Source of the DNA: a phage | Sequence record: PZ496581.1 | Reading direction: 5' to 3' (one strand) | Length of the DNA stretch: 64,000 bases | Part shown: positions 1-64,000 of the stretch, in pieces | Layout: every line of letters begins with the position of its first letter | How positions within the stretch are numbered: position 1 is the first letter of the stretch | Translations under genes and position numbers: made by a program | The notes under the pieces: generated by a model | What the model was told of the DNA's origin: nothing | Databases searched by the model: none | What the model saw: only the letters and a program-made list of their open reading frames with translations

Positions 1-136
1 TCCATACTTTAATTTGGATAACATCTATGCTGGAACTGTGACGATGTATTGGTATAAGGGGAATAATATACTTGAGGAAGATCGCTTAGCGGCTATATGC
101 AACCAAGCGGTCCGAATACTAGGAAGGGCTAAATAA

Positions 137-409
137 TTAGTTGTTAGAATACATCGCTAAATGACGATAAATATTTTCAAAACCTTCATTGAATTCACTA
201 ATCAGTGTTTTCTTTTCTTCGGCAGTTAAATTTGTAATTAGTTTTCTAAAAGAATTCTGATTTAGCTGCCGACCATCTTTTTTAATTCCAATCTCATTCA
301 AGAATCCGATGAAACTTGCTCGGTCTTCAACAATATCTTCCCTAGAGAATTTAATCAAAATAGAAGCAATAGTAATAATTTCACGTACGATTTCAATGTC
401 TTTATTCAT
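137..409 (-). CDS. asiA: anti-sigma70 factor AsiA
   Basis: 90 aa; near-identical over full length to T4 AsiA as recalled (MNKxIxxVREIITxASILIKFSREDIVE...KKTLIxEFNEGFE). Confidence 0.85.
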   Translation of the reverse strand: MNKDIEIVREIITIASILIKFSREDIVEDRASFIGFLNEIGIKKDGRQLNQNSFRKLITNLTAEEKKTLISEFNEGFENIYRHLAMYSNN

Positions 410-455
410 AACGTTTTATTCATTCCATTTAGTTGATATGGATATAGTACCATTA

Positions 456-671
456 TCAGTGTTGATTGTAAACGGCTTTTTCTACGCTTTTAACGTAATT
501 GGTATAGTCTTCCTGTTCGTACGAGTGTAAGACCAAGAACAGAACTAATAGTTCATTATAGACTAAAGCCTCACGCTCACGTTCGGCCTCTACTACGTTC
601 TGAAGATTATGACTCATATTGTTCCTTATAACTATCAATGTAGTCCTGTATGTCAAAGAATGACATTTCAT
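456..671 (-). CDS. hypothetical small protein (start probably internal ATG near 617)
   Basis: ORF overlaps the end of the upstream gene; only distal part likely coding. Confidence 0.25.
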   Translation of the reverse strand: MKCHSLTYRTTLIVIRNNMSHNLQNVVEAEREREALVYNELLVLFLVLHSYEQEDYTNYVKSVEKAVYNQH

Positions 672-906
672 ATTCTAGGACATTAAGAGCCTGTTCTTCG
701 GTGTAGTCAGAACCAAATACAATAGTGATTTCACCGGGTTTAGAATGACTGAAATCAACACTAAACTCAATTCGAGAACAGACTTCATCTTCCATATCTA
801 CGATAACACTACGACACACTTCTCGGTTAACCTGATAAAGCTCTGCAAGTTCTTCACATCGAATAACAAGTTCAGTGGCAGGATTTTCTTTTATTTTAGT
901 AAGCAT
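607..906 (-). CDS. hypothetical acidic protein (arn-region)
   Basis: 99 aa, strongly acidic; position between asiA and motA where T4 carries arn; no sequence-level confirmation. Confidence 0.4.
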   Translation of the reverse strand: MLTKIKENPATELVIRCEELAELYQVNREVCRSVIVDMEDEVCSRIEFSVDFSHSKPGEITIVFGSDYTEEQALNVLEYEMSFFDIQDYIDSYKEQYES

Positions 907-980
907 AGTCTTTACCCTTATGTTTTTGTTTGCGTTTAGATTGAAGTTCTGATTTCTTTTTGTCCTTATGGACAGAAGCC

Positions 981-1208
981 TTATTGAAATCGTGTTTTGC
1001 TACAAGATTGTTCATAATGATTTATAACCTCATTTAAACATTTATCGGTAAAAGAAAACTTTTTAGCCACAGAACATTCGATAATGTGCTCTTTCAAATC
1101 TTTAGAGTCGGTATATCCCATCTCAGTAATAAAGTGGCGAATTAAAGCTTTATTCTTATCATTAACAGAATTAAAATAATCTGCTTTAGAATCAATTATT
1201 CTCATCAT
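981..1208 (-). CDS. hypothetical protein
   Basis: 75 aa ORF, start overlaps stop of upstream ORF. Confidence 0.4.
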   Translation of the reverse strand: MMRIIDSKADYFNSVNDKNKALIRHFITEMGYTDSKDLKEHIIECSVAKKFSFTDKCLNEVINHYEQSCSKTRFQ

Positions 1209-1473
1209 CTAATTTCCTTAATTGATATTGCAACGAGCTAATAATTTCTTCGTTCATTTTAATATACATGTCGCGCAAGAAAGGTTTTAACCCATCACGA
1301 ATAATTGCTAACGTATCACCTTTACATAAATTAACCAAATAAGGATGGTCTAAAGCATCCCAACCAGGCTGATTAGCATACATACCATAGTTTTCTTCCA
1401 TCATATGATTAAGACGTTTGATATCTTGGATACGTGATTCAATAGCATCTTTCTGGAGCTGTTTAATATTCAT
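1192..1473 (-). CDS. hypothetical protein
   Basis: 93 aa ORF in operon-like array with overlapping stop/start. Confidence 0.45.
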   Translation of the reverse strand: MNIKQLQKDAIESRIQDIKRLNHMMEENYGMYANQPGWDALDHPYLVNLCKGDTLAIIRDGLKPFLRDMYIKMNEEIISSLQYQLRKLDDENN

Positions 1474-1934
1474 TAGTAAAGGTCCTCAGAGTAAAGTTCT
1501 TTTTCATTACCACCACGTTCAATACGTACTTGTCCAGCGTAAGTTGCAATAATCATTGCTTCTTCACGCGTCCAGTAATTAGAGTATTGGTCAATAAAGC
1601 CTTGGTCGTCATCACAAACTTGTTGAGTAACTAATTGAGGTTTAACTACATCTAAAACTTCTGCCATATCTTTAGAATAATGACGAGCACCTGGAATAAT
1701 AAGAGTTCGTCCATCTTTTAATTTAAAACGGTTGGCTGCACAGACAATTCGTCGTTGATACTTTTGGTTTTCATCCCAATACAAAGTCTGCCAACAGATT
1801 TCAGGAACTTCATCTAAAACATTTTGTTCTGTATATTCACCGCCGTAAGAAGCTAATTTAGCAGCCAGACTTTCCGGAGTCTCACGCGACAAAGCTTTAT
1901 CTAACAGAGCTAAACGTTCTTTAAAAGTTTTCAT
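1473..1934 (-). CDS. hypothetical protein
   Basis: 153 aa ORF, ATGA-type start/stop overlap with neighbours. Confidence 0.5.
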
Positions 1935-2260
1935 TTAAACCATCCTTTAATACGTTGCCAAATAGATTTTTGTGCTTGTTTATTTACACCAATCGAACGA
2001 ATAACCGGTTGTGACTGCTGATATTCTTTATAATCTTCTTTATAGATTTCGTAAGCTGCATCAACAAATGAACTGATCGCTGCCATGTAGTTTTTACGAA
2101 GGCCAAATGGCGCGTCATTATTTTCACGAATAACCATATATTGGCCTGCTTTAATCTTTACAATTGTCCCTAAATAAGCCCCGTGGTACCAAATATCCCA
2201 TCCTTCCTGAGTAGGTTCTGCACATTTACGAAGTTCGTTAATAATATTCAGCTTATTCAT
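1931..2260 (-). CDS. hypothetical protein
   Basis: 109 aa ORF immediately downstream of motA. Confidence 0.5.
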
Positions 2261-2270
2261 TATGTATTCC

Positions 2271-2903
2271 TCACAGTACGTTAGTTACAAGGGTAATGAT
2301 TTCTTTAGACACATTAGGGAAGTCAATGTAAGTATATTTACCACCGATCTTAATCTTAACATCATTTTCAAGAGAAGTAAACAGCTTTGATTCAGTTTCT
2401 GACATGTTGTATGCAAAGATTCTAAGAGAACCATCTCGACGAATTTCGATCTGACGAATACCTAGAACTCGTTTTGCAAATCGAACTTCCAAGTTACTAC
2501 GGTTTTCACCAATTTCTTTAACTTCAACTTTATCTTTAATATTTTCAAAAACAAAGTTTGCTAATTCATGCATTTCAGGAGTAACTCCACGTGCTTTTCT
2601 AGTGTTACGTTTCTGAAGAAGTTCTGGAGCATTTTCTTGAGCAAATAAGTCTGCAGCTTTTTGGATAATATCCATTGCTTCGCCTGTTGCTACAAGTCCA
2701 TCACCGGATTTTTCGACTAAACCTTTCTTAATCAATACACCAATGTTAGAGTTAACAACCGATGCATTGTATTCCGCTTCCAGAGCTTCACGGACATTGG
2801 CAGCAGTGGTGAAGTTGTTCTTAATGATATAAACCATTATTGCAGCAGTTTTTTCATTCAGAGCGTTTTCAGAAGCTTTGATGATGTAAGTAACTTTAGA
2901 CAT
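2271..2903 (-). CDS. motA: middle-transcription activator MotA
   Basis: 210 aa; N-terminus MSKVTYIIKAS...NSNIGVLIKKGLVEKSGDGL matches T4 MotA as recalled; early promoter and SD directly upstream. Confidence 0.85.
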   Translation of the reverse strand: MSKVTYIIKASENALNEKTAAIMVYIIKNNFTTAANVREALEAEYNASVVNSNIGVLIKKGLVEKSGDGLVATGEAMDIIQKAADLFAQENAPELLQKRNTRKARGVTPEMHELANFVFENIKDKVEVKEIGENRSNLEVRFAKRVLGIRQIEIRRDGSLRIFAYNMSETESKLFTSLENDVKIKIGGKYTYIDFPNVSKEIITLVTNVL

Positions 2904-2938
2904 TTTATTTCTCCAAATTAGTATTTGTTTTGATAGGT

Positions 2939-2970
2939 CTATAATATCATGTTTGAAGCAAAAGTAAACT
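2939..2970 (-). promoter_or_regulatory. sigma70-type early promoter (motA)
   Basis: Minus strand GTTTAC - 17 nt - TATTAT with TGn extension. Confidence 0.6.
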
Positions 2971-3007
2971 TTATTTTGGGCTCTTTTTCCAAAAGCCCTG
3001 GTAAAAT

Positions 3008-3223
3008 TTACAAACTCATTTCTTTAATAAGGCCAATAAGTTTTGCCTTTTTAGAACGAAGCTTTTCTAAACGATGTCCATTTGAACCGCGAACCACTAA
3101 AGAATTGATTTCAACTTCTAAGAAATTTAATTCTTCAACAAGTGCTTTACGGGGAGCATTCATACCAGGTTTAACTTTACCGAAACGAGTAGTTGTGTTT
3201 TGGGTTAATTTCATTTTAGACAT
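3008..3223 (-). CDS. hypothetical basic protein
   Basis: 71 aa; shares promoter-leader-MSK start cassette with motA. Confidence 0.5.
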   Translation of the reverse strand: MSKMKLTQNTTTRFGKVKPGMNAPRKALVEELNFLEVEINSLVVRGSNGHRLEKLRSKKAKLIGLIKEMSL

Positions 3224-3261
3224 TTTATTTCTCCAATTTGGTTGTTTTGTTTTGATAGGTC

Positions 3262-3292
3262 TATAATATCATGTTTGAAGCACATGTAAACT
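3262..3292 (-). promoter_or_regulatory. sigma70-type early promoter
   Basis: Duplicate of motA promoter cassette. Confidence 0.6.
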
Positions 3293-3304
3293 GTTTTGTG
3301 AGAA

Positions 3305-3332
3305 AAATGCACAAAAGGGAGCCGAAGCTCCC
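3305..3332 (-). terminator. rho-independent terminator after gene 52
   Basis: GGGAGC-UUCG-GCUCCC hairpin then U-rich tract. Confidence 0.6.
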
Positions 3333-3408
3333 TAATCATGTTTGTCCAACCAATACAGCCAAATCACTAGTGCAGCTATTGCACCGAGAAATCCTAAGGC
3401 TAGGGCAC

Positions 3409-4734
3409 TCAAAGTGCCTCCAAGTCTTTAGTGTACTCTATCACAACATCAGTAGACTTCCAATACTCATTTTCTTCTTTCTTAGCTTTAGCTTCTTCTG
3501 CTAGTTTACGTGCTTCATCGGAAGTGATATGGAAGATGTTAAGACCTACCAGTTTATCGACATGTTCTTTATACATTTCGATTTGTGCTAGCTCTTCAGT
3601 CAAAGCTTTACGAGTCTTGCCCTGAATCACAATTTCGCCACTGATAACTTTTTTGATGAAGTGTGCCTTAGCAAAAGCAAGTTTAAATGCTTTTTCAGAT
3701 TCAAGGATTTTATTGTCAATACGTTTCTGAACGTAAGTCTTACGGACTTCAACAAAATCTTTGATTAAGTCCACTACGTTATCGTAGACCGCTAATTTAC
3801 CCTTTTCATTAATCACTGTGATGTTTTGTGAACGACGTTCGATGAGACTAAAATCTTTCATGATTTTTTCATGACGTAGCTCTTCATCATCAGGAAGCGA
3901 GTACTCTTTACGGAACTTCACCTTAAACCCAAAGCCGTGTTCACCACAATCATCTTCCCATGAGATTAGACCTTTGTCTTCCAACGGGTCAAGAACCTTA
4001 CTCACATACGTTTCACGGTCGAATTTATATGGGATTTCAGTTATCTGCATTTGAGTGCGAGATGTGAACTTATACGTTCCGTGAATCTCATAACGCCCAT
4101 CAACTTCATGTACTTCACCACGGAATTCCGGGAATTCAACTTTTGGCTTAGTGACATTTTTACCTTGAAGAGCTTGTAATACAGCCTTTTTTACCGATTT
4201 AAAACTATGAGGCAGAATATTTGTTGCGTAACCGGTTGCAATACCAGAGACGCCATTCAAAAGAACTGTCGGAATAATAGGAAGATAGAATTTTGGTGGA
4301 ATGTGTTCTTTATCTTCATGAGCTGGAGCATATTCAGTATCTTTATATACGTTATAGAAATTTTTACTTACACGAGCAAAAATATAACGAGATGCTGCAG
4401 CTTTTTGGACTGTTCGAGAACCAAAGTTGCCTTGGCCATCTAACAGTGGATAGTTGTTGTTCCATGTGTTAGCCATCAATGCACCTGCATCTTGTGCAGA
4501 ATATTCACCATGGTGATAACCTAAATCTGCAACACCGCCTGCAATTGACGCAAGTTTATGAAATTTTTCTTTATTACCACGAGCCAAATCTAACGCACGA
4601 TGAACCACAAAACGTTGAACCGGCTTAAATCCATCAATCATGTTTGGGATTGCACGGTTTTCAACGGTGTACATCGCATATGCTAAGGCTTCGTTATCAA
4701 TAATACTTTTTAGATTACGAGAATTCAATTGCAT
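3409..4734 (-). CDS. 52: DNA topoisomerase II medium subunit (GyrA-like)
   Basis: 441 aa; active-site region ...AYAMYTVENRAIPNMIDGFKPVQR...; T4 gp52 size and position. Confidence 0.9.
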   Translation of the reverse strand: MQLNSRNLKSIIDNEALAYAMYTVENRAIPNMIDGFKPVQRFVVHRALDLARGNKEKFHKLASIAGGVADLGYHHGEYSAQDAGALMANTWNNNYPLLDGQGNFGSRTVQKAAASRYIFARVSKNFYNVYKDTEYAPAHEDKEHIPPKFYLPIIPTVLLNGVSGIATGYATNILPHSFKSVKKAVLQALQGKNVTKPKVEFPEFRGEVHEVDGRYEIHGTYKFTSRTQMQITEIPYKFDRETYVSKVLDPLEDKGLISWEDDCGEHGFGFKVKFRKEYSLPDDEELRHEKIMKDFSLIERRSQNITVINEKGKLAVYDNVVDLIKDFVEVRKTYVQKRIDNKILESEKAFKLAFAKAHFIKKVISGEIVIQGKTRKALTEELAQIEMYKEHVDKLVGLNIFHITSDEARKLAEEAKAKKEENEYWKSTDVVIEYTKDLEAL

Positions 4735-4738
4735 ATTT

Positions 4739-4879
4739 TCACCATATTAATGAACGAATAACCATTATAACATCTGAAATGAAAAGCACTACTTGGATTA
4801 GTCCAAACATCACACCATAGTACAGAACCGTAAGCAACAACAAGAGCCCGAAGGCTCCTGCTAAGATTTTCTTAATCAT
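4739..4879 (-). CDS. small hydrophobic peptide (46 aa)
   Basis: Hand-translated MIKKILAGAFGLLLLLTVLYYGVMFGL...; TAATG overlap with upstream peptide; below ORF-track cutoff. Confidence 0.3.
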   Translation of the reverse strand: MIKKILAGAFGLLLLLTVLYYGVMFGLIQVVLFISDVIMVIRSLIW

Positions 4880-5025
4880 TACTCGCCTTTTAACACGTTA
4901 AGAAGAGCTAAGACCGCTAAGGTACCTTGTGATACGGCCTGTTGAAATACTGTTGTTTCGCCTGTAACTAAAGTGTTAACGAATAAAAACGACCAACACA
5001 GCAATGCAATAATCCATGCTACCAT
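4879..5025 (-). CDS. small hydrophobic peptide (48 aa)
   Basis: Hand-translated MVAWIIALLCWSFLFVNTLVTGE...; position where T4 has ac/stp. Confidence 0.3.
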   Translation of the reverse strand: MVAWIIALLCWSFLFVNTLVTGETTVFQQAVSQGTLAVLALLNVLKGE

Positions 5026-5040
5026 TTTAATTACCTCAAA

Positions 5041-5070
5041 AATAAATTAAAGGCCCAACTTAATAGGCCT
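5041..5070 (-). terminator. possible terminator after ndd
   Basis: AGGCC...GGCCU stem with 10-nt loop, then UUAAUUUAUU. Confidence 0.35.
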
Positions 5071-5077
5071 ATATAAA

Positions 5078-5524
5078 TTAGTAACTCTGCAGAATGAATT
5101 TGAAATTATCTGCCAGAAGACGGTTCATTTCAGTGAGTGTTTGATATTCTGATGTATGGTTGCGAGTGAATGCCAGAGCCAATTGTCCTTTACCATAACC
5201 AGTAGTCAGTGGTTTCATGTTCTTAGCTGCAACAAAGATTACATCATATTCAATATTGTTAGTGCCCATGGTACGGGCTAGTTGCGAACGGCCTTGACGA
5301 ATGTGAGAAAGAATTGCATCCAACCCTTGTTTAGAACGTTGACGTCCTACAAAGAATCGTGCTGCTACTTGTCGCCAATCAGATGAACCTTTAACGAAGA
5401 AGTAAAAACCTTCACGAGAACGAAACTCTTTAGAAACTTCAGAACCGTATTCGCCATTACGAACTACTGCAACAACTTCACCGCCAACTGCCAGAAGGTC
5501 TTTACGAGTTAAATATTTGGACAT
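5078..5524 (-). CDS. ndd: nucleoid disruption protein Ndd
   Basis: 148 aa; ...[12 protein letters not shown]...[14 protein letters not shown]...[42 protein letters not shown] matches T4 Ndd as recalled. Confidence 0.8.
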
Positions 5525-5566
5525 GCTAATTTCCTCAATTGATTAATGTTTTTGTAATCCATGAGA

Positions 5567-5598
5567 GCATTATACTCTGCTCTCAAGAGTTTGTACAA
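5567..5598 (-). promoter_or_regulatory. sigma70-type early promoter (ndd)
   Basis: TTGTAC - 18 nt - TATAAT; -10 inside inverted repeat GAGAGC...GCTCTC. Confidence 0.55.
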
Positions 5599-5600
5599 TT

Positions 5601-5801
5601 TTATTCGGCTATATCAGAACGTTCAAAAAGCTCTTCAACAGTTAAACATTCAGTGTCATCTTCAATAAAGAATCGAGTCCAACACGTTGGGGCGATACAG
5701 TTATGAGTTTGTCCGGCGATAGAAGCTACACGAATAAGCTGCTGACCATTATTCAGGACAAATTTTTCACCAATTTCAACATCTTTAAAAAGCTTAGCCA
5801 T
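5601..5801 (-). CDS. hypothetical protein
   Basis: 66 aa ORF with its own early promoter. Confidence 0.45.
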   Translation of the reverse strand: MAKLFKDVEIGEKFVLNNGQQLIRVASIAGQTHNCIAPTCWTRFFIEDDTECLTVEELFERSDIAE

Positions 5802-5830
5802 TTTGTGTTCCTCATATTTTGATAGGACTA

Positions 5831-5859
5831 CTATACCATAATCCTACCTTGATGTAAAC
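5831..5859 (-). promoter_or_regulatory. sigma70-type early promoter
   Basis: GTTTAC - 18 nt - TATAGT. Confidence 0.5.
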
Positions 5860-6051
5860 AATTAAATTACATTAAAATATGTTAAAGCCAACCATGTTCC
5901 AGTGAACGAACATGCGATGTAAAAACCCGTATCACAAATTGTTCTTAGTACAATAAGAAGTGCATTTTTCATAAGTACCTCAATGCAATTGAAAATATTA
6001 TACAAATCATAGGGATACTAAGCAACCATATTCCGATCCACATTTTAGAGC

Positions 6052-6315
6052 TCATATCTCAACTTCCGCGAGTTCCATATATCCTTTGTTGATAACCTCT
6101 TTAAGGTCTTTAGAAAGAATAACACCAAAATGGTCGTTCATATGTCCATTAACCAGACGAGTTATTTCGGATTCAGATGACATATAAGGCACGTCTGAGT
6201 CCCAATGAGATAGACCCAAATGGGTATAAATCATCCCTTCGTCATCTGCAGTGTTGTACATTGAAACAAATTCGCCTGTTACTTTATGTTTTGCGTAGAA
6301 AAATTTAAATTTCAT
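6052..6315 (-). CDS. hypothetical protein
   Basis: 87 aa ORF with its own early promoter. Confidence 0.45.
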   Translation of the reverse strand: MKFKFFYAKHKVTGEFVSMYNTADDEGMIYTHLGLSHWDSDVPYMSSESEITRLVNGHMNDHFGVILSKDLKEVINKGYMELAEVEI

Positions 6316-6342
6316 GATGTTATCCTCTTTTAGATAGGACTA

Positions 6343-6371
6343 CTATATCATAGTCCTACTTAGTTGTAAAC
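6343..6371 (-). promoter_or_regulatory. sigma70-type early promoter in stem-loop
   Basis: GTTTAC - 18 nt - TATAGT; flanked by TAGGACTA...TAGTCCTA. Confidence 0.5.
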
Positions 6372-6383
6372 ACTTTTATGAAA

Positions 6384-6860
6384 TTAAAGATGAAGATACC
6401 ACCCGTTGTAGTTGCTCTTGCGGACGATTTTCTTTAGGTCTTCATGGTCTCCCACGAACTTTATAGAATAAGAGAAGACGTCAGGTGAGGTTTCTTTGAC
6501 ATCTAATATAATAATGCAATCTGCGACTCGATGATTCAAGAAGGGCCCTATATTGATTCCATTACCACCCGGATAATCACCACTGTATCCTGTGGTAACC
6601 GAAATCCATTTAGAATCTATCTGGTGCGTCTTGACTTCGACACGCAACCCGCAGTATTTAGGATGAGCTAACACATCCCATGCATACGTGTACGGGTCTT
6701 CTACGTCTTCATTACCTTTATTAACATATCCGTCTAGCCAATTTGCTACTACATACTCTGCAAAGACTGCAACCTTACAACGTCGAACAACGTCTTCTTT
6801 TATTTGACCTGGATCTTGTTTCAACGAGTACCGAGCAGTGTCAGCAATCTTCACCTTCAT
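6384..6860 (-). CDS. hypothetical protein (denB-position)
   Basis: ORF-track ORF trimmed to internal ATG (MKVKIADTAR...); upstream extension looks non-coding. Confidence 0.4.
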   Translation of the reverse strand: MKVKIADTARYSLKQDPGQIKEDVVRRCKVAVFAEYVVANWLDGYVNKGNEDVEDPYTYAWDVLAHPKYCGLRVEVKTHQIDSKWISVTTGYSGDYPGGNGINIGPFLNHRVADCIIILDVKETSPDVFSYSIKFVGDHEDLKKIVRKSNYNGWYLHL

Positions 6861-6876
6861 TTCACTAGTCAAAAAC

Positions 6877-7164
6877 TCATTCGACAGGATAAATGTCGGA
6901 AGACTCTTCAGCCTCAACAGCCCCAAGTTCGTCTTTACCATAGATACCTCTGATATGTAGTTCGCCAAAATAAATGCGGTCACCTTCTTCAAGATATTCT
7001 GCATCTACAGGCGGAATTTCAATAACAACTTCGTCGCATTCTAACCAGCCGTAGTGTGCATCGCCAGGATGTTTTACCAATTTAGCACAATAAACTGATT
7101 TACACTTATGATGACCACGAAGATTAGCAATTTTGGATTCTGATACGTCAAATGGATGAATCAT
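6877..7164 (-). CDS. hypothetical protein
   Basis: 95 aa ORF just downstream of rIIB terminator. Confidence 0.4.
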   Translation of the reverse strand: MIHPFDVSESKIANLRGHHKCKSVYCAKLVKHPGDAHYGWLECDEVVIEIPPVDAEYLEEGDRIYFGELHIRGIYGKDELGAVEAEESSDIYPVE

Positions 7165-7176
7165 AATTACCCCTAA

Positions 7177-7200
7177 AGAAAAAAGGGGACCGAAGTCCCC
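7177..7200 (-). terminator. rho-independent terminator after rIIB
   Basis: GGGGAC-UUCG-GUCCCC hairpin then UUUUUUCUUU. Confidence 0.65.
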
Positions 7201-7205
7201 AATTA

Positions 7206-8153
7206 TTATTCTGTAAATAATTCAGTAACGTCTGAAATTACTTCATAACGACAAGTACGCATCTTAGCATCACCATAGTCAACCGGGATGGATACAACAT
7301 CACGTGGATGAACTTTAACTTTCACAACTTTATCTGAGCTTGAACCAAAGTGGCGAATATAAGATTTAGCACAAACGTGGAGACCGCGAGAACAGGTTTG
7401 AGTATCATCGTCGTTAACTCGAGTACGAGGCATTGAAACAACTTTACCTGGGGAGTTATCAAATGTACCACTATAACAGTCTAAATAGTCCTTACGAACT
7501 ACTTTCCACGCATAGAAATGACCATCTTCAGTGATTTCAATATCGTTTGCAACCAAGAAGTCGAATAAACGTTGTACAGCTTTTTCGCTTGGGTTTTCTA
7601 ACAGGTTTTCAAGGAATGGCAGATAGAATTTAAAGTCTTCACCTTTTTCCATGGAATCAATAATACGGTTAACCAGCCCTGAACGAATCTCTATACCTTG
7701 ATAAAATAAACTACCACCTTCAATAGTAACATTACCATCAACAAACTTAGTAATAGCTTTCTTGATGTTAATAAGTTCGACAGCTTTACTAAGGTTTCCT
7801 GCGACCAGATTAGCTTTAATTTCTTCAAAATTTGCATGACTTGATGGAGTCGCATTGTATGCTACGCGTCCTTCAATAATTGAAATAAATTTAGATGACG
7901 CGTTCCATACGATTTCAGGACGATGTCCGCCGATAATAGGTTCATCATTTTCTGGAACTTCTTCGATTACATAAGAGGCATCGTTTGCTTCAGGGACAAC
8001 GCCTTCTGCTTTAAAATTCTTAACAATCTTACGAAGAGTATCTGTTGAAATGTCGAAGTAATCGGCAATTTCTTTACGAGTCCATTTGCCTGATTCAACC
8101 AGGCCGTAAGCTTCTAACTGTTCTTCTTGGGACAAGCATTTAATATTGTACAT
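7206..8153 (-). CDS. rIIB: rIIB protein
   Basis: 315 aa; MYNIKCL... start and C-terminal ...VNDDDTQTCSRGLHVC.KSYIRHFGSS match T4 rIIB as recalled. Confidence 0.9.
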   Translation of the reverse strand: MYNIKCLSQEEQLEAYGLVESGKWTRKEIADYFDISTDTLRKIVKNFKAEGVVPEANDASYVIEEVPENDEPIIGGHRPEIVWNASSKFISIIEGRVAYNATPSSHANFEEIKANLVAGNLSKAVELINIKKAITKFVDGNVTIEGGSLFYQGIEIRSGLVNRIIDSMEKGEDFKFYLPFLENLLENPSEKAVQRLFDFLVANDIEITEDGHFYAWKVVRKDYLDCYSGTFDNSPGKVVSMPRTRVNDDDTQTCSRGLHVCAKSYIRHFGSSSDKVVKVKVHPRDVVSIPVDYGDAKMRTCRYEVISDVTELFTE

Positions 8154-8162
8154 AATGTTTCC

Positions 8163-10378
8163 TTATTTGGCCGCTTCCACGGCCTTCATGAATTTAACGA
8201 TTTGAGCGACCTGTTCTTTGGAAAGAGTACCACGTCGTCCCATGTATTCTGACACAATATGATAATTGGTTTCGAATTCAATAACCATTTTATCATCATT
8301 ATCGTAAGCATTATCTTTAAGCTTATCGAAAATTTTAGCGCACAATTCTAACTTCCTGTTCAGGTCTCTGTTATCAGCACCTGCGAATCGATTCCATCCC
8401 CAGCGATTATTTACTGTTGAGAGTTTTGCAAAGTCTTTACTGATTTCTTTGTTCTTAGAGCTAAAATACTTACTAAGGAAGTTAAGCTCTTCGTTACGAG
8501 TAATATGATTCAAATAAGGCTGTGCTCTACGACTTGGTGATACATACTCATCATAATCCACTTTATCAATTAGCGTAATATAGTCGTTAATTGATTTTTC
8601 GAACAAGCATTCTACTTCACCAAGTTTACGAACTTTCTTAGCAATCTGTGGACGGACTACAGTGAACTCTTTAATACCTGACAAATCAGCAATACGGGTC
8701 AAGAAATTGGAGTCATAGTTCAACCAACCTTTATCTGCGTCAAGACATTCAGCATTAGAACGATTACGAACTATAGCATAACCTTGGATTTCATCAGCTT
8801 CACTCGCTGGAATAAAGAGATCTTCCGATACCCAAACATCGTTTTCGTTCTTGAAGAAACGATGGGCACTCGGTGATTTAGGGCGAGGCCCATTAGAACG
8901 AGTCTTGACTTCAATCCATGGCTTAACGATTTGTAAAAGCTCTGAAGTCTTGTACATGTTAATGTTGTCGCCATCAAAGATAACTTTAAGGCGTTCCAGA
9001 AGTTTCATTGCATCTTCGTCTGTAGGGTCAACGAATAGTACGCTTTTACCAAAACCGCGTGGAACTTTACCGGTTAATTTAACCTCGTCTTTAGACATTT
9101 CAATTGAATTAAGAGCTCGCATTAATGGAACGCGTCCCTTAACGTCGTCAATAACAATTTCAACGTTTTTAATGTTAATGCCAATCAGGCTATTAATTGA
9201 AATGGTTGTTGATGAGCTACCACTTTCACGAATACGACGAAGACGAGGGGATTCAACGATATCGTATACGACGCCAAGATTACACCACTCAGGCCCCATT
9301 TTAAAACGTTTGTACAACTCGGAATAAGTTAGTTGTTCTTTAGAGTATTTCAGTGATTCAATATTAGACCCGGCCTTTTCCATGTATTTACGAGCGGTAT
9401 AGCCAAGAGAATCAATTTCACGGAACACATGACGTGGGTATTTACAATCAATCCATTTCTTAGAATCTTCAGCGAACAATTTAGCATCGATTTCTGCAAC
9501 ACGTTTATGGATATTTGCTACTGTACGTTTATCAAATGACAATGCTTCACGAGACGGGGCTACATCTAGTTCACCCATAGGGAATTTAATATAAGCTGTA
9601 GTGCATCGCGTCATCATCCATGTTTGTTCTTTAATAACACTTCCGATTGGATATACAATACCACCATAAACAGCCATGATATTACCACGTTCACCCCATG
9701 GAGCTTCCTTGGCCAAATATACATCGTCAAATTCAGGAAAGTATTTAATATCTTTAACACCACGAACTTCTGCAATATCACCTAGAGGACGCATAACATA
9801 TGCAATTTCAGATGCGAACTTTTCAAAATCTTCTGGGTTAACCGGTACAACTACTTCTACACCCGTACGGTCATCGGGGCCCATCTTATCTACAAAGGTT
9901 GGCTTAATTTGTGGACCTGTGTCATCTTGGTAGATTACGTAACCACGAACTTCACCGTTGTGATAAGACGTAAGGTTAAACGTATCGGTATATGCTAGTG
10001 GAGCTTTAGAGCCGAGTCCGAATCCACCAATGAAATCGTTACTCGATGTTTTAGTTGAAGCAAAATATGAGTTATAGATTCCTGGCTCTTCGTCATTACC
10101 TCGAATGGTGAAATCACTCATACCAGGACCAAAGTCTCGAACTACAAAACGCGGGTCTAAACGACCTGGAGCCTGAACAATAAACTTATCAGTGCAACCA
10201 TTAAGAATTTGTCCATCGATACAGTTTGTGATTAATTCACGTACACAAGCCAATTCTTTGTTTGTATAAAGGTCTCATTAGACAAAATCTTATAAACTTT
10301 GCTATTGCCTTGAATAGTGAATGCTGTGCTCTTACCGCCTGAACCAATAATTGTTTCTTTAGCCGTTTCAATAATCAT
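8163..10378 (-). CDS. rIIA: rIIA protein, reading frame broken near 10271-10276
   Basis: Main 696-codon frame has GHKL N-box (VRELITNCID) but no ATG; rIIA-like N-terminus MIIETAKETIIGSGGKS... starts at 10378 in another frame. Confidence 0.65.
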
Positions 10379-10390
10379 ATTTTTCTCTCA

Positions 10391-10591
10391 TCACAAGTTA
10401 CGTTTAAAAATTTCTGCTACTTCAAGAAGTTCTTCTTTAGTAGCTGTATCGGTTTGTATTTTATATCGAATTTCTTTAAAGCGTTCTTTAAAGGACTCTG
10501 CTGACTCGATATCAAAAAATCTTTGGATAAGCCGGAATTCCCGGAGCACTGCTTTATCAAAAAGTTCCAAGTCCACGTTATATGTTCTCAT
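10391..10591 (-). CDS. hypothetical protein (rIIA.1 position)
   Basis: 66 aa ORF immediately upstream of rIIA. Confidence 0.5.
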   Translation of the reverse strand: MRTYNVDLELFDKAVLREFRLIQRFFDIESAESFKERFKEIRYKIQTDTATKEELLEVAEIFKRNL

Positions 10592-10683
10592 AATATTCTC
10601 TTCAGTAGATTCCTAGGGCACTATTACTAAAGACCATATAATCTATCATCTTATGTGTAATAGTGTCTCAGGCTATTCAGGAT

Positions 10684-11784
10684 TTACGCTGTGAAGATTT
10701 TATCCCACATCGCAACAACTGCATCTCGGTTATACTTCTTCCATACTGCTTCAGCACGTTTAACTCGAGCTTCGTATGTGTCAGTGAATTCTAATACAGC
10801 TTTTGTGTAAAGCGCAACTACTTCTTTCTTAGGAGTAGAGGAATCAATTTCTACACGCACAGTATCTGGGTCATATTCGAATGTCGCGTGCGGATAATCC
10901 TTAAAAACTAACTGGATTACAGGGACACCTTTAGAGATGGCTTCAATAGAACTATTCTCTACCGTACCTGTGTCAGGACATGTATTAATAAGTGCTTTAG
11001 CTGTTTTAAGACGTTCCATGATTTCACTGTGTGGAGCATCAATAATAACAGGATATTTAGCTGGTGGTGCCCATTTGCTTGGACAATAACCAATACCATT
11101 TTCGCCTAGTGCTTTAATTGCTTCAAGAGCAACATCAGTGCGACGCATTTTAGTGTCATAACGTTGAGCACTAATAATCAAATCAGTTGCTGGGAGAACT
11201 TCTGGCTTTTCAGTCAAACAAATAACCGGATAATCTTCGGCTTCAAACAACGGATTTGCTCGCCAATAATCATAATCAATTTTGTCAGTCAGACCTGAAG
11301 TCATATAACAATATTTGCGTTCAAATTCACGGAAGGCTTTAGTAGGAGCATAACTCTTACCACCATTCTTATGAATTTGAATAGTCTGGTCCCAAATTTG
11401 AACAATGCCACGAGATACCGGTTCAAATGGTGTTGCCATAAAATTCTTATGAACTTTAGAGAGACCTGCGTCTTTAATTGCCTGAACGGTTAGTTTAGTC
11501 GGTTCCATAGTAACAACAAAATCGTATTCATGGATGCCGGCTAGTTCAACAATCTTACGAGCCATAGTATAACTCATACCTAGACTGAATTTAGTCAGAT
11601 GACCAACAGGATGGTGTGTAACTTTCCAGTCACCAAACGTGTCATTATCAAAGCCGATATAATCAATATCAGCACCGATGGACACAAGATATTTCAACAC
11701 ATTTAAATGTACTGCTTCAAGACCACCTTGTACACGGTCAGGATTAAATGGGACTGCACGAGATGGGATAAACATAACTTTCAT
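10684..11784 (-). CDS. GT-B-type glycosyltransferase candidate
   Basis: 366 aa; N-terminus MKVMFIPSRAVPFNPDRVQGGLEAVHLNVLKYL and C-terminal TCPDTGTVENSSIEAISKGVPVI resemble GT-B (GT4-like) signatures. Confidence 0.5.
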   Translation of the reverse strand: MKVMFIPSRAVPFNPDRVQGGLEAVHLNVLKYLVSIGADIDYIGFDNDTFGDWKVTHHPVGHLTKFSLGMSYTMARKIVELAGIHEYDFVVTMEPTKLTVQAIKDAGLSKVHKNFMATPFEPVSRGIVQIWDQTIQIHKNGGKSYAPTKAFREFERKYCYMTSGLTDKIDYDYWRANPLFEAEDYPVICLTEKPEVLPATDLIISAQRYDTKMRRTDVALEAIKALGENGIGYCPSKWAPPAKYPVIIDAPHSEIMERLKTAKALINTCPDTGTVENSSIEAISKGVPVIQLVFKDYPHATFEYDPDTVRVEIDSSTPKKEVVALYTKAVLEFTDTYEARVKRAEAVWKKYNRDAVVAMWDKIFTA

Positions 11785-11804
11785 AATTAAGCCTTATTAA
11801 AATT

Positions 11805-11827
11805 AAAATGAAGCTCCCGAAGGAGCT
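11805..11827 (-). terminator. possible terminator after gene 39
   Basis: AGCUCC-UUCG-GGAGCU hairpin overlapping stop, then U-rich tract. Confidence 0.45.
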
Positions 11828-13644
11828 TAGGACATCCATTCTTTACGAAGTTCTGAATCATCACCCATCAACATTTCAAAGAGTTCTTTCCAATTTTCAG
11901 GAAGTTTAACTACGTCGTACACAGGGTTCTGAATCATTTCACGATATTCTGACTTTTCAAGGGAGCCTAATCCCTTGATGTATCGAATACTATGCTTAGG
12001 CAGTGTATCTTTAACTTCTTCATACTCAGCTACAGTATAAAACCATTTTTGAGTTTTGCCAATTTGTGCAATAATTACAGGCGTTTTAACAAAGCGAATA
12101 CGTCCTTGTTCAAACAATTCAGGCCAATTACTAAAGAAAGCAAGCAAAGCCGGATAGATACTTCCAAGACCGTCGTGATCTGCATCAGTCATAATTGCAA
12201 TATTACGATAGTTCGTATTCTCTGCCTTTTCACCAAGAATAAGACCTGTGATAGCACAGATATCAAAGAGCTCTTTGTTCTTCATCATATCAGCATATGA
12301 CATACCCCAGCTATTCATCACCTTACCACGTAATGGGAATCCGCCGTGTAGTTCACGGTCACGAACATCAATGAGATAACCAATTGCCGAATCACCTTCT
12401 GTTAAAAACAATGTCGTATCTGCATCTTTACCACATTGGTTAGCTTTAATATGCTTATGAACCTTAGCTTTAGTCGCCTTTTTAGCTGCTTTAGTTTCTG
12501 CAGCCTTTTCTGCTGCCAATTTACGAGCTAATGCTGCTTCAACAATAGGCATAATCAAGGCTTCGTTTTTAAGAAGTGCCTGAGCAATTTTCTTAGCATC
12601 TAATTGGATATGATTACGAATATCACCATACGTTGACGTTAAACGTTCTTTAGTCTGAGAATCAAAACGCATGTTGCTCATGTCTCTAATAAACATCAAC
12701 ATTGTGAGGCATTCTTTAACACGAGCTTTAGTGACTTCAATACCCTTATATTTCTTTTTAATACCCGGCAAAAGATGTTCACAGATATCATCCATTACAC
12801 ATTCAACATGATGGCCACCATTTTTAGTATGGATGTTATTCACATAAGTTAAATGACGGAAGCCATCTGGTGATGTTGTGAATGCTATAGAGACTTTATC
12901 ATTTTCTTGAATGATGTTATCTTCACCGAATTGTTTAGCAAATCGTTTAAAATTACCATCAACCTTTTTACCATTAAATGTGAACTTGATATCAGGATAA
13001 ACGACTGCCAATGTTTGAAGTCGGTCTAAAGTAATATCTAAATAAATTTGAGATAAATTATGCTCTTCAAATGAAGTGAAATCAGGAGTGAAGATTACTT
13101 TAGTGCCTTTACCTTTAGATTTCTTAGAAGACCATGATTTGTTTTCCATTCCGTTTGAACAGTTAACAGTGATTTCATTTTCGCCATCTGATGTGATGCC
13201 TGTAAACAACGTAGAGAAGATATTAGTTAAACTACTCCCGACGCCGTTCATACCACCAGTCTTGCGTTCAGAGTCATCACCAAAGTTACCACCAGCCTTT
13301 GGAATAGTCCAGGCTGCTACAGGCCCAGGAATTTGTTCACCCGTTTGGTCGGTAACTAAACCTTGAGGAATACCACGTCCGTTATCTTCCACCGAAACTT
13401 GATTATTTTTAATTTGCACATCAATTTTATTTGCAAACTTAAATGATGTACGAATAGCTTCATCAACCGAGTTGTCAATAATCTCATCGATTAATTTAAC
13501 CAGGCCAGGAACATATTCAACTTGTTGATATTTACCAAACAAAAAACGCTCATGTGCTTCTTTAGCCGAAGAACCAATATACATACCACTACGTTTCTTA
13601 ATATGTTCTACATCTGACAATACCTTAATTTCATTTTTAATCAT
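11827..13644 (-). CDS. 39: DNA topoisomerase II large subunit (GyrB-like), 39 and 60 equivalents fused
   Basis: 605 aa continuous ORF; GHKL ATPase N-terminus, TOPRIM region; no split or bypass element. Confidence 0.9.
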   Translation of the reverse strand: MIKNEIKVLSDVEHIKKRSGMYIGSSAKEAHERFLFGKYQQVEYVPGLVKLIDEIIDNSVDEAIRTSFKFANKIDVQIKNNQVSVEDNGRGIPQGLVTDQTGEQIPGPVAAWTIPKAGGNFGDDSERKTGGMNGVGSSLTNIFSTLFTGITSDGENEITVNCSNGMENKSWSSKKSKGKGTKVIFTPDFTSFEEHNLSQIYLDITLDRLQTLAVVYPDIKFTFNGKKVDGNFKRFAKQFGEDNIIQENDKVSIAFTTSPDGFRHLTYVNNIHTKNGGHHVECVMDDICEHLLPGIKKKYKGIEVTKARVKECLTMLMFIRDMSNMRFDSQTKERLTSTYGDIRNHIQLDAKKIAQALLKNEALIMPIVEAALARKLAAEKAAETKAAKKATKAKVHKHIKANQCGKDADTTLFLTEGDSAIGYLIDVRDRELHGGFPLRGKVMNSWGMSYADMMKNKELFDICAITGLILGEKAENTNYRNIAIMTDADHDGLGSIYPALLAFFSNWPELFEQGRIRFVKTPVIIAQIGKTQKWFYTVAEYEEVKDTLPKHSIRYIKGLGSLEKSEYREMIQNPVYDVVKLPENWKELFEMLMGDDSELRKEWMS

Positions 13645-13684
13645 GTTGTCTCCTCGTTATGAAGGTATTCTATCATCCAAAATC

Positions 13685-13710
13685 TAAAGCAAAAAGGGCC
13701 TAAGCCCTTA
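13685..13710 (-). terminator. rho-independent terminator
   Basis: AGGGC-UUAG-GCCCU hairpin then UUUUUGCUUU. Confidence 0.55.
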
Positions 13711-14134
13711 TTTAAATTTAATTTTCTGAAGTGCATCAATTGCAGCCAAACGCCCTTGTTCACTTTTAACTGTAATGACCACATCGCCTGATACGATCAC
13801 CGAACCATCAACAAATTCTATAGAGCCCTTTTTTGAAATCGACAGCTGTATCTGGTTCCGGAACTTCTTCAAAGAATTTAAATTCTGCACCATAAAGCAG
13901 AATATCACCTTGCATACTATGAATAGTTCGGCCATAATCGCCTACGGCTTCTACAGCAATCATCGAAACACCGTAACCAATCATCTCTTCCACAATAAAA
14001 TCTTTGGACAATAAAGTAGTATGCAGATTAGTATTAAGACGTTTACCAGTCGTATTAAGAATTCTCAAGAAATTATCTTCCTGTCCTTTGATAATACGAT
14101 ATTTCTTACCAACTTCAAAACCTTTAAAAGCCAT
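13708..14134 (-). CDS. hypothetical protein with apparent frame break
   Basis: Two overlapping ORFs whose protein-like parts join across a T6 run at 13829..13834. Confidence 0.4.
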
Positions 14135-14136
14135 AA

Positions 14137-14316
14137 TTAACCCTTCTTAAGTAAGTCGTAAAAACCACCGTTCACATGTTTAGGAGCAGAAACCCGACGA
14201 GTAGACAGACGATGACATTCAGGGCAAACATCGTTTTCTCGTTCAGAAATTCTTTTAATTTTTTCATATTCATGACCACAATCTTCAGATTGACATTTAT
14301 AGTCGTATAACGGCAT
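14137..14316 (-). CDS. zinc-ribbon protein (FmdB-like)
   Basis: Hand-translated 59 aa [18 protein letters not shown]...CPECHRLSTRR; TAATG overlaps with both neighbours. Confidence 0.45.
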   Translation of the reverse strand: MPLYDYKCQSEDCGHEYEKIKRISERENDVCPECHRLSTRRVSAPKHVNGGFYDLLKKG

Positions 14317-14729
14317 TATTGTTCCTTAAAGTGAGCTTTCAACATTTGATACAAAGACCATGCCTGGTCGTTATTTTCGATAGTAATCGTCATCACCGGA
14401 AATTCAGACAATTCGTCAAGTTCACCAGAATCTTGCTCTTTAGACTCTTGATATGGATTTCCAACTTCGTCAAAGAACTCTGCTTCATTCGTGGAGAGCC
14501 AGATAAAGTTTTCATCAAGGATATCACCGCCTGTTGCGTATCCAACCATGCCAGTAGATGTCACAATTTTAGTAGGACGACCAAGATGGTCAACATCTAA
14601 TACTTTAAATGGTTCCATGCCAAGACGTCGTGCATAAATCCCATTATCAGTGTGGTCTTTAATAAACTCTTCTTGGGCACGTTTATCTTTAAATTGGTAC
14701 CATGAGTTAACGCGGAATTTATTAGCCAT
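14316..14729 (-). CDS. hypothetical protein
   Basis: ORF trimmed to ATG ([11 protein letters not shown]...). Confidence 0.5.
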
Positions 14730-15001
14730 TAGTAAGTTTCCTTCCAATAAGTTGTACCGTTTTCAGTGATTTCACGGAAGATACCATAGATAGGCATTTC
14801 ATCGCCGAGTTTTTCGTAAACGTAAACCACTTCAGTGTAGCATAAAAATTCGGTCCAGTTTTTCTGTACAACAACTAAATCAGGATTAAACAGAACATCT
14901 TCAAACTCATCGATGTTTGAATCAGTAGTTACGTTTTTAATGATTTGACGTTTCATAATATTCTCCTCTTGTTTTGATAGGTCTATAGTATCATAGACCA
15001 T
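14729..15001 (-). CDS. hypothetical protein
   Basis: 90 aa ORF with early promoter upstream. Confidence 0.5.
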
Positions 15002-15016
15002 AGTTGTTGTACATCA
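14983..15016 (-). promoter_or_regulatory. sigma70-type early promoter in stem-loop
   Basis: TGTACA-like -35, TACTAT -10; GGTCTAT...ATAGACC inverted repeat. Confidence 0.45.
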
Positions 15017-15538
15017 TTTTAGCAAAATAAAATCAACTTGTTCTGCCAATGAACGTCTGAACATTGATTGACAACTTCCGAGTATGAAATCAGGTGCTTC
15101 ATAGACCGCGATGTAGTATCCTTTAGCTTTCAAGAGTTCAACATCCACCTGGTCATCAAACCATGCATAAACCGCGTCAACACTTTCAAATCCAAAATAG
15201 AACCCTTGAGCCCAATCTTCACTCAATTCAAATGTGTGCTCAATTCTATAGTATCTTAAGATATTTTGTTCAAGGAGTTTGTCTTCATTTACTGTAGGAC
15301 GATTAGGGACGTTATAGTTGTCGCCGTGATGGTAGAAATTACCTGAGATTATTCCATGTTTATCAAGGAACTCCCATGTTTCTTCAGAGTTGTCGGTGCC
15401 CGACCAACCGTATGGTGAGCGAGGTTCTTTATTCCAAGAGGTTTCCCAAATTCTGACGGCTTTACCGTCTTCGATAGCAATTCCTGGTAATGATTCACGT
15501 TGAGTACAAAAACTACGTTCTACGCGGTAAACTAACAT
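15014..15538 (-). CDS. hypothetical protein
   Basis: 174 aa ORF with early promoter upstream. Confidence 0.5.
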   Translation of the reverse strand: MLVYRVERSFCTQRESLPGIAIEDGKAVRIWETSWNKEPRSPYGWSGTDNSEETWEFLDKHGIISGNFYHHGDNYNVPNRPTVNEDKLLEQNILRYYRIEHTFELSEDWAQGFYFGFESVDAVYAWFDDQVDVELLKAKGYYIAVYEAPDFILGSCQSMFRRSLAEQVDFILLK

Positions 15539-15562
15539 ATTATTCTCCTCTGGTTGATATGG

Positions 15563-15593
15563 TTATAATACCAAAACCAGAGGAGAAGTAAAC
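15563..15593 (-). promoter_or_regulatory. sigma70-type early promoter in stem-loop
   Basis: GTTTAC - 17 nt - TATTAT; CTCCTCTGGTT...AACCAGAGGAG. Confidence 0.55.
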
Positions 15594-15597
15594 AACT

Positions 15598-16017
15598 TTA
15601 TGCGAAAGCAGCTGGGCTATATTTTTTAATTTGGAATTCAGGAACTACCATGAACTGTCCAGCGAAAACGATGTTATAAAGCTTAACACCATCTTCTACC
15701 CAACGGTCGCTAATAAATCCAGCGATTTGCTTAGTTTTCCACGGTGTTCCATCAGTTGCCGCAGCAATAGTGAATTCATGGTCTTTTTCAACAGAAACTG
15801 ATCTGCATAGTCCCCATTTGAACGCTTTTTCTTCTGGTTCAATGAATTGGCTTGAGACATAACCAATGTTACCATCAGCGTCACGAACTTTAACTTCGTT
15901 ACGTCCAAAAACCGGATCACTCACAGAAAGAACTTCAACCAACTTCCCGGCAACTTTAGAGCGAGAAGCAACGGATACATATACATAATCACCTGTAGAG
16001 AGATTTACAATATTCAT
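15598..16017 (-). CDS. hypothetical protein, tandem paralog A
   Basis: 139 aa; shares SRSKxAGKLVEV, FKWxLC, GFISDxWVEDGxKLYNIVF with adjacent ORF. Confidence 0.5.
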   Translation of the reverse strand: MNIVNLSTGDYVYVSVASRSKVAGKLVEVLSVSDPVFGRNEVKVRDADGNIGYVSSQFIEPEEKAFKWGLCRSVSVEKDHEFTIAAATDGTPWKTKQIAGFISDRWVEDGVKLYNIVFAGQFMVVPEFQIKKYSPAAFA

Positions 16018-16026
16018 AATAATTCC

Positions 16027-16491
16027 TTAAGCTTTACGAGGAGACACATAGCGAGTGATTTCAGATTCTTTAACAACTCGGAAGTCACCTAAGAATACGA
16101 TATTGTATAACTTTTCACCATCTTCAACCCATTGGTCACTAATGAAGCCACACATAGTATCAGTTTTGCTTGGATAACCGTATTCGTCGATGTAATCAAA
16201 TTCTTTATCGGTTATAAATTCAACGCCTTTGCAAAGGGCCCATTTGAACTGTGTAGTAGGCTCAACGATATCGCTTGAAGCAAAGTGGGCACTTACACGA
16301 GTTTCCAAAAATTTAGGACTTACGTAAGCGTACTGAGTTTCAGTTTTTCCAGAACTAGGAATGATTCGAACTTTAACTTCTTTAATACGGCCCATGCCAT
16401 TAGTACGAAGTCCTACTACTTCAACCAGCTTTCCTGCAGCTTTAGAACGAGACGCTGTCGATACACGTTTAATTTCACCAATATTAATCAT
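16027..16491 (-). CDS. hypothetical protein, tandem paralog B
   Basis: 154 aa; paralog of 15598..16017. Confidence 0.5.
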   Translation of the reverse strand: MINIGEIKRVSTASRSKAAGKLVEVVGLRTNGMGRIKEVKVRIIPSSGKTETQYAYVSPKFLETRVSAHFASSDIVEPTTQFKWALCKGVEFITDKEFDYIDEYGYPSKTDTMCGFISDQWVEDGEKLYNIVFLGDFRVVKESEITRYVSPRKA

Positions 16492-16520
16492 ATTTTTTTC
16501 TCTCTTTGTTTAAGATAGAT

Positions 16521-16552
16521 TCATTATACTCCAACCATCCTTGGTTGTAAAC
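16521..16552 (-). promoter_or_regulatory. sigma70-type early promoter, repeated cassette copy 1
   Basis: GTTTAC - 18 nt - TATAAT; ttcattatactccaaccatccttggttgtaaac also at ~57981 and ~59001. Confidence 0.6.
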
Positions 16553-16557
16553 TGGTT

Positions 16558-17235
16558 TTATCGCTGTTTTACACTTAACGGGTCAGGATTCTCAGGGACA
16601 TCTTCAAGGCCAAGCGCATAACGCTGAGCATATTTTAACATCAAAATATCTTTAGCACAATCATGAATACTATCATGGGCAACGAATCCTTTTAGCGTAC
16701 CCATCGGTAATGGACACATACTTAATCCTCGTGTCAAAGAGTAAGCTTCGATTGCCGTACGAATATCACGTTGAGCCCAGAATTTAACAGGTTCTAATTT
16801 ATCAGTATCAATATCTGGTTCAAGAACACCTTCATCACGATAGAGGTCACGAATCAAATCGACCAAGATCGGGAAGTCAAAGCTCATACCACGGCACCAC
16901 ATCTGTGATTTCCATTGGTCAACTTTATTAGCTCGGCAATAGTCTAAAAAGATTTTAATGCCTTCAAGCGTAGTGACATCGTCTTCAGACGGAGCCAAGT
17001 TTTTACGCGCTTCAACCGATTGTTCTTTCCACCATTTCATAGTTGATTTAGCGAAAACTCGCTTCCCTTTCTGAGAAGCTAAATTAAATTTAATTCGCTT
17101 ACCTCGTTGAACAAGTTCTTCAAATGATTCAACAACTTCAGGGTCGGAATTATATGCAATAACCGCAAGGTCAATAACAGCCGCTTTTGATGTATTGCCG
17201 AATGTTTCAAAATCTATAATAACATCAGTGCTCAT
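16558..17235 (-). CDS. dexA: exonuclease A (DEDD 3'-5' exonuclease)
   Basis: 225 aa; IIDFETFG exo motif; T4 DexA size and position next to dda. Confidence 0.85.
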   Translation of the reverse strand: MSTDVIIDFETFGNTSKAAVIDLAVIAYNSDPEVVESFEELVQRGKRIKFNLASQKGKRVFAKSTMKWWKEQSVEARKNLAPSEDDVTTLEGIKIFLDYCRANKVDQWKSQMWCRGMSFDFPILVDLIRDLYRDEGVLEPDIDTDKLEPVKFWAQRDIRTAIEAYSLTRGLSMCPLPMGTLKGFVAHDSIHDCAKDILMLKYAQRYALGLEDVPENPDPLSVKQR

Positions 17236-17244
17236 AATTTTCTC

Positions 17245-18558
17245 TCAAATAAAATGGACGTCAAACCGACCACGAGTTGTGCCGACGTACAATAACTGTT
17301 TAGCTAATTCTGAATCAGCATAATGGATACACGGTGTATAAACAAAGGCCGTGTCAACAGACATACCCTGGGCCTTATGGAAGGTTGATACTGGTAGTGC
17401 CTTCACCTTAGTGAACATACGTTTAGCATCCCAGAATTCGCTCCATGGAGCTTTACCGCCTTTATTCCAGAATTTGTATGTTTCTGCGGTCTTAGCCAAA
17501 AACAAATTGAATTTATAAAGCTCTTCTTCAGAAGAAATAACCTTTATATCTTCGCGGATATATTCTTCATCATCCCCATATGTTTCTACTGTAAGATTCC
17601 AGTATCGTATCATATATTCGCCTGAAACACCACGTGCTTTAACGAATGTAGACGTTTCTACAGCATCTCGAATACGAACGAATTGCCCGTTATTGAAAAG
17701 CATTTCGGTCATATTTTTACCATCTAGCTTATATGTCTTAGTAAATGGCTCTTGTAGAACAATGACTTCGTCTTTAATAAATGGTTTTTCTGTTTCAAGA
17801 AGTTTTCGGCGAATAATTGAATTTAACTTATCCACCGACTTATTTGTGAATGCCATCATTCGATTTTCGAAAAGGTCTTCAGGAGTTTTAACGACGTTAA
17901 AATAGTTCATCATATACGATTTAAGGTCTGTATATCCATGAACACCGTGCCCATCAACTACTTTATCGTAAATCCATTTGCCATTACGAATATCAGTCGC
18001 AACATCAATAATTGGTGCATTGCTACGTTTAACTTCTGTAAGGTTGCATTGCACGAAGTCTTTGTGAGTGAAGAAAGGACTTAGATACGCAGTTGATTCG
18101 CCTGGGTCTACCGGTCGAATCTGACATCGGTCACCAATTCCAATTACTGTGCACCATTTAGGGATACTAGCTAACATTATTTTAAACAGAGAACGGTCGC
18201 ACATTGACGCTTCATCAAATAACAGTACACGACACAAGGCTAAGTCGGGAACCTTTTTCTGTTCAAACAATACGTTTTCTTCGTATGTAGTTGGGTTGAT
18301 TTTAAGAATGCTATGAATAGTCGATGCTTCTTGACCCGCAAGTTTGCTTAGAACCTTTTTAGCAGCATGTGTAGGGGCTGCTAAAATAATACCTGATTCT
18401 CCAGAAGAAATAAGGGCTTCAACGATGAATCTAGTAAGGGTTGTTTTACCTGTACCAGCGGGCCCATTAATAGTTACATGATGTTTCTTTTCTTTAATAG
18501 CGTTCATAACAACGTTGAAGGCGTTTTTCTGGCCTTCAGTCAAATCATCAAATGTCAT
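17245..18558 (-). CDS. dda: Dda DNA helicase (SF1B)
   Basis: 437 aa; Walker A INGPAGTGKTT, Walker B LLFDEASM; T4 Dda size. Confidence 0.9.
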   Translation of the reverse strand: MTFDDLTEGQKNAFNVVMNAIKEKKHHVTINGPAGTGKTTLTRFIVEALISSGESGIILAAPTHAAKKVLSKLAGQEASTIHSILKINPTTYEENVLFEQKKVPDLALCRVLLFDEASMCDRSLFKIMLASIPKWCTVIGIGDRCQIRPVDPGESTAYLSPFFTHKDFVQCNLTEVKRSNAPIIDVATDIRNGKWIYDKVVDGHGVHGYTDLKSYMMNYFNVVKTPEDLFENRMMAFTNKSVDKLNSIIRRKLLETEKPFIKDEVIVLQEPFTKTYKLDGKNMTEMLFNNGQFVRIRDAVETSTFVKARGVSGEYMIRYWNLTVETYGDDEEYIREDIKVISSEEELYKFNLFLAKTAETYKFWNKGGKAPWSEFWDAKRMFTKVKALPVSTFHKAQGMSVDTAFVYTPCIHYADSELAKQLLYVGTTRGRFDVHFI

Positions 18559-18866
18559 CGTAAAGTCCCTGCAATTGGAATACTAACAATACGGCCTGTG
18601 TCCAGGATTCGTTGATACAATCTTTGCGTCTCCGCATCTAGTTTAATGTGTTTCATTTCAAGCTTATTAAACCAGAACTTACGCGGAGTTTCGACCATTC
18701 TTAGAACTCCCATTTTTAAATCTGTTTTATACTGTGTTTTCAAAGTATCGAAAACTTTATCTGCAATATCCTTTCTAAAAAATACTGCAGGACGATGCTC
18801 ATCAAGTGGAACCGGGACAGTAAATCCTTCCATATCTCGATAAACTATTGCATATACATAAACCAT
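18555..18866 (-). CDS. hypothetical protein (dda.1 position)
   Basis: 103 aa ORF overlapping dda start. Confidence 0.5.
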   Translation of the reverse strand: MVYVYAIVYRDMEGFTVPVPLDEHRPAVFFRKDIADKVFDTLKTQYKTDLKMGVLRMVETPRKFWFNKLEMKHIKLDAETQRLYQRILDTGRIVSIPIAGTLR

Positions 18867-18868
18867 AA

Positions 18869-19615
18869 TTAACCTTTAATCAGTTGGAATAATGATGCGC
18901 TAAGTGGTAAGCCACGTTTCAATTTTAATTTACCAATGAAACCAATCTTTTCAAAACGTTGCAGACCTTGGATAACTTTATCATATGTATCGAAAAGCGA
19001 TTCAGCGTCAGTTAATTTAGTTTTAGTTTTCCAGTCAGAGCCTTTAAGAAGAACGTTGAGTTTAGTAAGTTCATGGCCTTCTGCTTGATGTGAGCCATTA
19101 ATGCGTGCTTTCAAAGCAACAATTCTAAGTTTAGATTCGTTAGATAAAGGTTGATTTTTCATCATGTTCGCCATATGCTTAACACGATTTTCACGTTTTG
19201 CTCGGATTTTTAAAATAGTGTCATAAACCTTTTTAATTTGGGCCCATTTCTTCTCGTCGAGATTAAGTTTCTCTACTTTACGGGCAGAAGGATTAGCGAT
19301 ACGTCTTGCAATGGCATCACGTTTCCTAATAAGTTCTTCTAATGTTAAATCAGAACGAGCCGTGTTATATTTTTTCTTAACTGGGATAACATTACCTTTA
19401 ATGTAGCCTATATCATTATTAAAACGTTCTAAGGATAATTTCTCACCTTCAACAGAGTTATTAAAAGATTCACCTGAGTAAGCGCAGACCTTTTGATCAA
19501 GAATGTTTTTAAGGTAATTAAAGTCTAAGTTAAAATCCTTAGAGCGTCTCTTCGCAGAAGCTCTGGTGTGGTCAAGACGTCGATTGATTTTGTTAATTTT
19601 ATTATTTGATAACAT
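18869..19615 (-). CDS. hypothetical basic protein (srd position)
   Basis: 248 aa; assignment by position only. Confidence 0.35.
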   Translation of the reverse strand: MLSNNKINKINRRLDHTRASAKRRSKDFNLDFNYLKNILDQKVCAYSGESFNNSVEGEKLSLERFNNDIGYIKGNVIPVKKKYNTARSDLTLEELIRKRDAIARRIANPSARKVEKLNLDEKKWAQIKKVYDTILKIRAKRENRVKHMANMMKNQPLSNESKLRIVALKARINGSHQAEGHELTKLNVLLKGSDWKTKTKLTDAESLFDTYDKVIQGLQRFEKIGFIGKLKLKRGLPLSASLFQLIKG

Positions 19616-19768
19616 AATATTTTCCTCTGTCTTACGGACGTTAAGGTCATTTAGCTGATAAGCTTATAATATCATGCCCTCAGGTAGTGTACACTCTTTT
19701 TTCATAAAATGCTTTAATTTTTTATGTGTTATAATGGTTCTGAGTTCCATCCGGTTATTCCAATTCAG

Positions 19769-20377
19769 TCAGTAACTGACAATAGACAGATTCCAGATTG
19801 TATAACGTCCATCTTGAATAATAGAATCTACACGTAGTGTAGTCCCTATAGGGAGCATAAATTCACATTCGTCAGATATAAGTCTAGCATTAGACCGTCT
19901 TGTCGCTTCAGGGAAAGCTCCATTGAACTCACAAGATGGCGCAGCCAGAATCATGTTAAGCATATGTTCACGGAAGTTGAAAGCAAATGGTGCATCTTTG
20001 ATGCAGAACATATTAAATGTTCCGTAAAAATTATACGAAGCAAAGTTACGTGCTACACCGAACACTGGGCTGAAGCTCATTACTCTGTCAAATTTAATAA
20101 TACTACCAATGCCTTTATCATCGAGTGTGGCCATAGTTTTCTTAGAGATTCCACGATACATTGTCTCAGGAACAGAAGACGACCAATTTCTACGAACAAT
20201 TGCACTTAAATCTTGTTGGATGCTATCGGGCTTGTTTTCCATACACTGCCACAGTACACTTTGTTCAATGTCGCTGAATTGCTCATCGATTTTGTACTGA
20301 AGCATATCTTGATAATCTGGGCATTGAGCACGACGAACCATTTCTTCAATTTCACACTCGTTATACGGCATAAACAT
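19769..20377 (-). CDS. modA: ADP-ribosyltransferase ModA-like
   Basis: 202 aa; paralogous to next ORF; conserved YRG...S...E pattern of R-S-E ARTs; T4 mod locus position. Confidence 0.6.
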   Translation of the reverse strand: MFMPYNECEIEEMVRRAQCPDYQDMLQYKIDEQFSDIEQSVLWQCMENKPDSIQQDLSAIVRRNWSSSVPETMYRGISKKTMATLDDKGIGSIIKFDRVMSFSPVFGVARNFASYNFYGTFNMFCIKDAPFAFNFREHMLNMILAAPSCEFNGAFPEATRRSNARLISDECEFMLPIGTTLRVDSIIQDGRYTIWNLSIVSY

Positions 20378-20403
20378 TTAGGTTTCTCCTCTGGATGATA
20401 GGT

Positions 20404-20435
20404 CTATAATATCATCGTCCTTGTTGTTTGTACAC
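20404..20435 (-). promoter_or_regulatory. sigma70-type early promoter (modA)
   Basis: GTGTAC -35, TATTAT -10. Confidence 0.5.
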
Positions 20436-21016
20436 TAAAAATTCAACATTTTCAAATGAATGATTTTGTATAATCGAGATAAAGGGTCATATTCTAAGTC
20501 TTCAATTTCCACAATCTCAAATCGAGAGATACCTGAGACCATGTACTCTTGTTCAGATTCAATCATATCTAGGACATCGATACGAGTTTCTTCCATAACA
20601 TGCTTAGGGTTCTTTCCGGCGAGTACAATGTTAACCATGTTTTGGTAGTAATCAAAAATGAATGGAGCATTCCTGAGACTAAGAATAGTGTACGTCTGAT
20701 ATTCCCATCTCCCGGAGAATTGACGAGCTGTACTGAAATCAGTTGTGAACGATGTTACTCGTCCAGGAGACCAATGGCATCCAACAGAAAGAAGGGAAAG
20801 ACGTTCTACTTCTTCTGGAGTTACACCACGGTAGAGTTCTACTGGTACTGTAGAAGTCATATGCTTACGAACAAGATGGTCTAATTCATAGTGGAAATCC
20901 GGGTCTTCCTTAGAATCGGTGCAAGCCCAGAGAATGTTTTGTTCTTGGCGGGTGAATTTGCTATCAATCAGATTTGTTAGGTATTCACGTTCTTGAAGTT
21001 CAGATTGACATGTCAT
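20435..21016 (-). CDS. modB: ADP-ribosyltransferase ModB-like
   Basis: 193 aa; paralog of 19769..20377. Confidence 0.6.
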   Translation of the reverse strand: MTCQSELQEREYLTNLIDSKFTRQEQNILWACTDSKEDPDFHYELDHLVRKHMTSTVPVELYRGVTPEEVERLSLLSVGCHWSPGRVTSFTTDFSTARQFSGRWEYQTYTILSLRNAPFIFDYYQNMVNIVLAGKNPKHVMEETRIDVLDMIESEQEYMVSGISRFEIVEIEDLEYDPLSRLYKIIHLKMLNF

Positions 21017-21042
21017 GATAGACCTCCATTTAAAGATAAGCC

Positions 21043-21071
21043 TATCATAACACGAGAGGAGGGAATGTAAA
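21043..21071 (-). promoter_or_regulatory. sigma70-type early promoter (modB)
   Basis: GTTTAC - 17 nt - TATGAT. Confidence 0.5.
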
Positions 21072-21232
21072 CTACTTTTTAAGCTTTCCTACTAAAGGTC
21101 CATCAGGACCAGGTTGTTCTAACATGAATAAGGATGCTTTAAAAAGCAATGTCAACCCTTTCACCATTCGATACCATGTCTCAAAGTCTTTTTCCTTGAT
21201 TTCTAGTAAGAATTTCTCTTTAAATTTCTCTT

Positions 21233-21421
21233 TCATTTCCAAGGACTCCATGGTGGAGGGTCGTCATAATAAGAGGCAAGGTCTTTCAGGGCTTCGACAG
21301 GTAAACTAAAGCCGTGTCGTTGTATAATACTATCTAGTTCATCAACAAGTTCACTACGATGCACTTTAAGAGCCTCAACTTCAGGCTCGTCAAACATACT
21401 CATAAGGTCCATATTATTCAC
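21233..21421 (-). CDS. hypothetical protein
   Basis: 62 aa ORF. Confidence 0.4.
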   Translation of the reverse strand: MNNMDLMSMFDEPEVEALKVHRSELVDELDSIIQRHGFSLPVEALKDLASYYDDPPPWSPWK

Positions 21422-21878
21422 CTAAATAAAAACTAGGCTGCTCGGAGAATGTTTCTAGCACTACACCTTTTGTCTTAAAAAATTTCCAAATAGCTCGTTG
21501 CAAATGGATTAAATCTGCTAATGATGTAATAAAGTATTTTTTGGCAAAATACTTATGGTCTCGCTTTTCAAACAAGTCTAAACGCTTTTCAGGATTCACA
21601 TAAACGGCATTTTCCGTAGATTCATAACCTAAGTCCTTTATGCCTTCTTCAAGACTAAACGGAGAATTTTTAGAACGAGTAATAGCTCCAACTCGCTCTA
21701 CACGAATTTTGTAACCTTTAGGAATCTGCAATTTGCAGAATTCTTCTACGATATATTGCGGATTATTTAGACTTTTGTTAATGAGGATAGCTATTTCTAG
21801 TGGAGTCTTATCTTCCACTGGTATATGTTTAAATGACTTGGCTTCAAGCAAATACATTTTAAATAGCATAGCATCCAT
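21414..21878 (-). CDS. hypothetical protein (mrh region)
   Basis: 154 aa ORF. Confidence 0.45.
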   Translation of the reverse strand: MDAMLFKMYLLEAKSFKHIPVEDKTPLEIAILINKSLNNPQYIVEEFCKLQIPKGYKIRVERVGAITRSKNSPFSLEEGIKDLGYESTENAVYVNPEKRLDLFEKRDHKYFAKKYFITSLADLIHLQRAIWKFFKTKGVVLETFSEQPSFYLGE

Positions 21879-22057
21879 TATAATTTCCTCGATGGTTCAC
21901 CCATATAAAGTTTTACAATACGTTCGCCTTCATCTTCGACGAGCTTTTCTTCATGTTTCTGGAATTCTTTAGCCATATTCTCTTCAAGAACATCCAGCCA
22001 ATCTTCTGGACCGACACCATCGTCCCAGCTTTTAAACCATCTTACCAATCTGTTCAT
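21878..22057 (-). CDS. hypothetical protein
   Basis: ORF trimmed to ATG (MNRLVRWF...). Confidence 0.35.
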   Translation of the reverse strand: MNRLVRWFKSWDDGVGPEDWLDVLEENMAKEFQKHEEKLVEDEGERIVKLYMGEPSRKL

Positions 22058-22254
22058 TCGCAGCTCCCTGAGCTTGAACCACAATCAGAATAACTTGACC
22101 CAGAATCACCAGGCCAAGACGATACGTATGAATGATTATAACTTGAAGAGCTTGAAGCATTAACATGTTTTGTTTTTGGACGAACAACTTCTTCCATCAT
22201 TCCGTCACCGATATATTCCCAACTTTTTTCGTGTGTATCAGGAATAGGCATCAT
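22054..22254 (-). CDS. hypothetical protein with Ser/Gly/Cys-rich C-terminus
   Basis: ORF trimmed to MMPIPDTHEK...; low-complexity SSSSSYNHSYVSS...GSSSGSCE tail. Confidence 0.35.
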   Translation of the reverse strand: MMPIPDTHEKSWEYIGDGMMEEVVRPKTKHVNASSSSSYNHSYVSSWPGDSGSSYSDCGSSSGSCE

Positions 22255-22267
22255 ACCTTCGCCTGGT

Positions 22268-22495
22268 TTAACAGCAAACAACTTCTTCAGTATCGTAAGC
22301 ATTAATTGTTCCTCGAACAAAACGAACACCACCATCATCCCAGCGGATTTCGGCATTAAATTTGACGTCTTCACCATCCATCATGAATGAGTGTACGACT
22401 ACATCATCATAATATCCAAGACCGTACTTTAATGAAACTTCTTGAGCAATCAAAGCACCTAATGTGTTATTAGGTTTAATCCAACGATTTAACAT
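22268..22495 (-). CDS. hypothetical protein
   Basis: 75 aa ORF with early promoter and GAGGAG SD upstream. Confidence 0.45.
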   Translation of the reverse strand: MLNRWIKPNNTLGALIAQEVSLKYGLGYYDDVVVHSFMMDGEDVKFNAEIRWDDGGVRFVRGTINAYDTEEVVCC

Positions 22496-22518
22496 ATTGT
22501 TCTCCTCTTGAGTAAGTA

Positions 22519-22552
22519 AGATATCTTAACACAGTTTTTAGTGGTTGTAAAC
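22519..22552 (-). promoter_or_regulatory. sigma70-type early promoter
   Basis: GTTTAC - ~18 nt - TAAGAT, GAGGAG SD downstream. Confidence 0.45.
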
Positions 22553-22561
22553 TGTAGAAAC

Positions 22562-22588
22562 AAAAAAAAAGGAATCCCGAAGGATTCC
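22562..22588 (-). terminator. rho-independent terminator after soc
   Basis: GGAAUCC-UUCG-GGAUUCC hairpin followed by U9. Confidence 0.75.
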
Positions 22589-22597
22589 TTAAATTAT

Positions 22598-22834
22598 TTA
22601 ACCATTTACTGGTGTAGGGGTAAACATTGCAGCGTTCTTAGTTTTCCAGTCAGCTGCATCAGAAACTACAGTAGAATAAGCTGCCTTTTCTGATGGAAAG
22701 ATTTGGTAATGAGAATCTGCAATCCGATGTTCGTTTGAATAAATCTCAAACGGCACAGAAACTTCCATACCTTTAACTTCTTTACTTTCACCAGCAGGAT
22801 GCGTAAAGGTTTTGATGTTTACATAACCACCAAT
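22598..22834 (-). CDS. soc: small outer capsid protein Soc; no canonical start codon
   Basis: Hand-translated ...GGYVNIKTFTHPAGESKEVKGMEVSVPFEIYSNEHRIADSHYQIFPSEKAAYSTVV...; AAGGAG SD then ATT ATT GGT; below ORF-track cutoff. Confidence 0.7.
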   Translation of the reverse strand: MGGYVNIKTFTHPAGESKEVKGMEVSVPFEIYSNEHRIADSHYQIFPSEKAAYSTVVSDAADWKTKNAAMFTPTPVNG

Positions 22835-22871
22835 AATTAACTCCTTTGTTGTTTAATTACAGGTGTATTTA

Positions 22872-23087
22872 TTATGCATATTTCTTGTCGATATAAAAAT
22901 GACCACCGCCTTTAACAAAGACCCAGAATAGATTTCTATCGTCTGTATCCCGGCAGTAAAAATCATCTAACCGGAAATAGTTTTCTTCAGGGAATTCAAG
23001 ATGTCGCCCGAGTTCTATCGCATCAGAACCGAACGCTTTAGTAGCGGGACGACCATCATCGTCCCATTTCTTGAAATTGAATTGCAT
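22872..23087 (-). CDS. hypothetical protein
   Basis: 71 aa ORF between soc and 56. Confidence 0.45.
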   Translation of the reverse strand: MQFNFKKWDDDGRPATKAFGSDAIELGRHLEFPEENYFRLDDFYCRDTDDRNLFWVFVKGGGHFYIDKKYA

Positions 23088-23608
23088 TAATAACCTCGGT
23101 CTTGGCGAGCGAAGTTTTCAGCATTCTTCAGATAATACAGTTTGAAGATTTCTTCAGCAGAAAGTCCCAGACCTTGGAACATATTTAGAACGAAATGCAG
23201 AATATCAATCATTTCAAATTTAATTTCAAGCTGGTCTTCAGGAGACAGTTCATCGATACGACGATTTCGATATTCAGCATGTTGTGCTTTCCATGGCTTC
23301 CATACAGAGCTAGCGGCTTTCTCACCATTGCTCATACCGCCAAGTGAAGTCAGCAGTTCACGGAATTCATCATCAATATAATCTTTCTGATTACGCAGCC
23401 AATCAACAACATCGCCAGCAGTAGCCAATTCATCAGGATGTTTGTTATGTTCAGGCTTGTCATTTGCCAGACGAACCTGTAAAGATTTCTGCATATCAAG
23501 CATTACCTGCAGTGGGTCTTTATCTTCGTGAATCAGAGCATTAAAATAAGCTTCTTCTGCTTTATCAACACCAGAAATAAGTTGTGAACATTCGTTAAAG
23601 TGCGCCAT
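23087..23608 (-). CDS. 56: dCTP pyrophosphatase (dCTPase/dUTPase)
   Basis: Trimmed to ATG (MAHFNEC...); ...LQVMLDMQ...ETAGDVV.W...DDEFRELLTSLG...EEIFKLYYLKN.ENFARQDRGY matches T4 gp56 as recalled. Confidence 0.9.
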   Translation of the reverse strand: MAHFNECSQLISGVDKAEEAYFNALIHEDKDPLQVMLDMQKSLQVRLANDKPEHNKHPDELATAGDVVDWLRNQKDYIDDEFRELLTSLGGMSNGEKAASSVWKPWKAQHAEYRNRRIDELSPEDQLEIKFEMIDILHFVLNMFQGLGLSAEEIFKLYYLKNAENFARQDRGY

Positions 23609-23696
23609 TATTTTTCCTTTCAATTCAGTATAAGAGAGTTAATTCTAACATTAATTTTATAAAGCGTAATAAATAATAGGTAACTAAGGAGATATT

Positions 23697-23894
23697 ATGT
23701 TTAAACTTCCATCGTTAATCAACGCTATTAAAGGCAATAAAAAGAAAACTGCTATCGCTGCAATAGTTGTAGGTGGCATTATTTCATGGAACTTCGGGAT
23801 TGCACCATTGTTAGTTGCCCATGGTGTTATGGTTCCTTCTGTTCCATTGGATACTGTAGTTGATTTGGCCTTTGCTATTATAGGGCTTGTTTAA
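23697..23894 (+). CDS. small hydrophobic protein, plus strand
   Basis: 65 aa; AAGGAG 5 nt upstream of ATG; only convincing plus-strand ORF in window. Confidence 0.4.
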   Translation: MFKLPSLINAIKGNKKKTAIAAIVVGGIISWNFGIAPLLVAHGVMVPSVPLDTVVDLAFAIIGLV

Positions 23895-24913
23895 ATCTTC
23901 GAATAACGAGATAATCTCATTTTAGCATGCAACCCACTTGAAATATTCTGTTTCATATATTCTAAAATTTCTTGTGGTGTTGCATTTTCTTTCATTACCA
24001 TATCATTCACATCCTTTGATCTCCATGGAGCTCGGTCCCAGAACATGACACGTTCGCCTGCATTAACTAATCGCTTCATGCGAGCTATAGTATCCGGATG
24101 CCTAGGTTCATTATCCATTACCCATACCCGACGTTCTTTAAATGGTACCACATCTAAATCTATTGAGCCGCCTGTAATAGCGATTGCATTGGGTATGAAT
24201 AAACTATCAATAGGACCTTCCATTACCCAGACGTCTCCTTCCTTAACACGTTCAACACCATAAATTTTTGTTGCAGATTCAAAAGCTTTAATAGTGATAT
24301 ATTTTTGAGGAGCATCTTTACGAAGTGCACGTCCTTGGAATGACTCGGCCTTCCCATCTTTATTAAAAATAGGAATAACTAAACGCGGTTCAGGAATCTC
24401 TTTCTTATATGTGCCAGGTTGAATCTTGTTGACCAATTTAGGCCATTCTAATGTGAACCATAATCTGTTCCATGATTCTTTAGGAATGCATCTAGACTTA
24501 ACATATTTCACAATAGGATGCTCTTCAGGCAGCTTGTCCAGACGAGAACAAGACGGCAAAGAATTTATAGTCTTTTTTTCCGGCTCCGGCTTAGCTTCAG
24601 GAACCTTTTCAATCTTTGGTTCCATTCTAGCTTTTTCTTTACGAACTTCCATTAGATATTCGCGATAAAGCTCTTCATCATACTCTTTTAAGTATCCGGA
24701 AATTGTATTGTGGTATTGACAGTTATAGCAATGTACATTACCAGGAGTACCGCCATAATACCATCCGCGAGCTTTCATTGCATCTGTCTGGGAGTCGCCA
24801 CAAACTGGACAACGAAACGTTAATTTAAATGTGCTTGAATTATTGATTTGTCTAAAACGAGGGAGGTGAGAAAACGCACGATAAGCAAATTCATTATCTA
24901 TCCATTCAGCCAT
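23891..24913 (-). CDS. 61: DNA primase
   Basis: 340 aa; N-terminal zinc ribbon FRCPVCGDS...HCYNC; T4 gp61 size and position. Confidence 0.9.
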   Translation of the reverse strand: MAEWIDNEFAYRAFSHLPRFRQINNSSTFKLTFRCPVCGDSQTDAMKARGWYYGGTPGNVHCYNCQYHNTISGYLKEYDEELYREYLMEVRKEKARMEPKIEKVPEAKPEPEKKTINSLPSCSRLDKLPEEHPIVKYVKSRCIPKESWNRLWFTLEWPKLVNKIQPGTYKKEIPEPRLVIPIFNKDGKAESFQGRALRKDAPQKYITIKAFESATKIYGVERVKEGDVWVMEGPIDSLFIPNAIAITGGSIDLDVVPFKERRVWVMDNEPRHPDTIARMKRLVNAGERVMFWDRAPWRSKDVNDMVMKENATPQEILEYMKQNISSGLHAKMRLSRYSKI

Positions 24914-24952
24914 AGTATTCTCCAGAGGCCTTAAATTAATAAGGCCATCTTA

Positions 24953-25447
24953 TCACAACTTATTAATATTTACTTTAATTCGCTTTCTTTTCTTGGAAGG
25001 AATTTGTTCGGGACCTTTATTTACGACTGCACCTGTAGTTGTTCCTGATGCAATAGCTTGAGGACTGCCGCCTGAATCACCAGCAACCATATCCTCAAAT
25101 AAAGGGAGTTCTTTAAATATTTCTTTCTGTTGTTCTTCCGTAATGTTATAGCGTGAAGCTACAGCACTCCAAGCAGACATCATTGATGCCATTCCATTAA
25201 GACCTGGAACAGTGTTCATCATTCGCTTCATTGAACGAACTGAAGCATGAAAAGGTGTATAAGCCGCTTTCTCTTCAGGAGTGGAAGGGCGTTTAAGAAC
25301 ACTTCCACGTTCATCGATGATTTTGGCTTCGTATGCTTTCCATTCGGTAAAAGGTTTTTGCATTAGTCGAATAAACTTATATGCGTAAACAGAATCTATT
25401 GCAGTGTTAATAATACCCATAGGTACCTCCTGAGTATATTTAATCAA
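24953..25447 (-). CDS. hypothetical protein (61.1 position)
   Basis: 164 aa ORF. Confidence 0.5.
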   Translation of the reverse strand: MIKYTQEVPMGIINTAIDSVYAYKFIRLMQKPFTEWKAYEAKIIDERGSVLKRPSTPEEKAAYTPFHASVRSMKRMMNTVPGLNGMASMMSAWSAVASRYNITEEQQKEIFKELPLFEDMVAGDSGGSPQAIASGTTTGAVVNKGPEQIPSKKRKRIKVNINKL

Positions 25448-25637
25448 TTACAAAGATTGCTTTGTCACCATTTATATCTGTGACTTCATATGTAGTGCCT
25501 TCATACTGTGGAATATTCCAAATTACACCGTCATTAGCTTTTACGCTAATATGGCATTGGTGTTTTGAAACAACTTCATAATCTTCAAAACTTGTAAAAA
25601 CACTAATTTTAGAACCAGTGCAAATTGCAGTAGTCAT
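25440..25637 (-). CDS. hypothetical protein
   Basis: 65 aa ORF. Confidence 0.45.
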   Translation of the reverse strand: MTTAICTGSKISVFTSFEDYEVVSKHQCHISVKANDGVIWNIPQYEGTTYEVTDINGDKAIFVID

Positions 25638-25638
25638 T

Positions 25639-26298
25639 TTAACCTCGATTCATAAATGCATTAAATATTTGGTCATCAACAGAAATTTCTAATTCGACTT
25701 CAATTGCTTCAGCCTTTTCTTCAGGTGGTAATTCGTATCCACACACTACAATTTTTTCATCGATATCAAAATATACAGAAGCAATACGATTAATGTTATT
25801 TTCAGTTAAGTCTAATTCAACATCAACATCTTTTTGGCCTACACTTAGAGGATAACTAATACGGGTTATTTTATTATCTTTAACAAAGAGTCCACCAACA
25901 TACTCTGTACTACGTTTGAAGTTTACACGTTTCCGAATTGAAAGATATGATGCATCTTTACCGTGAGCTCGGCTCATAGCACATAATGAATAGCTAGAAT
26001 AAGAGATGTCAAATCCTACACCTTCAATATGAGCCAACGTGTCATGATTAAACCAATTATAATCATATGCCAAATCCATTATATTGTAATATGTGAAAGG
26101 CACAGGATTAACATCATATGTTGTACCTTTAAAATCTGCCCAGGCAACGATTTCGTTATCTTTAACAATTACAAAAATTACACCGAGATGGTATCCGTTA
26201 TTATTTTCATTCGGCGTTATATTATAACATTGTGCATTAGGAAATTTACCATATTTAAATGGCGCATTTTTGTGCATATAATAAATCATATTATTCAC
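25639..26298 (-). CDS. hypothetical protein (61.2 position)
   Basis: 219 aa ORF. Confidence 0.5.
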   Translation of the reverse strand: MNNMIYYMHKNAPFKYGKFPNAQCYNITPNENNNGYHLGVIFVIVKDNEIVAWADFKGTTYDVNPVPFTYYNIMDLAYDYNWFNHDTLAHIEGVGFDISYSSYSLCAMSRAHGKDASYLSIRKRVNFKRSTEYVGGLFVKDNKITRISYPLSVGQKDVDVELDLTENNINRIASVYFDIDEKIVVCGYELPPEEKAEAIEVELEISVDDQIFNAFMNRG

Positions 26299-26584
26299 CT
26301 GTGATTTCGGTTACGATATCTTTGTTATCGAAATTAGGGTCACAATACAAAACATAGTTGTACTGCATGATACCGCCAGACTTAAGTTGTTCAACAACTT
26401 TATTAACCATATTAGGACGGTCTCGTTTAGTGATGTTCATGATATCAGAGAAGATTTGTTGTTCAACATCTTCTTGATTTGCAGTCATTGACCACTCACA
26501 GAGGTCTTTATCATAACCTGCCGTAACTGGAGCCGGTGCACATGATACTGCAAGTAAGATTGCTGCCAATGATAACTTTTTCAT
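26291..26584 (-). CDS. sp: Spackle-like periplasmic protein
   Basis: 97 aa with N-terminal signal peptide; T4 Sp size and 61.3 position. Confidence 0.6.
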   Translation of the reverse strand: MKKLSLAAILLAVSCAPAPVTAGYDKDLCEWSMTANQEDVEQQIFSDIMNITKRDRPNMVNKVVEQLKSGGIMQYNYVLYCDPNFDNKDIVTEITGE

Positions 26585-26609
26585 TTTAACTCCTTAGTTG
26601 ATTTGATAG

Positions 26610-26642
26610 GACTACTATACTATAGTCCATCTATAATGTAAA
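26610..26642 (-). promoter_or_regulatory. sigma70-type early promoter in stem-loop (sp)
   Basis: GTTTAC - 18 nt - TATAGT; GGACTACTATA...TATAGTCC. Confidence 0.5.
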
Positions 26643-26647
26643 CAAGT

Positions 26648-26896
26648 TTATTCTTTTTCGCGAATAATAATTACTTGTTGAGGCTGCTGAGCCGATTTCT
26701 TTTCGGCAACGATAGACCAAATTAAAGTTCCAATCCAACCAACCATCGTCCAGTTAAAGAGTAAAGATACAAAGAAAATTGCTGTTGTGCTTTTTGTGCC
26801 ACGAATAAGTGCGATTACCCAAGGCAACATGTAAATGATGATTGAACCAATACCTGCGATTAAAACTGCTACTGAACTAGCTACGAATAATTCCAT
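26648..26896 (-). CDS. imm: superinfection immunity protein Imm-like
   Basis: 82 aa, two TM segments, GWIGTLIW motif typical of Imm family as recalled. Confidence 0.55.
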   Translation of the reverse strand: MELFVASSVAVLIAGIGSIIIYMLPWVIALIRGTKSTTAIFFVSLLFNWTMVGWIGTLIWSIVAEKKSAQQPQQVIIIREKE

Positions 26897-26931
26897 GTTA
26901 ATTTCCTCTTGATTTGTTATGTTTATAGTAT

Positions 26932-26954
26932 CTTATTTTAACTTTGGTGTAAAC
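26932..26954 (-). promoter_or_regulatory. sigma70-type early promoter (imm)
   Basis: GTTTAC - 18 nt - TACTAT. Confidence 0.45.
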
Positions 26955-26957
26955 CAA

Positions 26958-27326
26958 TTAATTAAATTTGTTTAAACGTTCAATACACTGGACGTAGTTA
27001 TTCGCGATTTGTTTCTGGGTAGGCTCTTTACCGGTTGTTTCAACATAGCGAATGAATGCGATTTCAGTAGCCTGTAAGCAATGTTCTTTAACGCGTTGTT
27101 CTTTTGACAATGCTACAGTATCAGAGTCACGATAACGTTGAGCATGGGCATCAGCTTGAATCATTCGATTACCTACAGTAACCGGGTCTTCCACTTCAAC
27201 TTTAGGTTGGTCGTACTGTTTAACATTCGGATTGTAAATCAATTGGCCGACGTTATTAGGGATAAAGCCATGGGCACCACATCCGGTTAATCCAAACACC
27301 ATTGCTAAAGCGATTAATTTTTTCAT
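26958..27326 (-). CDS. putative lipoprotein
   Basis: 122 aa; signal peptide with lipobox-like LTGC. Confidence 0.5.
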   Translation of the reverse strand: MKKLIALAMVFGLTGCGAHGFIPNNVGQLIYNPNVKQYDQPKVEVEDPVTVGNRMIQADAHAQRYRDSDTVALSKEQRVKEHCLQATEIAFIRYVETTGKEPTQKQIANNYVQCIERLNKFN

Positions 27327-27354
27327 TTCAATTTCCTCTGTAGTTGATAGAAAG

Positions 27355-27383
27355 ATAGTAACACAGTATGTGGTGCTTGTAAA
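27355..27383 (-). promoter_or_regulatory. sigma70-type early promoter
   Basis: GTTTAC - 17 nt - TTACTAT. Confidence 0.45.
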
Positions 27384-27386
27384 CAG

Positions 27387-27599
27387 CTATTTTAAACTTT
27401 TGCGAAATTTGCGTTTTTCTTGACGAATCTGTCGTTTAGTCGGACGTACAGCAAATTTAACGAAGTCCACTTTGCCGTGTGGAAACTTTTCAGATGCTTC
27501 GCAGTCCATCATTAGTTCCCATCCTTCCAGAATAAGAGCTTTCCATTGTGTAGTTGATGCAAATTCGTATGTTGATGGTTTAAACACAGTTGAATACAT
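27387..27599 (-). CDS. hypothetical small basic protein
   Basis: Trimmed to MYSTVF...; C-terminus VRPTKRQIRQEKRK resembles 55345..55515. Confidence 0.45.
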   Translation of the reverse strand: MYSTVFKPSTYEFASTTQWKALILEGWELMMDCEASEKFPHGKVDFVKFAVRPTKRQIRQEKRKFRKSLK

Positions 27600-27600
27600 A

Positions 27601-27792
27601 TTATCCTCTGAAATCAGCTTCAAAAACTTTCTCGTCATTAACAAATGCTTTAACTAATGCTTTGTTCACTTCAGCAAGTTGTACCGTAACCCACTCGATT
27701 TCTTCGCGATCACCTGATAACATGATATCTTTAGTGAACATCTCACCGCTTTTAAACCAACCGATAAAAGTAACTTTAGTTAATTTGCTCAT
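27601..27792 (-). CDS. dmd: Dmd antitoxin
   Basis: ~63 aa from internal ATG; ...FIGWFKSGEMFTKDI...AEVNKALVKAFVNDEKV...RG matches T4 Dmd as recalled. Confidence 0.8.
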   Translation of the reverse strand: MSKLTKVTFIGWFKSGEMFTKDIMLSGDREEIEWVTVQLAEVNKALVKAFVNDEKVFEADFRG

Positions 27793-28106
27793 ATTTCCTC
27801 GCAAAATGCCCATTCAGCGTGATAAACTGTAGCACCTTTAGTATTATTCATTTGAACTACGTCTACCGGAGAAATTACTCGATAGAGACGTGGTTCACCT
27901 CCATAAGAGCGTGCTGCTCGTCCTGCATAAATCTTTGCTAAACCGATATCTTCAGTAAAGAATACACGATCCAAGTTTTTCTTACGTCCAGTTTCAGACA
28001 GAACTCCTGTTTCCTCAGGAGGACAAAGCATGTTTTCGATGTTAGCTGAACTACTTGAACCGTGATAAAAAATCTTAAATTCTGCTTTACAATCGATGGT
28101 TTTCAT
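27789..28106 (-). CDS. hypothetical protein with H-G-S ... Y-F motif (possible mini ADP-ribosyltransferase-like fold)
   Basis: 105 aa; FYHGSSS...DRVFFTED...IYAGRA pattern reminiscent of PARP/Tpt1 NAD-binding core. Confidence 0.45.
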   Translation of the reverse strand: MKTIDCKAEFKIFYHGSSSSANIENMLCPPEETGVLSETGRKKNLDRVFFTEDIGLAKIYAGRAARSYGGEPRLYRVISPVDVVQMNNTKGATVYHAEWAFCEEI

Positions 28107-28128
28107 TTTGTTCTCCAGTAGTTGATAG

Positions 28129-28161
28129 GACTATAATAACACAACTACTGGAGAAGTAAAC
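28129..28161 (-). promoter_or_regulatory. sigma70-type early promoter in stem-loop
   Basis: GTTTAC - 17 nt - TATTAT; 12-bp inverted repeat CTCCAGTAGTTG / CAACTACTGGAG. Confidence 0.55.
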
Positions 28162-28536
28162 TTAAAAACGTAATTTAGATATATCTGCGTTGATTTCGTT
28201 TTGGTTTGCATCGTATGCAATTAAACGAACCGCTTTAGATGGGTCATTCAATGCATAGAAATGATGGAACATTGCTCGAACGATATCACCATTTACGAGT
28301 TCTACCTGGATAGGAGAACCTTTTTCGAGTTGGAAATGTTCATAAGCTTTGATGGTTCGTAGATAATCAAGTTTTTGATTTCCGGCTCCAACTATTTGTA
28401 CGATACGTTTGCCCATGTTTTCCATACGAGATACAATAGTTTTAGGAGCAAGAATAACGTAGGTTGCCAGTGGAGAAACTACTTCAACAGTTGTGTTTTC
28501 GGTGATTGCAGTAAAAATTGCTTGAGACATATTCAT
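28162..28536 (-). CDS. hypothetical protein
   Basis: 124 aa ORF with early promoter. Confidence 0.5.
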   Translation of the reverse strand: MNMSQAIFTAITENTTVEVVSPLATYVILAPKTIVSRMENMGKRIVQIVGAGNQKLDYLRTIKAYEHFQLEKGSPIQVELVNGDIVRAMFHHFYALNDPSKAVRLIAYDANQNEINADISKLRF

Positions 28537-28565
28537 AATGTTTTCCTCTTGGTTGGTGTAAGTAC

Positions 28566-28594
28566 ATCATATCATGCCTAGAGGAAGATGTAAA
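28566..28594 (-). promoter_or_regulatory. sigma70-type early promoter
   Basis: GTTTAC - 18 nt - TATGAT. Confidence 0.5.
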
Positions 28595-28600
28595 CCCCGA

Positions 28601-28624
28601 AAGGAGACCGAAGTCTCCTTTTTT
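28601..28624. terminator. UUCG/CGAA hairpin after gene 41, terminator-like on both strands
   Basis: GGAGAC-cgaa-GTCTCC; T6 follows on plus strand, A6 precedes. Confidence 0.45.
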
Positions 28625-28625
28625 A

Positions 28626-30068
28626 TTAAAATTTTAACTCATTGGCTAAGCTATCTAGGTCAGCACGTGTTGCTTTGGCTTTACCTACGCGTTCCGTACG
28701 ATTCACCTCTGCCTGACGCATCTGAGCACCTGCGTTTTCATTTACTGTGTTAGGTGTGTTCATGCCTTCTTGCTCAATCTCAATCCATTTCTGGTTGCCT
28801 TTACGTACACCCATCAGGAATTTATTCCACTTATTCTTATCACCATATCGTGATTTGATTTGTTTGATAAGTTGTTGTTCAGCTTGTGCAAGTTCTTCGG
28901 TTTCAATTACGGCCAACATGAAATCTGCCGTTGCTGGTAAACCTGCTGATTCTGCGATATCACTCATGTTCATATCCGAAGCATCCCATGCTGCACGTCC
29001 TACTTGAGCTGCAGTCCATAGAACCGTTTCAGATTCTACTGCTAATGCACGAAGTTCTTCTGCGATAGCTTTAACTAATGTGTAGCTATTTTCAGTGTAA
29101 ACTCTGATACGACAAGACCCACAAATACCTAAGTAATCAACCATGATTACAGATGGCACAAAGTTCTTCTTAAGTTTTAACTCATTAAGCAATGCACGGA
29201 ATGTATTAGCATTAGCTCCACCAGTAGGATACTGTTTAACTACTAAACGTCCTAATGTGGATTTTGAACGCCATTTTTCCATCTTGGCTTTATATTCAGC
29301 ATAAGATACGTTACCATCATCGATATCATCGAGTGATACGTCAAGCATGTTTGCATCTATACGCTTAGCACAAACTTCTTCAGCCATTTCCATGGAAATA
29401 TAAAGAACATTATGACCTGTTTGAAGATAATCTGCAGCAAGTGAACAAAGGCCTAAAGATTTACCAACGTTAACACCGGCCATTAAAACGTTTAGTGTAC
29501 CTGTTTCAGCACCACCTTTAGTGATTTTATTCAAAATGTTTAATTTGAACGGGACCTTACGTGCTTTATTTAGATAAGAAAGCCAGCGTGCTTCGTAGTC
29601 TTCCATCCAGTCATGTCCAACATAACTATCGAACGAAATTGAAAGTGCTTGACGCATAATATCAGGAATAGCTCCTACGTCAGGCATTTTCTTGTTACGT
29701 TGTTCTGGAGGTAGTTCAGCATTAGACTGAATCTCAATGATTTTGGATGTAGCATTATACATCGCTTTTTGCTGGACATATTTCTCAGTTTCTTTAACCA
29801 ACCATTCATGGTCTTCAGGAGTATCAGCCAATTTTTCAATTAGGTCTGAAGTTCCTTTATATTCGGCTTCAGTTAAAGAACTGTTATCTAAAGCCACCTT
29901 TAACGCATTGATAGATGGCATTGCATTATATTCGTTAACGTGGCTCTTTATAATTTTAAAGACATTTTTTGCCGGTCCACGCTCAAAATACTCAGAATCC
30001 ATATAAGGCCAGACCTTAGAAAAATAAGCCTGGTCATATACGAGATGAGACAAAATAATTTCTACCAC
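28626..30068 (-). CDS. 41: replicative DNA helicase (DnaB-like)
   Basis: 480 aa; Walker A GVNVGKS; T4 gp41 size and position. Confidence 0.9.
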   Translation of the reverse strand: MVEIILSHLVYDQAYFSKVWPYMDSEYFERGPAKNVFKIIKSHVNEYNAMPSINALKVALDNSSLTEAEYKGTSDLIEKLADTPEDHEWLVKETEKYVQQKAMYNATSKIIEIQSNAELPPEQRNKKMPDVGAIPDIMRQALSISFDSYVGHDWMEDYEARWLSYLNKARKVPFKLNILNKITKGGAETGTLNVLMAGVNVGKSLGLCSLAADYLQTGHNVLYISMEMAEEVCAKRIDANMLDVSLDDIDDGNVSYAEYKAKMEKWRSKSTLGRLVVKQYPTGGANANTFRALLNELKLKKNFVPSVIMVDYLGICGSCRIRVYTENSYTLVKAIAEELRALAVESETVLWTAAQVGRAAWDASDMNMSDIAESAGLPATADFMLAVIETEELAQAEQQLIKQIKSRYGDKNKWNKFLMGVRKGNQKWIEIEQEGMNTPNTVNENAGAQMRQAEVNRTERVGKAKATRADLDSLANELKF

Positions 30069-30077
30069 GATAACTCC

Positions 30078-30440
30078 TTAAAAGAATTTAAATTTTTTCT
30101 TGGTTCGTTCATTAAAAGCTTGTTGTACTTGCATTGTAACACATTTTTCAACATGTGGTGCAAGTTCTGCTTTTCTGTCCTGGTCAAGAACTGCAAAGTC
30201 CATTACGATTTTACCATCAACCCAGTCTAGTTTTGTAATATAGACTATATGATGGGAACCGTCTTCAAGTGTAATCAGAATCTCTTGAATGACATTTTCC
30301 ATTGCTGAACGGATAATTTTAAGAGATTCATTAAACACTCGTTCTTTGCGAATGTCCTCCCCTTCCGAAGAAGGGGATTCATCAACGATTTCTAGATTTA
30401 AATCATCGAGATTATTCATCGAAATCTTCCATTTCGTCAA
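30078..30440 (-). CDS. hypothetical protein (gene 40 position)
   Basis: 120 aa ORF between 41 and uvsX. Confidence 0.45.
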   Translation of the reverse strand: MTKWKISMNNLDDLNLEIVDESPSSEGEDIRKERVFNESLKIIRSAMENVIQEILITLEDGSHHIVYITKLDWVDGKIVMDFAVLDQDRKAELAPHVEKCVTMQVQQAFNERTKKKFKFF

Positions 30441-31584
30441 GGTCGTTTTCTATATCTGCTGCAGATGGAGCATCAGAAGTTTTAACCGGAACTTTAGTTG
30501 TTGCTTTGCAATTAATAAGGTCGTTAACAGCGTCATCAACTTCTTTAATAGAAGAGATAGCACCTAGTTTATATTTAGTTTCAATTGCATCTCGGAAAGG
30601 TTTGTGTTTAAACAAAGGTCCCCAGAATTCTACACAATCAGTAGCTTTAGCACGCCATGATTTTTCTTCACGAATCATTTCACCTGTTTCTTCGTCAAGG
30701 AATTCGCGAGCATACCAACCGGCTTTAGGCTTAACCACAAAACCGATTTCAGTTGCCATTTCTAACAAGCCACTGAATGGGTCAATACCGCCATCAAAAT
30801 TAACCGTGATCGGGAAAGTAGATTTCTCTTTAACTGTGCGAGATTTTTCTGCTTTCAACGTGAAGTCATAACCGGTCAATTCTGTACCTTCTTTAACCTG
30901 ACGTTTAGAGATAAAAAACACTGTGTTGGCAGAATAAAGAATACCTGTACCACCGCCCATAATCTCTTTAGGATACAATCCGCCAATTTCCATTGCGGTA
31001 TGGTTAATTGCAACACACGGAATATCTTTAATAGTCAGATACGGGGTCACAATACGGAAAAGAGATTTAAGTGCCTTAGCACGAGACATATCACCTACAA
31101 CTTTCTCGTTCAATGCATCTTCAGTTTCTTTCTTAGATGCAGTATTACCGATTGAATCGATAAAGATAATAACTTTATCACCCCGTTCAATCGCGTCAAG
31201 CTGATTAGTCATATCAACTTTAAGTTGTTCGACGGATTGAATCGGAGTATGAACTACACGGTCTAAATCAACACCCATTGAACGAAAATAAGATTCTGAA
31301 GCACCGAATTCTGAGTCATAAAACAAACAGATTGCATCTTTATATTTCTTCATATACGCTGCGACCATAGTTAGTCCAAACAATGTTTTAAAATGTTTAG
31401 AAGGTGCAGCAAAAATAGTCAAGCCTGATTGCAATCCTGCATTCAGAGCACCACCTAGTGCAATATTCAACATCGGAATACGAGTAGGGACTTCATCACG
31501 ATTATTAAACAGCTTAGACTTAGTCAAGTCTGCAGTCATTTTAGAAGTAGAAGCTTTAATCAGACGAGATTTTAAATCAGACAT
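30412..31584 (-). CDS. uvsX: UvsX recombinase (RecA-like)
   Basis: 390 aa; RecA fold motifs; T4 UvsX size and position. Confidence 0.9.
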   Translation of the reverse strand: MSDLKSRLIKASTSKMTADLTKSKLFNNRDEVPTRIPMLNIALGGALNAGLQSGLTIFAAPSKHFKTLFGLTMVAAYMKKYKDAICLFYDSEFGASESYFRSMGVDLDRVVHTPIQSVEQLKVDMTNQLDAIERGDKVIIFIDSIGNTASKKETEDALNEKVVGDMSRAKALKSLFRIVTPYLTIKDIPCVAINHTAMEIGGLYPKEIMGGGTGILYSANTVFFISKRQVKEGTELTGYDFTLKAEKSRTVKEKSTFPITVNFDGGIDPFSGLLEMATEIGFVVKPKAGWYAREFLDEETGEMIREEKSWRAKATDCVEFWGPLFKHKPFRDAIETKYKLGAISSIKEVDDAVNDLINCKATTKVPVKTSDAPSAADIENDLDEMEDFDE

Positions 31585-31637
31585 TGTATTTTTCCATAGG
31601 CATCATTATATTTTACTCATGTTTAAAAGATAAGATG

Positions 31638-31664
31638 ATTATATACTAAGGGTTATACAGCATT
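31638..31664 (-). promoter_or_regulatory. possible MotA-dependent middle promoter (uvsX)
   Basis: AATGCTGTA (MotA-box-like) - 12 nt - TATAAT. Confidence 0.3.
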
Positions 31665-31682
31665 TAAAACTTTAAATGGCTC

Positions 31683-32231
31683 TTAACGAGCCCATTTGAT
31701 GATTTCTGTAATCAAATCATTACGTTCGCTTGCATTAAATCCTATAACTTTGTTAGCACCATCATGATTAAGTAATTGATACGTTTGGATTTTGTTATGA
31801 ATTGCAAACTCTTCAAAATGTGAAATGACTGTATTAAAACCGAATGAAGACAAAGTAATAAGGTCGTCTTCAAAACTTTCAGTCATTTCGTTACGTGTTA
31901 AAATAATTGTGAACACATCATGGTTTTGGCAAAGACGAACATAATCCTGTTCATAAACGTCAAGAACCGAGTCCGCATCTTGTCGAATACGTCCATAAAC
32001 CCAGTTACTAATATATCCACGGTCTAATAGATAAATCTTAGTAGGGTCTAAATAATTCAACATCGTTTCGAAACAGCCAACTTCATTTCGAGACTTAACA
32101 TCGAAACGTCCATCAACTGTTCGTTTAGGGAAATCAATCTTTACATATCTTTCACTAATTTCCATTATGTCATTAATGAAAGTTGTTTTACCAGCATTAT
32201 CCGGGCCATCTACTAAAATAATTTTAGCCAT
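31683..32231 (-). CDS. P-loop kinase (thymidylate-kinase-like)
   Basis: 182 aa; Walker A GPDNAGKTT, LLDRGY resembling TMPK DRY motif; at T4 bgt position. Confidence 0.5.
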   Translation of the reverse strand: MAKIILVDGPDNAGKTTFINDIMEISERYVKIDFPKRTVDGRFDVKSRNEVGCFETMLNYLDPTKIYLLDRGYISNWVYGRIRQDADSVLDVYEQDYVRLCQNHDVFTIILTRNEMTESFEDDLITLSSFGFNTVISHFEEFAIHNKIQTYQLLNHDGANKVIGFNASERNDLITEIIKWAR

Positions 32232-32232
32232 T

Positions 32233-33132
32233 TTATTCCTCGATTACGACATCTTCGTATTTAGGTATATTATACGGTGAAGAAATTAAAGCATTAAAGT
32301 AGATGAACTCACCAAGACCTGGATGGAATACTTCTTCAGGATTTTCGAAATATTGAATCTTCGGACGTCCTTTAAGAATTTGATAGTACTCAGTTTTAGT
32401 TGGTTTAAAAATTCGAATCAACGCTTCTTCAGGATACTTATTTCTGTCGAAGCTATTATTTGGATCGGTTATATAAAGCGGTTGACCTAATTGAATTGCA
32501 CATTCAACCACTTGTTCAAAACGATAGCACGGGTCACTAATTCGAAATGGATGAAAAATACCATCTAGATGAATAGGAGCCAAATCACCTACAAGACGCT
32601 GCATGATGGAAGGACGTATAACTTTCTGGGTTATGATAATCTTATTACCATCGGCACCAGCGTTAACCAGCACTTCTTTTTGACGTTCATTCAACACAGT
32701 AGTTTGAAGTGAACGATTAACCGACAACATATCGGTTTTTAAGAATTCGTCAATATAAAAACGTGGTTTATTAGGGTCTGCAGTGATATTGAAATTGAAT
32801 TCCACATCAAAAGCGCCGTCATATCCGGTGATATCTGTGATTAGAAAATCACAATCATAATAAGCAATTAATGAATCAACCACAAATTCATTTTCAGACC
32901 AGAAATATTTACGAGTGTTATACGCGTTATCTTTATACCATAATGGAACAAACTTAAATTCTGGAAAAAGACGTTCGCATTCTTTAATATCAGATGCATT
33001 ACGTGGATATGTAATCACATCACCCGGATTAGCACGGTGCAAATGAAGTTGGAAGTTGCCATCCTTAAGGATAGCATACTGTCCAGTTTCATAAGACCGC
33101 ATACTCAAAATAGGTACGCGGAAAATAGCCAT
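32233..33132 (-). CDS. hypothetical protein
   Basis: 299 aa, no recognised motif; at T4 bgt position. Confidence 0.5.
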   Translation of the reverse strand: MAIFRVPILSMRSYETGQYAILKDGNFQLHLHRANPGDVITYPRNASDIKECERLFPEFKFVPLWYKDNAYNTRKYFWSENEFVVDSLIAYYDCDFLITDITGYDGAFDVEFNFNITADPNKPRFYIDEFLKTDMLSVNRSLQTTVLNERQKEVLVNAGADGNKIIITQKVIRPSIMQRLVGDLAPIHLDGIFHPFRISDPCYRFEQVVECAIQLGQPLYITDPNNSFDRNKYPEEALIRIFKPTKTEYYQILKGRPKIQYFENPEEVFHPGLGEFIYFNALISSPYNIPKYEDVVIEE

Positions 33133-33848
33133 TAGTCAAGGAATCCTTTAACATAATCAAAATCACGTTCAAACACATGGGCACTTACCATGGTATGAGT
33201 ATAATCACCAACTTCTACACCACATTCGTTAGCGATATAATGAAGTAATTTTCCTTGGAGATAAAAATCCAACTGCATAACAACAGCACAGTTCTGAGAA
33301 CGCATATGACAGTGGGTATAAAGCTTACCATCACGAATATAATAAGTCACTGAGTCAGTACATGGATATTCAAGCGTTTCGTCTGAATCAAGCAAAGCCT
33401 GATCAGAACTTTCTAGAATTTGGAACACAACTCTTCGAGAGTTAGGCTTCTCTTTAAGTTCTTTTAGAAGAGCTGGTAATTGGGCCGCAATGCGAGGACC
33501 ATAGAAAGTGTTGAAGTTCGCCGGCAAAACATCTGATTTTGGTTTAGAAATAAATTTAGCGACATTAGGATATGCCTTAAACGCTTCTTCTGCGTTGGTA
33601 CCACCAGAAATCATAAACTTCCAGAAGTCTTCGGCATATTCATAAGAGATGCGGTTAATACGTGGGTCGGTCATTTTGAATGATGATGGAGTGTCAACAA
33701 CTACTGTCATAGACCCAATTTCATTACAACGTCCAATACGAGAATCAGTTACGAATTCCGGGTTTTCTAAAATTTCACGATTGACTGCTTTAAATGCGGT
33801 TTGAAAATCTGCGGCTTTGATATATTTCATTGTGTTATGTTTTCCCAT
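33132..33848 (-). CDS. 42: dCMP hydroxymethylase-like (thymidylate synthase fold)
   Basis: 238 aa; PNSRR...YPCTDSVTYYIRDGKLYTHCHMRSQNCAVV parallels T4 gp42 PDSRRG...CTNTVQYLIRD...NMRSNDVV; divergent. Confidence 0.7.
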   Translation of the reverse strand: MGKHNTMKYIKAADFQTAFKAVNREILENPEFVTDSRIGRCNEIGSMTVVVDTPSSFKMTDPRINRISYEYAEDFWKFMISGGTNAEEAFKAYPNVAKFISKPKSDVLPANFNTFYGPRIAAQLPALLKELKEKPNSRRVVFQILESSDQALLDSDETLEYPCTDSVTYYIRDGKLYTHCHMRSQNCAVVMQLDFYLQGKLLHYIANECGVEVGDYTHTMVSAHVFERDFDYVKGFLD

Positions 33849-33890
33849 GTTTACCTCAATACAATTTATTATATACTCAATTCGTAAAGC

Positions 33891-34130
33891 TTATTTGAAT
33901 TTCTTGACAATGTTGATATAACGTAAAGCTTCAGCATCGATACTTCCAAGAACACTATGAAGAAATGCATCAGCGTAGTATTCCAATTGAACAGGTTCTT
34001 TAATCACTTTAGCCGCTTTAGTTTCAAACAGGCCCATCAGGGCCTGTTTAAGAATTTGTTCATTAGTGTTCAGTTTCATAGTCAAAATCTCTTCATTAAG
34101 TTGGTGGTTAAAAGTTTTTCTAGAAATCAT
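33891..34130 (-). CDS. hypothetical protein
   Basis: 79 aa ORF. Confidence 0.4.
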   Translation of the reverse strand: MISRKTFNHQLNEEILTMKLNTNEQILKQALMGLFETKAAKVIKEPVQLEYYADAFLHSVLGSIDAEALRYINIVKKFK

Positions 34131-35287
34131 TCCGGGTACCTCAAAGCGTCATCAGAGTTAGTTATATCAATAATAGATATAGAGTTTTCTGCTAACCCGT
34201 TTTTAGATAATTGACGTTTATAATATCTTTCACAATATGTACACGTCGTCCCGCAGATTTCATTAGCACAATCGAAATCTGGATGTCTGAACCACCTTTT
34301 TTCTAAAAAGCCATCTAACAAAGAGGTTTCAATATTTACTGTATGTGAAAACTCAGTTTCGTTTTCAAGAGTGAAAATAGTCTCTAAAGGCTTCCACAGT
34401 TCTAACAAATTACCTTCAAACTTTTCAGAAGCGTATGCTTCAAGAACTTTCAAAATGTAGTCTGTGCTACCTGTACGTCCTGAAACTTTGAATTGAGTGA
34501 TACCAATATCATTATAAAGTTTCAAATCTTGAGGACGAACAAAACGAGTTCTCAACCAGTTAAATGGGTCTGTATCACGAGCTTTAATACAGTGCTGCAT
34601 AGGATATCCGTTTAAGGATTTAGCATCATCAGCTGTAACATCAGTACTATGGAAAATATAGCAAGAGTCACGATAGCTACAATGTGTTGTATACCCTTTA
34701 CCAGCATTAGAACAGAACTCATTTACAAGAACTTCAAATATTATATTGTTCTTATTGCAAAACTCTGCTGCACGCTTCAGGAAAGAAACTGAACGGTTCT
34801 TATGAATTCCACAGCAGACCTTTTTGATATTATATTGGTCATGCAAGTATTTGATTTGAGTTACAGCATCGACATGTAGAATTGTTGAAACTTCAATCTC
34901 AATGTCTTTATTGACTTCACGAACAATTTCCATAACAACAGGGTTAGCGATAGTAATACGCCATACGCCTATTGACCAAAGATACTGAACATAATCCTGA
35001 ATAGCTTTCTTCTTCCACTCAACTAGTTCTCTTTTTGAACCAGGATTTATCGTGTTGAGTGTATAGTTAAAGCAAATACCTAATTCGTTACAACGTTTAA
35101 CGTAATCTTCTAACATCTTTTTGTCAACGTCAGGAAGCCTAAAATCAGGTCTGGCTGCTACAAAAGCCATTTCTCTTGTAGAGCCGTATACTTCATTTAT
35201 CAAGCTATTAGGATAAGTTTTATTGAGCTCTACGATTTTATCAAGAAGAGCTAAATCAAAATTCGTTCCGATTTTAAAAGTATTCAT
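34127..35287 (-). CDS. hypothetical enzyme, weakly peptidase-U32-like
   Basis: 386 aa; EVLVNEFCSNAGKGYTTHCSY loosely resembles U32 signature; Cys cluster CGTTCTYC at C-terminus. Confidence 0.45.
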   Translation of the reverse strand: MNTFKIGTNFDLALLDKIVELNKTYPNSLINEVYGSTREMAFVAARPDFRLPDVDKKMLEDYVKRCNELGICFNYTLNTINPGSKRELVEWKKKAIQDYVQYLWSIGVWRITIANPVVMEIVREVNKDIEIEVSTILHVDAVTQIKYLHDQYNIKKVCCGIHKNRSVSFLKRAAEFCNKNNIIFEVLVNEFCSNAGKGYTTHCSYRDSCYIFHSTDVTADDAKSLNGYPMQHCIKARDTDPFNWLRTRFVRPQDLKLYNDIGITQFKVSGRTGSTDYILKVLEAYASEKFEGNLLELWKPLETIFTLENETEFSHTVNIETSLLDGFLEKRWFRHPDFDCANEICGTTCTYCERYYKRQLSKNGLAENSISIIDITNSDDALRYPE

Positions 35288-35347
35288 TTTTTTTGCATCT
35301 CGCGTTAATTGATGTGATGGTTTTTTTTGCAGGTCTTACTTAAATTA

Positions 35348-35749
35348 TTATAGATTCGGTTTATATGATTTAAATGTTTCGAATTCGCCTTTATTCATAA
35401 GAGCTTTGAATTCGTCAGGACGCATAGCTTTGTCGTCGATAATCCAATCATATACTGGTTTATGTGTTAGCAAATTATGGTACTTCAAACCAATGTTTTC
35501 CAAGTTCTGAATCAGACTTGGGAGAATGTCAATTGCTATACGACCAGGACCTACTGACTTCATACCACGAGCAGTGTAAAGCGTTATGGTATGCCCTGCA
35601 TCATACAGGGCATTAATGGCAGACACCATTTCGACGTCTGGTTTGAAGTTCACGTAATCACGATTGTTATTCCATTCCGTGATGCAATCATCGACATCAA
35701 AACAAAGATTAAGCATGTTTTCTACACGGTGCATTAGATTCGTTCCCAT
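35348..35749 (-). CDS. HAD-superfamily phosphatase
   Basis: 133 aa; motif I FDVDDCIT, motif IV WIIDD. Confidence 0.55.
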   Translation of the reverse strand: MGTNLMHRVENMLNLCFDVDDCITEWNNNRDYVNFKPDVEMVSAINALYDAGHTITLYTARGMKSVGPGRIAIDILPSLIQNLENIGLKYHNLLTHKPVYDWIIDDKAMRPDEFKALMNKGEFETFKSYKPNL

Positions 35750-37419
35750 TGATGAGTGATATCGCCACCGATTGGACGATAGGAAACACCAGTTTCTTTA
35801 TCAGTTAGTACCCATTTACCAGGATTTTTTGTAATCAGAGTAGCCGTTACAGGTTCTGCTACGTCATAACTAATAGAGCCGTCCTGAAGTACACGGCCCA
35901 TGTTACGTAATTGCTTAGTCAGAAGTTCCATACCTTTATAATATGCGGCTACCGCTTTAAGTGGATTATTCTTGAAATAACCACCTAATGCAATCCAGAT
36001 AATTGCCACTGCCAAATGATGATACTCGTTAAACGAACTCATCTTTCCATATTTGTAAACTAATGGATTGATGTTAATAGTCACATTACAAGTTGTTTCA
36101 TCAATAGTAAACTGTCCCCAGGTCGGATTAGCATTGAATTCATCATAACCTGAAACAGCATAAAGCACTTTAGCTTCATCATACAATTTTGGCCCGTAAA
36201 TCTTGGTTTCGCCAAAATATCCACGAGGGTCGATAAACTTGACTTCGCCGTTATCAGTAATCATAGTATTACTGAAGTTCGGGTCACCATGAATAACAGA
36301 GTACTGTCCCTGAGAACGGTTATGATAACGAATAAGATGTTCTAAAGCTTGTTTCAACATTGGCTTCAGACGTCCAATCTTAGTGTAGTTCACATGTGTG
36401 ATTTTACCAAATGAATCAATCAATGGTTGAATGCTTTCACAACGATCAATAACTTTCGTATAGAATTCTTTAGTGAAATCACGACGAACAGTTTCAGGAC
36501 TTACAAAATAAGTGTCTGTGCTGAATTTCAGTGCATCTAAAATTGCATCAACAATTTGTGGACGAGCAAGACTTGATTTGGATTTAATATATTCAAATGC
36601 TGGCTTACCTTTAATGCGTTCCATTTCAAAGTTATTTTCATTAACAGAAACTAACTGAGGAACTGAATCTGATTTCACTTTAAGATACCACGAAATCTCA
36701 TCTTTCTGAAGAGCTCGTCCCTGTTCGGTTAATGCGAATTTAGTTACAGTTTCTTCACCAATTTCAACTGCATTAAAACTACGATTAAGTTCACGAACTT
36801 CATGAGCTTTTTCAAGTTTAGGCATATCACCTAAATCAATTAGATTCATAAGCTCTGATTTATTGAATGCGCTGGCGTAAAGGAATTCTACGAAATCACG
36901 TCCTTTGCAGTATTCATGAATTTCTTCATCAGTAGAACCCATATAGAATTCCCAGTCTTTGAACTGATAAATTCCTACAACATTACCACCTGTTGAACCT
37001 ACGTTAGTGATATTTTCACCGTCGAAATTATATCGACATTCGTCACCCTTAACATAGATTGCGTTAACATTCCAAGACCATGAACCAAAATCAGGAATAA
37101 TATCACACCAGTTAACAATTACATTATGGCCGTCTAAATCTTTGTGTAATTTAGCAAGAGCATAAGCAGAACCATACGCTTCATCAACTGTACGAATAGT
37201 CACATTGAACCCTTCTTGCTCACAATAAGCTCGAACAGTTTCAGCAAATTTTGAATGAACTACTACAATAATTTCATCTGCGCCAAGGTCAGAATAAATT
37301 GTATACAAATTGCTCAGAATAGTGTCTTGTTTATAATTCACAAGAACTTTTGGAATATGATGCGTTATTGGATACAAACGAGTTGCCAGTCCAGCACCAA
37401 GAATAACAGCTTTTTTCAT
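35734..37419 (-). CDS. bifunctional sugar-phosphate nucleotidyltransferase / APH-like kinase
   Basis: 561 aa; N-terminal AVILGAGLATRL...PKVLV; C-terminal HGDPNFSN...IDPRG. Confidence 0.65.
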   Translation of the reverse strand: MKKAVILGAGLATRLYPITHHIPKVLVNYKQDTILSNLYTIYSDLGADEIIVVVHSKFAETVRAYCEQEGFNVTIRTVDEAYGSAYALAKLHKDLDGHNVIVNWCDIIPDFGSWSWNVNAIYVKGDECRYNFDGENITNVGSTGGNVVGIYQFKDWEFYMGSTDEEIHEYCKGRDFVEFLYASAFNKSELMNLIDLGDMPKLEKAHEVRELNRSFNAVEIGEETVTKFALTEQGRALQKDEISWYLKVKSDSVPQLVSVNENNFEMERIKGKPAFEYIKSKSSLARPQIVDAILDALKFSTDTYFVSPETVRRDFTKEFYTKVIDRCESIQPLIDSFGKITHVNYTKIGRLKPMLKQALEHLIRYHNRSQGQYSVIHGDPNFSNTMITDNGEVKFIDPRGYFGETKIYGPKLYDEAKVLYAVSGYDEFNANPTWGQFTIDETTCNVTININPLVYKYGKMSSFNEYHHLAVAIIWIALGGYFKNNPLKAVAAYYKGMELLTKQLRNMGRVLQDGSISYDVAEPVTATLITKNPGKWVLTDKETGVSYRPIGGDITHQWERI

Positions 37420-37600
37420 GTTGAAGTCCTCATTGGTAAGTAGGAGTATTGTACACTATTCTAGTTAAAGCATTCATACTTTGCTTGTAGTCCAATCATA
37501 ATCCATCCAATTACAAGTGTTGGAATCATTACCGGAGCCGTTAAGCTCCAGTAGATAGTCATGACAAGCATCAATAGTAAAAGTCCTATTGTTATTGCTT

Positions 37601-38236
37601 TCATTGTTCGCCTCGTAACATGGCACCTAGTGCACCGCCTGGATGGAACTTAAGGAAATCATTAGAGGTAAATCCACGTTCAGACGAAAGGTTGATAGCA
37701 AACGTATCGATAAGTGCTAACAACAATGTAGTGGACATCGTCGGAGCTAAAGAGTTCTCGTCAACTTCTACCGCGATACCGGTGCAGAACGTATAATCAA
37801 AAAGAGCTTCGTATTCTTGTGGAATGTCAGGGTTACAATGTAACAGAATCTGTTTAACCTGAGGACGAATCATACGAAGATGTTTAGCAACACCTATCAT
37901 TTCTTCAGTCTTACCAGAACGACTGATGTGAACTAATACATCATTAGGTGCAATAAATCCTGCGTCACCATGAGAATAATGCCCGGTGTTCAAATACATG
38001 CTAGGAATACCTAGTGAAGCAAAAGTCTCGGAAGCTTTAGTTGCGATATTAGCATTCTTACCAACACCTGTAATAATTACCCGGCTTTCATAATTACTAA
38101 GTCCAGGGCGTCGAAGAGTTTCTAGAATAGCATTATAACGAGCAGGGTTTTGACTAATTACTTTAGCCATAGTGGCAAGAGATGAAGCTTGTTTTACGAT
38201 TGCGTCAATAGCGATAGTAATAGGAGTAGTTTTCAT
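37601..38236 (-). CDS. SIS-domain sugar-phosphate isomerase (arabinose-5-phosphate isomerase-like)
   Basis: 211 aa; VIITGVGKN, HISRSGKTEE, APTMSTT, FHPGGALG align with KdsD/GutQ SIS domain as recalled; no CBS domains. Confidence 0.75.
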   Translation of the reverse strand: MKTTPITIAIDAIVKQASSLATMAKVISQNPARYNAILETLRRPGLSNYESRVIITGVGKNANIATKASETFASLGIPSMYLNTGHYSHGDAGFIAPNDVLVHISRSGKTEEMIGVAKHLRMIRPQVKQILLHCNPDIPQEYEALFDYTFCTGIAVEVDENSLAPTMSTTLLLALIDTFAINLSSERGFTSNDFLKFHPGGALGAMLRGEQ

Positions 38237-38276
38237 ATTTCTCTCATTTAATTAGTTGGCCGTCCTTGGCATTATA

Positions 38277-40988
38277 TCAAAAATCAAACATATCGAACAG
38301 AGATGCTTTCTTCTCGTAATCGAGTTTAGCTGCTGATGTGAATCCTTCAAGTGGTTTAATAAATGTCTTCTCAAGGAGAACAGTGTAGTCCATCCAATGA
38401 AGTACATCGTCTTTAATTAAATCTGTGATTTCAGTACCAGAAGGCCATGCGATACATTTATCACCGAATGGGTTTCCTTCACGTAAAGGCAGAACATATA
38501 CTTTTTCACCTTCTACAACTTGCGGTGCATCGATATTACCTTTGATAGCCCGGTTATACGTCAGAATTCCACGAATATGGAACGGGCATTTGGGACCAGG
38601 GAATCCACCGACGTCATATTTAGCAATGTTATTCGCAGAAGATACCGACGCGATGCTAATATAATTCAACTGACGGAATTCTTTTTCAAACTCTTTAAAA
38701 TATTCTTGTAATGATTCTTCACCTTCCTGAAGCATACGACGAATACATTCCTTAAGAGCTTTCTGTACTGCTTTAGGAGTCGAAGATTTCTGTGTTTCGA
38801 GACCCATGATTTTAAGCTTAGGTTCAGCGTATCTGGTTCCTTCCATATCCCATACATTCAAGGCATAACGTTTCTTACCTGTCCAAAATCCGCCAATACC
38901 TTTAGAACCAAGCGGAGGCCCAGCGATAGCTTCTCGGTCCATGAACATTAAGTGTTGTTTATTGTTCATGTATTCACACATTTCACGGAAACCTCTATCA
39001 ATAGCTGGTTCCATACGTTCACGTGCAAACTTATCTAAGAAGTCTACCCAATGGTTGGTATCACGGAATTTAGATTCACCAACCTTATCGATAATTTTAT
39101 CGGCAGATACGTAAATAGAGTCTGTATCACCATAAAGAACGAAAGCTTCACCTTCTGTACCACAAACTTCATTCAGATATTCATTAACTTTACGTTCAAT
39201 CCACTGTAAAGCCATTTGTCCGAATGTTGTGATTGCAGTAGCATTACGCAAATCATAATAACGGAACCAAACGTTTCCAAGTGCACCATAAAGTGAGTTG
39301 ATGAGCAATTTACGGTTAATTTGTGCAGTCATACCTGCAACTTCAGTACGTTGAGCTCTAAACAACATTTCATTAAGAGATTTAGCAGACAACTTTTTAA
39401 TCTTTTCTTTAATCTCATCGCTGAAGTCGAAACGATAATCAACATCTAATGGTTCGTCAACAGAAAGATTAGGATTATGCAATGCCTCTTTAATTATTTC
39501 ACCATTACGTTGAGCTGCAAGCATGTAACCTTTATGTTCTTTACGTTGATTAAAGACCTTAGTGATTTCAGTTGGAACTACACCATCACGGTCTTTATAA
39601 TACATCATGCCGTTAGGAGAACAACTGTACACATCTGAAGGACGTTCAGCGATTGCGTTAATATAATCATGCAATGGAGCTACTTTAAACGTTCCTGCTA
39701 TTGTTTCCGGGCTAATATTCACTTGGCGAATAATACTTGGATACAGAGATGTAAGGTCGAAACTCATTACATATTTGTATCGATTTGGAATAGGTTCCTT
39801 AACAAAAGCGCCAGGATAAGGTTGAACCGGGTGAGAACGACCTTGTGGAATCACCTTGTTCTGTTCTTTAAGGCTATTAAAAATAATAGCATCCCATGTT
39901 TTAATTGGGCCAAACACAGATTGAATCTGTATCTTAGCATAATAACCCATGTCCAAACTCAAGTTGATGAACTGACGCTTAGCATCAATTTGCAATACAC
40001 GATACACATCGATAATGTTATAAGAAATATATCGTTGGTGATTGCTTTCACGAAGTTTAGAAATAGGGCCGTCATATTTCAGTTTACCAACGTTCAATTC
40101 AAATTCTGAAATGTAATCCAGAGAATACGATGGTTGATTGGTAAAAGAGAATTTTTTGTAAAGGTCAATGTAATCAAGAACAGAGATACCGAACAATGTA
40201 ATGATTTCACGAGAACCATACATGTTTTCGATAACTTTAACACGAGTTTTACGATGTGGTGATAAACGTTTCGCAGTAGATTCGCCAAAAATATTCTTGA
40301 TTCGGTTATACACATATGGAATATCGAATGACTCAACGTTCCATCCAGTCAAAATGACAGGAGTTTTCTGTTGCCAGAAGTTGAGATATTCCATCAACAA
40401 TTCTTTTTCGTTATCGAACGGTATATAAATGATTTTATCGATAATTTCGGATGGAACTTCATCACCACCTTGTTCTTGAAGCTTAGCCGCAATTTCGATA
40501 GACCATTCTTCTACATTACCATACGGAGAATTCAATAGATCAAATACGTAGAACCTGTCGTCAATTGAGTCATAATGGGTGATAGCATCAATCGGATGTT
40601 TTGCTTGTGATGGCTCAGGGAACCCATCCGGAGATGTTACTTCGATGTCGAAGTTAGCCACACGAATTTTTGTATGGTCGTATTTGATTTCATAGTTATA
40701 AGTGTCAGACAAATACGCCAATTTGAAATCGTCCATACCAAGTGCTTCAAGTCCGATATCTTCCATGCGTTTAATCCATTGGGAGGCATCACGCATATTA
40801 GCGAACAACTTACGAGTACACGGCTTACCGTAGATATCGAAATATTTCGTAGCCTGACTTTCTGGACAATGAGCAAACAGTGATGGTTTATATTCTACTT
40901 CACGAGTACGTTCACGGCCATTAGAATCGATGTAACGTTCAAAAATTGAATCACCAATCTGTTCAACCGTTAAGTAAAATTCTTTCAT
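38277..40988 (-). CDS. 43: DNA polymerase (family B)
   Basis: 903 aa; exo FDIE, polymerase YGDTDS; MKEFYLTVEQ start. Confidence 0.95.
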   Translation of the reverse strand: MKEFYLTVEQIGDSIFERYIDSNGRERTREVEYKPSLFAHCPESQATKYFDIYGKPCTRKLFANMRDASQWIKRMEDIGLEALGMDDFKLAYLSDTYNYEIKYDHTKIRVANFDIEVTSPDGFPEPSQAKHPIDAITHYDSIDDRFYVFDLLNSPYGNVEEWSIEIAAKLQEQGGDEVPSEIIDKIIYIPFDNEKELLMEYLNFWQQKTPVILTGWNVESFDIPYVYNRIKNIFGESTAKRLSPHRKTRVKVIENMYGSREIITLFGISVLDYIDLYKKFSFTNQPSYSLDYISEFELNVGKLKYDGPISKLRESNHQRYISYNIIDVYRVLQIDAKRQFINLSLDMGYYAKIQIQSVFGPIKTWDAIIFNSLKEQNKVIPQGRSHPVQPYPGAFVKEPIPNRYKYVMSFDLTSLYPSIIRQVNISPETIAGTFKVAPLHDYINAIAERPSDVYSCSPNGMMYYKDRDGVVPTEITKVFNQRKEHKGYMLAAQRNGEIIKEALHNPNLSVDEPLDVDYRFDFSDEIKEKIKKLSAKSLNEMLFRAQRTEVAGMTAQINRKLLINSLYGALGNVWFRYYDLRNATAITTFGQMALQWIERKVNEYLNEVCGTEGEAFVLYGDTDSIYVSADKIIDKVGESKFRDTNHWVDFLDKFARERMEPAIDRGFREMCEYMNNKQHLMFMDREAIAGPPLGSKGIGGFWTGKKRYALNVWDMEGTRYAEPKLKIMGLETQKSSTPKAVQKALKECIRRMLQEGEESLQEYFKEFEKEFRQLNYISIASVSSANNIAKYDVGGFPGPKCPFHIRGILTYNRAIKGNIDAPQVVEGEKVYVLPLREGNPFGDKCIAWPSGTEITDLIKDDVLHWMDYTVLLEKTFIKPLEGFTSAAKLDYEKKASLFDMFDF

Positions 40989-41040
40989 TTAATTTCCTTT
41001 AGACGAGTTATTGTCTTTTGTTTGTTGATGAACTTATTAT

Positions 41041-41060
41041 ACTCCAAATGGGACCGAAGT
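41041..41060 (-). promoter_or_regulatory. hairpin in regA-43 intergenic leader (terminator or translational operator)
   Basis: GGGAC-UUCG-GUCCC ~55 nt upstream of gene 43 start; weak U tract. Confidence 0.35.
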
Positions 41061-41069
41061 CCCATTGCT

Positions 41070-41438
41070 TTAATTACCAATTGTATATTTTGCTTTCAAA
41101 GTCCAGTCATCTTTCTGTTTAAAAGAGATAACACGGAAGTTATTAGTCAGGCCAAACAGATCTTCACGAGCAGAGTCTTCAATAACAATCAAGCCCCAGT
41201 CTTCAAGCAACTGAGCAATCGAATCACGTCGCTGATAGTCTTCACCATCAATATCAACCTGACGTCCGTCCATACGCAGCATTTCTTTAAAGTGGACGAT
41301 GTAATATTTACCTTGCTTTTGGAGGATATGACAGGACTGATAAAGAACTTTATCCTTGTTATTAGCGATGCCCATACGGGTCAGAGTCTCTTTGACTTTC
41401 AGAAAATCTTCGGGGTTCTTCAATTTAATTTCGATCAT
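41070..41438 (-). CDS. regA: translational repressor RegA
   Basis: Trimmed to MIEIKLK..., 122 aa; near-identical to T4 RegA as recalled. Confidence 0.9.
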   Translation of the reverse strand: MIEIKLKNPEDFLKVKETLTRMGIANNKDKVLYQSCHILQKQGKYYIVHFKEMLRMDGRQVDIDGEDYQRRDSIAQLLEDWGLIVIEDSAREDLFGLTNNFRVISFKQKDDWTLKAKYTIGN

Positions 41439-41440
41439 TT

Positions 41441-42004
41441 TTACCATTCCAATGCTAATTTTTTAAATTGTTTTTGTTCTTTCACATTTTTTGTAACTTC
41501 TTTGAGAAACTCATCAGTGACCATGGCCTTCAGTTCTTTAAGGACTATTGGCAACTTGTTATTTTTTTCAAGGAGCCGCTTATACTCGGTAGCATCATTC
41601 ATGTTGATTGTGTAATGTTTCATCAACAGTTTGATAACTAGTAACTCTGAAGTGTCTTCGACTAGTTTAGCCCATTTAGAGAATCGTCGGCCACGTGGAA
41701 TTGCCGCCATCATATAGTTGAAGTGCGCTTCATCACTTAATTCAGAACCGACTAAGTTCATCATGTAAACGGCTGGCATACATTCTGGGAACTGGGATAA
41801 TGAGTTCTCAACCATAAATTTTGAGTAGTCGACCTGAGCAATTGACATAGATTTCTTTTCATTAATAGCATTAATGATTTTAAAGAATTCATTCTCAGGT
41901 TTTTCTTTAAACATGTCAGCACATTTTTGAATCGCATCAGCGTCGTTAGACTTCCATGCAATTTGGTGCTCGTTAAGTTGGACGTCATCATCAAATAAGT
42001 TCAT
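41441..42004 (-). CDS. 62: clamp loader small subunit
   Basis: 187 aa; T4 gp62 size and position. Confidence 0.8.
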
Positions 42005-42005
42005 A

Positions 42006-42968
42006 TTATTTCCAAGTCAGTTCGCAGGTCAGTTGAAGAAGCATATACATAACATGTAATTCAATATTACTTGCTAATCCATGAAACTTATTATTTTCGC
42101 CTGCAATTTCATAAAGCGAAATAATACTTTTACCTGGTGCAACTTTGTCATAACACTCAGAAACTAATTTATCGATGAACCATGAATAATCAGCGGCATA
42201 TTTTGGAGCTAACGCACGAAGCTGTTTGATATCTTTATTTTTCATTGCTTCTATGACATCATCTACCGTGCCACGATCATTGGTTACAATCGACAAAATA
42301 CCTGCATCAAGAACACCTTTAGACGAGTACTGGTCTAATTGACCAATTGTACGTCGAAAGTCCGGGAAGTTCTTTTTAACCAGAGCTGCAACAACTTTCA
42401 TATCAGCGATTTCGATATTTTCATTCTTACAGATTTCAACCATACGATGAATCATTTTCTTCATCATTGAGATTTTATCTTCTTCGGTTGGACGTCCGAA
42501 TTCGATAACTCGACAACGACTACGTAATGGTTCAATAATTCCATCGATGTTGTTGGCAGTAATAATAATAGAACAGTTACTAGAGAATTCTTCCATGAAT
42601 GTACGAAGGTGACGTTGTGATTCGGCGAGGCCACTACGGTCAAATTCATCAATAACAATAACTTTAGGTTTGCCTTCCATTGAGACTGAACGAGCGAATG
42701 CAGTTAACGGACCACGCACAAAATCAATCTTACAATCAGAACCGTTGACGAACATCATTTCGGCATTGATATCATTACATAATGCTTTTGCTACGGTTGT
42801 TTTACCTGTACCAGGAGAAGGAGAGTGCAAAATAATATGAGGAAGTTTTCCTTTAGATACTAAAGACTTGAATGTTTCATGGTCATACGCGGGCAGAATA
42901 CATTCGTCAATGGAAGAAGGACGATATTTCTGTTCTAGAATGTGTTCTTTGGAATTGATAGTAATCAT
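42006..42968 (-). CDS. 44: clamp loader large subunit (AAA+)
   Basis: 320 aa; Walker [11 protein letters not shown], Walker B VIVIDEFD, sensor SRC. Confidence 0.9.
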
Positions 42969-43043
42969 GTAATTTTCCTCATTATCATTAAACTGGAGGA
43001 TTTCTCCTCCATAATCGTATCACAATAAACGTAAAGCTTTGAC

Positions 43044-43730
43044 TTAGAAGTCGTGAGTAGAATCGGCTTCCATCGCAATAACATAACTTACTTGAGAGCT
43101 TTCAAACTTGGCTGCAACTTTATCACCAGCTCCCCACAACATTACTTTATAGTTACCTGGCTGGATTTTCATATTAGCCATATTGATTACGAAGTTAAAG
43201 TTGTTAGAACCATCATAATCGGTAAGAGTTAAAGAATACTTAGGACGAGTTAGTCCAGAATCTTCAACTTTATTATAGCCATTGATAACAATTTTACCAT
43301 CTTTATTTGTAATAGCAATTGTATCAATCTGAAGACCACGTGAAACTCGAAGCAATTGTTGAAGGTCTTCAACTTTAATTTCAGTAATCACAGAAGCCAC
43401 TGGGAATTGAATTGGCTTATTAGGAAAAACAATGGTGCTCTTGTCGGCAGCAGGCCAATAAACTGTGGAACGTGTATCTGCAATTTTAATATTGCCATCA
43501 GTGTGCATTGAAATTTCAGCATCATCAGACACTAGACTCAAAATGCTTAAGAAGCTATTCAAATCATAAAGTGCTACGTCAAAATCAATTTCATCAGAGA
43601 TATTTGCTTCCGCATAAGTGGTGCCATTAACTGCACGAGTCATAATAAATTTACCTTGACTCAGCAGAATGCCAGAGTTAATAGAGGCAAAGTTTTTCAG
43701 AATAGCGATAGTATCTTTAGACAGTTTCAT
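43044..43730 (-). CDS. 45: sliding clamp
   Basis: Trimmed to MKLSKDT..., 228 aa; T4 gp45 size and position. Confidence 0.9.
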   Translation of the reverse strand: MKLSKDTIAILKNFASINSGILLSQGKFIMTRAVNGTTYAEANISDEIDFDVALYDLNSFLSILSLVSDDAEISMHTDGNIKIADTRSTVYWPAADKSTIVFPNKPIQFPVASVITEIKVEDLQQLLRVSRGLQIDTIAITNKDGKIVINGYNKVEDSGLTRPKYSLTLTDYDGSNNFNFVINMANMKIQPGNYKVMLWGAGDKVAAKFESSQVSYVIAMEADSTHDF

Positions 43731-43772
43731 TTTATTTCCTTTCAAGACAATTCAAAGTTTATAACAAATTTA

Positions 43773-44189
43773 TTATGCAGCAACCATCTGCTTTTTAATA
43801 GCTTCAGGCAGTGATTCAATATATTCTGGAATTTTAGAAGCAACAATTTCGCCAGCTGCAATTAGTTGTTCGTCGGCATCAACACAGTAGAAATCTTCTA
43901 GACGCTCAGAACCATCTTTATCAAGAACGATTTTTCCGCCGGCTTCAATAGAATCTTTATAGTGCTTACGCATCAGATGAATCCACATATCAGATACATC
44001 GTTATCAATAAAACCATAAATCATAAAACGAGTTTCTTGTGGCAAAGATTGGAGTTTTTTAGCACTTGCGTCATCACAATGCAGGACCCATGCTTTACGA
44101 ACACGATTATGGTTATGTGGGTTAGCGTCAGTACGGATAGAAGTAACTTTCAGATCAGCAGCAGTGAAACCTTTAGCAGTAGTAAACAT
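43773..44189 (-). CDS. hypothetical protein (rpbA position)
   Basis: 138 aa ORF between 45 and 46. Confidence 0.45.
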   Translation of the reverse strand: MFTTAKGFTAADLKVTSIRTDANPHNHNRVRKAWVLHCDDASAKKLQSLPQETRFMIYGFIDNDVSDMWIHLMRKHYKDSIEAGGKIVLDKDGSERLEDFYCVDADEQLIAAGEIVASKIPEYIESLPEAIKKQMVAA

Positions 44190-44201
44190 ATTATTTCTCT
44201 C

Positions 44202-44402
44202 TTATTCGTAGAAGTCGGTAACTGTCCATGCAGAATTGCGATTAGACGTTATTTTATTATACTCATCTTTAAAAGCAGATTTGAGCATTTGTTCAGTAAC
44301 AATATGTTCTTCACCTGAAAACGTATTGGTCAAAACATATTTTTTAATTTCAGGGGCAACTAGAAGATGTTGTCCGGTTGAATACTCCATGTTGTTCTCC
44401 AT
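44202..44402 (-). CDS. hypothetical protein (45.2 position)
   Basis: 66 aa ORF. Confidence 0.4.
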   Translation of the reverse strand: MENNMEYSTGQHLLVAPEIKKYVLTNTFSGEEHIVTEQMLKSAFKDEYNKITSNRNSAWTVTDFYE

Positions 44403-44444
44403 TTAATTTGATGTGGTCATTATAACCACATCGTGTTAAAGCGT

Positions 44445-46133
44445 TTATGAAACAGTCATTACCGTAAATCGTCCAACTTTGCTCATTTGAAGATGTTGTC
44501 CATAACGTTGAGGGTCATGGTCTCGATGAGAGATAATGAACACGTTAGTATTTTGTAAACTTCCAAGAATAGTATCTATAGCCTTAACAGCTTCAGAATC
44601 TACAGCGCCGTCAAAAACCTCATCAAGAATCAACGTGTTGATTTTAACACCAGAGACCTTTTCAGCAATATCTCGCCATGTAAACAACAATGCGATATCG
44701 ATACGCGCTTTTTCGCCTTGACTAAATGAAGCATAACTAAAATCTTCACGGCCACGTGATTTTATAGATTCATTGAATTCTTCGTCAATAGAAAACACGT
44801 AATCAGCTTCCATGATTTTAAGATAATGGTTAATCTGCTTGTTGAACAGAGGCACATATTTTTTAATGATAGCACCTTTAATACCAGAATCTTTTAACAT
44901 ATCTGTGATAATACCACGATGGTATTTTTCAAGAACGATATCTGATTTTGTTTTAATGATTTTATCAAGTTCTTTTTGAAGCAAAGCTATCTCATCGGCA
45001 TGGTCGATAAATTCAGCCGAGGCTTGTTCTATTGCAGCTTTAACTTTCTTAGCTTTATCAATAGTGGCAATCATTGCTTGTTTCTTGGTACGAATATCAG
45101 ATGCAAGGTCCTGTTTAGTCTTAACATTAGCTCTATATTCGTCCACTAGGACACTCAGATTATCTCTGTGACATGTAAGTTGCTCGAATGAGTGATTACA
45201 TTCGTGAAGCTTATCGGTAATCTTAGAGACAATAGGATCACCCTGGTGCAACTGTGATGCACAAGTAGGACATGTACCACCATCATGATACATCTTAATA
45301 ACTTTGTTATATGAGTCAATTTTAGATTTAATCAAGAATGCTTCTTGTCCGATCTTGTTGAACGCCTCAGTAGGGTCTTCGTCAAGAACGATATTAAGTA
45401 GACGCTCGTTAGCTTCTTCAATTTCTGCTTTTAATGAACGAGCTTCTTTGGCTAGGTCGTCATACATATTCTGTAGACGCGCTACATTATCACCAGATAA
45501 TTTCTTTTGACGTTCGATATTCTCGTTATAAATCTTAATTTGTTGGATAACACCATCTTTCTTGGCATCGAGAACTTGTCCCTGGGAATTAAGTTCTCGA
45601 ACTTGAGACTTATTGATTTTATCCATTTCAGCGAGTGTGCCGACTTCTAAAAGGTCTTCGACAAGTTTTCTACGAGCAGGGGTGCTAAGAGCCATGAAAG
45701 GGGTATACCCTGCCGTCCCAAGCACAACGATTTGTTTAAAAGACGCGTATGACATTCCGATGCTACGTTCAAATTCTTCTTGGAAGTCACGACTGCTGGC
45801 AGATTCATCAAGACGAACACCGTCAACGGAGATTTCGAAAATATTGGGCTTTTGGCCACGTCTAATGAAGTATTTTTTATCATCGAATTCCATCCAAAGC
45901 TCAACTAAGAGCTCTTTCTTGTTCGTGCTATTAATGATTTGTCCTTTCTTAACATCACGAAATGGTTTACCGAAAAGTCCGAAAGTAATGGCTTCTAACA
46001 TCGTAGATTTACCACCGCCATTTTTACCAGTGATTAATGTCTTTTGGACTTTATCTAATTGGATATCAATAGGATTCCCACCTACCGACATGATGTTTTG
46101 ATAACGAACACGATTTAATTTAAATGATTTCAT
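44445..46133 (-). CDS. 46: recombination nuclease ATPase subunit (Rad50/SbcC-like)
   Basis: 562 aa; Walker A GKNGGGKST, signature SQGEKAR, Walker B LILDEVFDG. Confidence 0.9.
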   Translation of the reverse strand: MKSFKLNRVRYQNIMSVGGNPIDIQLDKVQKTLITGKNGGGKSTMLEAITFGLFGKPFRDVKKGQIINSTNKKELLVELWMEFDDKKYFIRRGQKPNIFEISVDGVRLDESASSRDFQEEFERSIGMSYASFKQIVVLGTAGYTPFMALSTPARRKLVEDLLEVGTLAEMDKINKSQVRELNSQGQVLDAKKDGVIQQIKIYNENIERQKKLSGDNVARLQNMYDDLAKEARSLKAEIEEANERLLNIVLDEDPTEAFNKIGQEAFLIKSKIDSYNKVIKMYHDGGTCPTCASQLHQGDPIVSKITDKLHECNHSFEQLTCHRDNLSVLVDEYRANVKTKQDLASDIRTKKQAMIATIDKAKKVKAAIEQASAEFIDHADEIALLQKELDKIIKTKSDIVLEKYHRGIITDMLKDSGIKGAIIKKYVPLFNKQINHYLKIMEADYVFSIDEEFNESIKSRGREDFSYASFSQGEKARIDIALLFTWRDIAEKVSGVKINTLILDEVFDGAVDSEAVKAIDTILGSLQNTNVFIISHRDHDPQRYGQHLQMSKVGRFTVMTVS

Positions 46134-46384
46134 ATGTATTCTCTTCGAATGAAGTCCTCTACATATTTTAACATGTCATCTCTATCAGCAAAATATTCAT
46201 CTAGTTCCGCATACATAACAACACCTGGTGCATACTCACAGGTAACATACATTGTTCCAAAGAAACGAGGAGTTGATTCCTCGTAATTCTCAGTCCATTC
46301 AACGATACCAATATAACCGTCACCAATACTAAATTCATGACGATGGATTTCATAATCAGTCTTCGTCATTATACGCATCCTCAA
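46130..46384 (-). CDS. hypothetical protein
   Basis: 84 aa ORF. Confidence 0.45.
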   Translation of the reverse strand: MRMRIMTKTDYEIHRHEFSIGDGYIGIVEWTENYEESTPRFFGTMYVTCEYAPGVVMYAELDEYFADRDDMLKYVEDFIRREYI

Positions 46385-46613
46385 TACACGCTTCAGCCAT
46401 TTTAAGAATAGAGCCGGGAGTATCGTTGTCCATTATATTAAAGCTAAATTCAATAGCCCAGTCGGTGCAGACATGAACTGCTTTAACTTCATTGCCTTCA
46501 ACGCGTAATGGCTCAATCCAATACTTGATGGTGTTCTCGAATCCATCATCATCTTTAACGTCTATTTCAACTTCAAGCCCGAGCCCAGCATTGTTAAATT
46601 CATCTAAAGTCAT
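46356..46613 (-). CDS. hypothetical acidic protein
   Basis: 85 aa ORF. Confidence 0.45.
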   Translation of the reverse strand: MTLDEFNNAGLGLEVEIDVKDDDGFENTIKYWIEPLRVEGNEVKAVHVCTDWAIEFSFNIMDNDTPGSILKMAEACIEDAYNDED

Positions 46614-47629
46614 TGTGTTGCCTCAATATAAAGTTCGTTGGAATATTTGACCAGCGCTTCTCTGTCTTCGTCTGAGATATCTGGAATCGCGTCAATATAT
46701 TCTTTAATGATATCTTGAAGTGATTTAATCTCGATTTCCTGGTCATCATCAGATTCAACACTGTTATCAACTTTAGAAACCATACGAAGAGAGTGAACTA
46801 CTTTTTCAAGTTCAGATTCAAACTTAGTCAACTCTGAATCAATTTCTGATACTATAACACGTACGGCTAGATTAGTATAATCAGAATAATTAATTTTGCC
46901 TTTAAACGGATAAGTGATTCGTCGATGCCATGTTGTTTCATTAGGAATAAATTCCATACGTTCAACATCAGTGTCAAATACCCAGAATCCGCGTGGGTCG
47001 TTCTCATCGCCTGCAGTAAGGGTCCATGGTGTCCCAATATATTTGACGTTAGCAGCTTCAGAGATTGTGTGGAAGTGGCCGGACCAGACTTGTTTATAGG
47101 TCTTTAAGAAATCAGGTTCAAGCCCATGAGACTTCATTCCTTTATAGAAATAGAAGCCATTTAATTCCCAGTGACCAACACAATATGCGGCAGAAGAAGT
47201 CTTGATGTGCTCTAAGATTTCACCTGTATTTTCTTCACACATCCATGGAATGATATCAATCAGACATCCGTCAAAATCTACAGTAGTTGGATGTTCGTAA
47301 ATAGTAAAGTTTTCAAATTGAGTTAACAATTCAGAAACAGTGTTAGGTGTTATTGTATTCTTAAACGCCATGTCATGGTTTCCTATCGTGACATGAACGT
47401 GAATGCCTGCTTTAGAAATCATATCAACGATTTCACGATTGAATTCCATTGTACGATGTGTTATTGCTTTACGGACGTCAAACCAATCGCCGTACTGAAT
47501 CCAAGTTTTAATCCCGTGTTTCTTAGAGTATTCAATTGCTTGACGAATACCATCACGTTGAATATCTTGAATCCATGGGTCGTCTTGTTTGACTCCGATA
47601 TGGAAGTCGCCTAAGTGCAAAATTTTCAT
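46610..47629 (-). CDS. 47: recombination nuclease subunit (Mre11/SbcD-like)
   Basis: 339 aa; phosphoesterase motifs HLGDFH, GDWFD, GNHD. Confidence 0.9.
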   Translation of the reverse strand: MKILHLGDFHIGVKQDDPWIQDIQRDGIRQAIEYSKKHGIKTWIQYGDWFDVRKAITHRTMEFNREIVDMISKAGIHVHVTIGNHDMAFKNTITPNTVSELLTQFENFTIYEHPTTVDFDGCLIDIIPWMCEENTGEILEHIKTSSAAYCVGHWELNGFYFYKGMKSHGLEPDFLKTYKQVWSGHFHTISEAANVKYIGTPWTLTAGDENDPRGFWVFDTDVERMEFIPNETTWHRRITYPFKGKINYSDYTNLAVRVIVSEIDSELTKFESELEKVVHSLRMVSKVDNSVESDDDQEIEIKSLQDIIKEYIDAIPDISDEDREALVKYSNELYIEATQ

Positions 47630-47671
47630 ATTATTTCCTCATTAGTTAATTCATTCTATCATCCGTTTATA

Positions 47672-47700
47672 AAGCAAAAAAGGAACTCCGAAGAGTTCCT
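47672..47700 (-). terminator. rho-independent terminator
   Basis: GGAACUC-UUCG-GAGUUCC hairpin then UUUUUUGCUUU. Confidence 0.65.
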
Positions 47701-47866
47701 ATCCACATAGTACACCGTACAGAGGCTCATTTGAACTTTTAAATCGAATGGGCTTGTACGTAATAGTTCCTTCGGCTTTAGCTTTATCATAAGACTCTTT
47801 AAAACGTCTCATTCTTTCTGCTTTGCCTTTACGGATTTTATCGAAATTTTCAGAAGTCGGGATGTT
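47699..47866 (-). CDS. small basic protein
   Basis: Hand-translated 55 aa MTNIPTSENFDKIRKGKAERMRRFKESYDKAKAEG...; GAGG SD; stop inside terminator stem. Confidence 0.3.
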   Translation of the reverse strand, partial: NIPTSENFDKIRKGKAERMRRFKESYDKAKAEGTITYKPIRFKSSNEPLYGVLCG

Positions 47867-47911
47867 CGTCATGCATAAGCACCTCTCAGAAAATGCCTAA
47901 ATCAATTTCTC

Positions 47912-48133
47912 TCATCGTTTCCACCATTTCTTAACTTGAAATGAATCGACCCACACGAGTTGTTTTGGGTCTGCCTTTACAATAGGCGGACAAATTTCTG
48001 TAATAGAACCGTCGTGATATTCCTTTTCAGAAATTTTAACACAAAGAGGACCTCCCAATTTAAGGGTGAACCCTGCGTTCAGCTTCAGACGTTTAAACTT
48101 TGTTTGAACTAGCGCCATTAATGATGTCCTCAA
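47912..48133 (-). CDS. hypothetical protein
   Basis: 73 aa ORF. Confidence 0.4.
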   Translation of the reverse strand: MRTSLMALVQTKFKRLKLNAGFTLKLGGPLCVKISEKEYHDGSITEICPPIVKADPKQLVWVDSFQVKKWWKR

Positions 48134-48416
48134 TAGCCTGACGAGTAGTAACCCACTGGATTTTAATTAACTTGTCATTATATGGTTGTCGTAGAATATC
48201 CCGAGATTTCTTAATAGCATATTCGTAAGCTTCGAAGTTGTTTTGAATTGCTGCTTCTTGAGCATGAGCATAAAGACGGTTTAGTTCAAAACGATTCTTT
48301 TTAAGAATCTTTTCGGATTTTTTACGTGCTTCAGCTTCATTTTTCTTTTGGATTTCTTGTAGCATTTTAGCTACTGCATCTTCTGCTTCTTTATTTTCAA
48401 TAATCTCGGTAGTCAT
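48093..48416 (-). CDS. hypothetical protein
   Basis: 107 aa ORF. Confidence 0.45.
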   Translation of the reverse strand: MTTEIIENKEAEDAVAKMLQEIQKKNEAEARKKSEKILKKNRFELNRLYAHAQEAAIQNNFEAYEYAIKKSRDILRQPYNDKLIKIQWVTTRQAIEDIINGASSNKV

Positions 48417-48417
48417 A

Positions 48418-48633
48418 TTATCTCATTAAATTAAAATAAAAACGTCCATCCTCTTCAATACAGAACTCGTACTCAACCGGAGTCCCATTTATCGAAAATG
48501 ACACGTCATGTGGGTTCAAAGGGTCGATGTCAAAATTAATTTTAAATTCTCGACCCAACAGTTTTACCAAATAAGGGATTGCTTCGTCAAAAGGTTCTTC
48601 TAAGTAGTTAGAGATGTCAATTGTCATCCTCAT
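48418..48633 (-). CDS. hypothetical protein
   Basis: Trimmed to internal ATG after gp55 stop. Confidence 0.4.
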
Positions 48634-49192
48634 ATAAAAAATCCAAACTAGGCGAATCGCTAACAACTTCCTTCTTTTCAGCCCCAGGAGCTTTATAAGC
48701 GGATTCTTCATAATGCGTCATTTTATCGTAGATGTCTTGAATAAACGTTTCATCTACCAACGCTACCATATCATCGTCATGACTGTCGTAGACATTATGA
48801 ACGAAGTAACTATATTTCTTTGCAACTTCCTTACGTTCTTTTTTGATACGTTGGACAAAAGCATTAAAACAAGCTCGAGTTATGTATGCATGTGGGTTAT
48901 TGTACTTAGTTTCGTCGAAATTATGAAGTCCCTTAATAGAGGCTTCAATCCCATCTGCAATCATCTCCTGTTTCCAAGACTGGGTATATCCTGAAAAGTT
49001 GAAACGTTTGGACAGGCCTTCGGCGATAAGCATAATTGCTAAACCGATGGTATCATTCTGACGAATAATTTTGTTTGGGTCTTTATTATTTAAGAGCTCC
49101 TTTTTCCACTCGATTATAGCGGCGAGAAGCTCTTTATTATTCACATAGTTATTTTTAGGTTTTTGTTCAGTCATAAGTACCTCTTGGCTCAA
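48617..49192 (-). CDS. 55: late sigma factor gp55
   Basis: 191 aa; ...[62 protein letters not shown]... matches T4 gp55. Confidence 0.9.
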
Positions 49193-49246
49193 TTCATAGG
49201 TCTATTATATCATAATATTTAGAGACCTATCTTAAAGCACGAGATA

Positions 49247-49516
49247 CTATCGGAGCAAACAATAAGCCTGAAACACTTTTTCCATTAAACGTTTGAACTC
49301 ATGGATATCGATATAAAGCTCAGTAAGACCGGCATTATAAAGAAAATCTAAAAAGTTCTCATGTGTTTCGTTATAGTCGCCTTCGTTTAATTGAGATACA
49401 TGAGTTTCCCAAAAACCAACACCTTTAACGAATGGAAAATACGTGACTTTCATGTATTCGTCAACATAAAATTCGCCCAGCTTTTCTTCAGTTATACTGA
49501 TTCGAGTTAATTTCAT
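49247..49516 (-). CDS. hypothetical protein
   Basis: 89 aa ORF. Confidence 0.45.
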   Translation of the reverse strand: MKLTRISITEEKLGEFYVDEYMKVTYFPFVKGVGFWETHVSQLNEGDYNETHENFLDFLYNAGLTELYIDIHEFKRLMEKVFQAYCLLR

Positions 49517-49740
49517 TCTAGTTCCTTTGCTGCTTCAAGAGCAGCATCCAGCGAATCAAATTGGTCAACGAAATCAATATTCAACGCATCGTCAACCGTA
49601 GCATATAACCACCATTGTTTGAATTCGTATTCTAGAATAAATCCAGGACCTTCAATCTGAGGAAGACCTAGACTATTTGTACCAACTTCGTAACCAGCTA
49701 GACGCAGGTCATTAATCAAAGTTTCTGTTAATACGCTCAT
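49513..49740 (-). CDS. hypothetical protein
   Basis: 75 aa ORF. Confidence 0.45.
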   Translation of the reverse strand: MSVLTETLINDLRLAGYEVGTNSLGLPQIEGPGFILEYEFKQWWLYATVDDALNIDFVDQFDSLDAALEAAKELE

Positions 49741-50117
49741 TTTACCGCCTTAACAATTTTCAGGTCAACGAATTTTTTCTTACGTTGATTTTTCATACGA
49801 CGGATAGTCTTTTCAGAGATTTCATGTTTCTGATAAGCTTTAGATTCAACACCAAATGCAGCAACGTCAAATTCAGAAAGAATATATTGTACTAGAATTT
49901 CACGAATAGAATTACGTCCAATTTTCTGGTCGTGTTTTTGCATGATTTCATAAAGACGGAATTCCCACGCGTCAAGAACTTGAGGAGTAACAATATTGCC
50001 GGATTCCAGAAGAGCAACAACTTTATCGAAAGCGAAAGAATTAACTACGTTTTTGATTTTAGTAGACATATTATTTTCCTCGGTTATTTTATTATCCAAC
50101 GAGAGAATTATACTCAT
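49737..50117 (-). CDS. hypothetical protein
   Basis: 126 aa ORF with early promoter. Confidence 0.45.
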   Translation of the reverse strand: MSIILSLDNKITEENNMSTKIKNVVNSFAFDKVVALLESGNIVTPQVLDAWEFRLYEIMQKHDQKIGRNSIREILVQYILSEFDVAAFGVESKAYQKHEISEKTIRRMKNQRKKKFVDLKIVKAVK

Positions 50118-50138
50118 CTCTCAAGAGTTTGTATACTA
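50105..50138 (-). promoter_or_regulatory. sigma70-type early promoter, related to ndd promoter
   Basis: GTATAC -35, TATAAT -10 inside GAGAGA...TCTCTC; shares ctctcaagagtttgta with 5581..5596. Confidence 0.5.
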
Positions 50139-50375
50139 TTTTTTAAGCATGAAAAGTAAGTAATTTGTATCACGTGGAGTAATATCAACACCCATATCAA
50201 AGATGCCTTTATAGATTGGGTATTTGTTTTCGGTTGTATCGAAGCTGAAACTATTTCCATCACAACTAACAGTAATAGCATCTGTTAAAATGTCATACTC
50301 AATCCTAACAATTGAATCCCCAATTTTAACGTCGAGGTGTTTTTTGAATTTGATAAAATCTAATTCTTGGGCCAC
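50136..50375 (-). CDS. hypothetical protein
   Basis: 79 aa ORF with early promoter. Confidence 0.45.
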   Translation of the reverse strand: MAQELDFIKFKKHLDVKIGDSIVRIEYDILTDAITVSCDGNSFSFDTTENKYPIYKGIFDMGVDITPRDTNYLLFMLKK

Positions 50376-50405
50376 GATATTTTCCTCATTTTAAGACGAT
50401 AGGAA

Positions 50406-50435
50406 GATAATAACATGTCTTCCTATCGTTGTACA
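50406..50435 (-). promoter_or_regulatory. sigma70-type early promoter in stem-loop
   Basis: ATGTAC -35, TATTAT -10; GATAGGAAGA...TCTTCCTATC. Confidence 0.5.
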
Positions 50436-50438
50436 TTA

Positions 50439-50639
50439 TTAACCGAACTTTTTAGCGCCTTTCCAGCCTTCGTACATAACTGCACAAGTCAGTAGTACAG
50501 CGTGCTGGCATTCTTTGTATTTGTAAATCCAGAACCAGCGTAAGAAGTCTTCGTCCTCAACACCGTTGAGTTTCATGTTGGCGAAGAATTCAGCTCGTTC
50601 TTCGCGAAGTTTTTGAGATAACATAGATTCAGGATTCAT
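50439..50639 (-). CDS. hypothetical protein
   Basis: 66 aa ORF. Confidence 0.4.
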   Translation of the reverse strand: MNPESMLSQKLREERAEFFANMKLNGVEDEDFLRWFWIYKYKECQHAVLLTCAVMYEGWKGAKKFG

Positions 50640-50863
50640 TTTATATTCCAGACCCCATTTTCATCGATGAACTTAATCCAGTCATTTACAGACCATTTAG
50701 TTGTATCACCCTTTGGATTAACATTTAAAGTATATAATCCCTGCTTAAAAAGCATTCGTTTGATATTCATAATTTCCTCAACTGTAACGATAACATTCGT
50801 TAGCTTTACGTTTGGCTTCAGTATGAGAAGTATTATAATCATAATCTTCTTTACTGTAAACAT
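50636..50863 (-). CDS. hypothetical protein
   Basis: 75 aa ORF; true start may be internal. Confidence 0.3.
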   Translation of the reverse strand: MFTVKKIMIIILLILKPNVKLTNVIVTVEEIMNIKRMLFKQGLYTLNVNPKGDTTKWSVNDWIKFIDENGVWNIK

Positions 50864-51071
50864 CTTTTTTCAACTTACGAACTTCTTTGCGGAGTTGTCG
50901 ATTCATTTCATTCTTGACTTCAGAATCAACGCCTTTCATACGTTTCCATTTATCTGAGCGGAAAATGTTTTCAACCATGTCTTTGTGGCTAACACCGTCA
51001 GGAGCTTTACGTTTACCAAAATAGTCATAATCGCGAACTTTCAAATCTTTACGACGATACGTTTTACCCAT
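50778..51071 (-). CDS. hypothetical basic protein
   Basis: Trimmed to MGKTYRRKDL... Confidence 0.4.
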   Translation of the reverse strand: MGKTYRRKDLKVRDYDYFGKRKAPDGVSHKDMVENIFRSDKWKRMKGVDSEVKNEMNRQLRKEVRKLKKDVYSKEDYDYNTSHTEAKRKANECYRYS

Positions 51072-51122
51072 AAGTACCTCAGAGGTTGATTGATACAACG
51101 CGTTTGATAAAATTCACTTCAC

Positions 51123-51330
51123 TTACTGAAAGGTCTCTTTAAGACCGATTGATTCTAAACGCTGAATAAAAGTCAACATTGGGATATAGTCCCAATGTGT
51201 TTTAGACGTTTGATAAGTACGGACGCCATTAGCAATTTCAACGTTCAAATCGGAAATGGTAATGAATATCGGACGTTCGTTATTTACATTAAGAGATAGA
51301 ACAACTTTCTTCGAATTCAGACTAATCATT
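51123..51330 (-). CDS. hypothetical protein
   Basis: Trimmed to MISLNSKK...; ORF-track extension overlaps its own promoter. Confidence 0.4.
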
Positions 51331-51358
51331 TTATTTTCCTCTATAGTAGATGGTTTAA

Positions 51359-51387
51359 TCTTAACACGTCTATTGAGGATGTAAACT
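51359..51387 (-). promoter_or_regulatory. sigma70-type early promoter
   Basis: GTTTAC - 17 nt - TAAGAT. Confidence 0.45.
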
Positions 51388-51494
51388 GTTTTATGAAAAT
51401 ATTTTCGATTTGAGAGGGGCACAAGGAGATAGTGAAGTGAAGATTCCAATGGATTATATTAGAAATGGGATAAAGAAGACCAGGCGGCACCTGG

Positions 51495-51803
51495 TCAATC
51501 TTCTATGATATCAGAGTCATATCCTAATGAAATCAAGGACTTTTTAAACTCTGCAATATTCTTTTGTTTCTTATCATTTAAAAATATGACAGGATAACGA
51601 ATATTAAGTGAAGTGAATCCTGCACGTTTAGCAAGAGATACGATTAAAGGACGGTCATATTCAATCTTACCATTATTAGTGAGGACTTTATAAAATGTAT
51701 AAGGAGCATTGAGCTCCTTTAAAAGTTTTGTAACAGTATAACATCCTGGACAACGTCCTACTTCTTCAGGGATGCCATAAATTTCAATCTTGTTGTGTTC
51801 CAC
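51495..51803 (-). CDS. glutaredoxin-like protein (NrdH-type)
   Basis: 102 aa; CPGC redox motif near N-terminus; adjacent to nrdG/nrdD. Confidence 0.5.
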   Translation of the reverse strand: MEHNKIEIYGIPEEVGRCPGCYTVTKLLKELNAPYTFYKVLTNNGKIEYDRPLIVSLAKRAGFTSLNIRYPVIFLNDKKQKNIAEFKKSLISLGYDSDIIED

Positions 51804-52127
51804 AATTATTCCTTGCCAAGAACAGAATTCAGTTTATTAGTAATTTTGTCCAAACGTTCATTGAATTCGCTGGAGGATAAACCCTTTTCCGGAGAAATTA
51901 AACTAATCACGAAAAATACAACAGTAAAAGGAATAAGAAAATAGCTCCAACTGCCATAAACAAAAAGAATGTTACAGTTGTAAGAAAATCAGCTAAACCT
52001 TTACGAAATTTATACATATTTACCCTTAATTAACTAAGCATTGATAAGCACTAAACTATATTGGGAATAAAATTCTGGACCAAAATGAAAAATCATATCA
52101 TTTATAGTATCCATAATATAATTCAAT

Positions 52128-52598
52128 TTAATCATGTTTCCACACCCCATCGGTATTTGTCCAAAGTCGCTGATTATCTGATCCTCGCCACAGCTTTTTA
52201 GTCGGAAGATTTTTCTCATACTTCCCATCAATAATAACATCAACATATTTAAGCATTTCTAGCTGTTTAATATCTTCAAACTTATATCCTGTCCACAACC
52301 AAATGCTTTTATTTGGATAAAGATTTTTTACTGTTTGAGCAATGCAATGAATAACATCTCGATTATCAGGATAGAGAGGGTCACCTCCGGTTATAGTCAA
52401 TCCTTCTATATAATCATTATTCAAACATTCAATTAATTGTTCTAGTGTCTCTCCGGTGAATGGAATACCATTTCTAGCATTCCATGTTGATTTATTATAA
52501 CACCCTTCGCATTTATGCAAACAACCTGTAACGAAAAGAACGACCCTGCAACCAGGGCCATTCACAAAATCGCAAGGATAAAATCTATCATAATTCAT
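52128..52598 (-). CDS. nrdG: anaerobic ribonucleotide reductase activating protein (radical SAM)
   Basis: 156 aa; CLHKCEGC cluster. Confidence 0.85.
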   Translation of the reverse strand: MNYDRFYPCDFVNGPGCRVVLFVTGCLHKCEGCYNKSTWNARNGIPFTGETLEQLIECLNNDYIEGLTITGGDPLYPDNRDVIHCIAQTVKNLYPNKSIWLWTGYKFEDIKQLEMLKYVDVIIDGKYEKNLPTKKLWRGSDNQRLWTNTDGVWKHD

Positions 52599-54412
52599 TG
52601 GTGTTTAACCCTATGCATGATTTCTTTATTTTTACCGAGATTAAATCCGCGTTCGTTAGGATTTCCCAAATAACCGCATGTTCTTCTTATGGTGTTCATC
52701 TTTTTAGGATCAGTTTCTCCACAAACTGAACAAACAAATCCGTTTTCAGTAGGAGTCATTTCATGGGTACTTCCGCATGTAAAACATTTATCTACTGGCA
52801 TATTAACACCAAAATAATCTAAATGTTGTGCAGCATAATCCCATACGGCCTCAAGACCTTTTAAGTTATTTTTCATATCAGGAAGTTCAACATAAGAAAT
52901 GTGACCACCTGTCGCAATGAAATGATATGGCGCTTCATGAGAAATCTTTTCAAACGGAGTAATATTTTCTTCTACTGAAACATGGAAACTATTAGTGTAC
53001 CAGCCTTTATCAGTGACATCCTTTACACTTCCATATTTTTCTGTATCAAGTTTACAGAAGCGATAACAAAGGTTTTCAGCAGGAGTAGAATACAAACTAA
53101 AAGCAAACCCAGTTCTTTCAGTCCACTGTTTAAGATGAGCATTCATTTTAGTTAAAATTTCTTGCCCAATATCACGACCGACAAGAATATTCAATTCGTG
53201 AATACCAATGTATCCTAGGGACACTGAACTTCTACCGTTTTTAAATAACTCAATTATATCGTCATCAGGTTTAAGACGAACCCCGAATGCACCTTCTTGG
53301 TAAAGAATAGGAGCAACAGTCGCTTTAACTCCTTTTAAGGAACTAATTCTACACATCAAAGCTTCAAAACATAAATCCATTCGTTCATTGAATAATTCAA
53401 CAAATTTCTGTTCGTTAAATTGCGTTCCAATATAAGAATCTAACGCGATGCGAGGAAGATTCAATGTTACAACACCAAGATTATTGCGACCATCAAGAAT
53501 TTCATTACCGGTTGAATCTTTCCATACACTCAAGAAACTACGGCAACCCATTGGAGAAACAGGAACTGAAGAACCGGTAATAGCTTTATTATTCTTAACC
53601 GAAATAATGTCAGGATACATTCTTTTGCTTGCACATTCTAACGCAAGTTGTTTAATATCATAGTTTGGATCATCTTTATAAAGATTAACACCTTCTTCAA
53701 CAAACATAACAAGCTTAGGGAAAATAGGAGTTATCCCATCACGACCAAGACCTTTAATACGATTTTTCAGAATTGCTTTCTGAATCATTCGTTCAGTCCA
53801 GTCAGTTCCCGTACCAAATGTAATTGTTACAAAAGGAGTTTGTCCGTTTGAACTAAAGAGAGTATTTACTTCATACTCATAAGCTTGAAATGCGTCATAG
53901 ACATCTTTTTCTGTTTTGGATTGAGCATAATTCAACGCATCAGCGATTTGCCATTTTTCTGCATCCTCAATATGTTTTGCATAGGTGCGTTTAACATAAG
54001 GAGAAAGTACTTTATCTACATTCGCAAATGTAGTTCCGCCATACTGGTGTGAAGCAACCTGTGCGGTAATTTGTGCCATAATTGCAGTAGCAACGCCAAT
54101 TGATTTAGGAGTTTCAATCTGTGCATTACCTAGCTTAAATCCATTCTCAAGCATCCCCTTTAAATCGACTAAACAGCAATTGGTAAACGGAAGAGCAGGA
54201 GAATAATCAATATCATGCATGTGAATGATTCCGCTTTCATGCGCATTCATAATAAAAGACGGGACCATATTTTTGGCAATGTGCTTAGACACAATACCAG
54301 CCATAAGGTCCCGTTGAGTTGGAAAAACACGAGAATCTTTATTAGCATTCTCGTTCAAAAGATCTTTATTAGTTTTATAAATTAATCCTTCAATTTCTTT
54401 TTCAATTTTCAT
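52595..54412 (-). CDS. nrdD: anaerobic ribonucleoside-triphosphate reductase
   Basis: 605 aa continuous ORF; C-terminal glycyl-radical RTCGY and Zn-ribbon CxxC pairs; no intron. Confidence 0.9.
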   Translation of the reverse strand: MKIEKEIEGLIYKTNKDLLNENANKDSRVFPTQRDLMAGIVSKHIAKNMVPSFIMNAHESGIIHMHDIDYSPALPFTNCCLVDLKGMLENGFKLGNAQIETPKSIGVATAIMAQITAQVASHQYGGTTFANVDKVLSPYVKRTYAKHIEDAEKWQIADALNYAQSKTEKDVYDAFQAYEYEVNTLFSSNGQTPFVTITFGTGTDWTERMIQKAILKNRIKGLGRDGITPIFPKLVMFVEEGVNLYKDDPNYDIKQLALECASKRMYPDIISVKNNKAITGSSVPVSPMGCRSFLSVWKDSTGNEILDGRNNLGVVTLNLPRIALDSYIGTQFNEQKFVELFNERMDLCFEALMCRISSLKGVKATVAPILYQEGAFGVRLKPDDDIIELFKNGRSSVSLGYIGIHELNILVGRDIGQEILTKMNAHLKQWTERTGFAFSLYSTPAENLCYRFCKLDTEKYGSVKDVTDKGWYTNSFHVSVEENITPFEKISHEAPYHFIATGGHISYVELPDMKNNLKGLEAVWDYAAQHLDYFGVNMPVDKCFTCGSTHEMTPTENGFVCSVCGETDPKKMNTIRRTCGYLGNPNERGFNLGKNKEIMHRVKHQ

Positions 54413-54882
54413 TTTAAACTCTTTCTAAGTTGCTTCTTAAATGAAGCTATTAACTGTGTTTTGGTGTCAGATTCATTATATTCAAATCCTCTTTGAAGCA
54501 TCTCAGCCATCATTTCCTCTTTACCTAGTCTTGAGAACTCTTTAGTTTTGTCTGGAACAAAATTAGGATGGATATTATTATCAGAATAATCTTGTTTCAA
54601 ATAAGCAAGAAGAGCTTCAAGCCATTCGAGGTAGTCGACATCACGTCCTTTAAGACCGGAACGGTTGAACTTATGCTTCATTTGACCTTCTGCTGCGTTG
54701 CACAGATTACAGAGTAATCCACGAACTCTACCGGCTTTTGGCCCGTTTAATTCGTGGTCGTGGTCAAGATGGTTACCTTGAACATCAGGGTCTAATTCAC
54801 GGTGGCAAATAGGACACTTACCGTTCTGTGCATCATAAAATTTTTGTTTTTCTTCTTTATATTTTGCGCCTGATAATAACAT
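54409..54882 (-). CDS. 49: endonuclease VII (Holliday junction resolvase)
   Basis: 157 aa; near-identical to T4 endo VII as recalled. Confidence 0.9.
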   Translation of the reverse strand: MLLSGAKYKEEKQKFYDAQNGKCPICHRELDPDVQGNHLDHDHELNGPKAGRVRGLLCNLCNAAEGQMKHKFNRSGLKGRDVDYLEWLEALLAYLKQDYSDNNIHPNFVPDKTKEFSRLGKEEMMAEMLQRGFEYNESDTKTQLIASFKKQLRKSLK

Positions 54883-54917
54883 GATAAACCCTTACCTTAA
54901 ATAGATAAGGGTATTTA

Positions 54918-55343
54918 TTAACTTAAACGTCTTTCTAAATATTCAATGTATTCTGCGGCTGCTTGCATCAGGTTACCTTCATAGCCGTCGTTATTTTCTT
55001 GTCCGGCTAATTTAGCTAATGCATAAGAAATTCGTTCACCTTCGAATTCACCAAGTTTACTACCTAGCACATCCGCAATATCAGCCGAATCAATTTCTTC
55101 GAGTTCATCTATTGAATGTGATTCCCAGAAGCACCAAAGAGAAGTATCACGGTCATAGATGCAAAGTTTCTCACCTGTGTTCAACATCACTTCGATAATG
55201 CCATGGTCGCCATAACCATCTTCGGTCGTAGTACCAATTACCTTGATGATCGTATCTTTCTTTAATTCAGGAAACTTGACTTGTAGTTCTTCATCTTCTT
55301 TAACAATCTTGAACCACTTACCACGTGTGTCAGAAATATTCAT
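54918..55343 (-). CDS. hypothetical acidic protein
   Basis: 141 aa ORF downstream of nrdC region. Confidence 0.4.
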   Translation of the reverse strand: MNISDTRGKWFKIVKEDEELQVKFPELKKDTIIKVIGTTTEDGYGDHGIIEVMLNTGEKLCIYDRDTSLWCFWESHSIDELEEIDSADIADVLGSKLGEFEGERISYALAKLAGQENNDGYEGNLMQAAAEYIEYLERRLS

Positions 55344-55344
55344 A

Positions 55345-55515
55345 TCAATATCCTCTATAAAAGTTGCGATGCGTGCGTTTCGCTTTGCGAAGCTGACGTT
55401 TAGTTGGTCGAACCGTAAATGGTCGTCCGGAGAAAAAATTTGGTTCAGTTTTAATCAACACATACCAATCGTGTTCGCCACTTTTTAATAAACGGTATAA
55501 CAATTTAACTTGCAT
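55345..55515 (-). CDS. hypothetical small basic protein
   Basis: Trimmed to MQVKLLYRLL...; C-terminal VRPTKRQLRKAKR. Confidence 0.4.
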   Translation of the reverse strand: MQVKLLYRLLKSGEHDWYVLIKTEPNFFSGRPFTVRPTKRQLRKAKRTHRNFYRGY

Positions 55516-55643
55516 AATAATCTCTTCCCATTTCCAAATCAATCATATCGTTTACTGTAGGTTCATCATAACACGTTTCTTCGTCGTTGTAAACTGTTTC
55601 GACGTCTGGCTCGACAGTTTCCCATCGAGCCGAATACCATGGT

Positions 55644-55853
55644 TTAACCCCGGAGTTTATTGAGCTCTTCATAATCAATCCAGGATTCTAGTCCGGACGG
55701 CAAAGCTGATTCAATTTCCCAAAGAAGCTCTTCAATTTTCTGAAGACGATCTAATTCTTCAACAGGAATAGTAACCATTGATGGAGCTCTTGCTGCACTA
55801 ATATCGTAAATCATATTTACCCCAGTTTGACCATGCAATCGCCATATTTCCAT
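55644..55853 (-). CDS. hypothetical protein
   Basis: 69 aa ORF. Confidence 0.4.
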   Translation of the reverse strand: MEIWRLHGQTGVNMIYDISAARAPSMVTIPVEELDRLQKIEELLWEIESALPSGLESWIDYEELNKLRG

Positions 55854-56032
55854 TTAGAAATAGACTTTTCGCCATTAGAATAATAAACTTCGAGTTTAGC
55901 ACGATTATTTTTAATTTGAATAACCTTGGCTGTCATCAAAGTTCCATACCCATAGTAAACTGCAACTTCATCACCTACATATACCGCGTTTCCACGGTAG
56001 TCATGGATATAATCAGTTCCTTCAAGCATCAT
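55817..56032 (-). CDS. hypothetical protein
   Basis: 71 aa ORF. Confidence 0.4.
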   Translation of the reverse strand: MMLEGTDYIHDYRGNAVYVGDEVAVYYGYGTLMTAKVIQIKNNRAKLEVYYSNGEKSISKWKYGDCMVKLG

Positions 56033-56292
56033 TTAAAATATTCTCGCAGTTGATCAAATCCACCAATGTGACTTCCGTCAGGAGCAAACACTTGAGGCAT
56101 AGTCAATCCGACTTGTGATTCACGTCCAAGCTTAACCAGAAGCTCAGCAATTTTCTCATCATCAAAAACACCTTTTTCTGGCATAACATTAATGAATTCG
56201 AATGGCTGTTTCTTAACAGTCAGCAATCGTTTCGCGTTATCACAGAAAACGCAACGGTGAATAGTAGAGTCATACCCGTACACTTTAAACAT
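56029..56292 (-). CDS. nrdC: thioredoxin/glutaredoxin
   Basis: Trimmed to MFKVYGYDS...; CVFC active site; matches T4 NrdC as recalled. Confidence 0.85.
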   Translation of the reverse strand: MFKVYGYDSTIHRCVFCDNAKRLLTVKKQPFEFINVMPEKGVFDDEKIAELLVKLGRESQVGLTMPQVFAPDGSHIGGFDQLREYFK

Positions 56293-56698
56293 TATTTTTC
56301 CTTTCATCGATTAAATATGCAACACCAAATACAATACATGTAATAAAACCTGTGATACAGATAGAAACCAACAACACTGTACCAAAGAACCAAATCAGGT
56401 TATCTTTAGTAGTTTGTTTGATATCCATCTCACGAATTTCTATAGCTATCGTATCACCTTTATTCAGAAGCGTATAAAACGACGGTGATACACGCCTGTC
56501 AAAAACTCGTCCTTGCTCATCTTTATAGACTGCAATAAATTCTAATTTAGAATATTTTCCTGTAGATTGACCTGAAATTAATTCCACTACCTCCACAGGA
56601 ATTACTTTAGTTTCCATGTAAGTATTCTGGCTGTTCCAAATGAATGGAATGATGGCAAAAACTAAAGCTGCAATAAAACAACGAAGGCTATATCTCAT
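56285..56698 (-). CDS. hypothetical membrane protein
   Basis: 137 aa with N- and C-terminal hydrophobic segments. Confidence 0.45.
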   Translation of the reverse strand: MRYSLRCFIAALVFAIIPFIWNSQNTYMETKVIPVEVVELISGQSTGKYSKLEFIAVYKDEQGRVFDRRVSPSFYTLLNKGDTIAIEIREMDIKQTTKDNLIWFFGTVLLVSICITGFITCIVFGVAYLIDERKNNV

Positions 56699-57003
56699 TA
56701 TAATGTTCTCTCAAATTTGTGGAAGCATTTACGGCATTTCAATTTCAAGTTATCAGTGGTCCAGTTAACCAGTTGGACTTGGATAGTTCCACATTCTGGG
56801 CATGGATGTTTTGCTGCCGATTTGGCAGCATTTTCACGTCGTTCAACCATTTTCATTATTTCGTTCCATGCTGGAGGAACGAACTCTTCTTCACTATGAA
56901 TTTTATCTCGCTGAACAAATTCAATCTTTGAACTATCATCAATAAACTTAACTAAGCCATGATTAGTGTTCATATCAATATCCTCTAAAAGACGTAGTTT
57001 CAT
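56698..57003 (-). CDS. hypothetical zinc-ribbon protein
   Basis: 101 aa; CPECG...CRKC. Confidence 0.45.
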   Translation of the reverse strand: MKLRLLEDIDMNTNHGLVKFIDDSSKIEFVQRDKIHSEEEFVPPAWNEIMKMVERRENAAKSAAKHPCPECGTIQVQLVNWTTDNLKLKCRKCFHKFERTL

Positions 57004-57953
57004 TATAAAACCTCAATGGCATTTCGTAAACCATCCGCTTTTGCATTAAGAGCTTTTAATGATTTAGTTTGTTCTGCAATCTGGGCTTCGACTTCTTTCA
57101 GACGAGATTTGAGATATTCGCGTTCTTCTCTTAAGTTATCAACTTTTTCTACTTTAGGTTCTTTAATAGGCTTAGGTTTATACGTATTAGGGTTCTTCAG
57201 CTTAATTTGAATACGAGAACTGAATAACATTGAACCGTTATCTTCGGTTTCACTATGCATTTCTACCACGTCCATGATTCTTAACATCATGCGAAGTTTA
57301 TAAGACAGCGAACGAATGGTTTTATTGTGCTTCTTAATTTCTTCAGCTTTCATGGTGCCGAGATTACGTGAGTAGTAATAAGGAACCTGAATATCAATTG
57401 ATAATGATGCGGTACCATTACCAGTTGGTTTGAATACTGCAGTAACCCAATCTTTAACATGAACTTTATTTGTACGATCATCGCCACCTGTGAATAATTT
57501 ACAAGAATGTTTAAAAAGCATATTCACTTGGTTATTGAATTCACAAGCAAATTTATCAGCAAATTTAGTTTCAGGAATGGTAGTTAACCAATCAGCCAAA
57601 TGAGTCTTTTTAACATCATTAACAATAGTGAATTCAACCAAATCGGTTTTAGATGTCACAGATTTAATAAAGCTCGGCTTCATAAAGTTTTTAATGTTAT
57701 CGCGAGCTACAGTAGAAGATAATAAACGAGAACGTTTGAACCATTGAAGCAACGTCCCTAACGAATGAGAATACGCATTTTGAGTATCTTTACAGATATG
57801 ATTTTCTTGGCCTATGTATGTACCAAAATCGCGAAGAATACCACTTACTACATCTCGGTGTGGAACATCAAATCCTAATGAACCAGAAGCACGTTGGGCA
57901 TGAACGTTAGCGATAAGACCTGCAAAGTATTCAATGTAATGTGAACGTGTCAT
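57003..57953 (-). CDS. hypothetical protein with C-terminal coiled coil
   Basis: 316 aa; driven by repeated promoter cassette. Confidence 0.5.
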   Translation of the reverse strand: MTRSHYIEYFAGLIANVHAQRASGSLGFDVPHRDVVSGILRDFGTYIGQENHICKDTQNAYSHSLGTLLQWFKRSRLLSSTVARDNIKNFMKPSFIKSVTSKTDLVEFTIVNDVKKTHLADWLTTIPETKFADKFACEFNNQVNMLFKHSCKLFTGGDDRTNKVHVKDWVTAVFKPTGNGTASLSIDIQVPYYYSRNLGTMKAEEIKKHNKTIRSLSYKLRMMLRIMDVVEMHSETEDNGSMLFSSRIQIKLKNPNTYKPKPIKEPKVEKVDNLREEREYLKSRLKEVEAQIAEQTKSLKALNAKADGLRNAIEVL

Positions 57954-57979
57954 AATATTTTCCTCTCGTTAAGATAAAT

Positions 57980-58011
57980 TCATTATACTCCAACCATCCT
58001 TGGTTGTAAAC
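57980..58011 (-). promoter_or_regulatory. sigma70-type early promoter, repeated cassette copy 2
   Basis: Same ~35-nt sequence as 16521..16552. Confidence 0.6.
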
Positions 58012-58015
58012 TATT

Positions 58016-58975
58016 TTATGATTTTAATGCATTCATTGCGTTAAAAAGTTTAGAATACTGCAACTGGAGATTCGTTACAACACTTTGAGCATCACGAAGC
58101 TTAGCTTGTGCTTTGTCAAGTTCAACGGATAGTTGGTCTACAGTGGCCTTGATTTGATTGTAATGGTAATCTTCGGCCGGAAGAAGGTCATTAGAAACAT
58201 TTAGTTTTACTGCAGACAGTTTGCACACATTTGGCAAACCTTTAAACATTGATTTACCCGAAGTAGAATATGCACCTAGAACTTCAGCATTGCCAGTTGG
58301 GGTTGCAGTAATTGACGCTTCGAACGTTGCATTTTCCTTTTTAAGATTTTGATAGTATTCAGAGTCTTTGTGCCACCATGACGCAGGAACCTTTTTACCA
58401 ATAGATACACGAGCCTGGATAGCGATATGGCCCTTATTCTTGATAGGGTCGATAATATTAAGCTCACGAGAATAAATTGCTTTAATCTGGTGGATATTAT
58501 CACCTAAAACTTCCAACGCTTGGTGGAATACACGAGCAACGTTATCATTCTTAGGTTTATACGTAAGAGTGAACTCGTTCTCACTGATAACCATGATTTC
58601 CAACTTATCGTAAGTATATTTCAAATGTTTCATGTTAATTGCTTGAGGACGAATACGAGAAGCAATGGCCATCAGATTGTTAAGGTTATTCCGGAACTGC
58701 TTAGCGAAATATTGTCCTTCACCGCCAATACAAAAATTACGAAGTTTCTGTTTGGCTAATAAACGGCTGAACTCACCATTTTTAATGAACTCTTTAACGG
58801 GTGTGTTAGTAACGCATTCAAATTGAGTAAACTTACGAGAATTAATCCCATAATATGAACAGATTTCCTCAATCTCTTCAGGAGTCTTTACAGGCATACG
58901 GATAGGATTAGGACCTGGGGTATATGCGTTCGAGGTAAATTCTTTGATAAGTTCTCTACGTGTAATAGAAGCCAT
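58016..58975 (-). CDS. hypothetical protein with C-terminal coiled coil
   Basis: 319 aa; driven by repeated promoter cassette. Confidence 0.5.
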   Translation of the reverse strand: MASITRRELIKEFTSNAYTPGPNPIRMPVKTPEEIEEICSYYGINSRKFTQFECVTNTPVKEFIKNGEFSRLLAKQKLRNFCIGGEGQYFAKQFRNNLNNLMAIASRIRPQAINMKHLKYTYDKLEIMVISENEFTLTYKPKNDNVARVFHQALEVLGDNIHQIKAIYSRELNIIDPIKNKGHIAIQARVSIGKKVPASWWHKDSEYYQNLKKENATFEASITATPTGNAEVLGAYSTSGKSMFKGLPNVCKLSAVKLNVSNDLLPAEDYHYNQIKATVDQLSVELDKAQAKLRDAQSVVTNLQLQYSKLFNAMNALKS

Positions 58976-58999
58976 TTTGTGTTCCTCATGTTGAAAAAT

Positions 59000-59031
59000 T
59001 TATTATACTCCAACCATCCTTGGTTGTACAT
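59000..59031 (-). promoter_or_regulatory. sigma70-type early promoter, repeated cassette copy 3
   Basis: Same cassette with ATGTAC -35 variant. Confidence 0.55.
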
Positions 59032-59101
59032 CATTCCTTAAGAAGTTTTACTACTTGAATAAGATTAGCTCGTTCTGTTTTATTTTTACCATTTAAGCCT
59101 G

Positions 59102-59395
59102 CTAATCGTGAGATTTCATCGTCAGAACGTTAAGTTTATTCAGCGCGCTGAAGATTCCATCAGCCATTGATTTTCCATAACCTTTACACGCTTTAATAAG
59201 TGCTCGCGGCAGATTAGTATAGATTTCAGACGGCATATGAAAATCAAATTTACTAGTCAGTAATTGATGAACTTGGATAGCAATTTGCTCATAATTAAGT
59301 GCTCTGCGATCGTTATGGTCTTTAAACCACACTTTAATCTGTGAAGCACATAAACCGTTAATTTCATGTTTTACCGCATCAGATGTAATGCTCAT
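59102..59395 (-). CDS. hypothetical protein
   Basis: 97 aa ORF. Confidence 0.45.
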   Translation of the reverse strand: MSITSDAVKHEINGLCASQIKVWFKDHNDRRALNYEQIAIQVHQLLTSKFDFHMPSEIYTNLPRALIKACKGYGKSMADGIFSALNKLNVLTMKSHD

Positions 59396-59457
59396 AACTA
59401 TTTCCTCAGATTGAATTGGAACTCAAAACCATTATAACCCGTCCTTGGGTAAAGCGT

Positions 59458-59985
59458 TTATGCGTGAACCGTCTTTAAACGTTCTTCAAATTTCCGAAGA
59501 GTACTAATACGTTCTGCTTTCTGTTTTGTATAGTTTGCAATACGTTCTGAAGTGAGAGCGTATCGTTCGTTTACTGTTTCTTTCATGAAGTCAGGGATTT
59601 CACGAGAAGCTTTAATTTCATCAAACTTATCGAGTACTGCCTGGTCTTCAGCAATTAAATTTTCGTACATCTCGATATCTTTCTTGATGAAGTCGATATC
59701 TTCCTGGGTTACTTTGGATAAACGAGATGCTTTATCCTTTTTGTACTGCTCGTTAGTTTCACGAGACCAGAATAATGTACGTTTTTTGTTAGTGTTTTTG
59801 TAGACTTCCACAATTCCAACTGAATCGATGATAACAATCCAATTCCAGCGAGATTTGAAAATCTGACCTCCGTCCACGATAATCTCATTACCATAAGCAA
59901 TGTCATTAAAGAACTTACTTTGTGCTTCAGATTTAAATTTACCGTCGTTATAATTTACCAGGTTGAAAATATCTTTAGCGTTCAT
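59458..59985 (-). CDS. hypothetical protein
   Basis: 175 aa ORF with early promoter. Confidence 0.5.
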   Translation of the reverse strand: MNAKDIFNLVNYNDGKFKSEAQSKFFNDIAYGNEIIVDGGQIFKSRWNWIVIIDSVGIVEVYKNTNKKRTLFWSRETNEQYKKDKASRLSKVTQEDIDFIKKDIEMYENLIAEDQAVLDKFDEIKASREIPDFMKETVNERYALTSERIANYTKQKAERISTLRKFEERLKTVHA

Positions 59986-60011
59986 GTTTTACCTCCAGTA
60001 GTTGATAGGTC

Positions 60012-60041
60012 TATAATAACATAACCATAGACCTTGTAAAC
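60012..60041 (-). promoter_or_regulatory. sigma70-type early promoter in stem-loop
   Basis: GTTTAC -35, TATTAT -10; AGGTCTAT...ATAGACCT. Confidence 0.5.
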
Positions 60042-60043
60042 AG

Positions 60044-60331
60044 CTAAAAGAAACTTTTTTCGGTATTTTTTCCACTGAACCAAACAGACTTCGGTATTTT
60101 CTGTAATTTTTCAGATTTAAGTTTCTCTTCCTTCTCTTTCTTATATACATCCTTGTCGTACTGGAGCATCTCTATGGCATTCTTTTGCAAACGATCTAAG
60201 GTAATTAAGGCTTTAGTTTTTCCTTTCAAGGAAGAGTCCTGGCGAACCTCCTCGCTATATTGCATTGTAGAACTAACCATACGATGAGCATAGAGTTCGA
60301 CTGCGGCTTTAATTTTTTGCATAAAATCCAT
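60044..60331 (-). CDS. hypothetical protein
   Basis: 95 aa ORF; overlaps upstream ORF by ~105 nt. Confidence 0.4.
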   Translation of the reverse strand: MDFMQKIKAAVELYAHRMVSSTMQYSEEVRQDSSLKGKTKALITLDRLQKNAIEMLQYDKDVYKKEKEEKLKSEKLQKIPKSVWFSGKNTEKSFF

Positions 60332-60432
60332 AACATATCCTCTTTGATTTGTACATCATTATTTTTAAATATTTCTATGCCCTCAGTAGGTTCCTGGTGT
60401 CCTTCTTTGAGGTAAGCCATATGATTATTCAT
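60226..60432 (-). CDS. hypothetical protein (possibly N-terminal part of a frame-broken gene)
   Basis: 68 aa; only N-terminal ~30 aa look protein-like. Confidence 0.3.
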   Translation of the reverse strand: MNNHMAYLKEGHQEPTEGIEIFKNNDVQIKEDMLWILCKKLKPQSNSMLIVWLVLQCNIARRFARTLP

Positions 60433-60469
60433 CTTTATAGCTTTTGTTACCTCAGAACTTCCTATAAGC

Positions 60470-61471
60470 TTATTTCAGTAAAGTTACTTCAGAGATTTCC
60501 TCCCAACCATCTTTATCAGTTGAAATAAAATCTGCTACATAAAGAGCCGTACGTAATGATACATTGCGAAGACGAGATACGTTAGCCTTCATCCAGGACA
60601 ATGCTTTATACGTTTCTGCATCCGTCAGACCACGTTTCTGCATCATGTCAGTAGATAATATTACATCTTCAACTCGAACCATAATCTCTTCATTAGAGTG
60701 TACTCCAAGGTCGAGATACACTGAACGAGATACTAAAGCTTGAAGGTGTGGAGCAAGTTTCGAACCCCGTTCTAACTCTTTATCGATATCAACGTTTGTA
60801 ATGAAAACGATAGTACCTTCAAACACAAATTCTTTATCAATACCCTTATCATCGAGATAAGATGACGCAGTGCTCCAACAAACTTTGCGTTTATCTCCGG
60901 TATCTAATGCTGCTTTAAGAAGGTTCAAGATATCCATATCCGAGAATACGTCAACGTCATCGATTAAGAGAACGCTGTCTGCATCACGGTTGAGCCAAAG
61001 TTGTTCGTAAAGGCCAATACCAGAGATTTTACCATTAATGCTTTTGTATTTGATGAAACCATTATCATTAGCATTATTAAGTGCTTTATCCAGAGAATAC
61101 GTCTTACCAATACCAGCTGCACCTGAAATAATGAGTGAACGAATTTTGCCATCGATAATGCCATTCGTCATCATGTTCATTACTTTAAAGCGTTTGTTGA
61201 TACGAGTTTTCATATCTTCAGTGCTTTCAACAACTGCAACTGGTGATGTCTCAACTCCTTCCATTACGATGTCTGATTTGAAGACCCATACTCCACGTTC
61301 AGAACCATCAATCATAACGAAAATTTTACCATCACCTAAGTGGGAACATTCAGGATTAAGCTTTGCTGGGAACCAGGTCTTTGTGGCAACATAAGAACCA
61401 GAGATTTCGTTATTACGATAGATACCTTTTTTGATTTGAACGTTGAACATTTTATTCTCCAATTTACTCAT
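60470..61471 (-). CDS. P-loop ATPase (AAA-like)
   Basis: 333 aa; Walker A ISGAAGIGKTYS, Walker B VLLIDDVD. Confidence 0.55.
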   Translation of the reverse strand: MSKLENKMFNVQIKKGIYRNNEISGSYVATKTWFPAKLNPECSHLGDGKIFVMIDGSERGVWVFKSDIVMEGVETSPVAVVESTEDMKTRINKRFKVMNMMTNGIIDGKIRSLIISGAAGIGKTYSLDKALNNANDNGFIKYKSINGKISGIGLYEQLWLNRDADSVLLIDDVDVFSDMDILNLLKAALDTGDKRKVCWSTASSYLDDKGIDKEFVFEGTIVFITNVDIDKELERGSKLAPHLQALVSRSVYLDLGVHSNEEIMVRVEDVILSTDMMQKRGLTDAETYKALSWMKANVSRLRNVSLRTALYVADFISTDKDGWEEISEVTLLK

Positions 61472-61486
61472 TTCGTTTCGATAGGT

Positions 61487-61517
61487 CTATAATAACATAT
61501 CCTAAAAGCATGTACAC
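61487..61517 (-). promoter_or_regulatory. sigma70-type early promoter
   Basis: GTGTAC -35, TATTAT -10. Confidence 0.5.
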
Positions 61518-61530
61518 TACTTTTTAAAAA

Positions 61531-61563
61531 TATTTTAACCCCCTAAAGGGACCCGAAGGTCCC
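61531..61563 (-). terminator. possible terminator
   Basis: GGGACC-UUCG-GGUCCC hairpin; interrupted U tract. Confidence 0.4.
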
Positions 61564-61568
61564 CACAT

Positions 61569-61834
61569 TTACTTATCGCACTTAGCAACATAATTAGGCA
61601 TATCACAGAATACAGAGCGAGTAACTACTCGGCCCTTTGACCATGCTTCAGTTGCTTGTCCGGCCGTGCTATTAATATAGCTTGATTTAAGTTCTCAATA
61701 CCCTGAGAATGTGATGCATTTACCGAACCATTGGAAGGCCCAGAAGACTGGTTACCACCAGCTCCTGCACCTGTGGTAGCACCAACAGAGAATGCCATCA
61801 TTACTGCGAATAAACCAATTACTAATTTTTTCAT
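61569..61834 (-). CDS. secreted small protein with apparent frame break
   Basis: Signal peptide MKKLVIGLFAVMMAFSVGA; protein-like C-terminus ...TAGQATEAWSKGRVVTRSVFCDMPNYVAKCDK is in another frame. Confidence 0.35.
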
Positions 61835-61865
61835 ATTTACCTCAAGTTAAGGGTTATTTATCTAT

Positions 61866-62852
61866 TTATTTATAGTAAGAATTATGATTTTCGAGATAGA
61901 CTTGCTCAAGGAAATCATCCCAGAAACTCATATCTACTTTTTGTTGCATACCGTTCTTAGCGGCTTGTTCTGACGCATGTTCAACTTGGTCAACGATATC
62001 TTCTAGGAATTCTTGTACAGTTTTAAACGTATGTTTACCAAGCTTAACATCGAGAATAAATGGAGCATCCTGAAGTGGGTAAACCAGGTCGCCGGTTTTG
62101 TAAATTTCCAATAATTGAAGTCCACCACGACATGCATGACTCAATGCTTTCCAGTCAATACCTTCGTTGGCTTCCGCCTTACGAGCACGTTCACCGTAGT
62201 TCTCTTCCAGTTTAACCAGGATGGCATTGAACTCTTTATTGGTTAACGTATCTTGGAATTTACGATCTAACAGATTATAGAATGTTTGCTTACCTGTTTT
62301 CTCGTTTTCGGTTTCAACCCACGAAGCAAATTCACCTACAGGCAGAACATTCTTCATATGTGATAAACGAATTACTGCACCGTTATCAAAGTATTGTCCC
62401 CATTCATTAGAACGTTTAAGGGCTTGACGAAGAACAGCCAGTCGAGAACCCTTGACGCCGTATTTAGAAGCTTGCTTACGGACATACCCTAAATAAGATT
62501 TCATGTTAGTGGTATAGAAACGAGACCTGTTATCTTGAATATACTTCCATACATCAGGCAAATCAGATTTAACTACTAGACTTTGTGGAGTGTGAAGCAT
62601 ATCTAATGCGACGGTTTCACCATCCGCGGCTAGTTTAAAGAAATATTTGAGACTATACAACTCATGGTCCACGTCGTCTTTTGTGTTCTTAGAAGATGTG
62701 TTATTCGTGTTCTTGCTCATGTGTTCTTTAACGTTACCGGTCAAGATATCACGAGCATGAGGGACATAAATTTCTTTAAAATCGACGTCAGATTCAGGAG
62801 TAGACGTTCCATAAAGGTGGCTACCAAAGTAAGCCTTAACAATAGTTTTCAT
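61866..62852 (-). CDS. nucleotidyltransferase-fold protein
   Basis: 328 aa; N-terminal GS...x9...DVD minimal NTase motif (AYFGSHLYGTSTPESDVDF). Confidence 0.5.
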   Translation of the reverse strand: MKTIVKAYFGSHLYGTSTPESDVDFKEIYVPHARDILTGNVKEHMSKNTNNTSSKNTKDDVDHELYSLKYFFKLAADGETVALDMLHTPQSLVVKSDLPDVWKYIQDNRSRFYTTNMKSYLGYVRKQASKYGVKGSRLAVLRQALKRSNEWGQYFDNGAVIRLSHMKNVLPVGEFASWVETENEKTGKQTFYNLLDRKFQDTLTNKEFNAILVKLEENYGERARKAEANEGIDWKALSHACRGGLQLLEIYKTGDLVYPLQDAPFILDVKLGKHTFKTVQEFLEDIVDQVEHASEQAAKNGMQQKVDMSFWDDFLEQVYLENHNSYYK

Positions 62853-63618
62853 TATTCACTTTCCTTTCATAATCTTCAATGAACTGTAATATTAAGCGTT
62901 GGTAATTTGATTTAGGATAACCCATTTTACTAATATGGGTTCCGAAAGCCCCACGCTTAGGTCGATTCAATTTAATCCAAAGTTCGTAAAGCATATCATA
63001 ATCTTCCCAGTGTTTACCAGTTCGTTGTCTAGCTTTAGACGCTTCAGACTGTCTCTTTTTAGTTTCTGGATTATCTAGGGCCTTTTTAACAGCTCTTGAA
63101 TGCCGTTCTTTAACATCATCTCTCTTAAAGGCCTCTTTGATAGCAGTAGATATTTTTGCTTTAACTTCAGGTCTATTCTGTGCCTCTATTTGAGAATCTG
63201 ACATTTTAGCCTTTATCTCAGGGAGGCTCATGGTCGCTGAACGCTTATCACGATATTCTTGTGATTCCCATATATCTTTCATTCTATTAGAGTGAATTTC
63301 TGAAAACTTTTCCCTTACGTCTTTATAGCCTCTTGAGGTTAATTTAAGATTTCGTCCTAAAGCATCTTCGCCTAAATTATAGAACGCCCAGTAAGCGTAA
63401 ATCAATCCGTCGGAGTTTGGGTGAATTTTTGATAATAACCAATGAGCGATAAAATGTTCCCTGGCAGTCAATAAAACTTTATTACTCGGGTCATCACTCC
63501 CTCCAATACATGAAGGGATTATGTGATGGGATTCAGTATAATAATTCAACTCAGACTTATCACTGCCTCTAAGTTTTCCTCGTTGAATTATTGCATCATA
63601 ACATTTGATATAATTCAT
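62836..63618 (-). CDS. HNH homing endonuclease
   Basis: 260 aa; ESHHIIPSCIGGSDDPSNKVLLTAREHFIAH HNH core; repeated basic DNA-binding-like modules. Confidence 0.75.
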   Translation of the reverse strand: MNYIKCYDAIIQRGKLRGSDKSELNYYTESHHIIPSCIGGSDDPSNKVLLTAREHFIAHWLLSKIHPNSDGLIYAYWAFYNLGEDALGRNLKLTSRGYKDVREKFSEIHSNRMKDIWESQEYRDKRSATMSLPEIKAKMSDSQIEAQNRPEVKAKISTAIKEAFKRDDVKERHSRAVKKALDNPETKKRQSEASKARQRTGKHWEDYDMLYELWIKLNRPKRGAFGTHISKMGYPKSNYQRLILQFIEDYERKVNNENYC

Positions 63619-64000
63619 TTGCCTGACTTGTATTCAAGAGTAGGACACACTTTAGCTTTACGAGCTTTTAAAAATTCAACGATAATCGATTTCTTGGGTT
63701 GAATAGGCGCAAGTCCATTTTTAATTCGTTCTTGGTTTTGTGCAATGAGCTCAATTTCTTTATAATATTTTCTGTCGTTATATTTGTCTAACAACCAAGA
63801 CGGACCAATTACCAACCCGGTAGCAATAAAAGCCATGACTGCTACAATTAAAATGCCTACACCAATTGAGGCTGGAACTAATGTCCATAGACTGCTAAAA
63901 ACAAAGAATTTAGTTAAAATTTCCTGGCCAATGATTGTGACTGCTGCTAAAATCGCAAATCCAATAATTGAAGCAGCCAATACCGGGATTAGCGTTTTCC
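63615..64000 (-). CDS. hypothetical membrane protein, 5' end probably beyond window
   Basis: Frame stays open to window edge; two or more TM segments. Confidence 0.4.
   Translation of the reverse strand, partial: KTLIPVLAASIIGFAILAAVTIIGQEILTKFFVFSSLWTLVPASIGVGILIVAVMAFIATGLVIGPSWLLDKYNDRKYYKEIELIAQNQERIKNGLAPIQPKKSIIVEFLKARKAKVCPTLEYKSGK

Follow-up and report, generated by a model that had tools for sequence, protein, structure and literature searches.

A 105-aa protein encoded next to dmd in an RB69-type phage is a predicted minimal ADP-ribosyltransferase with a possible counter-defence role

The gene directly upstream of dmd in an RB69-type phage encodes a 105-aa protein, which we interpret as a stand-alone, minimal and phage-specific ADP-ribosyltransferase (ART) related to Arr and Tpt1, that is, as an NAD+-using enzyme of early host takeover or counter-defence and not as a toxin with Dmd as its antidote. 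We put the probability of this reading at roughly 55%. The protein would bind NAD+ and transfer ADP-ribose to a target conserved across gamma-proteobacterial hosts; it would act in the first minutes of infection, either in host takeover or in counter-defence, and would not be a toxin in need of Dmd. About a hundred genes of T4-type phages still await a function, and the interval that runs from 41 to 61 is a hotspot of counter-defence, with Dmd directed against RnlA/LsoA, TifA against ToxN and AdfA against DarT. The predicted ART gene heads this cluster; over 600 sequenced phages, infecting hosts of clinical relevance, possess it. Neither the ART prediction nor the pairing with dmd is new, as both have been published (PMC9503650), and the GenBank/RefSeq records of HX01, Phynn, VAC13 and DLP1 already name the orthologue 'ADP-ribosyl transferase'. 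A literature search found no paper on the RB69 homologue, RB69ORF040c, by name or on an Arr-like phage ART.

The analysed window comprises 64,000 nucleotides of sequence record PZ496581.1, and its source phage is an RB69-type Mosigvirus (99.1% identity). Following the minus strand, the gene order is 41, 124-aa ORF, 105-aa ORF, dmd and tifA:

28626..30068, minus strand: gene 41, encoding the helicase gp41
28162..28536, minus strand: 124-aa ORF, homologue of RB69ORF041c (ORF list, RB69 match)
27789..28106, minus strand: 105-aa ORF with ART fold, homologue of RB69ORF040c, PHROG 2110 (ORF list, family profiles)
27601..27792, minus strand: dmd, 63 aa (Pfam Dmd, E = 8.9e-22; RB69 annotation)
27387..27599, minus strand: gene 61.4/tifA homologue (Pfam DUF7279, E = 5e-20; RB69 annotation)

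The first-pass annotation had noticed two extra ORFs between genes 41 and dmd, which are direct neighbours in T4. Indeed, both ORFs lie where it had placed them, and in T4 the two genes are separated by a gap of 59 bp. The ORFs are 98–100% identical to RB69ORF040c and RB69ORF041c and, judged by sequence, are real conserved genes. They are 'extra' only relative to T4, which may equally have lost the ART gene, since the order 41-ART is also seen in Dhakavirus and Kanagawavirus. Profiles of the 105-aa family found no match anywhere in the T4 genome translated in all six frames (best E = 0.028, as compared to 3.4e-60 for the window, which served as positive control). ORFs on the plus strand that overlap the region are short, none exceeding 80 aa, and the database annotation consists here of minus-strand CDSs only.

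The two genes have very different relatives. The 124-aa ORF belongs to PHROG 10668 and has no match in Pfam, NCBIfam or PADLOC beyond noise; its homologues form just 2 clusters among 5.8e9 proteins, its family is confined to 135 phage records, nearly all from Mosigvirus, and its AlphaFold model is unusable (pLDDT 36). Homologues with 52% and 34% identity occupy the same place upstream of ART-dmd. It is thus a lineage-restricted, fast-evolving orphan that forms a separate cassette bounded by promoter/stem-loop (PeSL) elements. The 105-aa family, in contrast, comprises 140 protein clusters at 60–98% identity with matches in 610 phage records, and its hosts include Escherichia, Klebsiella, Acinetobacter, Aeromonas and Vibrio. 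Among 50 Straboviridae sequences 21 positions are invariant, and in the broad family of 51 sequences H15, G16, E38, A57 and Y60 are still without exception. The ART is 88.6% identical to its JS10 and 77.9% to its PEi20 counterpart, whereas the values for gp41 are 68.4% and 64.4%. By these two comparisons, in both of which it exceeds the conservation of the helicase, the ART is evidently under unusually strong constraint.

Candidate control elements accompany both ORFs:

28603..28618, minus strand: hairpin GGAGAC-TTCG-GTCTCC immediately 3' of the gene 41 stop (read from the sequence)
28566..28594, minus strand: early-promoter-like site TTTACA-17-TATGAT, TG-extended, upstream of the 124-aa ORF (scan, 10 of 12 matches)
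28133..28160, minus strand: early-promoter-like site TTTACT-16-TATTAT upstream of the 105-aa ORF (scan)
28111..28155, minus strand: 14-bp stem-loop of the PeSL type (−24.7 kcal/mol, z = −4.9, 0 of 200 shuffled sequences as stable)

It had been suggested earlier that each ORF has its own early promoter. A promoter-like site does precede each of them, and the one in front of the 105-aa gene is conserved across lineages; the scan by itself, however, is not above chance (6 sites versus 3.7 ± 2.2 expected). The site at 28566..28594 belongs to the GGGGTTTACA motif, which is typical of T4-type early promoters. The element GTTTAC-N17-TAT(T/A)AT precedes the 105-aa orthologue in six other lineages, including Dhakavirus, Kanagawavirus and phages of Aeromonas and Acinetobacter, and the same element precedes dmd in T4. 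In the stem-loop at 28111..28155, the −10 hexamer is located in the loop and the 3' arm holds the Shine-Dalgarno sequence GGAG of the 105-aa ORF (28113–28116). A metagenomic relative, L017, has the same stem-loop architecture with compensatory changes in the arms (−20.2 kcal/mol, z = −5.8). We also considered this stem-loop as an intrinsic terminator and rejected the idea, as no U-tract follows and the loop contains the promoter −10. At the gene boundary before each of the two ORFs, inside a hyperplastic region, an early promoter of the T4 type thus stands together with a stem-loop, which matches the PeSL cassettes outlined by Arbiol et al. 2010 (PMC2839356) and Comeau et al. 2014 (PMC4122927). 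This architecture is said to mediate modular gene shuffling; beyond that outline, the stem of the window, like that of L017, includes the Shine-Dalgarno sequence of the ART gene in its pairing. The hairpin at 28603..28618 resembles the terminator part of a composite terminator/promoter element of this kind. It was not flagged in the terminator scan, as no T-run follows it on the 3' side, and hairpins of the type GGAGC-TTCG-GCTCC are also present 3' of gene 41 in JS10, PEi20 and ABTNLsp5.

The stop codon of the ART gene overlaps the start codon of dmd in an ATGA (27792–27789), and the 105-aa gene is predicted to be translationally coupled to dmd. Probably, it heads an early ART-dmd-tifA unit with tifA as the last gene. 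In T4, dmd and tifA form one early unit, and TifA of RB69 inhibits ToxN (PMC9391042).

What identifies the 105-aa protein as a putative ART is its fold in combination with a set of conserved residues. The motifs that had first drawn attention to it are present, namely FYHGSSS at residues 13–19, DRVFFTED at 46–53 and IYAG at 59–62. Structure prediction, which had been proposed as a check, yielded an ART fold, including the split beta-sheet core, in the predicted model; a fold unrelated to ART or Tpt1 is not what emerged. Foldseek returned Arr as best match, at a weak E value of 0.12, and the closest solved fold is that of the NAD lobe of Tpt1, an RNA 2'-phosphotransferase. At the sequence level, the 105-aa protein alone matched nothing in Pfam (none even at E ≤ 1), NCBIfam, PADLOC or the PDB sequences, and a narrow family profile (A1) found no match in the PDB; Arr is reached by the broad-family profile (A2) only, which hits Arr-ms (2HW2/9IAF) with E = 8.3e-5 and pairs H15, F49, E38 and R41 of the 105-aa protein with H19, Y49, E40 and R43 of Arr. 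Conversely, the Pfam Arr-ms model is matched by 26 of 51 distant family members at E ≤ 0.01 (best E = 1.4e-10), some of which exceed its 25-bit cut-off.

The candidate NAD-pocket residues are H15-G16-S17, F49, Y60, E38, R41 and E103. The histidine motif [FY]-H-G-[ST] is present, its H15-G16 being invariant in all 50 Straboviridae and 51 broad-family sequences and aligned to H19-G20 of Arr. The position of the triad Tyr is taken by F49, a nearly invariant Phe, and the second aromatic residue, the invariant Y60, follows 11 residues later, a spacing that we take to equal that of Y896/Y907 in PARP1 and Y54/Y65 in diphtheria toxin. The protein thus appears to keep the His, the beta-strand aromatic residue (F49 for Tyr) and the second aromatic residue of the ART NAD pocket. 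As catalytic acid both E38 and E103 are candidates: E38 is invariant throughout the family yet sits in the loop between strands 1 and 2, and the T4-like clade keeps E103 without exception, whereas most distant members have Val, Ile or Lys there. The likeness to H-Y-E ARTs or Tpt1 that was originally proposed is in part sustained by the ART fold, the His motif and the Arr-linked profile; it does not extend to Tpt1 proper, as an RNA lobe is missing, and a Phe stands in for the triad Tyr.

This Phe, together with the fact that no acidic catalytic residue is fixed at one position family-wide, could mean that the protein is an inactive member of the fold, which would act as a sponge for NAD+, ADP-ribose or an ADP-ribose-derived signal or would block a host protein; phages are known to deploy sponges for immune signals. 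We regard this as highly improbable, as the (near-)invariance of His, Gly, E38, R41 and two aromatic residues in very distant members is typical of an enzyme pocket, Phe is still able to stack on nicotinamide, and in polyvalent proteins the domain is accompanied by further enzymatic effectors.

A second question is whether the ART is tied to its neighbour. Iyer, Burroughs, Anantharaman and Aravind (2022, Viruses 14:1977, PMC9503650) predicted a pair of a 'p0068-like' ART and Dmd in phages of Escherichia, Shigella and Salmonella, and interpreted it as a toxin-antitoxin system. The 105-aa family is probably the same family, by matching description, and the arrangement reported there is exactly that of the window, RB69, JS10 and ABTNLsp5. 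Accordingly, the ART could be the toxin of a type II module, possibly acting on RNA, that is restrained by the Dmd encoded downstream. Apart from the published proposal, this interpretation can draw on the ATGA overlap, on one phage with two tandem Dmd paralogues after the ART and on the direct adjacency of both genes in the window, RB69, HX01, JS10, L017 and ABTNLsp5. Mosigvirus, Dhakavirus and a divergent lineage from metagenomes keep this adjacency despite Dmd identities of 49–67%. However, ATGA overlaps are frequent among early units of the T4 type, and what a virulent phage would gain from an addiction module is not obvious. In addition, the distribution seen here differs from a fixed pairing in that ART occurs mostly without Dmd and Dmd mostly without ART. 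Seven lineages (Kanagawavirus, Slopekvirus, Pseudotevenvirus, Lazarusvirus/Tegunavirus, Biquartavirus and two Vibrio phages) have no Dmd within 2.5 kb of the ART according to tblastn, which a very divergent Dmd could escape, and the genes downstream of the ART encode unrelated membrane or periplasmic peptides in these cases. T4, on the other hand, has Dmd but no ART in its genome. In the records, 801 for Dmd and 610 for ART, the host names listed in common are Escherichia, Shigella and Citrobacter, and neither Klebsiella nor Acinetobacter, Aeromonas or Vibrio is among the Dmd host names listed (10 of 16). Across the range the two genes hence do not co-occur as a unit, and this largely independent distribution weakens an obligate toxin-antitoxin relationship, which we consider very unlikely. 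Small ORFs that overlap the ART stop codon in other genera were inspected as cryptic Dmd analogues and dismissed; they encode hydrophobic membrane peptides or a periplasmic protein without similarity to Dmd.

The 105-aa protein may instead be an anti-defence effector, because it probably shares an early unit with dmd and tifA, whose products are both established inhibitors of RNase toxins of the host, and because the ART domain also occurs in polyvalent proteins delivered with the virion. These are proteins of 1,500–3,900 aa into which the same domain is built along with ART-PolyVal, PhageMin_Tail, CHAP, LPD23, GNAT and Toprim. In other settings, the domain is part of a portal-ART-2H phosphoesterase fusion or is found alongside NUDIX. 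The 2H phosphoesterase to which one relative is fused also weakly matches Pfam Acb1 (22 bits, under the 27-bit cut-off).

The 105-aa protein is neither a Tpt1 nor an Arr in the strict sense, because the defining features of each are missing. It scores below the gathering threshold of the Arr model (PF12120) and is 38 residues shorter than Arr (2HW2, 9IAF; ~140 aa), lacking the C-terminal part that binds rifamycin. D84 of Arr, located in the motif DPN[VL], is catalytic and 100% conserved (PMC6092378). In the 105-aa family it has no conserved counterpart, as the profile alignment stops at E82 of Arr and the next positions are variable and hydrophobic or Asn; the SN[YF] loop of Arr is likewise absent, the loop reading T-G-V...E-x-G-R-K-K-N instead. 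The basic RKKN insertion is peculiar to the 105-aa family and places a GRKKN loop at the position of the active-site entrance loop of Arr. These differences bear on the idea that the protein, like Arr, modifies a small molecule, ADP-ribosylating a diffusible compound (an anti-phage metabolite resembling an antibiotic, or a nucleotide that signals in immunity) and no macromolecule. Arr is the sole family linked by sequence and the best Foldseek match, 105 aa leave no separate domain for target recognition, the 2H phosphoesterase and NUDIX partners of relatives belong to families acting on nucleotide derivatives, and phage ARTs of the Arr family have been discussed as such modifiers (PMC9503650). 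Nevertheless, given the loss of the Arr-specific elements and the basic loop in their place, and with no candidate compound known for hosts as unlike as Escherichia, Acinetobacter, Aeromonas and Vibrio, we judge a small-molecule target unlikely.

Tpt1/KptA (9LD3, 7KW9) differs as well. These enzymes have ~180 aa and an N-terminal RNA-binding lobe that contributes part of the active site and is absent from the 105-aa protein, and neither profile nor single-sequence searches detected a match between the two families. The catalytic tetrad of Tpt1 is Arg-His-Arg-Arg; in the 105-aa protein the residue preceding H15 is Tyr, not Arg. For the preferred reading, an enzyme that acts early on a conserved host target, the context makes us lean towards an anionic, RNA-linked acceptor, which would be a terminal phosphate of RNA or DNA or an RNA-handling protein. 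This leaning is based on the unit probably shared with two RNase-toxin inhibitors, on the NAD lobe of Tpt1 as closest solved fold, on the basic loop at the entrance position and on the fusion of relatives to 2H-phosphoesterase and NUDIX domains. A bolder and rather doubtful extension would be that the protein represents the smallest working ART, uses a non-protein, phosphate-bearing acceptor, provides the third, enzymatic arm of an ART-Dmd-TifA 'anti-RNase-toxin' early operon, and has its activity supplied pre-made by the injected polyvalent proteins of other phages. Acceptors would then be sought among RNA or DNA ends made or needed by RNase-type host defences, or nucleotide immune signals. 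Once found, the substrate would establish an activity new to the Arr/Tpt1 branch of ARTs and could also account for the same domain in injected polyvalent proteins.

AcrIF11 (6KYF), a phage anti-CRISPR ART of similar size that modifies protein, is also a close structural neighbour of the 105-aa protein, which speaks against an RNA-linked acceptor; a relationship between AcrIF11 and the 105-aa family was not detected at the sequence level. AcrIF11 occurs in phages and plasmids of Pseudomonas and acts on one specific residue of Cascade, whereas the 105-aa family is far more conserved and has a far broader host range than a typical anti-CRISPR. The ARTs Alt, ModA and ModB of T4 belong to the R-S-E clade, comprise 200–680 aa and are unrelated in sequence to the 105-aa family, which T4 lacks. 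They are likewise made early or delivered with the virion and act on host RNA polymerase and translation factors, ModB attaching RNA to proteins, and thus provide a functional precedent for a 'first-strike' ART.

By its sequence, the window is an RB69-type Mosigvirus: the stretch 27300-28700 is a 99.1% match to RB69 (AY303349) over its full length and matches about 130 related phages at >95%. Every gene from uvsX to 61.2 lies on the minus strand, and the coordinates and strand-implied ORFs of the first-pass annotation, which had placed two extra genes between 41 and dmd, proved correct:

28626-30068, minus strand: gene 41, following uvsX and 40 in the gene list
28162-28536, minus strand: 124-aa ORF, homologue of RB69ORF041c (ORF041c)
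27789-28106, minus strand: 105-aa ORF, homologue of RB69ORF040c (ART)
27601-27792, minus strand: dmd (Pfam Dmd, E 9e-22)
27387-27599, minus strand: 61.4/tifA (DUF7279)
next after 61.4/tifA, minus strand: imm.1, imm, sp, 61.2

For 61.4/tifA, the mechanical ORF (27387-27644, 85 aa) begins at a TTG within dmd; in the RB69 annotation the start is the ATG at 27599, one base past the dmd stop codon (70 aa). The extra genes are confirmed, and they are extra only as compared with T4. There, dmd does follow 41, as the first-pass annotation stated, after a gap of 59 bp, and profiles of the 105-aa family gave no match in the complete T4 genome translated in all six frames (best E 0.028; window as positive control, E 3.4e-60). 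In Dhakavirus JS10 and Kanagawavirus PEi20, 41 is directly followed by the 105-aa gene, and because this order recurs, T4 may have lost the gene. Directly 3' of the gene 41 stop codon, the window carries a hairpin with a TTCG tetraloop (GGAGAC-TTCG-GTCTCC, 28603-28618, minus strand), which the terminator scan missed since no T-run is present there. The equivalent position holds GGAGC-TTCG-GCTCC in JS10 and in Salmonella phage vB_SalM_ABTNLsp5, and GAGGC-TTCG-GCCTC in PEi20.

The stop codon of ART and the start codon of dmd overlap (ATGA, 27792-27789), and ART, dmd and tifA likely form one transcription unit. Upstream of the ART gene lies a T4-type early-promoter-like element (GTTTAC-N16/17-TATTAT, 28160-28133, minus strand); six further lineages have it upstream of their orthologue, and it resembles the promoter driving T4 dmd-tifA (PMC9391042). 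Dmd inhibits RnlA/LsoA and TifA inhibits ToxN, all of them host RNase toxins (PMC9391042); AdfA (61.2, anti-DarT) is encoded further downstream. The promoter is enclosed by a 14-bp stem-loop (28111-28155, minus strand; -24.7 kcal/mol, z -4.9), with the -10 hexamer in the loop and the Shine-Dalgarno GGAG of the ART gene within the 3' arm. Read-through transcripts from upstream would thus have the ribosome-binding site paired in the stem and be poorly translated for ART, whereas transcripts begun at the ART promoter would lack the 5' arm, leaving the site free for efficient translation. A metagenomic relative (L017, 475-512) has the same design with compensatory changes in the arms (CTCCAGTAGTTG/CAACTACTGGAG versus CTCCTGGTTAG/CTAACCAGGAG); the corresponding stem is weak in JS10 and PEi20. 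PMC2839356 and PMC4122927 describe such promoter-early stem-loops (PeSLs) as hot spots of recombination through which T4-type phages shuffle modules, which would explain why the location of the ART gene varies between genera. ORF041c occurs in Mosigvirus (135 records) and as two divergent homologues only, upstream of ART-dmd in all three lineages. No family was detected for it, with just two clusters among 5.8 billion proteins, and its AlphaFold model is unusable (pLDDT 36); it evolves fast and has a promoter/terminator-like boundary of its own, consistent with an accessory cassette bounded by PeSLs.

The motifs reported for the 105-aa protein are present (FYHGSSS, residues 13-19; DRVFFTED, 46-53; IYAG, 59-62). 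Single-sequence searches matched solely PHROG 2110, a group without known function. The family comprises 140 clusters (60-98% identity) and 610 records from phages of Escherichia, Klebsiella, Acinetobacter, Aeromonas, Enterobacter, Cronobacter, Vibrio and others; an alignment of 50 diverse Straboviridae sequences has 21 invariant positions, among them H15, G16, R41, K43, N44, F49, T51, D53, Y60, R63, G69, G70 and E103. Structure prediction, proposed as a check in the first-pass annotation, yielded from this alignment a confident AlphaFold model with an ADP-ribosyltransferase fold (pLDDT 87.9, pTM 0.78). Its top Foldseek match, and the only one with a probability >0.2, was the rifamycin ADP-ribosyltransferase Arr (probability 0.98, TM 0.58; E 0.12, a weaker search result), and the third BFVD match was a phage protein carrying an Arr-type annotation (E 1e-7). 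Searching 1.84 billion representatives with a profile returned 227 relatives, 51 of which make up the broad alignment A2. A2 matched Arr-ms (2HW2/9IAF) with E 8.3e-5, and 26 of its 51 members individually matched Pfam Arr-ms (best E 1.4e-10). In the HMMER alignment, H15, E38, R41 and F49 correspond to H19, E40, R43 and Y49 of Arr, whose H19 and Y49 have been named as NAD+-binding residues (PMC6092378); H15, G16, E38, A57 and Y60 are invariant in the broad family. Evidence from the predicted fold and from profile-profile comparison supports an ART-fold protein and, at the level of fold and pocket, the suspected H-Y-E/Tpt1-like NAD core.

The assignment is already known as a prediction, and the literature search turned up no experimental study of the family. 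Orthologues are labelled ADP-ribosyltransferase in HX01 RefSeq, Pantoea phage Phynn, Klebsiella phage VAC13 and Acinetobacter phage DLP1. We tested the HX01 label rather than trusting it alone, because automatic RefSeq names nearby look unreliable (NC_018855, L001 1159-1800: 'iduronate sulfatase' for Imm.1, 'DNA polymerase' for gp61.4/TifA). Iyer et al. 2022 (PMC9503650) speculate on RNA substrates and propose that a 'p0068-like' ART, probably of the present family, and Dmd constitute a toxin-antitoxin pair. Adjacency of ART and Dmd is kept in Mosigvirus, Dhakavirus and one divergent metagenomic lineage, but no Dmd was detected within 2.5 kb of ART in Kanagawavirus, Slopekvirus, Pseudotevenvirus, Lazarusvirus/Tegunavirus, Biquartavirus and two Vibrio phages, the small ORFs after ART in those phages encode unrelated membrane or periplasmic peptides, and T4 has Dmd and lacks ART. 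Moreover, the 801 Dmd records are, among the host names listed, almost all from Escherichia, Shigella, Yersinia and Salmonella phages, whereas >300 ART-bearing records come from Klebsiella, Acinetobacter, Aeromonas, Enterobacter, Cronobacter or Vibrio phages. These mostly separate distributions argue against an obligate pair, which we regard as improbable; a local functional link may be compatible with them. In ABTNLsp5 (L018 2754-3152), ART is followed by two Dmd paralogues in tandem, the first of 64 aa (48% identity to the window Dmd; annotated 'translational repressor protein') and the second of 67 aa (64% identity).

ART is more conserved than the adjoining essential helicase gp41, both relative to JS10 (88.6% versus 68.4% identity) and to PEi20 (77.9% versus 64.4%), while its neighbours Dmd (49-67%) and ORF041c (34-52%) evolve fast (L008, L009, L017 and L018 compared). 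This constraint points to an enzyme whose substrate is conserved, rather than to a protein that binds a variable defence protein stoichiometrically, although lateral exchange of the cassette could contribute. Related 250-290-aa proteins (PHROG 7439 and 7204; cross-matches 1e-9 to 3.5e-13) are encoded upstream of ART in Klebsiella phage Miro (L004 1593-2468) and Aeromonas phage 31 (L005 1680-2441) and may represent a second conserved neighbour; Cronobacter phage leB has an ORF of the same size in that position (L010 1595-2464).

The ART domain also occurs within giant phage proteins of 1,500-3,900 aa, beside ART-PolyVal, PhageMin_Tail, CHAP, LPD23, GNAT and Toprim domains; fusion proteins bearing it include P0173 (954 aa), P0168 (1955 aa), P0138 (3735 aa) and P0143 (3924 aa). 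Architectures comprise a lambda-type portal with ART and a 2H phosphoesterase/Acb1-like domain, ART-PolyVal with ART and NUDIX, and a tape-measure-like protein (PhageMin_Tail) with ART. Both the 2H and the NUDIX partners have ADP-ribose or nucleotide derivatives as substrates. The giant proteins are the 'polyvalent' virion-delivered effectors of PMC5512222, and the domain's presence there fits an effect exerted at the very start of infection. An anti-defence role of ART is plausible. Its most likely mechanism would be to mono-ADP-ribosylate a conserved host target early on, in an NAD+-dependent manner, and we lean towards an RNA-linked or otherwise anionic acceptor. ART, not novel as a prediction, is a worthwhile experimental target.

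Strict membership of the known families did not hold. Tpt1 (RNA 2'-phosphotransferase) membership fails, and identity with Arr was rejected: the family has no conserved counterpart of the catalytic D84 in the DPN[VL] motif or of the SN[YF] loop, and the window protein ends at residue 105, without the C-terminal rifamycin-binding part of Arr (length about 143). The candidate catalytic glutamate, E103, does not vary within the T4-like clade, and its position is taken by hydrophobic or basic residues in most distant members. In place of the missing Arr features, the 105-aa family has a basic G-R-K-K-N loop.

Follow-up and report, generated by a model that had tools for sequence, protein, structure and literature searches.

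Hairpins associated with promoters of T4-type phages

Promoter-early stem-loop (PeSL) elements, in which an early promoter is combined with a stem-loop, are known in several T4-type phages, including RB49/phi1 (Arbiol et al. 2010, PMC2839356) as well as PST/T4 and nt-1/KVP40 (Comeau et al. 2014, PMC4122927). In RB49/phi1, the stem-loop most often lies in the stretch that separates the -35 box from the -10 box or overlaps the -10 box (PMC2839356). PeSLs are preferentially located in hyperplastic regions, beside small ORFs of unknown function. A different type of hairpin gates the translation of the T4 genes e, soc, 49, and I-TevI, as reviewed by Uzan and Miller (2010, PMC3014915). In these genes, the promoter lies inside the 5' arm or upstream of it, and the Shine-Dalgarno (SD) sequence and/or the AUG are masked by the 3' arm; long read-through transcripts are translationally silent, and the local transcript, which lacks the 5' arm, is translated (PMC3014915).

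The DNA analyzed here (hereafter the window, 64,000 nucleotides of the phage record PZ496581.1) is the early region of an RB69-like T-even phage (Mosigvirus) with 94-99% identity to RB69. Many of its early promoters contain an inverted repeat, and these promoter cassettes are the RB69-group version of the known PeSL class and no new kind of element. The initial annotation of the window had pointed to similar elements in T4-type genomes, which the published PeSLs bear out. Like PeSLs, the cassettes consist of a strong early promoter that resembles sigma-70 promoters, has A/T-rich sequence upstream, and is tightly fitted in between the stop codon of the upstream gene and the next SD/ATG, with a stem-loop inside or overlapping the promoter. 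They also occur in many dispersed copies, and some indel junctions between close relatives fall within them. The stems themselves are different, being AU-rich and phage-group specific (TAGGNCTA/TAGNCCTA, or an anti-SD TTCTCC...GGAGAA), whereas RB49 stems are polyG/polyC and those of PST/T4 are found immediately upstream of the promoter. Furthermore, the stems of the window lack a U-tract or any other terminator-like feature, and the ribosome-binding site (RBS) is covered by almost half of the 3' arms, while the PeSL paper mentions neither "translational" nor "ribosome".

Two of the four cassette classes defined below (B and D) have exactly the geometry of the T4 gates. Those gates depend on gp55 late promoters (TATAAATA) and prevent the early synthesis of late proteins, whereas the embedded promoters described here are of the sigma-70 early type (GTTTAC, TAnnnT) and not gp55-dependent. 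The predicted effect would be reversed, with protein being made only while the early promoter is active. By analogy, a subset of the cassettes would act like the e/soc/49 translational gates with early promoters in place of late ones; the cassettes would work like the e/soc/49/I-TevI gates but stand outside that family. A third comparison concerns the UUCG-loop hairpins and terminators upstream of T-even early promoters, which occupy the same slot between an upstream gene and the next promoter. They are GC-rich, carry a tetraloop and a U-tract, and are set apart from the promoter. The embedded hairpins share none of these features, and the two types tend not to co-occur. In a search of the literature, hairpins in early promoters of RB69 were not described, and neither usable maps of T4 transcript ends nor a T4-CsrA link came up, and an Rfam 15 scan at the gathering score gave no family match anywhere in the window.

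Early promoters and hairpin cassettes of the window

The phage-specific pattern GTTTAC, N17-18, TAnnnT picked out about 28 early promoters of the sigma-70 type in the window; all of them lie on the minus strand and are followed by an SD and ATG. In 970 kb of dexA-anchored loci, 264 of 264 matches to this pattern were on the sense strand. A generic sigma-70 scan of the window was discarded as promoter finder since it is not discriminating (61 hits vs 52 expected). The promoters sit between an upstream stop codon and a downstream SD/ATG, and in the RB69 annotation many cassettes precede small hypothetical ORFs. The distance from the stop codon of the upstream gene to the -35 box has a median of 2 nt in promoters with an embedded hairpin vs 12 nt in the others. 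Promoter cassettes are the main dispersed repeats of the window, and the direct-repeat families D1-D5, D7, D9, and D10 are all promoter cassettes of 27-64 nt.

An embedded hairpin is present in approximately 17 of the 28 promoters and missing from approximately 11, so that its reported occurrence throughout the window applies to the majority only. All eight minus-strand sites singled out in the initial annotation have the inverted repeats ascribed to them (7-14 bp); the site 49205-49240 lacks a GTTTAC -35 box. A MotA box was considered at this site (49240) and in the recurrent TGCTTtAAACATGA spacers and was rejected because its spacing to the -10 box is unfit. Depending on the position of the arms (Table 1), the partner of the spacer is the -10/+1 region (class A) or the RBS of the next gene (class B), or the hairpin folds entirely within the spacer (class C). 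In class D, the -10 hexamer and discriminator form the 5' arm and the SD/start-codon region forms the 3' arm. The initial description, in which the repeats span the spacer and the +1 region, therefore fails for several cassettes, including 28121-28161, where the 3' arm is the SD region.

Table 1. Promoter cassettes and neighboring hairpins, all on the minus strand (RBS: computed rise in opening cost in read-through RNA, kcal/mol)
Element	Coordinates	Class	5' arm/3' arm or hairpin	Stem	RBS	Remarks
28161, flagged cassette	28106..28161	B	TTCTCCAGTAGTTG 28155-28142 (spacer)/CAACTACTGGAGAA 28124-28111 (over SD GGAG)	14 bp; -21.4 kcal/mol; z=-5.2	+13.6	upstream of RB69ORF040c homologue; -35 GTTTAC 28161-28156; -10 TATTAT 28138-28133; ATG 28106
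15593, motB.2	15538..15593	B	TTCTCCTCTGGTT 15587-15575 (spacer)/AACCAGAGGAGAA 15555-15543 (SD)	13 bp; z=-5.8	+17.3	
21072, modB	21015..21072	D	ATGATAG 21048-21042 (-10 hexamer + discriminator)/CTATCAT 21021-21015 (SD + start codon)	z=-2.55	+16.3	5' arm longer in MFE fold
51386	51329..51386	B	TCCTCAATAG 51379-51370/CTATAGAGGA 51346-51337 (SD)	one A.A mismatch	+5.4	
28595 with upstream hairpin	28536..28621	B	28586-28577/28552-28543	weak	+3.8	
UUCG-loop terminator-like hairpin	28621-28600		GGAGACuucgGUCUCC then UUU			just upstream of promoter 28595
50436	50375..50436	A	ACGATAGGAAGA 50429-50418/TCTTCCTATCGT 50407-50396	12 bp; z=-3.9	+0.2 (unaffected)	stem encloses -10 box
60041	59985..60041	A	AGGTCTAT 60034-60027/ATAGACCT 60014-60007	8 bp; z=-1.8		
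6371	6315..6371	A	TAGGACTA 6358-6351/TAGTCCTA 6342-6335	8 bp; z=-2.5		
5859	5801..5859	A	TAGGATTA 5846-5839/TAGTCCTA 5830-5823	one U.G wobble; z=-4.2		
5598	5524..5598	A	TGAGAGCA 5585-5578/TGCTCTCA 5569-5562	z=-3.5		-35 TTGTAC; repeat family D10
15014	14956..15014	A	GGTCTAT 14999-14993/ATAGACC 14986-14980	7 bp; z=-1.6		
26643, sp gene	26584..26643	A	GGACTA 26628-26623/TAGTCC 26614-26609	longer with bulge; z=-1.8		
motB promoter	16491..16552	C	CAACCAaggaTGGTTG 16547-16532 (spacer hairpin)			families D2, D7
58011	57953..58011	C	CAACCAaggaTGGTTG (spacer hairpin)			
59031	58975..59031	C	CAACCAaggaTGGTTG (spacer hairpin)			
49240	49174..49245		ATAGGTCT/AGACCTAT	8 bp; loop 19; z=-2.7		upstream of gene 55; -10 TATAAT then AGACCTATG; no GTTTAC -35
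22552 with terminator (contrast)	22495..22590		AAGGAATCCuucgGGATTCCTT then T7, 22590-22569	no embedded hairpin (z=+0.8)		terminator directly upstream of promoter

Hairpin frequency compared with chance

Inverted repeats might simply reflect chance or the composition of an AT-rich, partly self-complementary promoter consensus. Several single stems are indeed just 6-8 bp long with z-scores of about -1.5 to -1.8, and CTATAG in the TACTAT-AG consensus is a palindrome by itself. Across 27 window promoters, the mean MFE z-score was -1.36, and eight promoters were below -2. The inverted repeats exceeded dinucleotide-shuffle, spacer-shuffle, and spacer-swap controls, thereby withstanding the shuffled-sequence comparison that the initial annotation had named as a possible refutation. 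In the swap test, which leaves every consensus motif in place, the spacers of the window paired better with their own downstream sequence than with swapped partners (p<5e-5). Contigs of T4-like phages showed the same preference, both in a set of 180 representative cassettes (z=-13.9) and in 147 independently collected, dexA-anchored cassettes (z=-12.4), although these statistics overstate independence since the compared cassettes are related by descent and the two contig sets share some genomes. Stems of at least 9 bp occurred in 49 of the 180 cassettes vs 8 of 180 with shuffled spacers.

Perfect inverted repeats of at least 8 bp numbered 52 in the window (34.5+-5 expected); seven of them fall into promoter cassettes, although these account for 3.3% of the sequence. 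Only three repeats in the 64 kb reach at least 12 bp; they are the longest short-range inverted repeats of the window, and all three are inside promoters. Taken one by one, about half of the eight sites from the initial annotation are significant, and the set as a whole clearly is. With all controls rejecting it, a chance origin of the promoter set has a negligible probability in our view; single weak sites, for example 15014 and 26643, may have arisen by chance. The comparisons show that promoter spacers are not free sequence and are under selection to pair, presumably in read-through RNA.

Probable pairing in the sense-strand RNA

Covariation between the arms was seen for the spacer motif AGGNCT and its counterpart AGNCCT downstream of the -10 box, where the variable positions formed 33 Watson-Crick pairs, one G.U pair, and no mismatch (n=34). 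Compensatory changes were also observed between orthologues and paralogues of the motB.2, sp, and GAGAG family cassettes. In phage ESCO47, the motB.2 stem carries a compensatory change from G-C to A-U (TTCTCCTCTAG/CTAGAGGAGAA), and in another lineage the sp stem reads GGTCTATGGTA/TACTATAGACC, with one G.U pair. Cassette 5524..5598 has covarying variants in RB69 and Sf23 as well as a paralogue at 50069-50135 (GAGAGA/TCTCTC). In many phages, the gene corresponding to modB is preceded by the same design, with covarying stems. One gene has a conserved leader, and the part of this leader that pairs with the spacer varies from phage to phage; orthologues of cassette 60041 in other contigs have the same leader, and their spacer pairs with the SD instead (CTCCAGTAG/CTACTGGAG). 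The motB promoter spacer is identical to those at 58011 and 59031. The loops of these class C hairpins read AAGGAU.

An unselected alignment of 105 cassettes, anchored on the -10 box, gave a modest signal (48 cells changed on both sides vs 34+-4, and 12 vs 7.5+-2.1), owing to the near invariance of the 3' arm and to stems that fall into two registers; the targeted AGGNCT/AGNCCT table is more informative than this pair count. Internal stem mismatches were G.U in 28 cases and A.C in five (p=1e-4 vs a control ratio of 0.525), and when likely shared events were collapsed the bias weakened to 14 vs 3 (p=0.011). The excess of G.U over A.C points to pairing in the sense-strand RNA.

Arm geometry and access to the ribosome-binding site

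Every 5' arm, whether in the spacer or in the -10/discriminator, is located upstream of the predicted start site, for which a distance of 7 nt from the -10 box was assumed. In early promoters of RB69, positions -3 to -1 are C (PMC1524935), and this is consistent with a +1 at the A of CCTATC. With the 5' arm upstream of the predicted start site, the hairpin would be possible only in read-through RNA. The proposal of the initial annotation that read-through transcripts fold and hide the promoter-derived sequence is in agreement with the arm positions and the G.U bias, but it overlooked that in 28121-28161 and in about 44% of the hairpins the RBS of the downstream gene is buried as well. The SD or start codon was covered in 51 of 115 stems of at least 8 bp (44%) among 283 representative cassettes, and the 3' arm lies over the SD or AUG in five window promoters (28161, 15593, 21072, 51386, and 28595).

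The computed cost of opening the RBS was compared between read-through RNA and the promoter's own transcript, leaving out promoters 61517 and 57031, whose start codons are mis-assigned. It rises by +13.6 to +17.3 kcal/mol for 28161, 21072, and 15593 and by +3.8 to +5.4 kcal/mol for 28595 and 51386, and it differs by about 0-1 kcal/mol in class A. Since class A stems have no effect on the RBS, two functions must be invoked, which weighs against the role proposed below, as does the lack of an embedded hairpin in about 40% of the window promoters. For the class D arrangement, a swap test gave own pairing of -12 kcal/mol or lower in 8.5% of cassettes vs 0.6% when swapped.

Proposed role of the cassettes

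On balance, we lean toward the reading that the cassettes of this RB69-like T-even phage are PeSL-type punctuation elements, composed of a promoter and a hairpin. The promoter DNA would also encode, on its sense strand, an RNA hairpin, using a -35/-10 spacer that is otherwise free to vary. As the 5' arm is predicted to end at or before the start site, RNA transcribed from the cassette's own promoter would lack this arm and its RBS would be free. Transcripts arriving from an upstream promoter would form the hairpin, by which each early gene would be insulated from upstream transcription. In classes B and D, translation of the read-through RNA would be blocked, so that protein would be made only while the gene's own early promoter fires. 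The embedded stem of classes A and C may act as an intercistronic hairpin for 3'-end protection or attenuation, the latter being a conjecture given that no stem has a U-tract. Other promoters may obtain their intercistronic hairpin from a separate structure just upstream; where the stop codon of the preceding gene directly adjoins the -35 box, the hairpin would be built into the promoter itself.

A broader generalization can be offered tentatively, namely that the T-even spacer/-10 hexamer constitutes a second RNA-level code. An anti-RBS arm in about one-fifth of the promoters of T4-like phages might silence the downstream gene on all transcripts but its own, and in the other embedded hairpins the spacer arm might replace a separate intercistronic hairpin. 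If this is true, the synthesis of ModB and MotB.2 would be confined to the immediate-early window despite continuing middle-mode read-through RNA, a mirror image of the classic late-gene gates of e, soc, and 49. This offers a simple and testable mechanism by which some immediate-early proteins would cease to be made once early promoters are shut off. With the cassettes, the PeSL concept comes to include the RB69 group and is tied to the long-known T4 translational gating hairpins. The cassettes may also be regarded as natural insulated expression units, which is relevant for the engineering and annotation of T-even phages.

Alternative functions of the inverted repeats

As proposed for PeSLs, the hairpins could be transcription terminators or attenuators that curb transcription from upstream promoters, prevent a build-up of transcripts along tandem promoter arrays, and guard the downstream promoter from occlusion. 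The stem-loop of an RB49 PeSL reduced the expression of a downstream lacZ about as much as rrnB T1 (PMC2839356), and a hairpin in RNA would agree with the G.U bias. Of the promoters with a spacer-embedded stem, 6 of 62 had a GC hairpin no more than 62 nt upstream vs 64 of 168 without such a stem (p=2e-5), as would be expected, also under the role proposed above, if one structure stood in for the other. In the independent set alone, the difference was borderline (4/28 vs 29/85, p=0.056); it was not seen there with all stems of at least 9 bp pooled (p=0.70) and reappeared only when "embedded" was limited to stems with their 5' arm in the spacer, so that the mutual exclusion is suggestive. Several window promoters devoid of an embedded stem have a separate hairpin upstream. 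Separate upstream hairpins are located at 22590-22569 and 28621-28600 and upstream of promoters 61517 and 3291; promoters 22552, 61517, and 3291 follow UUCG-loop terminators, and none of the three has an embedded stem. The embedded stems, however, are AU-rich and 7-14 bp long with loops of up to 24 nt, no U-tract was found after any of them (the tails are A-rich, e.g., AUCAAAACAA and AACAAAAUG), and none was flagged by a terminator scan of the minus strand of the window. The same scan detected no terminator between tandem promoters such as 28595 and 28161. Intrinsic (Rho-independent) termination, one form of the termination role suggested in the initial annotation, was rejected on these sequence features (no U-tract, no GC-rich stem). 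Termination also does not require that roughly 44% of the 3' arms lie exactly on the SD or AUG. Overall, we judge a terminator or attenuator function to be unlikely as the main explanation, though deserving more weight than the two DNA-based explanations considered next.

The palindromes could instead be operators for a dimeric DNA-binding protein regulating early promoters, and the class A arms do share the loose consensus TAGGNCTA...TAGNCCTA, centered on the -10 box. Yet the central base covaries freely (A-T, T-A, G-C), loop length varies and the arms take at least two registers, the arm sequences in classes B, C, and D are unrelated, and G.U pairs are tolerated. The 3' half moreover lacks a 5' half in about two-thirds of the promoters that have it, and we consider operators highly improbable. 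A better, though still improbable, case can be made for inverted repeats that act mainly as DNA, that is, as hotspots of recombination or cruciforms by which gene cassettes are shuffled between phages, with the RNA hairpin as a by-product. PeSL mini-circles have been shown for RB49/phi1 (PMC2839356), and the status of the cassettes as the main dispersed repeats, together with the junctions described below, fits this explanation. Among the indel breakpoint ends relative to related phages, 13 of 40 fall within cassettes (5.5% of the window); at cassette 51386, an indel breakpoint relative to RB69 lies at 51326-51340. Measured against random positions this enrichment is strong, but it is weak when gene boundaries serve as the null, as around 24% of gene boundaries carry a promoter anyway (a rough count from a quick gene caller with several mis-set start codons), and in 11 of 20 indel events neither end lies in a cassette. 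The notion of recombination cassettes in the initial annotation finds weak support. Homologous recombination needs direct repeats and not intramolecular complementarity, and it leaves arm covariation and the switching of spacer partners unexplained. In a cruciform, both strands must pair, yet every sense-strand G.U is an A.C on the other strand (28 vs 5). In the composite promoter-hairpin reading favored above, the cassettes, being dispersed repeats of 40-65 nt, also sometimes serve as crossover points, and the repeats explain some of the gene-content differences among close relatives. A deletion of RB69 ORF012c and motB.1 in the window has a 65-nt cassette repeat (16485-16549) as its junction, and in ESCO47 two replaced or deleted segments have cassettes on both sides.

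Early promoters of the window

The early region spanned by the window extends from upstream of rIIA to nrdC, with 39, motB, dexA, dda, modA/B, soc, 61, 41, uvsX, 43, 45, 46, 47, 55, nrdD, and 49 in between, and nearly all genes of the window lie on the minus strand. Mosigvirus phages including RB69 share 94-99% identity with it, RB69 position 1 corresponding to window position 8163. The T-even early promoter pattern ([AG]T[GT]TAC, 16-18 nt, TAnnnT, then a Shine-Dalgarno (SD) sequence and start codon) is matched about 28 times on the minus strand, each time directly upstream of a gene, and many of these promoters have AG-N-CCTATCAA in common directly after the -10 box. For RB69, 57 early promoters with C at -3 to -1 were predicted by Nolan et al. 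in 2006, without mention of hairpins (PMC1524935). The A of CCTATC is therefore the probable +1.

The spacers belong to a few recurring families. One of these (see table) is also found in many IMG/VR cassettes and includes a TGCTTtA that resembles a MotA box; this candidate was rejected because its distance from the -10 box, only 7 nt, does not suit a middle promoter. Inside the 3' end of the gene 49 coding sequence lies a promoter-like repeat, a candidate internal promoter.

Early-promoter cassettes and other features of the window
Feature	Coordinates (strand)	Description	Added cost of opening the ribosome-binding site in read-through RNA (kcal/mol, computed)
Class A	promoters 50436, 60041, 6371, 5859, 5598, 15014, 26643, 50135 (-)	5' arm in spacer, 3' arm over -10 box end and discriminator to about +1; AGGTCTAT/ATAGACCT, TAGGACTA/TAGTCCTA	about 0-2.5 (also hairpin-less promoters)
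Class B	promoters 28161, 15593, 51386, 28595 (-)	5' arm in spacer, 3' arm over SD sequence	+13.6, +17.3, +5.4, +3.8, respectively
Class C	promoters 16552, 58011, 59031 (-); hairpins 16532-16547, 57991-58006, 59011-59026 (-)	6-bp hairpin entirely within spacer, CAACCAaggaTGGTTG	
Class D	promoter 21072 (-)	upstream of modB; 5' arm in -10 hexamer and discriminator, 3' arm over SD sequence and AUG	+16.3
Repeat of promoter 28161	28155-28142 and 28124-28111	perfect 14 bp, TTCTCCAGTAGTTG and CAACTACTGGAGAA	
UUCG-loop hairpins	22569-22590, 28600-28621, about 61530-61560, about 3305-3330 (-)	directly upstream of promoters 22552, 28595, 61517, 3291 (-)	
Recurring spacer family	2941-2969, 3263-3291	(T/A)TCTGCTT(T/C)AAACATGA	
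Repeat in gene 49	54469-54495 (-)	TATAAT then GAATCT, repeat family D7, just upstream of nrdD	
Hairpin near gene 43	41047-41066	perfect 8 bp, 4-nt loop, AATGGGAC/GTCCCATT; about 60-80 nt upstream of gene start (40988)	
modA promoter	20406-20435	spacer and discriminator wholly different among window, RB69, and ESCO47	
Replaced segments	22872-23085 (soc to gene 56), 55783-56029 (near 49.1/nrdC)	roughly 200 bp each; RB69 and other contigs carry unrelated sequence here	

Inverted repeats embedded in the promoters

Inverted repeats are present at all eight sites listed in the initial annotation, with RNA-fold z-scores of -1.6 to -5.8 against dinucleotide shuffles; the GTTTAC -35 box is absent at one of them, 49240. 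The annotation placed such cassettes throughout the window, which is true of the majority of promoters, while about 11 have no embedded stem. Across 27 window promoters the mean z-score is -1.36, with values below -2 in eight. When downstream sequences are swapped among promoters, a control that leaves every consensus motif in place, a spacer pairs better with its own (p<5e-5). The window contains 52 perfect inverted repeats of at least 8 bp with loops of up to 30 nt (34.5+-5 in Markov simulations), seven of which fall within the 3.3% of the window occupied by cassettes, including all three repeats of at least 12 bp.

The same was observed in two wider samples. Set 1, a pattern scan of IMG/VR, comprises 107 loci of T4-like contigs plus the window, RB69, Sf23, and ESCO47 and gave 293 unique cassettes, 180 of them representative; here the spacer-swap test yielded z=-13.9, and stems of at least 9 bp occur in 49/180 cassettes vs 8/180 after spacer shuffling. 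Set 2 consists of 52 loci anchored on the DexA protein and is thus blind to promoter sequence; all 264 promoter matches are on the sense strand and the swap test gave z=-12.4. Shuffled sequences had been named as the control from the outset, and chance level is exceeded in both dinucleotide-shuffle z-scores and spacer-shuffle stem counts: the inverted repeats are real and well above chance.

Four classes can be distinguished (see table). In each, the inferred start site is downstream of the 5' arm, so that the hairpin would be formable only by transcripts arriving from upstream. Stems of at least 8 bp occur in 115 of the 283 representative cassettes of the pooled sets (61 class A, 23 class B, 28 class D, 3 other). 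For class D, pairing of -12 kcal/mol or lower is reached by 8.5% of cassettes with their own partner vs 0.6% with swapped partners. Spacer-internal stems of at least 6 bp were found in 9/180 spacers (about 1 expected), and the motif A[AGT]GGA[TC] in 16/180 (4.8 expected). Class C hairpins also occur in RB69, Sf23, and loci L023, L028, and L029, and spacer-internal stems covary around a conserved loop, AAGGA(U/C) (CAACCA/TGGTTG, CATCCA/TGGATG, ACCACA/TGTGGT, ACACC/GGTGT). The CsrA binding consensus has GGA in a hairpin loop (ACARGGAUGU), which we take this loop to resemble; a literature search found no link between T4 and CsrA.

Evidence for pairing at the RNA level

The two arms change together, which speaks for pairing over a fixed motif. 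Where [AG]GGNCT in the spacer accompanies AGNCC in the discriminator, the N-N pair is Watson-Crick in 33 of the 34 unique cassettes, the remaining one having G.U; the spacer motif occurs in 17/64 representative cassettes with AGNCC vs 2/116 without it. Among motB.2 orthologues, TCTGG/CCAGA in the window is compensated to TCTAG/CTAGA in ESCO47, the sp promoter stem differs between two lineages (GGACTA/TAGTCC vs GGTCTATGGTA/TACTATAGACC), and the GAGAG family has three covarying stem versions. The leader of the gene starting at 59985 is kept across phages, its spacer partner being the -10/+1 region in the window vs the SD sequence in other contigs. When structure pairs were counted in an unselected cassette alignment, double changes were in significant, though modest, excess.

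What is a G.U pair in sense-strand RNA corresponds to an A.C mismatch in the opposite strand. Among single internal mismatches within stems of at least 8 bp, G.U outnumbers A.C by 18 to 3 in set 1, 15 to 2 in set 2, and 28 to 5 when pooled with each distinct stem taken once (p=1e-4), whereas the G.U share of both is 0.42 for shuffled spacers and 0.525 for swapped partners. With likely shared events collapsed, set 1 alone retains 14 G.U vs 3 A.C (p=0.011). This bias favours pairing of the sense-strand RNA over cruciforms or symmetric protein sites.

Ribosome-binding sites and termination

Read-through transcripts had been proposed to fold into hairpins sequestering promoter-derived sequence. 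The read-through-only hairpin is upheld by prediction; the ribosome-binding site as its target had been missed. The added cost (see table) is the computed free energy of opening positions -16 to +3 relative to the start codon, read-through vs own transcript. The covering hairpins share the geometry of those of T4 e, soc, 49, and I-TevI but differ in that an early promoter is embedded (PMC3014915). Judged from these predictions, it is plausible that the embedded hairpin insulates each early gene from read-through RNA. T4 and RB69 DNA polymerases repress their own translation via an RNA operator hairpin near the position of the gene 43 hairpin.

A role as termination sites, also suggested initially, appears weak, as U-tracts are absent after all of the embedded stems and a minus-strand terminator scan of the window flagged none of them. 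GC-rich UUCG-loop terminators with U runs do occur directly upstream of four promoters (see table), and these are classic terminator-then-promoter composites. GC-rich hairpins within 62 nt upstream were found at 6/62 promoters with a spacer-embedded stem of at least 9 bp vs 64/168 without (p=2e-5; independent set alone, 4/28 vs 29/85, p=0.056), and the median distance from the -35 box to the upstream stop codon is 2 nt for embedded-hairpin promoters vs 12 nt for others. We infer that the embedded hairpin may replace a separate intercistronic hairpin and thereby save space.

Relation to known elements and recombination

Promoter-early stem-loops (PeSLs) of RB49/phi1 combine a strong early promoter with a stem-loop mostly between -35 and -10 or over the -10 box; one such stem-loop was shown to lower expression downstream, and elements were found to recombine with one another, neither RB69 nor translation being covered (PMC2839356). 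Later reports for PST/T4 and nt-1/KVP40 describe stem consensuses particular to each (PMC4122927). The window cassettes are PeSLs by structural definition, and their initial assignment to this class, previously described in other T4-type phages, is largely right, although their stems differ in composition, have no terminator features, and in nearly half of cases target the ribosome-binding site. No description of these hairpins in RB69 was found in the searchable literature.

Cassettes are the main dispersed repeats of the window. RB69 ORF012c and motB.1 are absent from it, and the junction (16485-16549) is a 65-nt stretch matching both flanking RB69 promoter cassettes; in ESCO47 the counterparts of 15592-16543 and 28141-28589 are replaced or deleted, each bounded by cassettes on both sides. 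Over all loci, 13 of the 40 ends of 20 indel events lie in cassettes (5.5% of the window), but 11 events have a cassette at neither end, and a promoter is present in any case at about a quarter of gene boundaries. The proposed role as recombination sites holds for some junctions, enrichment over gene boundaries in general being weak: cassettes are occasional crossover points. Neither replaced segment (see table) has a promoter cassette at its ends. At the modA promoter the flanks are 73-94% identical, which suggests, from this comparison, that the promoter core was exchanged as a module.

Follow-up and report, generated by a model that had tools for sequence, protein, structure and literature searches.

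A kinase-glycosyltransferase gene pair coupled to the 5-hydroxy-dCMP synthase gene of a Mosigvirus, and its putative part in arabinosyl-5-hydroxycytosine DNA hypermodification

In bacteriophage T4, the gene for the DNA-acting beta-glucosyltransferase (b-gt) lies together with segA between uvsX and gene 42, the full order being uvsX - segA - b-gt - 42 - imm - imm.1 - 43. What is kept at this place in relatives of T4 whose cytosines are decorated with arabinose? Mahler 2025 and He 2026 are said to cover the arabinosylation system. The modified base was originally assigned as arabinosyl-hydroxymethylcytosine (Thomas et al., 2018), an assignment since corrected in the literature, and the closest described system is that of phage RB69, in which gp48 makes 5-hydroxy-dCMP from dCMP with flavin and O2, gp45 is named 'nucleotide kinase' and gp46:47 'arabinosyltransferase 1', while the products of a neighbouring cassette turn ribulose-5-P into UDP-arabinofuranose (Lee et al., 2026, NAR, PMC13326640). 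Here, we describe the same locus in a 64,000-nucleotide stretch of phage DNA (sequence record PZ496581.1), which was analysed as a whole and is called the window below.

The window comes from a Mosigvirus and shares about 99% identity with RB69 and its relatives; over the 1.7 kb discussed here, more than 150 genomes of this genus match it with 98.8-99.4% identity, NRG-P0074 and RB69 among them, the latter with 98.8% DNA identity. On the minus strand, the genes for gp41 helicase, gp40 and uvsX are followed by two open reading frames for proteins of 182 and 299 aa, and then by a homologue of thymidylate synthase, the five genes of a cassette and DNA polymerase (Table 1). An earlier note on this DNA had given the T4 order correctly, and its positional comparison is right because segA and b-gt of T4 do lie at the corresponding point of the map; the two reading frames also lie on the minus strand exactly where it had put them. 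They are not chance reading frames, since homologues of each are found in about 345 phage genomes and both products fold confidently (pLDDT 95.0 and 87.7 for the two predicted structures). The stop codon of the ThyA-homologue gene overlaps the start codon of the 299-aa gene as TAATG at 33132, and the stop codon of the latter runs into the kinase start as TAAAATG. With such tight junctions, the synthase gene, the 299-aa gene and the kinase gene are a three-gene translationally coupled module. In RB69, gp45, gp46/47 and gp48 are annotated at this locus, and the reference sequence (NC_004928, our locus L002) has the 299-aa gene split into ORF046c/ORF047c (7734-8634) and the 561-aa gene of the cassette split into ORF052c/053c (11231-12917); these splits are sequencing errors according to Lee et al. 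(2026). Both genes are intact in the window and in other Mosigviruses, and the 299-aa protein of phage ChristianSchoenbein is 100% identical to that of the window. Apart from the RB69 split, nothing material differs between the two proteins and their counterparts in RB69, DLP3 and Thanatos.

Table 1. Genes of the modification locus and its surroundings in the window
Feature	Position	Strand	Remarks
366-aa GT4-like second arabinosyltransferase (putative; = RB69 gp3)	10684..11784	-	PDB 9iqz/9ir0 'phage HY126 glycosyltransferase', E 4.8e-250
uvsX	30412-31584	-	neighbour of the two-ORF pair
182-aa thymidylate-kinase-fold P-loop nucleotide kinase	31683..32231	-	= RB69 gp45, DLP3 gp78, Thanatos TH1_064
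299-aa compact GT-B glycosyltransferase, putative first (base-proximal) arabinofuranosyltransferase	32233..33132	-	= RB69 gp46:47, DLP3 gp79, Thanatos TH1_063
238-aa 5-hydroxy-dCMP synthase (thymidylate-synthase homologue)	33132..33848	-	PDB 9iqc/9ir2, E 7.9e-161
79-aa conserved protein, phrog_8601	33891..34130	-	present in only some related loci
386-aa U32-family Fe-S-type protein (= RB69 gp50)	34127..35287	-	Pfam Peptidase_U32, 42.2 bits; weak UbiU match
133-aa HAD-type sugar-phosphate phosphatase (= RB69 gp51, HY126 AfhF analogue)	35348..35749	-	phrog_1238; Lee et al.
561-aa sugar-1-P nucleotidyltransferase (N-terminal) and APH-like kinase (C-terminal)	35734..37419	-	= RB69 gp52:53, HY126 AfhE analogue
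211-aa SIS-domain arabinose-5-phosphate isomerase (= RB69 gp55)	37601..38236	-	phrog_5670, E 2e-116; KpsF/GutQ and KdsD models
DNA polymerase	38277-40988	-	beyond the five-gene cassette

The thymidylate-synthase homologue had been taken for gene 42, dCMP hydroxymethylase, and this name does not hold. The protein is 25% identical to T4 gp42, it has Asn (RSQN) at the position of ThyA D169 where T4 gp42 has Asp (RSND), and its near-identity is to PDB entries 9iqc/9ir2 instead. As D169N is the signature of 5-hydroxy-dCMP synthases (Lee et al., 2026), the 238-aa protein is judged from these three points to be such a synthase, and the base of the RB69-like lineage is therefore arabinosyl-5-hydroxycytosine. 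Thus, to speak of a '42' or 'bgt' locus is correct only as to position, because the modified base is 5-hydroxycytosine and not hydroxymethylcytosine. In related GenBank records the gene is widely labelled 'dCMP hydroxymethylase', 'gene 42' or 'thymidylate synthase'.

The gene content of the cassette beyond the synthase gene (33891..38236) matches the published UDP-arabinofuranose route. Its HAD protein matches TIGR01689, a capsule biosynthesis phosphatase model, at E 1.9e-13, and the two activities of the 561-aa protein are assigned from Pfam NTP_transferase and APH-like matches, from NCBIfam uridylyltransferase matches and from Lee et al. (2026). The gene for the 366-aa transferase stands apart, between ORFs of 696 and 605 aa, and its product is essentially identical to the HY126 glycosyltransferase of known structure. 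Its RB69 counterpart, gp3, we take to be Aat of Mahler et al., the gene deleted in Bas46. In NRG-P0074 a homing endonuclease gene (L001 11186-11947) is inserted between the HAD phosphatase gene and that of the bifunctional enzyme, whereas the window is free of it and the two genes overlap at 35734-35749. Between the gene for the 561-aa enzyme and that for the SIS isomerase, the window has a candidate coding ORF of 50 aa (37474-37626, minus strand), whose position is that of RB69ORF054c, annotated as 'similar to T4 42-imm intercistronic region'. In jumbo-phage-like metagenomic contigs (216-356 kb; L004 605-1123, L006 1-523), the module comes with a Flavodoxin_2-type gene resembling those of NAD(P)H-dependent FMN reductases; it adjoins the SIS isomerase gene, and its product could supply reduced flavin to the 5-hydroxy-dCMP synthase.

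Are the three genes of the module also kept together in other phages? A co-occurrence analysis, which the earlier note had proposed, was carried out in two ways. By tblastn, 349 phage records contain the transferase and 344 the kinase, and the breakdowns by genus are nearly identical (transferase/kinase: Escherichia 177/177, Acinetobacter 57/57, Klebsiella 26/25, Shigella 15/15). By profile scanning of 58 viral-contig loci and 3 metagenomic ones, the kinase is present in 47/47 loci in which a close transferase is followed by 600 nt or more of downstream sequence, to which this count was restricted; it lies directly downstream of the transferase gene in 36 of them and 0.7-2.8 kb upstream in the other 11. 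A ThyA homologue occurs in 43 of 44 loci, adjacent in 37. Genes for arabinose-5-P isomerase, kinase/uridylyltransferase and HAD phosphatase are the usual companions of the two genes, and this co-travel with the ThyA homologue and usually with the sugar genes supports the idea that they act with the cassette. Among the 39 loci that extend 5 kb or more upstream, 8 have no arabinose genes within the locus of about 20 kb and keep the triad of ThyA, transferase and kinase. The same triad is present as gp214-216 in Rhizobium phage RL38J1, a hexosylating phage (Lee et al., 2026). Because the triad persists without the arabinose genes, the conserved core consists of synthase, transferase and kinase, and the kinase tracks the chemistry of the base and not that of the sugar. 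Homologues of the transferase are found in phages whose arabinosyl-5-hydroxycytosine has been established by experiment, namely DLP3 (45.9%), Serratia LC53 (59.7%) and Thanatos (47%), and Maestro belongs to them as well. Had both genes also occurred in phages with ordinary glucosyl-hydroxymethylcytosine, they could hardly be tied to this modification. A profile scan of the T4 uvsX-43 region found neither kinase nor transferase, and the approximately 345 records are those of arabinosylating lineages.

What, then, is the 299-aa protein, in which no motif had been recognised from the sequence? Searches agree with that impression: there is no significant match in Pfam or NCBIfam (no glycosyltransferase model even at E <= 0.1), PDB sequence searches with the protein itself and with a 48-sequence profile of the family find no relative, a PADLOC scan of this and the 182-aa protein gives nothing meaningful, and the protein belongs to phrog_3891, a family of unlabelled function (E 7.9e-156). 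Its predicted structure consists of two Rossmann-like domains that can be superposed on solved GT-B enzymes, and all its strong structural neighbours are GT-B-fold enzymes of NDP-sugars, nearly all of them transferases. Compared with retaining GT-B enzymes of the GT4 type (sucrose-phosphate synthase 6kih, BshA 6n1x, PimA 2gej) and with T4 alpha-GT (1y6f), it shares 7-12% identity and is about 70-100 residues shorter. It does not pass the family HMM of GT4 (Pfam Glycos_transf_1), and the family profile, run against 1.84 billion cluster representatives, finds 230 of them at E <= 1e-3 and does not reach the GT4 family. Thus, its fold is that of a GT-B enzyme, and its sequence places it in a family apart; to judge from this sequence, it is a member of the phage 5-hydroxycytosine 'arabinosyltransferase 1' family, with that activity putative.

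Is it a diverged b-gt? No homology to the T4 enzyme is detected by BLASTP (best E 3.7) or by profile-sequence hhalign (probability 0.3%). The two proteins have in common the slot between uvsX and a thymidylate-synthase-family gene, the GT-B fold and, putatively for the 299-aa protein, the decoration of a cytosine oxygenated at C5, while they differ in length (299 against 351 aa) and, according to the literature, in acceptor and donor, which are 5-hydroxycytosine and UDP-Araf in the lineage of the window and 5-hydroxymethylcytosine and UDP-Glc for b-gt. They also differ in charge, with a median pI of 5.1 in the 299-aa family (none above 7.5; net charge -10 for the member in the window) against 9.05 for T4 b-gt, a difference to be read with care as net charge is a weak proxy for DNA binding and the 366-aa transferase is slightly acidic too.

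For Thanatos TH1_063, which is 47% identical over its full length, the activity reported in vitro is the synthesis of UDP-xylose out of xylose-1-P and UTP, and transfer to DNA, dCMP or dCTP was not seen in the published assay. Hence one could read the 299-aa protein as an NDP-pentose pyrophosphorylase, which makes the activated sugar and transfers nothing to DNA or nucleotides. We give this reading very little chance. The fold is that of GT-B enzymes and not of nucleotidyltransferases, and there is no sugar-1-P nucleotidyltransferase among the strong structural neighbours; the cluster already has a domain for this reaction, in the analogue of HY126 AfhE, for which sugar-1-P nucleotidyltransferase activity has been reported (Lee et al., 2026); and in the 8 loci mentioned above the triad stands without sugar-activation genes. 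The negative result on transfer in Thanatos is uninformative, because the acceptors lacked a 5-hydroxyl. Fold and pathway company thus support a transferase, as had been supposed earlier from the sequence, though not a novel one, since RB69 gp46:47 already carries the name 'arabinosyltransferase 1' (Lee et al., 2026).

The 182-aa protein is easier to place, and both fold and motifs agree with the thymidylate-kinase-like P-loop protein that the earlier note had seen in it. Its predicted structure has the thymidylate-kinase fold with a P-loop, a DR(Y/H)-type motif and a LID arginine, and the P-loop, FPKR and DR motifs are invariant across the family; the closest known systems are TMP kinases (vaccinia A48R 2v54, T. 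thermophilus 5x7j) and the dNMP kinase gp1 of T4 (1dek). At the level of sequence the protein has no match to Pfam PF02223 and scores 16.6 bits with TIGR00041 against a cut-off of 83.25, its distant homologues reach 23-25 bits with the Pfam TMP kinase model against a GA of 27, and the family profile matches vaccinia and other TMP kinases weakly (E 0.005-0.07). The protein had been called a nucleotide or sugar kinase. The fold makes it a nucleotide kinase, so that the first half of this claim stands; a sugar-kinase role is rejected on account of the fold and of the 561-aa protein, whose APH-like C-terminal domain already fills this role in the pathway. Might it still be an ordinary dTMP kinase, supplying dTTP and unrelated to DNA modification? 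In T4-type phages, dTMP is handled by gp1. Moreover, low scores with the TMP kinase models do not fit such a role well, and the subfamily is almost confined to phages that carry the transferase, always at the same locus and sometimes fused to it. In spite of the fold and of the label 'thymidylate kinase' in GenBank and PHROG, we therefore regard a housekeeping dTMP kinase, or a sugar kinase in its stead, as highly improbable, and the genomic linkage argues for a substrate derived from cytosine.

The fusions were found among distant members of the transferase family. In P0261 a TMPK-like domain precedes the transferase domain, and in P0259 and P0265 the order is reversed. The label TMPK-like rests on motifs and on a sub-threshold Pfam match, with E 1.2e-4 for the C-terminus of P0259 against Thymidylate_kin; aligned by hhalign, the fused domains match the kinase of the window weakly (probability 1.5-30%), and what they have in common with it is the P-loop and a '[DT]R-x-[FY]-[IV]-S-[ND]-x-VY' motif. 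Another kind of fusion is seen in P0166, P0176, P0178, P0197 and P0248 (about 470-550 aa), in which an N-terminal HAD-like phosphatase domain with DFDG ... GDD motifs is joined to a GT1-like domain. Since such phosphatase-transferase fusions exist, a fusion marks membership in the pathway and not necessarily consecutive steps.

How would these proteins work together? The following roles are proposed from fold, linkage and published chemistry, and they are the ones that Lee et al. (2026) assign. The 182-aa kinase would make the diphosphate of a mononucleotide derived from 5-hydroxy-dCMP and thereby feed the modified base into the dNTP pool; the 299-aa GT-B enzyme, with UDP-Araf as donor, would attach the base-proximal arabinofuranose, the first one, to the 5-hydroxyl of cytosine; and the 366-aa transferase would add the second arabinose. 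We consider it likely that the three-gene module is the core of arabinosyl-5-hydroxycytosine DNA hypermodification with transferase and kinase acting in these roles. Against it count the UDP-xylose synthesis reported for the Thanatos orthologue, the negative outcome with individual DLP3 transferases described below, and the gp1-type dNMP kinase of RB69, which already converts 5-hydroxy-dCMP to the diphosphate (Lee et al., 2026) and so leaves the need for a second kinase unexplained.

Two kinases would hint at two different substrates. The 299-aa transferase might arabinosylate 5-hydroxy-dCMP before replication, the TMPK-like kinase would then phosphorylate the product, arabinosyl-5-hydroxy-dCMP, which the gp1-type kinase may reject, and the polymerase would incorporate a glycosylated dCTP analogue, with only the second and third sugars going onto DNA. 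The constant company and translational coupling of the two genes would be explained in this way, as would their fusions in both orders and the acidity of the transferase family. Lee et al. (2026) leave undecided whether a mononucleotide or DNA accepts the first sugar, and individual DLP3 glycosyltransferases did not arabinosylate 5-hydroxycytosine-containing DNA (data not shown in that paper). On the other hand, all characterised sugar modifications of T-even phages are post-replicative and the later arabinoses are added on DNA (Lee et al., 2026). Phages without a gp1-type kinase would need the TMPK-like kinase just for 5-hydroxy-dCMP itself; in RL38J1 the TMPK-like kinase is the only one listed (Table 1 of Lee et al., 2026). 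The phosphatase fusions join pathway members that are not consecutive, and the acidity of the family weighs little for the reason given above. We know of no report of a glycosylated dNTP. On balance, glycosylation ahead of replication appears unlikely to us.

Another member of the cassette deserves attention with respect to the origin of the modified base. The 386-aa U32 protein, listed for RB69 gp50 only as 'sugar or heterocycle reductase' (Lee et al., 2026), may be an O2-independent cytosine-5 hydroxylase, as far as one can judge from its relatives and neighbours. The U32 proteins RlhA, TrhP and UbiU/V have been linked to hydroxylations that depend on prephenate and proceed without air, those of RNA included, and in the phage protein 10 Cys are invariant, among them those of C340-x4-C-x3-C-x2-C352. 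In several contigs that are not T4-like (L054, L056, L057, L059, L066, L067 and L068 bear this lead), the order is kinase - transferase - U32, or a kinase-transferase fusion followed by a 174-aa ORF and U32, and no thymidylate-synthase homologue is found within the stretch examined in these loci. The U32 gene is present in the loci of Enterobacterales and Shewanella phages and absent from those of Acinetobacter and Pseudomonas phages. A literature search gave no report that ties a phage U32 protein to 5-hydroxycytosine. The known 5-hydroxy-dCMP synthase requires O2 (Lee et al., 2026); if the U32 protein supplies 5-hydroxycytosine without oxygen, this would matter for phages that replicate in the anoxic gut and for strains used in phage therapy.

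The gene pair between uvsX and the synthase gene is a real finding and not a new one, because papers from 2018 to 2026 had already described the cluster and its modified base and given both genes their putative roles. New here are the kinase-transferase linkage in all 47 loci, the fusions in both orders and the recognition that the transferases form a small, uniformly acidic family. Some common misannotations can be corrected at the same time: 'dCMP hydroxymethylase / gene 42' should read 5-hydroxy-dCMP synthase, 'thymidylate kinase' a nucleotide kinase linked to modification, and 'RNA polymerase binding protein' a glycosyltransferase. The strict linkage and the fusions also point to the step of the first sugar: where is it added, and on what? 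If it were placed on the mononucleotide after all, this would be, to our knowledge, the first case of pre-replicative DNA glycosylation.
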